A DNA stretch of 32,000 bases from Nostoc sp. PCC 7120 = FACHB-418 (GCF_000009705.1 NC_003272.1:5670001-5702000); one strand, 5' to 3'. Counted from the stretch's first letter, positions 1-32,000 are shown. Numbers and translations are program-made. The notes: generated by a model not told the origin, from the letters alone.

Positions 1-241
1 CCAGTGGTTAGTTAGTTTTACGTAACGTACATATTTTGAAAATTAATTATGTGGGCAAAATCATCTATGCCTTATCCATAAATACAGGAATATTTGCCTA
101 TTTATCCAGATTAAAATCGTCTTTTATATTTAGCACTCTCTAGGTTTGAGTGCTAAAAAGATATGCTATTATTTGGGGTGTTATTAAATAGTTTCAGGCA
201 TAAATTTAGAGGAGTATTTTATTTTTAATAATTATTTAACT

Positions 242-1153
242 TTGCCGTTCACGGATGGTAAAGGTGAATTAGCGGCCTTAGTTGCTGCTGGTTTGTGGGC
301 GATCGCTTCCGTACTGTATGGAATTGTAGGGCAAAGGATTCCGCCGCTACAGCTAAACTTGATCAAAGGAATCGTGGCGATCGCCTTTTTTTCCCTGACT
401 ATTTGGTTAACAGGCGAATCCCTATCTACTTCTAACCACACACCGATTTTGCTCCTTTGTTTGAGTGGTGTTGTTGGTATTGCTTTAGGGGATACGGCTT
501 TTTTGACTGCGGTCAATCATTTAGGGGCGCGTCGTGTTTTACTCATCGGCACTTTAGCCCCTCCCATGACAGCGATCGCCGCCAATATTGTCCTCCAAGA
601 ACAGTTAAATTTCCGCGCTTGGTGTGGGATTTTACTGACTATTATGGGGGTGGCTTGGGTAGTAACAGAACGGGTTCCCGATACAGGAGACAGGAGAGTA
701 AAGGATAGTCTTTTAATCCGGGGTCTTGGCTTTGCTTTGCTCGCAGCAATTACTAATGCCACAGGTACAGTAATCTCTCGTGTCGCATTTGCCACTGGTA
801 ACGTTACACCTTTGTGGGCGGCTTTACTGCGATTATCTGCGGCTGAGTTAATTTTGGTGGTAGGGATATGGTTGAGCCACAAACATCAAATGTCGTCCTA
901 TGCTTACAGAGAACCGTGGCGAATTATATTTATTAGTTGCTTCGCTTCTTTTTGCGGTACATATCTAGGAATTTGGCTACAACAGACAGCTATTAAACTC
1001 ACAGATGCGGGAGTTGCTTCTACACTGATGCAGACTAGTCCACTATTTGTTATCCCCCTGTCCCTATTTCTAGGTGAAAAAGTGAGTTGGCGAGCGATCG
1101 CCGGGGTGATAATTGCGATCACCGGTATTGGATTATTGTTTTATCTCAAATAA
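242..1153 (+). CDS. EamA/DMT-superfamily permease
   Basis: 303-aa ORF that is hydrophobic throughout. It has two similar multi-helix halves (GLWAIASVLYGIVG... and ...IAGVIIAITGIGLLFYLK), typical of EamA duplication. The start is TTG at 242, taken from the ORF track; there is no nearby in-frame ATG. The overlapping ORFs 232..516, 457..708, 517..882 and 904..1122 are shadow frames. Confidence 0.75.
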   Translation: MPFTDGKGELAALVAAGLWAIASVLYGIVGQRIPPLQLNLIKGIVAIAFFSLTIWLTGESLSTSNHTPILLLCLSGVVGIALGDTAFLTAVNHLGARRVLLIGTLAPPMTAIAANIVLQEQLNFRAWCGILLTIMGVAWVVTERVPDTGDRRVKDSLLIRGLGFALLAAITNATGTVISRVAFATGNVTPLWAALLRLSAAELILVVGIWLSHKHQMSSYAYREPWRIIFISCFASFCGTYLGIWLQQTAIKLTDAGVASTLMQTSPLFVIPLSLFLGEKVSWRAIAGVIIAITGIGLLFYLK

Positions 1154-1155
1154 CT

Positions 1156-2925
1156 TCATCTACCATTGATTTGCGGCTGCCAAACTCTGATCGTTTTATC
1201 TTTAGCGCTACTTACTAGGATTTGCTTTGCAGGGTTGGCGGCGATCGCTAAAATCCAGTCTGTATGTCCAGATATGGTGTCAAGTAATTTTCCCGTTTGC
1301 ATATCCCAGATTTTGAGCTTATTGTCAAGGCTGCCACTGACGAGGGTTTGTTCATCAATTCCCAAATTCAGAGTTACCACTCGTGAAGTATGCCCAAGCA
1401 AGGTATGTAGTAATTTACCTGTGGGCATTTGCCAAATCTTAATGCTTTTATCCCAACTACTGCTAGCCAGCATCTTACCATCACGGCTGAAGACCAACGC
1501 TCTTACTGTGTCCTGATGTTCGGTGATTGTGTGGAGGCATTCCCCTGTATATAAGTTCCAAATTTTGATCTTTTTATCAATGCCACCAGTAGCAAAAGTT
1601 TCCCCATCGGGACTCATCGCCACAGAGAAAATCCGACCTTGATGTCCCTTAATTGTGCGGAGTAGTTGTCCTGTGGGAAAGTTCCAAATTTGGATACTAC
1701 CATTTTCGTGAGCAGTGACCAGTGTTTGTCCATCGCTGCTGATAGCCAGTGACCAAATACCACCAGCATGAGAACTCAGAGTTCTTTTTATCCTTAATCT
1801 CTGGAGATTCCAGATTTTAATTGTCTTGTCTGCACTCCCACTGATCAAAGTCTGGTCATCTGGGGTGAGAGCGATCGCCCGTACTGTATCGGTATGTCCT
1901 TGCAGTGTGGTTGTAACCTTTGCTGTTTCTAGATTCCAAACTTTAATAGTTTGATCTTCGCTAGCACTCACTAAAGTTTGTCCATCTTTGGTGAGTGCAA
2001 CAGACCAAACCGAATCTGTATGACCAAATAATGTGTTAGTTAGGGTAGTACGTTTCTGGGCTAAAGTCGGATTTGGCTTGGGGATAGGTTCGGTAACTTT
2101 TTGGACAGTCGCAGCAAAAGGGGCGACTTTGAGAAAATAGTTCAAGGTGAGTAGAGAAGCAACGGCTGCTATTGTCCCCAGCATGAAAGTTAACTTTCCA
2201 GGGAAGGGGAAAACAGCTTTTTGGCTATACGTGAGATGAGTTTTAGCTACCAGCATCTGATCATCGTCTTCCGCTATCCTGAAAGCCAGAGGTAGTTCTT
2301 GCTGGATGATGGCTTGATTGGGGGTGGTAGGGGTGTCTAGTAAACGTATTTTCTGTTTACTAACGATCAGTAAATTTCCATCGGCTATGGAAGTATCTTT
2401 TATTTCATCCTGGGGCGCACAGACAAATAAATTGAGCAATTCTTCTTGCTTTAGGGCAATTTGGCTTTGCTCAATCACCTGTCTAGAAATTTTTACCCCA
2501 GCACGAGTAGGTTGGTAACTCCATAAGTTCTGAGTCACCAAGCTTTCTAAAGAAACTGGGAGATTTTGCCTGTCTATGATGGTTAGTGGCCCAGTACACA
2601 GACAAATAAAAATGTTTTCGAGTTGGCGGGGATGTAGTTTGCCTGCTAAATAGTAACAAAGAAAATAGGGAACATCACTGCGACCAAAATCATCCAGCCC
2701 ATCGTTGTATAACCAACCAAACAAGTTATGCTCTGAAGTTACCTGAAATAAGTATGCAGATCTATATCCAGCACTGGGTGGGTTATAGGCATCCCAATAC
2801 TGGTAAACCACCTTTTCTAAGAAGGCTTGCTGAATTTCCGGAGGAACTTCTTTACTCGCCACGGTTCTCAATCCCGCGATAGCAAAGCTGGTATATACAA
2901 GTTGACCTAAATGTAAAGGGGTCAT
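1156..2925 (-). CDS. Membrane-spanning WD40-repeat protein (unassigned N-terminal domain, one TM segment, seven-blade beta-propeller)
   Basis: 589-aa ORF. Residues ~297-589 hold seven consecutive ~42-aa WD40 units, e.g. GHTDTVRAIALTPDDQTLISGSADKTIKIWNL. A hydrophobic segment LTFMLGTIAAVASLLTLNYFLKV lies at aa ~245-267 (nt 2125..2193). I do not recognise the N-terminal ~135 aa (LVYTSF...FGWLYNDG...PYFLCYYL). Confidence 0.85.
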   Translation of the reverse strand: MTPLHLGQLVYTSFAIAGLRTVASKEVPPEIQQAFLEKVVYQYWDAYNPPSAGYRSAYLFQVTSEHNLFGWLYNDGLDDFGRSDVPYFLCYYLAGKLHPRQLENIFICLCTGPLTIIDRQNLPVSLESLVTQNLWSYQPTRAGVKISRQVIEQSQIALKQEELLNLFVCAPQDEIKDTSIADGNLLIVSKQKIRLLDTPTTPNQAIIQQELPLAFRIAEDDDQMLVAKTHLTYSQKAVFPFPGKLTFMLGTIAAVASLLTLNYFLKVAPFAATVQKVTEPIPKPNPTLAQKRTTLTNTLFGHTDSVWSVALTKDGQTLVSASEDQTIKVWNLETAKVTTTLQGHTDTVRAIALTPDDQTLISGSADKTIKIWNLQRLRIKRTLSSHAGGIWSLAISSDGQTLVTAHENGSIQIWNFPTGQLLRTIKGHQGRIFSVAMSPDGETFATGGIDKKIKIWNLYTGECLHTITEHQDTVRALVFSRDGKMLASSSWDKSIKIWQMPTGKLLHTLLGHTSRVVTLNLGIDEQTLVSGSLDNKLKIWDMQTGKLLDTISGHTDWILAIAANPAKQILVSSAKDKTIRVWQPQINGR

Positions 2926-2992
2926 ACTACGAGGGCAGGGGAAAGAGAATCTGATCTTTTATTAAATTTGGAAACTGGGAAATTTTATCAAA

Positions 2993-3985
2993 TTAATATT
3001 GTTTAATTGGGTTTGATGGTTGTTCTATGGTTGGTGCTTGTTGGGGAATAGATGTTAATGATTTGAAGGATAGGAAAAGTGATGCGATCGCCCCTAGTAA
3101 AATAGCACTTACCAAAGATACAAGTAAAACTTCCTTGGAGCTTTTTGGTCGTGGTATCCATGCAATAAATGACTGCTGGCTCGGTTCATCTGTCAAATCT
3201 TCTTGTGGTGGATAAATTTCCACATCGTTGAGATTTGATAACAACCACAGTAAGGGACTAGCTGCGCCTTTAGCTTTGAGACTGGAAACACCATCTAGAG
3301 AAACAATAGGAATAGCAGAATAAAATTTTTGATAGGTAGCTTTCAGGGAATCAAGATAGGTAATTAGTGGTTGCAGGTGCTGATCAATTTGTAGCAGGGT
3401 TGATGGATTGAGTTCGAGCAGATCGCACTTAGTCAAAATCAAGGCGAACGCATACTTAATATTATACTTGTAAACTACAGAGGCGATCGCTGCTACTTGG
3501 TTGTAAATATCCTCTAGTAAGTGCGGGTAATTTTGATCATTAATCAGAGCATTGGCATTAATGAATACACAGCAACCACTAGAAGTGAGGATCATTTCCT
3601 GAAAGTCAGGATTATGAATATTACAGGACTCACCAGGAATATCCCACCAACGAAAGTTGCACACTGTTTCCACACTTGAGCGAATTTGACGCTTCAAACT
3701 AAAGTTAAAATTAGTAATCTTAATTGTGGGAGGTGGGTAGAGATTGGTACGAGCAACGTGATTTTTAATATTTTCCAGGTTTGCTTGCACTTCCGTATCT
3801 TGACAATCAAACCACAACTTCTGAGGAGTATTCGTTTGACTATCAGGACTTAATTCTGTATAGCTGCCGGCGAGGAAAACTGTTTTGCCAACTCCTCGTT
3901 GACCAATACTTAAAAGACTAAATGTTTTGGGGGTAGTTGCAGTCGCTAAATTCATATCATCACCATCACTGTAATAATTATTCAA
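2993..3985 (-). CDS. Ras-like (TRAFAC-class) small GTPase with C-terminal membrane anchor
   Basis: 330-aa ORF with GTPase motifs in canonical order: G1 GQRGVGKT (nt 3881..3904), G3 DIPG within WWDIPGE (nt 3632..3643), G4 TKCD (nt 3422..3433) and a possible G5 SAI. A C-terminal hydrophobic helix VLLVSLVSAILLGAIASLFLSF (aa ~286-306) is followed by a short tail. An alternative start is Met11. Confidence 0.7.
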   Translation of the reverse strand: MNNYYSDGDDMNLATATTPKTFSLLSIGQRGVGKTVFLAGSYTELSPDSQTNTPQKLWFDCQDTEVQANLENIKNHVARTNLYPPPTIKITNFNFSLKRQIRSSVETVCNFRWWDIPGESCNIHNPDFQEMILTSSGCCVFINANALINDQNYPHLLEDIYNQVAAIASVVYKYNIKYAFALILTKCDLLELNPSTLLQIDQHLQPLITYLDSLKATYQKFYSAIPIVSLDGVSSLKAKGAASPLLWLLSNLNDVEIYPPQEDLTDEPSQQSFIAWIPRPKSSKEVLLVSLVSAILLGAIASLFLSFKSLTSIPQQAPTIEQPSNPIKQY

Positions 3986-4116
3986 TATTTTGTTGTGCTA
4001 TGGAAATTCTAGATAATTTGCAACATTCCCAGAAATGACATCCTAGAAATAGGCAATATCAATCACTACAAAAATATATAATTCTTTAGATTTAGTAGTT
4101 AGTTAATAACTACAAC

Positions 4117-4650
4117 TCACGTTAAGATACGACAATTATTCAGCAGAAAATCAAGTTCTTTCGCAACTGTTAAGGGATTTTTACCCTGGAATACAGAAGC
4201 GATTACGGCTTCATAAGGATTTCTTCCTGTACGTTTGACGGCGGCTATAGCATCTTGATTTGTAAATCCTCTACCGCAAACTAACCACGCAGCTAATACA
4301 TGGCCAGTACGTCCAATGCCACCAGAACAGTGAACCACAACTTTTTCCTTGAGTTTGTCTGCTTCTCTTAAAAATGGTAGTATTTTCTCTGTAAGAGTTG
4401 CTAAATCAGCTAGATGAAAATCAGCGATCGCTGCCAAACAAACTTGTTGATTGCCGAATTCTTGTTGATATGTATTTAAAAGATGGGAGTAAGTAGCTAG
4501 TTGTTCATTAGACAGAAGACAACACACTCGTTTTATATTTTGCTGCCTCATAAACTCTATCCAATTGCATACTTCTTGGTCTGAGTAACCAGGACGGGCA
4601 GCACCAAATACAATTGTTTCTTGTTCGTAAGCAGGGGCAAATTTGTACAT
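4117..4650 (-). CDS. Dual-specificity / protein-tyrosine phosphatase (Cys-X5-Arg family)
   Basis: 177-aa ORF containing VVVHCSGGIGRTGHVLAAW, which is the HCxxGxxR(S/T) P-loop signature of PTP/DSP enzymes. The size fits a single DSP catalytic domain. Confidence 0.8.
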   Translation of the reverse strand: MYKFAPAYEQETIVFGAARPGYSDQEVCNWIEFMRQQNIKRVCCLLSNEQLATYSHLLNTYQQEFGNQQVCLAAIADFHLADLATLTEKILPFLREADKLKEKVVVHCSGGIGRTGHVLAAWLVCGRGFTNQDAIAAVKRTGRNPYEAVIASVFQGKNPLTVAKELDFLLNNCRILT

Positions 4651-4831
4651 TCCAGCTATTTACCAACTATCTGAAAGTAGAGGCTAGACTAGTATATTGT
4701 TTTAAATAAAAATTTTCATATAGTTTGTAATTATTTTGCAATTCGTAGTCAGCATTCTTAACTACACACGAGGAATTACCCATTACGAATTACGCACCAT
4801 ATTCTTTAAATCATACCTGGAGGTGTTGACA

Positions 4832-4869
4832 ACCGTCCTTGGCTGCTGTTTCCCTGTAGGAAGGACGGT
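4832..4869 (-). other. Stem-loop immediately 3' of the 575-aa ORF
   Basis: Perfect 9-bp stem ACCGTCCTT (4832..4840) / AAGGACGGT (4861..4869) with a 20-nt loop. It starts 12 nt after the stop codon at 4881 on the minus strand. There is no U-tract, so its function as a terminator is uncertain. Confidence 0.3.
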
Positions 4870-4880
4870 AATCGGCTTAT

Positions 4881-6608
4881 TTAACTCAAGTTTGTATTAT
4901 TATCTAAATTTTTATTTTGTAAATTGCTAAGATTGCGACTAGCGACATCAGCACTAATTCCCCAGAGAATTAATCCTAAATAGTCGGAGAAAGGTCTAGC
5001 ACCAAAGGTGAGTCCGTTATCGACATAAAGCGAACCGATACCAACCAAAGACAAACCAACCAGCAGTGTCAAGGATAAAAAAGGGCGCACCAGCCAAAAT
5101 GTAGCTCCGATGCGTATGTCATCAGATACCCCAGAAAGCAATATTAGGAAATCTTGACAGCGAATTTTCCATTCCGGTTGGTTGCTCGGTATTGGGGAAA
5201 CTGCATCGGCTTGAATTAAAAACCTTTGTACTGAATCGGCTAGTTCTAGCAGTGAAAAAGCTTCGTTGTGCAGAAAATATTTATCTAATTGCCGTTTTTG
5301 ATTGAGGTTGGCTAAACCCTTCATTACTTCCTGCATACACCTTTGAGCAACAGCATCATTCCTTTGTGCTAACAGTGAACGAGTTTTAATGATATTTTTA
5401 TGCACCTCGTGAGCAATTTTATTGAGGCTGTCTTCTTGCTGCATCTCTAGTATTTGGTTTTCTATTTGTCTCAGTTTGTTTAAGGCTTCCAATCTGGCTT
5501 CAATGGCATCTATTTCTGCTAAGGCTTTATCTATCTTTTCCCATCTAATTAATTGTCCTACCCATTCAACCATGTTGTTGAGGATGTCTTGGTCTTCGCT
5601 ATGTCCTGCTTCTTGTCTAATTCTGGCTTTGAGGCGGTAAACTGCTTTAATAGCTCTGGTAATGTCGCTACCAGATTCCTGCATATATTTGAGTAATCGA
5701 CCTAAAATTACGCCAAATATTAATACCATTAGGGGTATAATTGGCCCAGAACGCATCCTCAAATCTACTGGTATGGCTAATCTTTGCGTTTGCTCTGATA
5801 GGGTGAAGTAAATAGTCCCTGTGTAACGATCTGGGGGGATGATAGAACGATTTAAATTTAATGGTAGAGTAATTATGCGATCGCCTACGGCGGGGCGTAG
5901 CCCATCGCCTGGTAAATTCACAGTTCCTTGAGATAAATTCAAGGCTGTCTCTGTTAATTGATAGCCTGTCTGCTCACCTCTGAGAATGACTTTAGCATCA
6001 ATGATAGTTACATACGCTTGATTAGGATTATCAAATTGAAGTTGCCACTGATTTAAAAATGCACTAGCTGGTAGTAAAGCTTTAGCAAGTAAGCAGTCGA
6101 AAAAGCTAAGAACACCATCACAGTTTACTAAGTGTAGTTGAATTTGTTCTGTACCACCCAAGGGAATGAGAGTCGGTCTAGCTTTAGCAATTACTTGAAT
6201 AGGAATATTTTGTGCTTGCGGCTGAGTCTGATTTGGTAGCAATACTTGGAGAGTTCCTTCATAAGTTCCGGGTAAACGAACATCCGTAACTTTTAGTTGG
6301 AAATCGTGAGGAATACCTACAGAAAGTTTTGTTTCACCTACTACAGTTACTTGGTGGCGGTTAATAATTTCGTTGCCTTCTTTTTGCCGCAAATCCGAGG
6401 CTAAAAAGACAAATTTCTCAATATTTTCTCTCTGAGCCGTTAATCTTAAGTTACCAACTAAAGCACTTTCTTCACCTAACCAGCCAGTAATATGTATAGA
6501 TTTATCACTAGAATCTACCAATATATTAGGTGCGGCTTTTGCTGGAAAAGCATGAGTAATGACCATTACACACAGCAACAGAGATATTATTCGGTATTTC
6601 ATGAGCAA
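4881..6608 (-). CDS. Exported/membrane protein of unknown function (signal peptide, beta-rich ectodomain, TM, cytoplasmic coiled coil, C-terminal hydrophobic region)
   Basis: 575-aa ORF. The N-terminal signal peptide is MLMKYRIISLLLCVMVITHAFPAKAAP. A ~260-aa beta-rich region contains two similar segments (PGTYEGTLQV / DRYTGTIYFTL). The TM segment is IIPLMVLIFGVILGRLL (aa ~288-306). A heptad-rich segment lies at aa ~350-445, and hydrophobic helices at aa ~503-527 and ~540-555. Confidence 0.65.
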   Translation of the reverse strand: MLMKYRIISLLLCVMVITHAFPAKAAPNILVDSSDKSIHITGWLGEESALVGNLRLTAQRENIEKFVFLASDLRQKEGNEIINRHQVTVVGETKLSVGIPHDFQLKVTDVRLPGTYEGTLQVLLPNQTQPQAQNIPIQVIAKARPTLIPLGGTEQIQLHLVNCDGVLSFFDCLLAKALLPASAFLNQWQLQFDNPNQAYVTIIDAKVILRGEQTGYQLTETALNLSQGTVNLPGDGLRPAVGDRIITLPLNLNRSIIPPDRYTGTIYFTLSEQTQRLAIPVDLRMRSGPIIPLMVLIFGVILGRLLKYMQESGSDITRAIKAVYRLKARIRQEAGHSEDQDILNNMVEWVGQLIRWEKIDKALAEIDAIEARLEALNKLRQIENQILEMQQEDSLNKIAHEVHKNIIKTRSLLAQRNDAVAQRCMQEVMKGLANLNQKRQLDKYFLHNEAFSLLELADSVQRFLIQADAVSPIPSNQPEWKIRCQDFLILLSGVSDDIRIGATFWLVRPFLSLTLLVGLSLVGIGSLYVDNGLTFGARPFSDYLGLILWGISADVASRNLSNLQNKNLDNNTNLS

Positions 6609-6914
6609 TTCTCAAGATGCAGAAGCAGATGAAGCGGATTGATATCAATAGGAATTACGCATGAAAAACGATTCAAGATATTAGGGAAAAATTAATTCAA
6701 AATACCATAGGGGTAAACTTGCGCCTGCGTCATAAAGGCAAGCGCTACAAAATTCAAAATTGTTACCGCAGCATCCCCGTGTAGAAAAAACATCAAGGTA
6801 TATTTTACTTCAGTTTCTCTTTTAGAGACGCTACTGCCAAACCACAGGACGGGAGATAAAGGATGTAATATCAAATCCTTCCTCCTAAGCTCTTATGACC
6901 CCTGCCTTCTATCT

Positions 6915-7538
6915 TTAATCATACAACCAAGTATTTGAAGAGAAATCATCATTAGTTTCTATCTGTTGTGTTGGGTACTTTTCAGGCAGACGATGTGATT
7001 TTCTATAATGTACTGGTTTATAGCTTTCTTTCTCTTGTCTTTGTTTTTCTAGCTGTTCTTTTTCTAGCTGTTCATTCAGTTGTCTTTGTTTTTCTAGCTG
7101 TTCTTTTTCTAGAAGTTCTTTTTCCTGTGCCAAAGCCAAAGATTTCTGTTCTTCTATCAGCTGGGAGTTAGCTTCTGCCAGTTGTAGGGCAGTTTTTTTG
7201 GTTTCGTCTAGTTCCTTGGTAAGTTTTTTGACTGAAGATTTTTGTTCAGATAAAGCTGATTGCAAATCATCTATTTTTTGCTGTAGCGATTTTTCCTGTT
7301 GTTCAGATTTTTGTAAACTTGCTTGTAATTCTTTGATAGTAGCTTCTAAATCTGCTTTAGTAGGAGTGCTACGTTTAGTAGCAGTTGCTTCCAGCGTCTG
7401 TTCTGATTCTTCTGGGGTAGTAGAAGTTTCTTCAACCACTTCTTGAGCTGTCACTTCAATGGCGGTTTCGCCAGCAGATGGTGTAAATTTTTGGGCTTCC
7501 TCTTGGATTAAGTCGGAGAGATTCTGTTTTCTAGGCAT
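6915..7538 (-). CDS. Q/E/K-rich coiled-coil protein, ParA-partner candidate (McdB-like)
   Basis: 207-aa ORF. Its ATG shares one nucleotide with the upstream ParA stop (TAATG on the minus strand at 7536..7540) and is preceded by a GGAGG Shine-Dalgarno. It has a basic N-terminus (MPRKQN), a long Q/E/K-rich heptad region (LQQKIDDLQSALSEQK..., EKEQLEKQRQ repeats), and a Trp four residues from the C-terminus (..NTWLYD). Confidence 0.6.
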   Translation of the reverse strand: MPRKQNLSDLIQEEAQKFTPSAGETAIEVTAQEVVEETSTTPEESEQTLEATATKRSTPTKADLEATIKELQASLQKSEQQEKSLQQKIDDLQSALSEQKSSVKKLTKELDETKKTALQLAEANSQLIEEQKSLALAQEKELLEKEQLEKQRQLNEQLEKEQLEKQRQEKESYKPVHYRKSHRLPEKYPTQQIETNDDFSSNTWLYD

Positions 7539-8169
7539 TATTTCCTCCAGTCACGCTGTAATTCTTCCGCCACTCGATGGTAGTCTGATTCCGCTTCTCT
7601 AGCATTTTTGCCTCGCCATTGGTCAATAGCTACACCGTCCAAGGCTGCTCTCTCATGGGCTTTATATATCCGAATAAAAGCCTTACAAACGGGAATTCCT
7701 AATCTTTGGAGAGTATTTTGTGCTTCTATTGCTTCATTTATACTCCGGGTGTCCACTTTTGTAAGTAGCACCCGATGGGGAACCCCGGCCGGAACTACAG
7801 CCGCTTTGACTGTCTCAATTAACACAGCCAAATCCATTGCTGATGGAGGTGTAGGTAAAACTAGATAGTCTGCGATCGCTACTACTGTAGCTAATGCTTC
7901 CGAGTGTAGCGCAGGTGGCGTATCTACTACTACTAAATCGTAACCTTTTATTGTTTGCAACTGCCCTAAGAGTTGAGGATTGGTTTCTTGGGATAAATCA
8001 AACCCCATGCCATTTTCATTTCGGCCAAACCACCAACTGGCAGAACCTTGTATGTCTGTATCAATAAGGATAACTTTTTTTTCTTCGCAAACTGAGCGGC
8101 TAAATTGATGGCGGTAGTCGTTTTACCGACTCCCCCTTTACCGTTGAGAATAGTGATGATTTTTGGCAC
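7538..8169 (-). pseudogene. ParA/MinD-family deviant Walker-A ATPase (McdA-like), interrupted by a frameshift in an A8 homopolymer
   Basis: ORF 7966..8169 encodes (M)[31 protein letters not shown] and then goes out of frame. ORF 7538..8008 encodes the rest of a ParA (DLVVVDTPP..., LLTKVD...). Adding one A to the A8 run (T8 on the plus strand at 8075..8082) gives [31 protein letters not shown]..., which joins the two ORFs into one ~210-aa ParA. Confidence 0.85.
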
Positions 8170-8381
8170 TGCTTACTTCCGACCCTGCCATAATTGAATA
8201 TACAGCTTTGTGTGACCTGACAAATTCAAAATTCCAAATTAATAAATCCAGATTTTACAACTTTTCCCGGCGCTAATCTCCATATCCCTGTCCGTAAAAA
8301 TAAGGACAAAGCTGTTTTTTCGCCCACAGTCTCAAAAAAACTCGTAAGAATAGAAGTCAGTAGCCCTGGACTCCTATTTCT

Positions 8382-9743
8382 ATGACAGTCACTCAAAACC
8401 TACCCAACGGCCCCAGAATACCCCGGTTGTTACGGTTGTTTAAGTTTATTACTCAACCAATACAGTATGTGGAAGATTTTGCCAAAGTCTACGGTGACAA
8501 CTTCACTATCTGGGGGAGTGGAGAAAGTTATTTTGTCTACTTTAGCCATCCCCAAGCATTGGAACAGATTTTTACTAATGTTAGTTGTTTTGAGAGTAGT
8601 GGTGGAGGTAGTCCGCTTTTAGAACTTTTATTGGGTAAGAATTCTTTAATTTTACTAGAAGGCGATCGCCATCAGCGCCAACGTCAACTATTAACCCCAC
8701 CTTTCCACGGTGAAAGGATGCGGGCTTATGGTCAAACTATTCGTGAAATAACTCAACAAGTCACTCAAGCATGGCAAATGGGTAAGCCCTTCAATATCCG
8801 GGCTTCCATGCAGGAAATTACCATGCGTGTCATTTTGCGGGTAGTGTTTGGTGTTGATGAGGGGGAATTGTTTCAAGAACTGCGGCAATTGCTAACTACC
8901 CTGTTAGATTTCATGGGTTCTCCTCTAATGTCCAGCACCTTCTTTTTTAGTTTCACGCAAAAGGACTATGGTGCATGGAGTCCTTGGGGGCGAATGGTGC
9001 GCCTCATCAAAAAAATTGACCAACTGATTTACGCTTTGATTGCTCAACGTCGGGCTGAGTTTGGCGAAAATCGTCAAGATATCCTTAGTTTATTAATTTC
9101 GGCACGTTATGACGACGGACAGCCAATGTCAGACGTAGAGTTACGGGATGAATTAATGACAATGTTGGTTGCAGGACATGAAACCACTGCTTCAGCCTTG
9201 ACTTGGGCGTTTTATTGGATTGATAGCGTACCAGAAGTACGTGAAAAGTTATTTCAGGAATTAGATACACTGAATGACGATTCAGAACCCAGTATTATTG
9301 CCAAATTGCCTTATTTAACAGCAGTTTGCCAAGAAACCCTACGCTTTTATCCTATTGTGCTGAATGCTTTCTTCCGGCGAACAAAAAACCCTATGGAAAT
9401 TATGGGCTACAAACTGCCGAAAGCAACATTAGTTGTTCCTAGTATTTATTTAGCCCATCATCGAGAAGAAGTTTATCCGCAATCCAAGCAATTCCGACCA
9501 GAACGCTTTTTAGAAAAGCAATTCTCCCCTTACGAATACTTACCCTTTGGCGGCGGTAATCGGCGCTGCATCGGTCTAGCATTTGCCCAATATGAAATGA
9601 AAATTGTCTTAGCAACAATTTTGTCACAATTCCAAGTATCTAGACTCAGTAAGCGTCCGGTGCAGCCTGTGCGTCGGGGATTAACTTTGGCAGCACCAGG
9701 AGGAATGAAGATGGTGGCTAATAAAAGAATGCGTAATTCGTGA
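8382..9743 (+). CDS. Cytochrome P450
   Basis: 453-aa ORF with the I-helix motif AGHETT, the K-helix ETLR and the Cys-heme ligand loop FGGGNRRCIGLAFA. Confidence 0.9.
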   Translation: MTVTQNLPNGPRIPRLLRLFKFITQPIQYVEDFAKVYGDNFTIWGSGESYFVYFSHPQALEQIFTNVSCFESSGGGSPLLELLLGKNSLILLEGDRHQRQRQLLTPPFHGERMRAYGQTIREITQQVTQAWQMGKPFNIRASMQEITMRVILRVVFGVDEGELFQELRQLLTTLLDFMGSPLMSSTFFFSFTQKDYGAWSPWGRMVRLIKKIDQLIYALIAQRRAEFGENRQDILSLLISARYDDGQPMSDVELRDELMTMLVAGHETTASALTWAFYWIDSVPEVREKLFQELDTLNDDSEPSIIAKLPYLTAVCQETLRFYPIVLNAFFRRTKNPMEIMGYKLPKATLVVPSIYLAHHREEVYPQSKQFRPERFLEKQFSPYEYLPFGGGNRRCIGLAFAQYEMKIVLATILSQFQVSRLSKRPVQPVRRGLTLAAPGGMKMVANKRMRNS

Positions 9744-9877
9744 TTTTTAATTAACAAATCCTGATTGTATTTAGGCTTTGAATCTGTCATCTTCTTTGGA
9801 CAAATTCAATTTCTAAATATTTACGGTCACCGCAATCAAAGCGACGCAATCCCACCCCTAACGATATTCTCATTTCA

Positions 9878-10100
9878 ACCCCAAAGGCTCAACTTTCGAC
9901 CTCAGAACCTCAACGTTCACCCTCAAAGGTTAAACTTTCAGCCTCGAAACCTCAACATTCACCCTCAAAGGTTAAACTTTCAGCCTCGAAACCTCAACAT
10001 TCACCCTCAAAGGTTAAACTTTCAGCCTTAGAACCTCAACGTTTATGTTCAAAGGCTCAACTTTTGACCTCAAAGGCTCAACCTTCAGCTTCTAGAGCTA
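9878..10100. repeat. Tandem array of a 42-bp unit built from two alternating 21-bp half-units
   Basis: The unit ccctcaaaggttaaactttcagcctcgaaacctcaacattca is identical at 9920..9961 and 9962..10003. A near-identical copy lies at 10004..10045. Degenerate copies lie at 9878..9919 and 10046..~10100. The half-units are CCTCAAAGGYTMAACTTTCRR and CCTCRRAACCTCAACRTTCAC. Confidence 0.85.
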
Positions 10101-10217
10101 AAGCTTCAAGTATAAAAGGCGATTTGAATTTTGAATGTTGTCTTGCGGTACTAGCCCAGATATTAGGGCGGACATCTTGTCCACCCATGTTGTGAAAGGT
10201 AGATTTGAAACTCCTGA

Positions 10218-10709
10218 TTAACGCGATCGCCCTGATGGATTAGCTCGCTGCTGCTGGTAAAATCCCGCAACCTTTTGGACATAGGTAGCAGTAAAACCAG
10301 TATTGCAACCCGTATATGCCCCAGTCATCCACCAACAAGCTACACCACGCACAGCCGCAGTTTCATTGTTTCCGGTAGCACGGAATTGATTGTTTAACTC
10401 ACGGCGGGTAATACAAGAAACTACCTGACGCGCTAACGCGGGGTTATTTTCAAATTGTGTGGGTGTAACTTCTTTTTTCAGACAAGTTCTTGACCAACCT
10501 CTAAGAGTTTCCGGCTTAACTTGCCAAGCACTATAATATCCATCGTTGGCTTTACTGGTTTGTGGTGCAGCTTGTCTCAATGCTTCCACTAGTGCAGCAA
10601 CTTGAACATCAACACCCTGTTGTTGCTGTGCTTGAGCAGACAATGGAGAAAATCCGCAGCCAATGACGACTCCACTCACAAGTAGCGATCGCAAAAGGTA
10701 ATCTCTCAT
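10218..10709 (-). CDS. Secreted or lipoprotein-type protein of unknown function
   Basis: 163-aa ORF. The N-terminal signal sequence is MRDYLLRSLLVSGVVIGCGFSPLSAQA, with a lipobox-like VIGC and an AQA cleavage-like site. The mature part has several Cys residues. It lies 82 bp downstream of, and on the same strand as, the L,D-transpeptidase gene. Confidence 0.55.
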   Translation of the reverse strand: MRDYLLRSLLVSGVVIGCGFSPLSAQAQQQQGVDVQVAALVEALRQAAPQTSKANDGYYSAWQVKPETLRGWSRTCLKKEVTPTQFENNPALARQVVSCITRRELNNQFRATGNNETAAVRGVACWWMTGAYTGCNTGFTATYVQKVAGFYQQQRANPSGRSR

Positions 10710-10791
10710 ATCTCAATCAACCTGACAACATCTACTAAATAGTAATAGATGAAGGCAAGCAACGGAGGCAGAACACCCGATTTACTACTCT

Positions 10792-11307
10792 TTATCGCCG
10801 GACTATTACTAGTGTCCCTGGCGTTGTCCAATTGTATAACTTACGTGCTAGCTTGACTGGTAAATTTACGCAACCGTGACTAACTGGAGTTCCAAAACGA
10901 TTATGCCAGTAAGCACCGTGAATAGCATAGCCTCGATGAAAATACATGGCGTAAGGAACATTGGGAATGTCATAGCCAGGGCCTCGCATCCGATTAGTGC
11001 GATATTTGGAATTAATCTTAAATTGACCTATGGGTGTAGGGGTGGAGCGCTTACCTGTGGAAATTCGGAAAGAATACACCAGTTTTTTACCTTCCCAGGC
11101 AAATAAGCGTTGCGCTGATAAATCAATTTCAATTCTCCGAGGCTGAGTAATGCTATTTTGCTCAACTACGGCGGTTCTATATATCCCAGAACTGGGGTCA
11201 GCTGTCGTGGGTAGTAACCCAGAAAGCAAAACCACCATAATAACTATCGTACCTGTCAACAAATTTCCTGAGCGACGTGTCCAAATATTAAGCATCCAGC
11301 TTTGCAT
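10792..11307 (-). CDS. L,D-transpeptidase (YkuD domain)
   Basis: 171-aa ORF with an N-terminal TM/signal segment and the YkuD catalytic signature HG..........SHGCVNL (IHGAYWHNRFGTPVSHGCVNLP). Confidence 0.85.
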   Translation of the reverse strand: MQSWMLNIWTRRSGNLLTGTIVIMVVLLSGLLPTTADPSSGIYRTAVVEQNSITQPRRIEIDLSAQRLFAWEGKKLVYSFRISTGKRSTPTPIGQFKINSKYRTNRMRGPGYDIPNVPYAMYFHRGYAIHGAYWHNRFGTPVSHGCVNLPVKLARKLYNWTTPGTLVIVRR

Positions 11308-11369
11308 ATCCCATCACCTTCTTGATTATGCAAACATCATCCATTCCTAGATTTTGAATTTCCCAATAT

Positions 11370-11400
11370 CCAAGATTCATCACAAAAATCTTGGTTTTTT
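11370..11400 (+). terminator. Rho-independent-terminator-like hairpin with no plus-strand gene upstream
   Basis: 8-bp stem CCAAGATT (11370..11377) / AATCTTGG (11387..11394), a 9-nt loop, then TTTTTT (11395..11400). On the minus strand the same hairpin would lie in the 5' leader of the L,D-transpeptidase gene. Confidence 0.4.
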
Positions 11401-12193
11401 GTAGCGGTTGTACTTCTAGGAGCTTTTGAATTAAAGTTTACCGAAAGTCTGGATTTACGCTAATTCCCTTGAGGCAGATTCTGAGGTTTTCCTCTTCTAT
11501 AATTTATTTCATGTTCAGCGATTCATATTCCGGAAATTCACAGTAGACATTTCTTATAAAATAAATGTAATTGTCTTGATTTGTAGACACTTTTAGAAAT
11601 TATTTTCCTCAAAAGCTGAGACTGATAGTTGTTTGAGAATAAACGATTTCCCAGATGATTGATCACGAAATAACTATACTCGCGCCTAACGCAACATTCG
11701 TGAGGCAATGCGTTACGGCTAAATTTTCTCGTCTCTCAGTCCCAAATCCTTTCACAGTCTTAACACAACGGCAATAAAGCGGGAAGAACATCTACACCGC
11801 TTTTTACCTGTCCTACTTAAAATTTACTTTATAAAGTATCTCTTAACTAAGAACCAGTAATTTAACGGTTGATAAAAAATAGAAACATCACCATTTGATG
11901 AAGATTTTATTTAGTTATAAAACCATTGGTGATGATACTAATTTTTTATATATCTCCTATATGAAGACAGGCAGGCTTTATACGGAAAATACAGTCACAT
12001 TTTCATCTATGAATAAACTTAAATCCGGTTTTCTAAAAATATGATGAAGCAAGAGAATAATCAATTACTAATATAGAAAATCCCTATTAAAATTCAAACT
12101 ATGACGGGTTGTAAAACTGTTTAATAGAACATCTGTTAACTGAACTCCTCAAATGGCAATACCAATTTCTTGAGATGTAAATTTTAGCCACAT

Positions 12194-12877
12194 ATGAAAC
12201 GAAAATTTTCTTGTATATCAGCGTCTGCCTTATTAGTTACTGGAATTCTTTCTGCTTCAATTGTTGCACCAGCGTATGCTAGAGGTGGTGGTCAAGGTCA
12301 AAGTCAAGCTAGTGGCGGTCAAACTTCTTCAGTAATATGTAGCATTGGTGATATTTCACTTGGAGGTGTTTCAGCTACAGCTTGTGACGGATCAAATACT
12401 GGTAACGACACGGGTGACAAAGGTACCTTGCTCTCTAAATTAAATGATGATGATCTCTTTAGCAGCTTTGTTGGTACTGGGGTGCAATGGAGTTTAGCGG
12501 GTAAATCTGATGGCACAAATCCCTTTGCGATTACAACAGATGATGGAGAGATTAGTTCAGGTGCATGGGGTTTGGGATCAACATTGTCAAGTAACACATT
12601 TGTAGTAAGTCTCAAAGCAGGTAATGGTTATAGCGCTTACCTATTCAAAGATTATGATTTCTCTCAAGGTTTAACGGGAATCTTCAATACTATTGGTGTC
12701 GCTTTGGATGGTGGTGGAAACGCAGGGAAAGCTTTATCTCACGCCTCATTATTCGTCTCTAATATAGGGAGAAATACTCCCCCTCCTCCTACTTCCGTAC
12801 CTGAACCTGGTACTTTGTTAGGTCTTGGTTTATTAGCAACTGGAATGATAAAAGTTCGCCGTCGTCGTTCAATCTAA
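12194..12877 (+). CDS. PEP-CTERM sorting-domain protein
   Basis: 227-aa ORF with an N-terminal signal peptide (..ASIVAPAYA) and a Gly/Ser/Thr-rich body. The C-terminus VPEPGTLLGLGLLATGMIKVRRRRSI has the PEP motif, a TM helix and a basic cluster. Confidence 0.85.
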   Translation: MKRKFSCISASALLVTGILSASIVAPAYARGGGQGQSQASGGQTSSVICSIGDISLGGVSATACDGSNTGNDTGDKGTLLSKLNDDDLFSSFVGTGVQWSLAGKSDGTNPFAITTDDGEISSGAWGLGSTLSSNTFVVSLKAGNGYSAYLFKDYDFSQGLTGIFNTIGVALDGGGNAGKALSHASLFVSNIGRNTPPPPTSVPEPGTLLGLGLLATGMIKVRRRRSI

Positions 12878-12948
12878 TTTCTTTTGTCTTTGATTAACTT
12901 CATTAATCGCACACAACATTTTTGTTAGATGTATTAGGTTGAAAACTT

Positions 12949-12990
12949 AAAATCGTTATAGGCTATAACCTGTAACGATTTTTGATTTTT
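12949..12990. terminator. Bidirectional terminator between convergent genes
   Basis: Perfect 10-bp stem AAAATCGTTA (12949..12958) / TAACGATTTT (12973..12982) with a 14-nt loop. A/T runs flank it on both sides (plus strand ..TTTTTGATTTTT). It sits between the stops at 12877 (+) and 12996 (-). Confidence 0.6.
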
Positions 12991-12995
12991 ACTCA

Positions 12996-13508
12996 CTACT
13001 TTTGAATGACAACTGGTGTTCCTAAAGATGCCCAATTGAATAGCCATTGAGCATGATTAGGGGCGAGGTTTACACAGCCATTACTTACGGGTGTACCGAA
13101 TTTTCTATGCCAGTATGCACCATGAATCCCGTAATTACCACTGTAAAACATAGCATAGGGAACGTTGGGAACATCATAGTTTCTACCACGCATCCGCGTA
13201 GACTTATGCTTTGATTGAATCTTGAAGGAACCTATGCGGGTGGGTGTCGATCTTTTACCAGAGGAAATGACGATCGCATATACAGGTTTTCCACCTTCCC
13301 AAGCGATTAATCTTTGATTAGCAAGATTAATCTGAATCCAGCGCTGCTCGGATTTTTGTAAAGTCTCGATAGTATTTTCAATTTTTTGTGAGGTGGAATT
13401 TGCTAATGTTTCACCAGAGCCAGTAGTCACCATACTTAAGGATAATGTTGCACTAGCCGCAAACATTTTTAAACCACGTTTCCAGTCGAGATAAATCAGT
13501 GATTTCAT
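12996..13508 (-). CDS. L,D-transpeptidase (YkuD domain), paralog of 10792..11307
   Basis: 170-aa ORF. Its catalytic region IHGAYWHRKFGTPVSNGCVNL and the preceding ~90 aa align residue-for-residue with the other copy (e.g. GKRSTPT.IG.FKI.SK....RMRG..YD.PNVPYAM). Confidence 0.85.
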   Translation of the reverse strand: MKSLIYLDWKRGLKMFAASATLSLSMVTTGSGETLANSTSQKIENTIETLQKSEQRWIQINLANQRLIAWEGGKPVYAIVISSGKRSTPTRIGSFKIQSKHKSTRMRGRNYDVPNVPYAMFYSGNYGIHGAYWHRKFGTPVSNGCVNLAPNHAQWLFNWASLGTPVVIQK

Positions 13509-13593
13509 AGTTGAAACACATCAATCATGGAGTTAAAGCAGATTTTGAGAAATCAACTATAACAGTGGTTTTTAAATAATTTCATCCTGAAAA

Positions 13594-14226
13594 TTACGCT
13601 AATTCTTGAATTAAGTCTTTAGCTAATTGGGCGATCGCTGGCCAATTTTCCTCTTTTACTAGTTGCTGTGGAAATAACTCCCCACCCAAACCAACAGCGA
13701 TCGCACCTGCTTGAATTAGTCCTTTGGCATTTTCCAGAGTTACCCCCCCAGTGGGAATTAAGGGAATATGACCTAACGGCCCTTGCAGACTTTTAATATA
13801 ATCAGCACCCCCTACAGCTTGCACGGGGAATATTTTGACACAACTTGCACCATAAGCCCAAGCACTCACAATTTCCGTGGGGGTGAGTGCGCCGGGAATG
13901 ATGGGTATGTTTTTAATGACAGATGCTTTGATCATGTCTGGGTCAACATGAGGCGTAAATAGAAATTCTGCCCCACAGGCGATCGCTTCTTCTAGTTGCT
14001 GCAAATTAAATAGTGTACCAGTACCAATAGTACATTCCGGTAACTGCTCACGTAATTGGGCGATTAATTCCCCTGGGCGATCGCTACTCCAGGTAATTTC
14101 AATTAGCTGCATTCCCCCAGAAGCTACAGCCAGAGCCATTTGCAACCCTAATTCGATCTGTGGCGCGCGGATGACTGCGATCGCTCGCTGTTTTTGCAAC
14201 TGTGATAACCAATCTTGAGTAGACAT
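13594..14226 (-). CDS. eda: KDPG / KHG aldolase (Eda family)
   Basis: 210-aa ORF with AIAVIRAP, IEITWSS, GTGT, FLFTPH, IPGALTPTEI and the Schiff-base lysine context VKIFPVQAVGG, all in the order expected for class I KDPG aldolases. Confidence 0.85.
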   Translation of the reverse strand: MSTQDWLSQLQKQRAIAVIRAPQIELGLQMALAVASGGMQLIEITWSSDRPGELIAQLREQLPECTIGTGTLFNLQQLEEAIACGAEFLFTPHVDPDMIKASVIKNIPIIPGALTPTEIVSAWAYGASCVKIFPVQAVGGADYIKSLQGPLGHIPLIPTGGVTLENAKGLIQAGAIAVGLGGELFPQQLVKEENWPAIAQLAKDLIQELA

Positions 14227-14513
14227 TGTAACGGCGGCAGAAGCGTTCGATTCTCAATTACCAGACTGACATAGATATAGCTTTCTAGCTTGAAAGTGGG
14301 GAGTGGGAGAACAAGACACTTTCATGGTTCTGCTTTGCCCGCGTCTTCCAACAGATAGATACTTATCATGCACCCTTGGTCAGATGGAAGACCAGTAGGA
14401 AGTATCTAAGCTGAGTTTAACAAGGCAGTAACAAATATCAGACGCGCAATACTAAGTTGAACAACGTGTATTGCTTCTTGCCAAAGGTGTGTCGGGAATA
14501 ACTTACTCAAATC

Positions 14514-15095
14514 ATGAGAAATAAATCCCTGGGTGTGAGAAAACGACTAACTCGCAATTGGTGGACAGTGGTTGCGCGGGGAGCGATCGCCATTATTTTT
14601 GGTTTAGTGGCTTTATGCTGGCCGATTCTGACCTTAAAGTCATTGGTGTACCTGTTTGGGAGTTTTTGGCTGATGGGGGGAATATTATTGGCGATCGCAG
14701 CATTTCAAGAGCAGTTGCAGGATAATCACAGTAAATTATTGTTACTAGAGGGAATCATCGGTATTGGAGTAGGAGCGATCGCTTTTATTTACCCTGGTAT
14801 CACTGCATTTGTATTACTTTATTTAATTGCTGCTTGGGCAATTTGTACAGGCATATTCGAGATTCTTACATCTGTGCAACTACGACAAGCGATAGAAAAT
14901 CAGTGGCTTCCCGCAGTAGCCGGAATTCTTTCTTTCATCTTCGGTATCATATTGATTACCTGGCCAGTAGCGGAAGCTTTGGCTATTCTGTGGTTAATTG
15001 CTGCCTATACCATCCTGTTTGGCACACTACTCTTAATTATGGGTTTTCGATTACGTAGTTGGGGACTGAAAAATTCACAATTAATGACAAACTAA
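14514..15095 (+). CDS. HdeD-family (DUF308-type) membrane protein
   Basis: 193-aa ORF with six predicted helices and an N-terminal WW..ARGAIAIIFGLVAL pattern typical of HdeD-like proteins. It ends 4 nt before the GH31 gene. Confidence 0.65.
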   Translation: MRNKSLGVRKRLTRNWWTVVARGAIAIIFGLVALCWPILTLKSLVYLFGSFWLMGGILLAIAAFQEQLQDNHSKLLLLEGIIGIGVGAIAFIYPGITAFVLLYLIAAWAICTGIFEILTSVQLRQAIENQWLPAVAGILSFIFGIILITWPVAEALAILWLIAAYTILFGTLLLIMGFRLRSWGLKNSQLMTN

Positions 15096-15099
15096 CCTT

Positions 15100-17439
15100 A
15101 TGCCCCAATATTTCGGACAACTGCATACTACTGAGCCATCTTGGACTACTCTGGGAAATGTGCAAGCAATAGAACAAAGCGATCGTCATTTGCTTTTCAA
15201 TTGTGGCGATGCCTTGGTAAAAATTAGTGTGATTGCACCAAACCTAATTCGGGTCAGAGTTACACCGATGGGTGAGTTTCAAAAACGTCGATCATGGGCA
15301 GTTACACAGGAAGATGAACAATGGCCGGCGGTGGAATTTGAGGTAAAAGAACAAGCAGATATTATCGAAATTACAACACAGTCGCTAAGGTTGCTAGTAC
15401 ATAAAAATCCTTGCCGGATTGAGTGTTTTGACTTAACAGGAAACTCCTTTGCTGAGGATATTGACCCAGGTGTTGGCTGGCGGACTGGTGCGATCGCTGG
15501 ATGGAAGAAAATCGCAGCCGATGAACATTTTTATGGTTTTGGAGAACGTACAGGCTTACTTGACCAAATAGCCACAATCAGAACCAACTGGGCTTGCGAT
15601 GCCCTTGATTACGATGTTCTCACAGACAATATGTATCAGGCGATTCCCTTCTTTATGGCGTTGCGTCCAGGGTTGGGTTACGGTATTTTCTTTAACACTA
15701 CTTTTTGGAGTCAGTTTGATCTCGGTGTTCAGGAACCCGGTGTTTGGCGGATGGAAACCCAAGAAGGCGAACTAGACTATTACATTATTTACGGCCCCGA
15801 ACCAGCAAAAATCCTGGCTACTTATACCCAGTTAACCGGACGAATGTCATTACCACCAAAATGGTCACTGGGTTATCATCAGTGTCGCTGGAGTTATGAA
15901 TCACAGGATATAGTCCGTCAACTAGCTAAGGAATTTCGTCAGCGTCAAATTCCTTGTGATGTCATCCATCTCGATATTGATTATATGGACGGGTATCGGG
16001 TGTTTACCTGGAATCCTAAGCGGTTTAGTGAGCCGAAAGCTTTGATAGATGACCTCAAGCAAGATGGTTTTCAGGCGGTGACGATTGTTGACCCTGGGGT
16101 GAAGTACGAGCCGGAAGCCGATTACCCAGTCTTTGATGAGGGATTGCAGAAGGATTATTTTGTCAGAAAAACCAATGGTCAATTATTTCATGGGTATGTG
16201 TGGCCTGATAAAGCTGTGTTTCCTGATTTTGTGCGCCCAGAAGTTAGAGATTGGTGGGGAAGTTGGCACAAAAATCTGATAAGTATGGGTGTGGCTGGTA
16301 TCTGGAATGACATGAACGAACCAGCATTAGATGACCGTCCTTTTGGCGACCCTGGTAATAAAATTTCTTTCCCTCTTGATGCTCCTCAAGGATCAGCAGA
16401 TGAGATGAGTAACCATGCAGCAACCCATAATTTGTATGGTTTGATGATGGCGCAAGCATCTTCCCAAGCAATGCAAAAGTTACGTCCGGTGGAACGCTCA
16501 TTTATTTTGACACGCTCTGGTTATGCAGGGATTCAGCGTTGGTCAGCAGTTTGGACGGGAGATAATCAATCTCTCTGGGAACACCTGGAAATGTCTTTAG
16601 CAATGTTATGTAACTTAGGCTTATCGGGTGTAGCTTTTGTAGGGGCTGATATTGGTGGTTTTGCGGGGAATGCTACCTCAGAACTATTTGCCCGTTGGAT
16701 GCAGGTGGGAATGCTGTATCCCTTAATGCGGGGACACTCAGCACTAAGTACCGCCAGACACGAACCCTGGGTATTTGGCGATCGCACTGAGAAAATTTGC
16801 CGCGAATATATTCAATTGCGTTACCAACTGCTACCTTACATCTACACGCTGTTTTGGGAAGCTGCAACCACTGGTGCGCCGATTCTCCGCCCTTTACTTT
16901 ATCACTTCCCCAGCGATCGCCAAACCTTCAGTATGGCTGATCAGGTGATGCTTGGTGCTTCTTTACTTGCAGCCCCCGTCTACCGCCCTGGTGTGGAATA
17001 TCGGGCAGTCTACTTACCTGAAGGTTGCTGGTATGATTGGTGGACTGGTGAAGCTTTTACAGGCCCAACAAACATCTTAGCCCATGCACCCCTAGAAAGA
17101 ATGCCCCTATATGTCCGTGCTGGTGCAATTATACCGATGGCTCCAGTCATGCAATATGTAGATGAGCATCCCCTAACTCAGCTAACCATTCGGGTGTGGA
17201 TAGGTGCGGGTGAGTTTACGCTGTATGAAGATGATGGTCGGAGTTTCGAGTATAAAACAGGTAATTTCTGCACAACACATTACCGTGTTTACATTAAGGG
17301 TGAACAAACCATAGTAGAAATAGGCGCGCGGGATGGCGAGTTTTCCCCCACAGAACGGGAAATGATTGTGGAATTAGTTGGTGTTGGTGAACAGCGTTTT
17401 GTTGATGATGGGTCAGCCAAAGAGTTAGTTTTTGGCTAA
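15100..17439 (+). CDS. Glycoside hydrolase family 31 alpha-glucosidase
   Basis: 779-aa ORF with the GH31 nucleophile motif GIWNDMNEP, the downstream WTGDN motif and the overall GH31 length and layout. Confidence 0.9.
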   Translation: MPQYFGQLHTTEPSWTTLGNVQAIEQSDRHLLFNCGDALVKISVIAPNLIRVRVTPMGEFQKRRSWAVTQEDEQWPAVEFEVKEQADIIEITTQSLRLLVHKNPCRIECFDLTGNSFAEDIDPGVGWRTGAIAGWKKIAADEHFYGFGERTGLLDQIATIRTNWACDALDYDVLTDNMYQAIPFFMALRPGLGYGIFFNTTFWSQFDLGVQEPGVWRMETQEGELDYYIIYGPEPAKILATYTQLTGRMSLPPKWSLGYHQCRWSYESQDIVRQLAKEFRQRQIPCDVIHLDIDYMDGYRVFTWNPKRFSEPKALIDDLKQDGFQAVTIVDPGVKYEPEADYPVFDEGLQKDYFVRKTNGQLFHGYVWPDKAVFPDFVRPEVRDWWGSWHKNLISMGVAGIWNDMNEPALDDRPFGDPGNKISFPLDAPQGSADEMSNHAATHNLYGLMMAQASSQAMQKLRPVERSFILTRSGYAGIQRWSAVWTGDNQSLWEHLEMSLAMLCNLGLSGVAFVGADIGGFAGNATSELFARWMQVGMLYPLMRGHSALSTARHEPWVFGDRTEKICREYIQLRYQLLPYIYTLFWEAATTGAPILRPLLYHFPSDRQTFSMADQVMLGASLLAAPVYRPGVEYRAVYLPEGCWYDWWTGEAFTGPTNILAHAPLERMPLYVRAGAIIPMAPVMQYVDEHPLTQLTIRVWIGAGEFTLYEDDGRSFEYKTGNFCTTHYRVYIKGEQTIVEIGARDGEFSPTEREMIVELVGVGEQRFVDDGSAKELVFG

Positions 17440-18359
17440 AGGTGGGAAAATCTCCCACACAGACCTAGAGAACGGGATAAAACCTCAACAAAGGCGATCG
17501 CTCCCACAGGATTACCAATCCTATCTAAAGCTGGGCTATAACAGGCGATCGCTCCTGCTGTTGGGACTATAGCGAGTAAACCCCCACCAATCCCAGATTT
17601 CATCGGTAAACCAATTGTGACAGCATACTCAGCAGAAGCTTCATATAAACCACAGGTCAACATGACCGAGTTAACAAGCTGTTGATGCTGCGGTGATATT
17701 GAGCTACTTTCTAAAGCCAAGAGTTTCCCCAGTAAAGCTAAATCTTCAACCGTCCCAGAAAGACAGCATATCTGCTCGTAAGTATCAAGTGCTACATCGA
17801 GATCTTCTAAATAACCTTTTTCTGCAAGATAATTAGCGATCGCCTGATTAGCAGGAGAGCGAGATAATCTGACAGAAGCCAGCATAGATTCATCTAACTG
17901 AATCTGACTACCAGCCAATTGGTTGAGCCATTTGCAGAAAAAGCGAGTGCGATGATCAGCATCCTCTCCTGGTAATTTATCAGCGAGAGTAATAGCCCCA
18001 CTATTAATCATCGGGTTCCGTGGATATCCACCATCAGCAACTAGTTGTTCTAAGGAATTAAAAGGTGCATCTGATGGTTTCGTACCAACCCAACTTAAAA
18101 CCTTTTCCACTCCCATGTGTTCCAATAGATACAGGAAAGTAAAAGGCTTAATCACACTCATTAGAGGAAATACACATTGTGTATCTCCTTCACTGTAGAA
18201 TTTACCTGATTGACAACAAATGTGGACGGCAAACCAAGCGGTGTCAGCCACAGCTAATTTTGGGATGCGCTCAACCACTCGTCCACAATTTGTCTTAGTC
18301 TTTGCTAATGTTACCCAATTAGACAAATCCACGGTGTCTAGTCTATCAAATCCCTTCAC
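17436..18359 (-). CDS. glsA: Glutaminase A
   Basis: 307-aa ORF with the serine-lysine catalytic motif SVIKPF, plus YPRNPMINSGAI and LPMKSGIGGGLLAIVP, characteristic of the beta-lactamase-fold glutaminases. Confidence 0.9.
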   Translation of the reverse strand: MKGFDRLDTVDLSNWVTLAKTKTNCGRVVERIPKLAVADTAWFAVHICCQSGKFYSEGDTQCVFPLMSVIKPFTFLYLLEHMGVEKVLSWVGTKPSDAPFNSLEQLVADGGYPRNPMINSGAITLADKLPGEDADHRTRFFCKWLNQLAGSQIQLDESMLASVRLSRSPANQAIANYLAEKGYLEDLDVALDTYEQICCLSGTVEDLALLGKLLALESSSISPQHQQLVNSVMLTCGLYEASAEYAVTIGLPMKSGIGGGLLAIVPTAGAIACYSPALDRIGNPVGAIAFVEVLSRSLGLCGRFSHL

Positions 18360-18572
18360 AATAGATACAGCCCCAAAGATTTATCGTAGTCATCCTATTT
18401 TTCCCTTAAACCTTCTTTCCTCTCCTCTGTATCTCTTAAAAACAAAATATTTTTTATTAAGGAATGAAACGCAATGTTAAATAATAATGCAAAATAGGGA
18501 TTCTCCTTGAATTTAGTTGAGAAATATCCTGATTATATTGTCAATCATTAATAAATTTCAGGAGCTAATCAG

Positions 18573-18833
18573 GTGTTAACTTCAACCTTACTCGCTGCTG
18601 CAACCACCCCCCTGGAATGGAGTCCTACAGTTGGGATTATTATGGTTATTGCCAATGTGATTGCCATTACTTTCGGTAGGCAGACCATCAAGTATCCTAG
18701 TGCAGAACCAGCTTTACCTTCAGCCAAATTCTTTGGTGGTTTTGGTGCGCCTGCGTTACTTGCAACAACTGCTTTCGGTCATATTCTGGGAGTAGGTCTT
18801 GTTTTAGGATTGCATAATCTAGGCAGAATCTAA
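18573..18833 (+). CDS. psaK: Photosystem I subunit PsaK
   Basis: 86-aa ORF with two TM helices and the conserved loop FGGFGAPALLATTAFGHILGVG. The start is GTG at 18573, preceded by GGAG at 18561..18564. Confidence 0.9.
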   Translation: MLTSTLLAAATTPLEWSPTVGIIMVIANVIAITFGRQTIKYPSAEPALPSAKFFGGFGAPALLATTAFGHILGVGLVLGLHNLGRI

Positions 18834-18982
18834 TGAGAAACAGCAAAAAGTCAACACAGACAATTACTCATCGTCTGGGCTATTTGCTATTTCCCGACAG
18901 TGGTATTTGTACCTCATACCATGCTGTTATAGGTTATTACCGAAGTTAATTTTCAGTAGATTTTTGTTGTGTCTGTAATCAG

Positions 18983-19008
18983 CCAGAGAGTAAATTCTCT
19001 GGTTTTTT
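18983..19008 (+). terminator. Rho-independent terminator of psaK
   Basis: Stem CCAGAGA (18983..18989) / TCTCTGG (18996..19002), a 6-nt loop, then TTTTTT (19003..19008). Confidence 0.7.
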
Positions 19009-19076
19009 CTTACGAACGTAGGCCGCAAATAAGCTATGAAGGTACGGGGAATTATTGGTAATAGTAGTAATAGTAG

Positions 19077-19124
19077 GGTGGGCATCGCCCACCAAAACCA
19101 TGATACTGTGGGCTATGCCCTACG
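19077..19124. repeat. Small GC-rich palindromic dispersed repeats (GGGC-N3-GCCC core)
   Basis: GGTGGGCATCGCCCACC lies at 19077..19093 and GTGGGCTATGCCCTAC at 19109..19124. A near-identical GGTGGGCATTGCCCACC recurs at 28106..28122. The tract is preceded by a tandem taatagtag taatagtag. Confidence 0.6.
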
Positions 19125-19160
19125 TATATTTCAAGAACGAATCATGAATCCTATATTGAA

Positions 19161-19230
19161 AGAATAGTAATAGGTAATAAGTAAAAATATCTTACCAATT
19201 ACCAATCACTGATTCCTATTGACTATTAAC
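19161..19230. repeat. Heptamer-periodic (STRR-like) tract at the 3' end of ftsH
   Basis: It reads in 7-nt register as agaatag taatagg taataag taaaaat atcttac caattac caatcac tgattcc tattgac tattaac. The last units run into the ftsH stop and C-terminal codons. Confidence 0.55.
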
Positions 19231-21186
19231 CATCGACAATTGCTCATCAACTACTGGATTTTGACTTTCGCTAACAATTTTACGGAACAAATCACCTTCA
19301 ATAGTTTCTTGTTCTGTCAACAAATCTACTAGCCGTTCCATAACCACGCGATTAGTTTGCAAAAGTTCTTTTGATGTTTGGTAGCAAGTGTTGATAATTT
19401 CTCGGACTTGAGAATCTATCTTGGCGGCGATTTCTTCAGAATAGTCGGATTTATTCATCCAGTCGCGTCCTAAAAATACCTCGCCGCTTTGATTTTCCAG
19501 AGACAAGGGGCCTAATTCAGACATACCAAACTTTGTCACCATTTGCCGTGCCATTGATGTGACTTTTTGCAGGTCATCCCCTGCACCTGTGGTCACTTCC
19601 GGCTTACCAAAGACAATCTCCTCAGCAGCACGACCAGCCAAAGTAGAAGTAATTCTGGCTTTGAGTTGGGAACGGGAGATTAACCCTTGTTCTTCGTTGG
19701 GAGTAAACCAAGTTAAACCCTGTGCTTGTCCTCTGGGAATGAGGGTAACTTTCTGCACTGGGTCATGGTCTTTTAATAGCGTCCCGACTAAACCATGTCC
19801 GACTTCATGGTAAGCAATTAAGCGTTTGCTTTTGCTGTCTACTAGGGGTGTCCCTTCCATACCAGCGACGACTCTATCAACAGCATCATCAATTTCTAGA
19901 ATCGTAATTGCTTCTTTGCGCCTACGTGCTGTGAGGATAGCGGCTTCGTTGAGTAAGTTAGCTAAATCTGCACCAGTGAATCCGGGTGTGCGGCGAGCGA
20001 TCGCCTCCAGTGATACACTAGGGTCAACTTTCTTATTGCGCGAATGGACTTGCAAAATCTCTAAGCGTCCTTTCAAGTCTGGTGCATCAACAATTACTTG
20101 TCTGTCAAAACGACCAGGACGTAACAAGGCTGAATCTAATACATCAGGACGGTTAGTGGCAGCAATAATAATGATGCCTGTGTTACCTTCAAAACCATCC
20201 ATCTCCGTGAGTAACTGATTGAGGGTCTGTTCTCTTTCGTCGTTACCGCCACCAATACCCGTACCTCGTTGTCTGCCAACTGCATCTATTTCATCGATAA
20301 ATATCAGACAAGGTGCATTGTCTTTAGCTTTCTTAAACAAATCACGGACACGGGAAGCACCTACACCCACAAACATTTCCACAAATTCCGAACCAGAGAT
20401 ACTGAAAAATGGCACAGCCGCTTCCCCAGCGATCGCTTTTGCTAGTAAAGTTTTACCAGTACCTGGAGGCCCCACCAACAGCACACCTTTAGGTATGCGC
20501 GCACCCACAGCCGTAAATCTTTCTGGCTGCTTGAGGAATGTCACAACTTCTTGTAATTCTTCCTTCGCTTCTTCAATACCCGCTACGTCGTCAAATTTTA
20601 CCCCAGTCTTGGCTTCCATTTGGAAACGCGCTCTAGATTTGCCAAAGTTCATGGCTTGGCTAGAAGCATTCGTAGAACGACGCAAGAATAGCAGCATTAA
20701 AGCCACCAATGGCAAAATCCACATCAGGTTAATTAATAACCCTACAGCCGCTCTACTATTGGCAGAAGAAATCTCGCCAAAATCAACATTTTTTTCTTTG
20801 AGTCTATTAATTAACTCGTTGTTCTGCTCCAACAACCTCACCTGTATTGGTGGTGCGTCTGGTTTTTGACCTTTTAAATAAACTTTGGCTATCTGTTCAG
20901 TTTCGTCCAGTTCTACTCTTTTGACTTGCTCTTGATTAACTTTTTGAATCAACTCTCCGTATGACAGAGACTCACGCTCTGCTTTCTGCGCTAAGACAGG
21001 ATTACCGCCAAACATCGTTGGTAACATAATCAAGCTGGCCGCCAAAGCACCAGTCCAAGCAACGCGCTTTGGTGATTGCTGTTTTATCAATGCCTTTTTC
21101 CCAAAATTTTTCATAACAATTACCCTTTGTCTGCTGCCATAGGCTGAGTGCTGATTTAAGCCTATTCTTCTAGCAAAAATTGCCAT
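19216..21186 (-). CDS. ftsH: ATP-dependent zinc metalloprotease FtsH
   Basis: It has Walker [19 protein letters not shown], Walker [10 protein letters not shown], the SRH region, the zinc motif HEVGH and an N-terminal TM pair. The true start may be the internal ATG at 21114 (MKNFGKK...) rather than 21186. Confidence 0.95.
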
Positions 21187-21243
21187 AACTGGACATCACT
21201 TTATCTAATCTAGTCTAACTCTCAGAAGAGGCAGGAGGGCAGA

Positions 21244-21285
21244 TAATAGGCAATAGGTAATCAGGAACAGGTAAAAAATATCAGG
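21244..21285. repeat. Heptamer-periodic (STRR-like) tract upstream of ftsH
   Basis: taatagg caatagg taatcag gaacagg taaaaaa tatcagg, read in 7-nt register. Confidence 0.55.
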
Positions 21286-21445
21286 ACTGTTGCGGATTTA
21301 TTTCCTGTTCTATTCTTGATATCCACCAAAAGCTCGATTTTCCGTGGTCTAGCGGTAATTTGACTACAGGAAAATAAATCGTTAAGATTATATACAAATT
21401 CGTAATGACTTCGCATTTTTACAAATTCTTAACTTTAGGTGCATT

Positions 21446-21991
21446 ATGGTAAAAATTGTAGGTATTGCTGGTAGTTTAAGACCGAACTCTTACACTCAGT
21501 TAGCTTTGCGGGTAGCAGCGCAACGCCTAGAAGCTTTAGGTGCGGAAGTAGAAATTATCGATTTGCGGGAGTGGCAATTACCATTTTGTAATGGTGGTAA
21601 AGACTACTCAGATTATCCAGATGTTCAGCGCTTGCGTGACACCGTTAGTAATACTGATGGACTGATTTTAGCTACACCTGAATATCATGGCGGCGTTAGT
21701 GGTGTAATCAAAAATGCCCTTGATTTGATGAGCTTTGATGAACTGTCTGGTAAAGTAACAGGACTGATTAGCGTTTTGGGTGGTCAATCAAATAGCAACG
21801 CCTTAAACGACCTCAGGCTGATTGTGCGTTGGGTACATGGTTGGGTAATTCCAGAGCAAATTGCCATTGGACAAGCCTACAGTGCTTTTAGCCCTGAAGG
21901 AAAGTTACTTGATGAAAAACTCTCCCAACGATTTGATCAATTTGCTCAAAGTTTAGTAGAAAATACTCGCAAGCTACGCGGAGTAAATTAG
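21446..21991 (+). CDS. NAD(P)H-dependent FMN reductase family oxidoreductase
   Basis: 181-aa ORF. The N-terminus MVKIVGIAGSLRPNSYT, the motif PEYHGGVSGVIKNALD and the flavodoxin-like size match the NADPH-dependent FMN reductase family. Confidence 0.8.
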   Translation: MVKIVGIAGSLRPNSYTQLALRVAAQRLEALGAEVEIIDLREWQLPFCNGGKDYSDYPDVQRLRDTVSNTDGLILATPEYHGGVSGVIKNALDLMSFDELSGKVTGLISVLGGQSNSNALNDLRLIVRWVHGWVIPEQIAIGQAYSAFSPEGKLLDEKLSQRFDQFAQSLVENTRKLRGVN

Positions 21992-22001
21992 AAGTAGGAG
22001 A

Positions 22002-22022
22002 CTAGGAAAAGATTTTTCCTAG
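22002..22022 (+). terminator. Hairpin downstream of the FMN reductase gene
   Basis: Perfect 9-bp stem CTAGGAAAA / TTTTCCTAG with a 3-nt loop, 11 nt after the stop codon. The downstream T-tract is short. Confidence 0.4.
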
Positions 22023-22181
22023 TTATGGCTTTTCTCATTGACCGACTTTTCAAACACCCTCTAAGCTTAAAACCTTGCAAACATTACGTAAGCTTGTGGA
22101 AGATGAAAAATGTAAGTATTTAGAGTGGACGTGAATAACAAATTATAGCGCCATTATCATGCCTTGGTGCCAACAGTAAAA

Positions 22182-22213
22182 GCTTATCCACATTTTATAA
22201 AATGTGGATAAGC
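22182..22213 (-). terminator. Perfect 32-bp palindrome 3' of the fused ABC ATPase gene
   Basis: gcttatccacatttta|taaaatgtggataagc is perfectly self-complementary. On the minus strand it begins 20 nt after the stop at 22233 and is followed by TTTTAC. Confidence 0.5.
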
Positions 22214-22232
22214 CAAAATTCAAAACACATAA

Positions 22233-24116
22233 TCAAGAAGTTTTCAGATGATGGCTGCGGACTCGTTCGGGGCTACCTGTGGGGATGGAGGCGATTAATT
22301 TTTGGGTGTAGGCTTCCTTCGGTTCACGGTAAATACTTTCGGCTGTACCTTGTTCAACTATTTGACCACGATTCATGACTAAAATGCGATCGCTCATAAA
22401 TTTAACCACGCTTAAGTCATGGGAAATAAATATATAAGTTAACTGAAATTCATCCTGTAATTCTTTTAACAGATTCAATACCTGGGCTTGTACTGACACA
22501 TCTAACGCCGAAACCGACTCATCACAAATGATAAACTTGGGATTCAATGCCAAGGAACGAGCAATACAAACCCGTTGACGCTGACCACCAGAAAATTGAT
22601 GTGGATAGCGATTCATTGCATCTGCACTCAAACCCACCCGTTCCAAAAGTTCCGCCACTCGTTCGCGCCGTTGTCGTACCGTCTTACCTACAGAGTGAAT
22701 TAATAACGGTTCCATGACTGCATCCCCAACCTTCATCCGGGGGTCAAGGGAACTAAAGGGATTTTGAAAGACTATTTGCATTTCCCGCCGCAGTTTTTGC
22801 AACGGTTCGCCTTTAAGATTAGTAATATCTTGCCCATCAAAGATAATTTGACCACTCATTGGCTCAATTAACCGTAGCAAAGTTCTACCCAGTGTAGTTT
22901 TACCGCAACCAGATTCCCCGACTAAACCTAAAGTTTCCCCTGGCTTAACATCAAAGGAAACATCGTTAACCGCCATTTGATAGCGTTTTGTTCCACCAAA
23001 CCAACCTTTTACAGGAAAACCAACTTTCAAGTTCTTGATTTGTAATAAAGGGTTCTTTTCTTCTAGTCCTTCTAATCTGGCGGAGATTTCCTCAGAAGTG
23101 ATTTCTGGTGGCTGTGACGGTTCTTTGGCTTGGATAATTAACTGACCACTGGATGTTTCTTCTACACTCATGTAGTCAGCAACAGTGAGTAATTTATGGG
23201 GACGGTGGTTGAGGGTGGGGCGACAAGCTACCAAGCCTTTAGTATATGGATGTTGGGGATTACTAAAAATTTGCTCGGCTGCACCATATTCGACAACCTT
23301 ACCTTTGTACATCACCGCTACTTGGTCAGCAATTTCTGAAATTAAACCCAAGTCGTGGGTGATGAAAATTAACGCCATTTCCCGCTTTTGCTGCAACTCT
23401 CGCAACAGTTCAATAATTGTCGCTTGTACCGTCACATCTAAGGCTGTCGTCGGTTCATCTGCAATCAATAGTAAGGGGTTACAGGAAATTGCCATTGCAA
23501 TCATCACCCGTTGCAACTGTCCCCCAGATAATTGGTGGGGGTAGCGTTCCAGCATCGTTTCCTTACGCTGCTTCACCAATTGCGCTAACTTGAACTCGTC
23601 TAGTGGAGCATTGGGGTTGGTTTGCGGCCAGGTTTCAATATATTGCTGTTTGATTTGCTCATCGCTAGGTAAAAGTTTAACCTCTTGCAGACCTGCGATC
23701 GCAATCTGTTTTGCTTCTGTTTGGCTAACATTTTGATGGCGGAAAATGGCTTCCGTTAGTTGAAACCCGATATTATAAACCGGGTTAAGAGAACTCATCG
23801 GTTCTTGAAAAATCATGGCGATGTCGCCACCCCGGTATAGTTGCATTTCCTCAGCAGATAAAGCCGATAAATTAATGGGGTTAGCGTTGGCTTGTGGACA
23901 AAACAGAATTTCTCCACCGCTAACTTTCCCCGGATGTTGCAACAAACCCATCACCGCCAATGATGTGACTGATTTACCACTCCCAGATTCACCCACTATT
24001 CCTAGAGTTTCACCCCGATGCAGCTGAAAGGAAACACCATCGACAGCTTTGACAGCATTGCCATCACCGGAAAATTCAACTTGTAGATTGCGAACCTCTA
24101 GGACAGTTTCTCTCAT
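22233..24116 (-). CDS. Fused two-domain ABC transporter ATP-binding protein (Opp/Dpp/Nik-type)
   Basis: 627-aa ORF with two complete nucleotide-binding domains. The first has GESGSGKS ... [14 protein letters not shown] ... [12 protein letters not shown]. The second has GESGCGKTT ... [14 protein letters not shown] ... [12 protein letters not shown]. Confidence 0.9.
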
Positions 24117-24330
24117 AGGAGCCTATTAATAATATGAGTAAAAATTATTTGGATTTTAGCAGTAGTTTGGAAAATTCGGGACTGGGATGGGGAAGATGTA
24201 ACTTTAGCTTCCTCCCAAGGTGAGAAATTTTGGAGAAAGAATTAGGACTTACACATGAAAACGAAAGATCAAGGATGTAGGGGTATAGGGGTATAAATCT
24301 TTGAAACCCTCACACCCTTACACCCATTAC

Positions 24331-24879
24331 CTAAAATGGAATATCGTCTGGGTCTGGTACTTCTACAGGTGAGTAGGTAGTTTGAGGCGCAGGTTCATAG
24401 TTGTTTACCTGGGGTGGAACACTCACTTTACTGGGTGCTGGAGTTGGTGCTGGACGTGGTGATTCGTAGCTAGGAAGATCATGTTGAGTCGTAACAGCCG
24501 GGGAGGGTGGACGAGAGGGGGTTTCGGTAACGGCTGGTGTTCTGGATACTGCTGGTGATGAGGTGAAGTTACCACTACCACTAATTGATTGAATCTGCTG
24601 TACTGTTAATTCAGCCCGTTTTTCTTTAAATCCTTCTGGACGGTCGATGGTATTCATCCCTAAACGTCCAGCAATGATGACGCGATCGCCTTGATGATAG
24701 TTTTGCTGGATTTCTGTAGCTAAATTCCCCCAGCCAACAACTTTTAAAGTCGCTGGTGGATCATCTGGTTTTTGGGAATTGGGAAATTGCACCAACATTT
24801 CTGTGACTGCTAAATTATCAGATGTATAGCGCAGTTGTGGCTCTTGAATGATTTCTGCTAATAAAACACAGCTGTTCAT
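24331..24879 (-). CDS. ssb: Single-stranded DNA-binding protein
   Basis: It has an OB-fold N-terminal domain (MNSCVLLAEIIQEPQLRYTSDN...GDRVIIAGRL), a Pro/Ser/Thr-rich linker and the canonical acidic tail DPDDIPF. The ATG at 24879 is preceded by AGGAGG. The 67 codons upstream in the ORF-track model (to 25080) have no SSB similarity. Confidence 0.9.
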   Translation of the reverse strand: MNSCVLLAEIIQEPQLRYTSDNLAVTEMLVQFPNSQKPDDPPATLKVVGWGNLATEIQQNYHQGDRVIIAGRLGMNTIDRPEGFKEKRAELTVQQIQSISGSGNFTSSPAVSRTPAVTETPSRPPSPAVTTQHDLPSYESPRPAPTPAPSKVSVPPQVNNYEPAPQTTYSPVEVPDPDDIPF

Positions 24880-25241
24880 TAAATCCTCCTGACTGTATGG
24901 AAAATAGGGATTAGGGAAGAAAGATTTCTGTTTTTGATTGTGAGATTTTCCCTTACTTAACTTTCTTCCAACCATTGAAAAATTAGAGATTTTTGGATGT
25001 AATGCCAAGCAATACTTAATATTTAATAGTTGGCTTTTTCTAGAATTTCTAGAATTAGTAATCTCTAATAAAAAAAACACTCTAACTAAGAGTCTGTTTT
25101 AGCATAAAAGCCAAGCGACAGTTTTGAACAGCATTTTTTAGATGCTGTTTGCCACTCCCGCCTGACTAAAAGAGCATTGATTTCTGCATGAGTAGTATAA
25201 TTGTACCACTTTATTGACAGAGAAAATACTTGATACTGAAT

Positions 25242-26474
25242 TTAAGTTTGAACATGAACAGGAAAAACACCCAAAGCAATTAATCTAGCTGGTAGGTCGC
25301 GCAATATTGGCAAGCGCAACAGCATCGGGGGCTGAAAATTCAGATTCTCGGCTAGTATAGGGGCAAATACTCGCTTTTGAATGAAGGTTTGAAATGCTTG
25401 AATAATCCGTGTAGGCAATTCCCGCCGACGCTGGACTTTGGCTAAATCCCTAAGTTTTACATGGTGATTTTGCAGTGGTTTAGTCAGGACATTAGCAGTT
25501 ACCACCGCATCTTGAATCGCATAATTAATCCCCACTCCGGCGACTGGTGACATGATATGAGCTGCATCACCAATCAATAGCAATCCTGGACGATACCAGC
25601 GCTGCACAAGGTTTGATTCCACAGAGAGAAATGCTACCTGTGACCAATCGTGTAAATTGTGGATACGATTTGCTAATTCTGGGACGACTTCCACAACAGA
25701 TTTTTTCAGCGCTTCCAAACCTGTAGACCGTAACTGCTGATAGCCTCCCTTAGGAATCACATAAGCCATTTGCCATTCATTACCACGGTCAAGCATAGCG
25801 ATGATATGACCAGGGGCAAAACGCCCCATTCCTCCCTCACCATCTTCTGGTTGACGCGGTAGGCGGAACCAAAGAATATCCATTGGCGGTGAGGTTTCAG
25901 TTGCGGCAAAATTACCCAATTGCCGTAACCGCGAATGACGACCATCTGCACCCACCGTGAGTATTGCCCTGATTTCGTGCCAACCACCGCCGCCTCGATA
26001 GCGCACACCTTGAATTACTCCGTTCTCCTGGATTAATTCCTGCACATTCGCACCCATGACTAATTTAAAGCTTGGGTATTTTTGAGCCTCTTGGGTAATG
26101 AACTCTAGGAATTTCACCTGAGGCAACATTGTAATATAGGGATAGCGAGTTTTTAGGTGGCTAAAATCAGCCAAAGTAAAAGTATTTTCAGTTGTTTTTA
26201 CGCGAATTTGTCGCATTTTGGCATGGGGTAATTGTAGCAAGCGATCGCTTAATCCCAATTCCTCCATAATTTCCATCACCGATGGGTGAATCGTATCCCC
26301 ACGAAAATCTCGGTCAAAGTCTTTATGGGCTTCCAGCAATATTACAGAAACACCTTGACGCGCCAACAATAAAGCTAAGACCGCACCAGCCGGGCCACCT
26401 CCGACAATACAACAGTCCGTAGTTTTGACATCTACAATCTCATGGGCAGGATTAGTCAGTAAATCGGTAGTCAT
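25242..26474 (-). CDS. FAD-dependent monooxygenase/oxidoreductase (UbiH/PHBH-like fold)
   Basis: It has the dinucleotide-binding motif CCIVGGGPAGAVLALLLARQGVSVILLE and a later GDAAH motif (LLLIGDAAHIMSPVAGVGIN). The ATG at 26474 is preceded by GGAGG; the ORF track's TTG at 26504 is less likely. Confidence 0.85.
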   Translation of the reverse strand: MTTDLLTNPAHEIVDVKTTDCCIVGGGPAGAVLALLLARQGVSVILLEAHKDFDRDFRGDTIHPSVMEIMEELGLSDRLLQLPHAKMRQIRVKTTENTFTLADFSHLKTRYPYITMLPQVKFLEFITQEAQKYPSFKLVMGANVQELIQENGVIQGVRYRGGGGWHEIRAILTVGADGRHSRLRQLGNFAATETSPPMDILWFRLPRQPEDGEGGMGRFAPGHIIAMLDRGNEWQMAYVIPKGGYQQLRSTGLEALKKSVVEVVPELANRIHNLHDWSQVAFLSVESNLVQRWYRPGLLLIGDAAHIMSPVAGVGINYAIQDAVVTANVLTKPLQNHHVKLRDLAKVQRRRELPTRIIQAFQTFIQKRVFAPILAENLNFQPPMLLRLPILRDLPARLIALGVFPVHVQT

Positions 26475-26590
26475 CACAACACCTCCAGACAGCCCTAAAA
26501 TCAAGATTAGTGTGCTTTAGGGTGGTGCGAGTATTTTTTTAATTTTTCGTAGCGATAGAGAATGTGTATCATGGACGCTAAAATGACCAT

Positions 26591-26677
26591 TTAGTGATTA
26601 GTCCATAGTCAATAGTTCAAAGTTCAGAGCTTTCTTGACTAATGACCAATGACTAATGACCAATGACTAGTGACAAT
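26591..26677. repeat. STRR-type heptamer repeats in two opposed blocks spanning the start codon of the MalK-like gene
   Basis: The block at 26636..26677 reads tgactaa tgaccaa tgactaa tgaccaa tgactag tgacaat; TGACCAA is the complement of the STRR2 unit TTGGTCA. The upstream block at 26591..26632 (ttagtga ttagtcc atagtca atagttc aaagttc agagctt) carries the complementary TTAGTCA-type unit. Confidence 0.7.
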
Positions 26678-27979
26678 ACTGTGGCGCAAGTTGTTTTAGA
26701 AAACGTTTACAAAAGTTTCCCTCCCCGCAGAGGGGAAAATGTGAGTTCACAAACTCCATCCGCGAAGAAAACTGACGCAGAACCAGCAGGAACCGTGAAT
26801 GTTTTGCGGCGGATAAACCTGACTATTCCTGACGGGGAATTTATGGTGTTGGTGGGGCCTTCTGGTTGCGGTAAAAGTACCCTGCTGCGGTTAATTGCGG
26901 GGTTAGAAGTGATGACTGGGGGCAATATTTGGGTAGGCGATCGCTTGGTGAATGATTTACCACCCAAGGAACGAGATATTGCAATGGTGTTTCAAAATTA
27001 TGCCCTTTATCCCCACATGACGGTATATGACAATATCGCCTTCGGTTTGCGTCGCCGTTCTGGATCGGAAGAACACAGAGACAATCACCCCAGTTCCCCA
27101 TCCCAACTCCCCACCTGGGCAGAAAATCTATTAGTAGGTGCGACAAGAAAGCTTCCCAAAGGACTGCGTTATATTTCTGATCAAGAACGGGAAGTAGACG
27201 AGCAAGTGCGGTCTGTAGCGCATTTGTTACAAATTGAGACTTTGCTGCATCGCTTACCCAAGCAACTATCTGGAGGACAAAGACAACGGGTGGCTTTAGG
27301 AAGAGCGATCGCCCGTAATCCTCAAGTATTCTTAATGGATGAGCCGCTTTCTAACCTAGATGCCAAGTTAAGGGCAGAAACCCGCGCTCAAATCGTCAAA
27401 TTGCAACGCCAGCTAGGCACAACAACAATTTACGTCACCCACGACCAAACAGAAGCCATGACAATGGGCGATCGTATCGCCATCATGAATCAAGGTCAAA
27501 TTCAACAAGTAGCTTCCCCCTTAGAACTCTACAATCATCCAGCCAATCGCTTTGTAGCTGAATTCATTGGTACACCACCCATGAATTTTATTCCCGTAGA
27601 GTTTCACGCGCCATTATTAATTACCCATTCCCAGTTCCGTCTCACCCTTCCAGAGATATGGGCAAGTGTGCTGCAAAAATATGATAAGCAAACACTCATT
27701 TTAGGTATTCGTCCGGAACATTTAACTGTGAGTGTACCCGCTACTAAAAATTTGCCCGTACAAGTAGATTTAGTAGAAAACTTAGGTAATGATTCTTTTA
27801 TTAATGTGGTACTAACTGAGGCTGAATCTCGATTTTCTCATACAATTAAACCTTTGCAAGTACGAGTTCCATCAGACCGAATCATCAATGTGAGTGAGCA
27901 AATCTGGTTATCACTAACACTAGATAAAATTCACTTTTTCGACCCTGATACTGATTTAGCAATATTTCCTAAAAATTAG
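26663..27979 (+). CDS. MalK/UgpC-type sugar ABC transporter ATP-binding protein with lineage-specific insertions
   Basis: It has Walker A GPSGCGKST, the Q-loop MVFQNYALYPH, the signature [15 protein letters not shown], Walker B VFLMDEPLSNLD, the H-loop YVTHDQ and a C-terminal MalK-like regulatory domain. The start could be ATG 26663 or GTG 26681. Confidence 0.9.
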   Translation: MTSDNTVAQVVLENVYKSFPPRRGENVSSQTPSAKKTDAEPAGTVNVLRRINLTIPDGEFMVLVGPSGCGKSTLLRLIAGLEVMTGGNIWVGDRLVNDLPPKERDIAMVFQNYALYPHMTVYDNIAFGLRRRSGSEEHRDNHPSSPSQLPTWAENLLVGATRKLPKGLRYISDQEREVDEQVRSVAHLLQIETLLHRLPKQLSGGQRQRVALGRAIARNPQVFLMDEPLSNLDAKLRAETRAQIVKLQRQLGTTTIYVTHDQTEAMTMGDRIAIMNQGQIQQVASPLELYNHPANRFVAEFIGTPPMNFIPVEFHAPLLITHSQFRLTLPEIWASVLQKYDKQTLILGIRPEHLTVSVPATKNLPVQVDLVENLGNDSFINVVLTEAESRFSHTIKPLQVRVPSDRIINVSEQIWLSLTLDKIHFFDPDTDLAIFPKN

Positions 27980-28105
27980 TCTTTTAATTTTAAGTATTAA
28001 CAAATAAGTTTTTCTATGAATCCGATTGGCTATTGTTTTTTAGCCTGTGCTGATGCTTAAAATCTTAGTATCTGTAGAGTGAAGCGGAATAGAAAATTGC
28101 GTTTT

Positions 28106-28122
28106 GGTGGGCATTGCCCACC
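28106..28122. repeat. Copy of the GGTGGGCATYGCCCACC palindromic repeat
   Basis: GGTGGGCATTGCCCACC differs by one loop base from the copy at 19077..19093. It is followed by CTAC, as in the GCCCTAC of 19109..19124. Confidence 0.6.
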
Positions 28123-28281
28123 CTACTATTTATTACGAATTGCGTAAAGCCTGCGGCATAGCTGCGCTTAGAGCGGAGTGGGACGTTAGTCCATTGCGAA
28201 TTGGATTTATATTCTCAAGTAGAGGGCGCTGTTAACCATACCACCAAAACGGGAATAAGGTTTTCAACAGCACTACAATGA

Positions 28282-28656
28282 CTATTTCTTAGCTCGACCT
28301 TTTTCTATAGCCTGTTTTACTAAATCATCGCTAACGTTAGTAACTGCATCTTCTCTAGACGCGCCTATCTCTTTTGCTAACTCTACGTAATCGTCAGGAT
28401 TGCTAGTTGATTGAGCTTCAGTTCTGGCTTCTTCAGGTACAGAAATCTCTTGTTGACTTGCCGTAGCGGCTTCGGCTGCCGCAGCGCCTTCACCAGTACG
28501 ATCAACATCACTAATACTAAATTCTTGTGCAGCTGCATAGTCAGCATCAAAATCAACTTTTGGTGCTTTTTCTTCACCACTAGCTATATTTTCGGCAGCT
28601 AATTTTGCATCGTGGGTAGGAGCTTCCATAGAATTAGGTTTTATTTCTTCAGACAT
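28282..28656 (-). CDS. Small acidic, low-complexity protein of unknown function
   Basis: The ORF is open for 129 codons. The ATG at 28656 (MSEEIKPN...) has a GAAGG upstream. The composition is rich in Ala, Glu and Asp, with no hydrophobic segment and no motif I recognise. The evidence that it is coding is length plus the start context only. Confidence 0.45.
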   Translation of the reverse strand: MSEEIKPNSMEAPTHDAKLAAENIASGEEKAPKVDFDADYAAAQEFSISDVDRTGEGAAAAEAATASQQEISVPEEARTEAQSTSNPDDYVELAKEIGASREDAVTNVSDDLVKQAIEKGRAKK

Positions 28657-28875
28657 AGCTAATACCTTCAATCTTTTTTAAATCGTTGTAGCGATGGTAA
28701 CAACGTGACGGGCTACTTTGTAGCTCCCCCTAGTAAGATTATTACCTCTATTGAAAGATAGATATAAATACTTAGATGTAGCAAATATAATTATTTCTTT
28801 GGAAAGTAGATAAAGCCAACAAAATGTTGCTAATTATTACTTGAAGAACTTAAAATTTACTTGGAAATCTAAGTT

Positions 28876-29406
28876 ATGACTGCTAGTTACGAAAAAAATG
28901 CTTCTCAAGCTCTAAGTAATGAAACCCGTAATTTAGTCGAAGCTTTTAATAAATTAGATACCGATGCTAAGTTAGCTTGGTTTTATTACGTCTATGAAAA
29001 AATGGGTGATTCTATCACTCCTGCCGCACCCGCAGCCGCAGAACCAGAATTAGCTCCCCTGTTATTAGGTAACTATTTCCAGTTATCAGACAAAGAGCAA
29101 CTCAATATTATGCGGCAAATTGTTAATCGTGAAGATACAGAATATTCTCGCGCTTATGGAGCGTTAAAAGAAAATAATCAATTATTAGTTTGGTACGTTT
29201 GGGCTGTAGCTATGGGTGATACAGTAGTAGGAATGCCAGATAATTATCAGCCCACAGAAACTATAAATAATTTACTTTCACAAATTGAAGATTTAGATTT
29301 TGAAGCCCAAATGTCTATCTTTCGGACTATTGCTGGAGAGATGGGACACACAGATGTTAAACCAATTGAAACACAAGCACAAACAGGAAAAACATCAAGT
29401 CTTTAA
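28876..29406 (+). CDS. Helical carotenoid protein (stand-alone homolog of the orange carotenoid protein N-terminal domain)
   Basis: 176-aa ORF that aligns by eye to the OCP N-terminal domain. LAWFYYVYEKMGDSITPAAP matches OCP LALIWFAYLEMGKTLTIAAP and conserves the Trp and Tyr carotenoid contacts. LLVWYVWAVAMGDTVVGMPDNYQ matches KLGFWYRLGELMEQGFVAPIPAGYQ. No NTF2-like C-terminal domain is present. Confidence 0.8.
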   Translation: MTASYEKNASQALSNETRNLVEAFNKLDTDAKLAWFYYVYEKMGDSITPAAPAAAEPELAPLLLGNYFQLSDKEQLNIMRQIVNREDTEYSRAYGALKENNQLLVWYVWAVAMGDTVVGMPDNYQPTETINNLLSQIEDLDFEAQMSIFRTIAGEMGHTDVKPIETQAQTGKTSSL

Positions 29407-29492
29407 TTGAGTGGCTGTGCCGATTTGTAGCAATTGGGGTAAGTTTAGCAGTCGTTCTGACTTAGTGCAGCAGACAAAATCACTAAGAACTA

Positions 29493-29522
29493 TTGACATT
29501 TGTCGAAGATTATGTTGATAAT
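29493..29522 (+). promoter_or_regulatory. Candidate sigma70-type promoter of purA
   Basis: TTGACA (29493..29498), an 18-nt spacer, then GATAAT (29517..29522), about 40 nt upstream of the TTG start at 29561. This is a pattern match only. Confidence 0.35.
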
Positions 29523-29551
29523 GGTTCTTTGTGGAAACTTTACCTCAATAA

Positions 29552-30904
<1,353 letters not shown>

Positions 30905-30988
30905 TCAGTACTAAGTACTAAGTCAAAAGTCCAGAGTCCAGAGTTTTGTGACAACAGACAACTGACAATTAACAACCGACAATTAAAC
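30905..30988. repeat. STRR-type heptamer tract filling the purA-rplY spacer
   Basis: Twelve 7-nt units read in register: tcagtac taagtac taagtca aaagtcc agagtcc agagttt tgtgaca acagaca actgaca attaaca accgaca attaaac. The second half resembles the STRR3 unit CAACAGT. Confidence 0.7.
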
Positions 30989-30992
30989 TAAT

Positions 30993-31292
30993 ATGGCTCT
31001 GACAGTCGAAACTAAAAAAAGACCAGAAGGTAGCAAGCCTAAAGCTTTGCGCCGCGCTGGATTTATCCCCGCCAACTTGTACGGACACAACGGTAGAGAA
31101 TCAATTTCTCTGGTGGTTGATGCCAAAGTAGTTGAAAGATTACTTAAAGCAGCTGCTGTTAAAAAAACCGAAATCGAACTCAATATTCCTGAATTGGAAT
31201 GGACTGGTAAAACTATTCTTCAAGAAGTTCAGATACATCCAGCCAAGGGTACACCATATCACATCAGCTTCCTTGCTACTGCCAAAGGCTAA
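30993..31292 (+). CDS. rplY: 50S ribosomal protein L25 (short form)
   Basis: 99-aa [17 protein letters not shown] and EVQIHP..G.PYHISF match the L25 pattern seen in E. coli L25 (RRLRAANKFPAIIYG ... VQRHPYKPKLQHIDF). Confidence 0.85.
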
Positions 31293-31349
31293 AGCAAGTG
31301 CAAAATTTGTTTTACTTGCCATTTAAAGTTTGTGATAATTGCTGATAAG

Positions 31350-31373
31350 CCAGGGTTAAAACCCTGGTTTTTT
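31350..31373 (+). terminator. Rho-independent terminator of rplY
   Basis: CCAGGGTT AA AACCCTGG (31350..31367) followed by TTTTTT (31368..31373). Confidence 0.75.
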
Positions 31374-31465
31374 GTTGTTTGCCTTTCTCGACTGTTTTAG
31401 ACAGATTAACAATTCAAAATTCAAAAATAAATTATTCCAAATTGATGCTTAGTCTAGACACTCCA

Positions 31466-31529
31466 GTAGGGTGCGTCAGTACGAATAATTTATTGTTACA
31501 GTTAGGTTTTTTGCACTGACGCACCCTAC
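31466..31529. repeat. Perfect 15-bp inverted repeat with 34-nt spacer
   Basis: GTAGGGTGCGTCAGT (31466..31480) and ACTGACGCACCCTAC (31515..31529) are exact reverse complements. The pair is intergenic, between the rplY terminator and the dienelactone hydrolase gene. Confidence 0.7.
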
Positions 31530-31601
31530 ATTTGGGATATTTTTTTATCTGGAAGTCCCTAAGTGAAGATGTCAATAAATCAAATAGGCAGGAGTAATAA
31601 A

Positions 31602-32000
31602 GTGCAAATTGAAAAGACAGAGGTGGAAATTTCTACGCCTGATGGAAAAATGCCTGCCTTCTTTTATCAGCCTTGTGAACGTGGACAAAAGCCCGCCGTA
31701 ATTCTTTTAATGGAAGCATTTGGCTTAACTTCCCACATTCAAGATGTAGCAACCCGAATTGCTAAGGAAGGCTACGTAGTTCTGACTCCAGATTTGTACT
31801 ATCGTGAATTGACAAACAACAAGTTTGGCTATGAAGAAGTTGAGCAAGCGATGGCGATGATGTACCGCCTTGACTTCGGTAAACCAATAGAGGAGGATAT
31901 TAGGGCAGCGATCGCTTATCTCAAGTCACAGTCTAATGTGTTCTCAGAAAAGATTGGCGTGACTGGATTTTGCTTGGGTGGTGGTCTGTCTTTTCTCAGT
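31602..32000 (+). CDS. Dienelactone hydrolase family protein (5' part, truncated by the window end)
   Basis: This frame is not in the ORF track because it has no stop before the window end. My translation from GTG 31602 (GGAG at 31591..31594) is VQIEKTEVEISTPDGKMPAFFYQP...PAVILLMEAFGL...GVTGFCLGGGLSFLS. It ends in the G-x-C-x-G nucleophile elbow typical of dienelactone hydrolases. Confidence 0.8.
   Translation, partial: MQIEKTEVEISTPDGKMPAFFYQPCERGQKPAVILLMEAFGLTSHIQDVATRIAKEGYVVLTPDLYYRELTNNKFGYEEVEQAMAMMYRLDFGKPIEEDIRAAIAYLKSQSNVFSEKIGVTGFCLGGGLSFLS

Follow-up and report, generated by a model that had tools for sequence, protein, structure and literature searches.

A cyanobacterial gene pair encoding a membrane-anchored GTPase and a candidate receptor-like, longin-ordered partner

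Bacterial small GTPases that work with a platform-type regulator are known mainly from MglA-MglB. A stretch of the Nostoc sp. PCC 7120 chromosome (32,000 nucleotides, NC_003272.1:5670001-5702000; hereafter the window) raises the question of what joins two adjacent genes, one for a GTPase and one for a transmembrane WD40 protein with an N-terminal domain of its own (the N-domain). An earlier note had proposed that the N-domain is the regulator or effector of the neighbouring GTPase in a membrane-bound switch that matches no described system. We examined this proposal computationally. The features concerned are listed here, with positions counted from the first letter of the window.

2993..3985, minus strand: GTPase gene (BAB76459.1), longest ORF, 330 aa from TTG 3985
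2993..3955, minus strand: probable true coding sequence of the GTPase, 320 aa, from ATG
3221..3928, minus strand: G domain of the GTPase, residues ~20-255 in 330-aa numbering
3074..3130, minus strand: predicted C-terminal transmembrane anchor (residues 286-304) of the GTPase, with a tail of 26 aa after it
2926..2992, minus strand: intergenic spacer between the two genes, 67 bp
1156..2925, minus strand: gene for the N-domain/TM/WD40 protein (BAB76458.1), 589 aa
2407..2925, minus strand: N-domain, residues 1-173 of the 589-aa protein, ordered in the AF2 model with a longin-like order
2188..2406, minus strand: linker, residues 174-246, varying in length and sequence among relatives
2131..2187, minus strand: single predicted transmembrane helix FMLGTIAAVASLLTLNYFL, residues 247-265, Kyte-Doolittle mean 1.75
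1177..2049, minus strand: WD40 beta-propeller, residues ~293-583, Pfam WD40 E=4e-76, seven stretches

Both ORFs described in the earlier note are present on the minus strand, with the GTPase gene upstream of the 589-aa protein gene and 67 bp between them. Over 100 public contigs encode proteins identical or nearly identical to these, and homologues number in the hundreds; these are real genes and not chance ORFs. The 330-aa length first given for the GTPase corresponds to an ORF that does exist from the TTG, but the start is most likely the ATG at 3955, yielding 320 aa, because a GGTGAT Shine-Dalgarno-like motif lies 5′ of this ATG, homologues begin at the equivalent MNL and most public annotations have 320 aa. 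On the minus strand the spacer lacks any hairpin resembling a terminator, and the two genes are therefore probably co-transcribed. Their neighbours in the window are genes for a DSP phosphatase and an EamA transporter, and no paralogue of the GTPase family is found elsewhere in the window. In two related strains an IS110 transposase lies ~2 kb from the pair.

The pairing is conserved outside this genome, from Gloeobacterales to Nostocales. Counting every gene order, a member of the GTPase family lies no more than 600 bp away from 55 of 83 N-domain genes at 79 genome loci across this range; it is co-directional and upstream in 37 cases, co-directional and downstream in 13, and on the opposite strand in 5. 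The two genes are separated by 11-300 bp in other genomes or overlap by 1-4 bp, and there are several paralogous copies in each genome. The reverse test started from metagenome GTPase genes flanked on both sides by 1.5 kb or more, and 29 of the 46 GTPase-seeded genes had an adjacent N-domain gene. Conservation of the neighbourhood is limited to the pair; other neighbours vary. The partners have also diversified together, with a mirror-tree r of 0.764 (0/2000 permutations as high) and concordant nearest neighbours in 34 of the 55 adjacent pairs. For about one-third of the N-domain genes, the surrounding 600 bp hold no GTPase of the family, and for 23 there is none in the whole of the retrieved locus, those inspected adjoining unrelated genes. 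Such orphans are found together with paired copies in the Gloeobacterales assemblies JBAUTB01 and JBBRSB01 and in the MAGs CAXUIG01 and CAMIFA01.

We aligned 38 members of the GTPase family, which places G1 (GQRGVGKT) at G28-T35, a switch-I-like YPPxT at Y83PPxT87, G3 at D115IPGE119, G4 at T185KCD188 and a G5-like S223AI (330-aa numbering). G1, G3 and G4 stand in the canonical order that had been read from the single sequence and are invariant or almost so; R30, at the third position of the GxxxxGKT P-loop, is invariant. The AF2 model (pLDDT 78) has a G domain of ~235 aa with extra helices, compared with the Ras-like norm of ~170-200 aa. In Foldseek this model has 550 PDB matches at E<=1e-3, with TRAFAC GTPases among the significant ones, which sets the protein apart from non-GTPase P-loop families; matches at E~1e-6 include EF-Tu, RagC/D, Rab28, Ran and Arf. 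Target-normalised TM-scores to RagC/D, Rab28, Arl6 and Ras are 0.55-0.69, the best being those to RagC/D (0.69/0.68). By its predicted fold the protein is thus a TRAFAC-class G domain, with RagC/D nearest.

The description of this GTPase as Ras-like holds for its G1-G5 motifs and fold but not for its sequence family. Pfam models for Ras, Arf, Roc and Gtr1/RagA have no match at E<=0.01 among the 38 members, and the family profile has none among PDB sequences. The single GTPase sequence gives marginal hits to RagC/D (E=0.02-0.04), whose register is kept between switch I and G4, the WDxPG(Q/E) and xKxD motifs included; in this marginal alignment the invariant E119 falls at the position of the RagC/D catalytic Gln. 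Unlike the Rag proteins, the window GTPase has a transmembrane anchor in place of a Roadblock dimerisation domain, and Glu for the catalytic Gln. The nearest Pfam family is DO-GTPase2 (PF19993), which is matched by 36/38 members at E<0.01 (best E=6e-8). The window GTPase itself reaches E=0.0023 and 18.1 bits, below the threshold of 27, and at best it would be a peripheral relative of the DO-GTPases (Pfam PF19975/PF19993).

The C-terminal hydrophobic anchor that had been noted in the GTPase is supported by hydropathy (Kyte-Doolittle mean 2.62 over residues 286-304) and by an AF2 helix at 283-308. A C-terminal TM helix is present in 51 of 56 GTPase family genes, and in 34 of these 51 the tail that follows it is shorter than 60 aa. 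Across the family the positive-inside bias is strong, with 3.2 K+R residues N-terminal to the helix against 1.2 C-terminal to it (p=4e-9). As judged from sequence, the protein has the layout of a tail-anchored protein, with a single predicted TM helix near the C-terminus and a predicted cytoplasmic N-terminal domain.

Of the parts previously described in the 589-aa protein, the seven WD40 stretches were recovered by Pfam and the single TM helix by hydropathy. In the linker the AF2 pLDDT is under 50 from residue 174 up to residue 195, where the model stops, and N-domain relatives share no consensus past about residue 170. One TM helix follows the N-domain in 60 of 83 family genes, again with a positive-inside bias (K+R 2.3 N-terminal to the helix against 1.58 C-terminal to it, p=3e-4). 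The domains that lie after this helix in relatives include PstS-like, phosphonate-binding and LivJ/ANF-receptor-type binding proteins. Given the bias in both families and these periplasmic binding-protein domains, the N-terminal domains of both proteins are predicted to be cytoplasmic; the same two observations suggest that the WD40 propeller is extracytoplasmic. The C-terminal modules of N-domain relatives are variable, with caspase domains among them, and a Roadblock/MglB-type domain follows the N-domain in 15 of 54 relatives.

For the N-domain, the earlier description of it as unassigned stood, but its size is ~173 aa and not ~135 aa, residues 1-173 being ordered in the AF2 model and the family profile covering 1-175. 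Residues 1-290 of the 589-aa protein have no match in Pfam, NCBIfam or PDB sequences, and the N-domains of 54 relatives match no unrelated well-known family in Pfam. The family comprises 188 cluster representatives among 1.84 billion and all of its named-genome matches are cyanobacterial; it is apparently new, undescribed and cyanobacteria-specific. The AF2 model (pLDDT 86, pTM 0.82) predicts strands at residues 4-14, 18-24, 54-63, 66-76, 85-94 and 165-169 and helices at 29-43, 99-111 and 148-159, in the order ββαβββα followed by the further helix 148-159. Longin domains, a class of GTPase-binding platform domains, form alpha-beta-alpha sandwiches with the order ββ-α-βββ-α-α (PMC3747258), and the modelled order of the N-domain matches the longin order so defined.

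Fold searches point in the same direction, at low significance. Foldseek returned no hit for the N-domain at E<=1e-3 (best E 0.017, TM ~0.3). The matches of best probability are to TagF and to FLCN-FNIP2-Rag-Ragulator chain N, Npr2, NPRL2 or C9orf72-SMCR8 entries (6ulg_N 0.97, 9v0j_A 0.94, 9o5a_H 0.90, 7o2w_A 0.66 and 8adl_S (Npr2) 0.63), and all high-probability matches are TagF or longin-GAP complex entries. TagF (PDB 9t0n), an accessory protein of type VI secretion, is the top match at E=0.017, probability 0.95 and 117 columns, but the TM-score is just 0.32 with an rmsd of 7.3 Å and 18% identity, and T6SS genes are absent nearby; no published account of how TagF folds was found for comparison. 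Pfam longin models are unmatched in 54 N-domain family members, and hhalign of the N-domain profile against NPRL2 and FLCN longin sequences gave a probability <1%. Strand order and these weak fold hits together suggest a longin-type domain.

A different reading of the same fold is that the N-domain is a PAS/GAF/profilin-like module that binds small molecules or proteins but no GTPase, adjacency reflecting only a shared pathway or co-regulation. The longin fold falls within a broad PAS-like class (PMC3521125), LuxR-type ligand-binding domains (SdiA, CepR2) are among the lower-ranked Foldseek matches, and the orphan genes fit such a role. We regard this reading as very improbable: adjacency is kept in three gene orders across the phylum, down to overlapping genes, the paralogous pairs show strong co-diversification, Roadblock fusions are frequent, and the orphans co-occur with paired copies in four assemblies.

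Synteny, co-diversification, longin order and Roadblock fusions support the original proposal of a cognate regulator or effector, and we consider it probable, with some reserve, that the pair is a membrane-tethered GTPase switch with a receptor-like, longin-type cognate regulator. The 320-aa TRAFAC-class GTPase would sit on the cytoplasmic face of the membrane through its C-terminal anchor, and the 589-aa protein would be a single-pass, N-in membrane protein. Its cytoplasmic N-domain would act as a longin-type platform, docking on the switch region of the GTPase encoded next to it and setting the nucleotide state of that GTPase, and the seven-bladed propeller would provide a ligand- or protein-binding input from outside the cytoplasm. 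Direct binding, the sense of regulation and the biological output are all predictions of this scheme.

The DO-GTPase matches raise an alternative, in which the two proteins form the centre of a DO-GTPase-type system of biological conflict (defence or programmed cell death), the N-domain does the work of GAP1, and sensors or effectors in the form of WD40, TPR and caspase modules threshold a response to invaders instead of serving housekeeping signalling. DO-GTPases are TRAFAC GTPases too, DO-GTPase2 is the sole Pfam family that the GTPases match, and in DO-GTPase/GAP1-N2 systems both partners may carry a C-terminal TM helix and extracellular domains, alongside variable modules that include repeats and peptidases (Kaur, Burroughs, Iyer & Aravind 2020, eLife; PMC7159879). 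The variable C-terminal modules and multiple paralogous copies seen here would suit such a system. The claim that no described system resembles the pair must be qualified by this nearby family, although its defining partner is absent: GAP1 models are unmatched in the 589-aa protein, and GAP1-N, -M and -C in 54 N-domain proteins even at E<=10, and the pair also lacks GASH, FNIII and a second paralogous GTPase. The window GTPase has no zinc ribbon and just ~20 residues before G1, and a zinc-ribbon Pfam match is not among the top families for these GTPases. PADLOC models gave no match to the GTPase and, for the 589-aa protein, only a repeat-region match and a weak HORMA match (E=0.0014) over the linker and TM helix. 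Cyanobacteria are not among the main GAP1-N2 lineages of Kaur et al. (PMC7159879), many of the fused outer domains are nutrient-type binding proteins, the locus has a stable chromosomal context among close relatives, and no integrase was seen adjoining the pair. The window GTPase falls short of the Pfam threshold for the family as well, and we judge a conflict role unlikely.

Returning to the receptor-like switch, a possible catalytic contribution of the N-domain is suggested by its conservation. W71 and G112 are present in 100% of members, P113 in 99% and G70 in 248/249; D78 is highly conserved, G18 is kept in 239/243 (98%) and R82 in 227/246 (92%). The most conserved segment is the loop FGWLYNDGxDDxGR82 between predicted strands 4 and 5. 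Like the longins of the longin-GAP complexes (GATOR1 NPRL2-NPRL3, FLCN-FNIP2, C9orf72-SMCR8) and of Asgard archaea, the N-domain is an N-terminal module of order ββ-α-βββ-α; its Gly ahead of strand 2 is almost invariant, and the Arg in the loop that leads into strand 5 is highly conserved. In PDB-verified sequences R82 matches NPRL2 R78 and FLCN R164 in order and spacing, and G18...R82 parallels GP20-21...R78 of NPRL2 at similar distances from the N-terminus (G18/R82 and G20/R78). From the equivalent longin loop, NPRL2 R78 and FLCN R164 presumably act as arginine fingers (the Arg-finger and GP-motif definitions of GAP-type longins are those of PMC12290439, PMC8213707 and PMC9646525). By analogy, R82 may be an arginine finger for the GTPase, so that the N-domain would be a GAP whose activity is modulated by occupancy of the outer domain. 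This is the sub-mechanism that we favour, at rather less than even confidence.

The N-domain departs from GAP-type longins in several respects. It shows no detectable sequence homology to them, its fold E-values are not significant, and it has no DENN or winged-helix C-terminal part. The GP motif, which lies in the loop before strand 2 or at the start of that strand (PMC12290439), keeps only its Gly: the residue after G18 is F, L or Y but not P in any member, and the near-invariant G112-P113 sits after helix 2 and is not equivalent. With the same physical pairing, the N-domain could instead serve as a GEF, or as an effector or platform that recognises a particular nucleotide state, R82 being a structural or interface residue. 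Longin and Roadblock domains are mainly GEF platforms and only sometimes GAPs (PMC3747258, PMC13408092), the incomplete GP motif would fit, R82 is replaced by G in three GTPase-adjacent N-domain genes, and the invariant R30 and E119 of the GTPase may make an external finger unnecessary. We rate this alternative as possible but somewhat unlikely, since R82 lies in the most conserved N-domain segment, at the Arg-finger position of NPRL2 and FLCN in sequence order, and the closest folds are GAP-type longin entries, not TRAPP, Mon1 or DENN GEFs. R82 is kept alike in orphans (26/28) and in paired genes (52/55). Some loci encode two N-domain paralogues with the Arg in just one, an arrangement also found in heterodimeric longin-GAP complexes, where one paralogue carries the Arg.

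In its fullest form, the GAP reading describes a receptor-to-G-protein module in which an outer sensor acts through one TM helix on a longin whose R82 finger switches off a Rag-like GTPase; we hold this complete scheme to be speculative and on balance doubtful. Whether through homology or through convergence, bacteria would then have their own equivalent of the Rag/Arf-longin-GAP axis of eukaryotes and Asgard archaea, with the difference that the regulator crosses the membrane once and has its sensor domain on the outside. Prokaryotes were stated to be without longin domains in a 2013 survey (PMC3747258); for Asgard archaea, GAP-type longins were reported in 2025 (PMC12290439). The present family is phylum-wide in cyanobacteria and rich in paralogues, and in it a domain of longin order is tied genetically to a membrane-anchored, Rag-like GTPase, while a TM helix connects that domain to periplasmic ligand-binding domains of classic type. 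The pair thus points to an unstudied route by which signals may cross the bacterial membrane. If the scheme is true, it would add a receptor-to-G-protein transmembrane system beside the two-component, Ser/Thr-kinase and chemotaxis systems, and would give a function to ~188 clusters labelled 'hypothetical', 'WD40 repeat' or 'phosphate-binding protein'. Nostoc PCC 7120, which is genetically amenable, would then be a tractable bacterial model of GTPase regulation by longin domains, with a bearing on whether the longin-GTPase partnership predates eukaryotes.

The operon logic is that of MglA-MglB and of the conservon CvnA-D, in which a small GTPase is encoded beside a platform-type regulator of its own. 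The Roadblock and longin folds are sandwiches related to each other, and the Roadblock fusions add a further link to MglB, although the 589-aa protein has no Robl_LC7 match, Roadblock domains being confined to paralogous N-domain proteins, and the N-domain has the longin and not the Roadblock order. No Ras, Arf, Roc or Gtr1/RagA model is among those that the GTPase family matches, and, unlike in MglA-MglB and the conservon, both partners are membrane-anchored and there is no histidine kinase or DUF742 partner. One database protein, P0088, contains the GTPase, a TM helix and the N-domain in a single ORF; if real, it would speak against the proposed reading by putting the G domain and the N-domain on opposite sides of the membrane.

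In the chromosome of Nostoc (Anabaena) sp. PCC 7120, the genes studied here are adjacent on the minus strand, with a 67-bp gap between them that contains no terminator-like hairpin:

2993..3985, minus strand: GTPase gene (BAB76459.1), longest ORF, 330 aa from TTG
1156..2925, minus strand: ORF for the 589-aa N-domain/WD40 protein (BAB76458.1), downstream of the GTPase gene

These accessions are presumably all4760 and all4759, respectively, judging by the accession offset. The more probable start of the GTPase is the ATG at 3955 (320 aa), because GGTGAT precedes this codon, homologues begin at the equivalent MNL and most annotations give the 320-aa form; residue numbers below follow the 330-aa form.

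The earlier note described the 589-aa protein as an unassigned N-terminal domain of about 135 aa followed by one TM helix and seven WD40 blades. Seven WD40 stretches and a TM helix (residues 247-265) are indeed present, and the first 290 residues have no usable match in Pfam, NCBIfam, PADLOC or PDB sequences. The estimated domain length did not hold, as the globular part, here termed the N-domain, spans about 173 residues. A word-indexed search returned 132 relatives with about 60% identity across the first ~170 residues and complete divergence beyond. Across 1.84 billion cluster representatives, just 188 proteins with the domain were recovered by an exhaustive profile search (180 at E<=1e-10 and 8 weaker), and in nearly all of them it begins at the N-terminus or close to it. 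When 54 family members were scanned at E<=10, nothing inside the module matched GAP1-N, longin, PATAN or Roadblock. The titles of all 79 retrieved genome loci name either cyanobacteria, from Gloeobacterales to Nostocales, or bacterial MAGs that are uncultured or unclassified. Our literature search, which covered tags all4759-all4762, DO-GTPase2, cyanobacterial longin/Roadblock partners of GTPases and the TagF fold, found no description of the GTPase/N-domain pair, and none of the papers covered mentions all4759 or all4760. The N-domain is a distinct, sharply bounded and undescribed family whose members to date come only from cyanobacteria and unclassified MAGs. What follows it varies: nothing, a short tail-anchor, Roadblock/LC7 (15 of 54 relatives), SepF, a caspase, or a TM helix with an outer domain. 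A single TM helix follows in 60 of the 83 genome copies, and the modules beyond it include WD40 propellers, PstS-like and phosphonate-binding proteins, and LivJ/ANF-receptor-type binding proteins.

The motifs that identified the neighbouring protein as a GTPase are real and are conserved in an alignment of 38 diverse relatives, and the reported C-terminal anchor is a TM helix at residues 286-304 followed by a 26-residue tail.

Conserved GTPase motifs (minus strand; alignment of 38 relatives)
G1: G28xR30xVGKT35
Switch-I-like: Y83PPxT87
G3: D115xPGE119
G4: T185(K/Q)CD188
G5: S223AI

We compared the GTPase with known families by sequence and by fold. No Ras, Arf, Roc or Rag model in Pfam matched it. 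The sole consistent Pfam family was PF19993 (Double-GTPase 2), found in 36 of 38 relatives at E<0.01 (best 6e-8), with the window's own protein scoring 18 bits, under the 27-bit threshold. A family profile matched no PDB sequence. The alignment-based AF2 model (pLDDT 78) gave 550 PDB fold matches at E<=1e-3, and among the matches listed all are TRAFAC GTPases, which argues against placement in a non-GTPase P-loop family. The label 'Ras-like' used in the earlier note holds only in the broad fold sense. The highest target-normalised TM-scores were to RagC (0.69) and RagD (0.68), with Arl6 and Rab28 next. A phmmer comparison with RagC/D, marginal at E=0.02-0.04, was in register from switch I to G4, pairing PPPT with PNET, NFRWWDIPGE with NFQIWDFPGQ and TKCD with HKVD; in this marginal alignment the invariant E119 falls at the putative catalytic-Gln position of the Rags. 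The protein is at best a peripheral relative of DO-GTPase2, and Rag-like by fold. Its P-loop, GQR30GVGKT (window 3880..3903, minus strand), has an invariant Arg at the third position, presumably equivalent to Ras Gly12; the RagC/D P-loop GLRRSGKS also has Arg there.

Synteny beyond PCC 7120, which the earlier note had singled out as decisive, is widespread. A family GTPase lies within 600 bp of 55 of the 83 N-domain genes, upstream on the same strand in 37 pairs, downstream on the same strand in 13 and on the opposite strand in 5, and several pairs overlap by 1-4 bp. In the reverse direction, 29 of 46 GTPase genes in GTPase-seeded metagenome loci (those flanked by 1.5 kb or more on each side) adjoin an N-domain gene. 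The commonest arrangement, in 24 of 55 pairs, is that of the window, a tail-anchored GTPase with an N-domain-TM-WD40 protein. Pairwise distances of adjacent partners mirror each other at r=0.764 (0 of 2000 permutations as high), a correlation that partly reflects shared species phylogeny, and the nearest neighbour is identical for N-domain and GTPase in 34 of 55 pairs. Because several genomes carry multiple paralogous pairs, part of the correlation reflects co-diversification of specific pairs. The original observation is confirmed, and its interpretation, that the N-domain is a regulator or effector partner of the adjacent GTPase, is supported.

In five cases the locus does contain a family GTPase, but 0.9-1.6 kb from the N-domain gene, and 23 N-domain genes have none within the fetched locus. 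We searched the neighbouring ORFs of these orphans for a hidden divergent GTPase, by scanning for P-loop motifs and by profile search with --max, and rejected this explanation on finding unrelated genes only; those inspected were PheS-like, PstS-like, RodZ-like and NmrA-like genes and a chemotaxis-type operon. Orphans occur alongside paired copies in four assemblies. At one locus (L029, 9989-17418), an orphan gene for a tail-anchored 344-aa N-domain protein lies directly upstream of a CheY-like receiver gene, a gene that on visual inspection looks CheW-like, and two large ORFs of 903 and 928 aa; the group may be a chemotaxis or motility-type operon. Three Gloeobacterales loci carry tandem N-domain genes of 224-261 aa then 431-436 aa (L075 839-3008, L076 9893-12086 and L082 9995-12063), with no family GTPase found in the fetched sequence (within 10 kb for L076 and L082; a 4.3-kb contig for L075). 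The second copy has substitutions at the conserved residues G18, D78 or R82, and GTPase-paired copies are present at other loci of these assemblies (L054, L059).

Both protein families show a positive-inside bias. K+R counts around the TM helix are 3.2 versus 1.2 for the GTPases (n=51, p=4e-9) and 2.3 versus 1.58 for the N-domain proteins (n=60, p=3e-4), which indicates that the N-terminal domains of both are cytoplasmic and able to meet. By the same reasoning from sequence, the part after the TM helix of the N-domain protein, including the WD40 propeller, should be extracytoplasmic, as is independently supported by the periplasmic binding-protein domains that occupy this position in paralogues. 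About 120-156 residues extend beyond the TM helix in 17 of 51 GTPases, and long family members (~450-475 aa) have TPR repeats there. One database protein, P0088 (493 aa, from a 2583-bp Logan contig), reads as GTPase, TM and N-domain in a single ORF. Were this genuine, it would be at odds with a location of the two domains on one side of the membrane, but it is probably a read-through of an overlapping gene pair or an assembly error.

The AF2 model of the N-domain (pLDDT 86, pTM 0.82) has the elements E4-14, E18-24, H29-43, E54-63, E66-76, E85-94, H99-111, H148-159 and E165-169. Longins have the order ββαβββα(α) and Roadblock domains αββαβββα (Levine et al., PMC3747258); as modelled, the N-domain has the longin order, not that of Roadblock. 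Foldseek returned nothing from the PDB at E<=1e-3, leaving the fold call statistically unsecured, and every high-probability match below that standard was TagF (9t0n) or an entry for a longin-domain GAP complex; the low-probability remainder were fluorescent proteins and flavin enzymes.

Foldseek matches of the N-domain model in longin-domain GAP complex entries
6ulg_N: chain in the FLCN-FNIP2-Rag-Ragulator entry
9v0j_A, 9o5a_H, 9o5d_D, 7t3b_B: entries with NPRL2
8adl_S: confirmed yeast Npr2
7o2w_A: C9orf72-SMCR8 entry

Comparison of the N-domain profile with the longin sequences of NPRL2 and FLCN by hhalign gave probabilities of <1% with short insignificant local matches only, and we therefore do not claim homology to known longins.

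GAP-type longins are marked by an arginine finger (SMCR8 R147, NPRL2 R78, FLCN) and a GP motif before strand 2 (PMC12290439, PMC8213707, PMC9646525). In the NPRL2 and FLCN sequences, checked against PDB chains, GP lies at 20-21 and 15-16, respectively; NPRL2 R78 ends IEHKKYSR before NALLFNLGFV, and FLCN R164 ends FIKDSLAR before GFQRWYSII. In our reading both arginines would sit in the strand 4-strand 5 loop. The best-conserved stretch of the N-domain, FGWLYNDGxDDxGR82 followed by VPYF, forms strand 4, loop and strand 5 in the AF2 model. R82 is kept by 227 of 246 members; G18 precedes strand 2 and is kept by 239 of 243. Their position and spacing therefore parallel those in NPRL2; the Pro of the GP motif is missing in the family. 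By this analogy we tentatively favour a role of the N-domain as a GAP acting through R82. It may instead be a GEF, platform or effector. The missing Pro speaks against a catalytic loop of this type, as do three GTPase-adjacent genes with Gly in place of R82 and the equal retention of R82 in orphans; loss of R82 does not track loss of the GTPase neighbour.

In three Nostoc loci (L049 6745-11899, L051 6861-11899 and L056 6811-11908), one GTPase gene is accompanied on either side by an N-domain gene. The first product (348 aa, tail-anchored) has Gly at R82, and its gene shares 4 bp with the beginning of the GTPase gene; the second, encoded ~1 kb downstream (638-641 aa), has R82, a TM helix and a ~311-aa outer domain. 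These one-Arg pairs resemble the heterodimeric longin pairs of the cited papers, with the arginine on one subunit. W71 is fully invariant and G70 near-invariant; together with G112-P113 after helix 2 (window 2587..2592, minus strand; G in 246/246, P in 243/246), they are better conserved than R82.

We infer that the N-domain would bind the GTPase and that the pair would act, with some signalling output, as a membrane-tethered G-protein switch and its receptor-like regulator. The outer WD40 propeller would bind some ligand or protein, and the signal would cross the single TM helix, plausibly through a change in oligomeric state; the longin-type cytoplasmic N-domain would then engage the switch regions of the tail-anchored GTPase differently. 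We rate the pair as one of a kind already described, in which a small GTPase has a platform-type cognate regulator; the more novel reading as a bacterial longin-GAP receptor module seems less likely than not. Like MglA-MglB and Rag-GATOR1/FLCN, the pair would couple a GTPase to a platform regulator with a sandwich fold. It is a member of neither system: the partner in the window has no Roadblock domain, no Rag or Ras family model is matched, and known longins share no sequence homology with the N-domain. Among described families, DO-GTPase2 comes nearest to the GTPase (Kaur et al. 2020, PMC7159879). In GAP1-N2 systems, too, both partners have C-terminal TM helices and extracellular domains (PMC7159879). 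However, the window pair lacks the GAP1 protein, zinc ribbons, paired GTPases and GASH/FNIII components of DO-GTPase/GAP1 systems, and cyanobacteria do not figure in the main lineages given by Kaur et al. (PMC7159879). A role in a conflict system is possible given the caspase fusions, variable modules and multiple paralogues, but the nutrient-type binding domains speak against it, as does the result that no PADLOC model matched either the GTPase or the N-domain.

Beyond close relatives, the genome loci show no conserved neighbour apart from the pair itself. In the window, the following genes lie upstream of it:

4117..4650, minus strand: dual-specificity/Tc-R-P-type phosphatase, 177 aa, directly upstream of the pair
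4881..6608, minus strand: 575-aa protein, hydrophobic signal-peptide-like N-terminus, no Pfam match
6915..7538, minus strand: 207-aa Glu/Lys/Gln-rich protein with EKEQLEKQRQ-type repeats

We considered this block (the genes for the ParA-like protein, the 207-aa coiled-coil protein, the 575-aa membrane protein and the DSP phosphatase) as further core components and rejected it for its restricted recurrence: it is found complete only in PCC 7120/A. variabilis group strains and in Nostoc parmelioides (L013), and the phosphatase gene alone also in one further locus (L015). The ParA/CbiA-like ATPase gene (7538..8169, minus strand) is split into ORFs of 67 and 156 aa by a single-base deletion in an A-run, as in other PCC 7120-type records; its NIES-23 counterpart (AP018216.1) is intact at 210 aa (695/696 identities, 1 gap). 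Either the gene is a pseudogene, or the split reflects an error in sequencing the homopolymer. In CP183817.1 and AP018216.1, outside the window on its left side (L001 and L002, 11582-12544), an IS110-family transposase lies ~2 kb past the WD40 gene, beyond an EamA transporter; in Anabaena variabilis-type relatives (L007, L008) a gene for a 517-aa MMR_HSR1/DUF697 GTPase follows this position instead.
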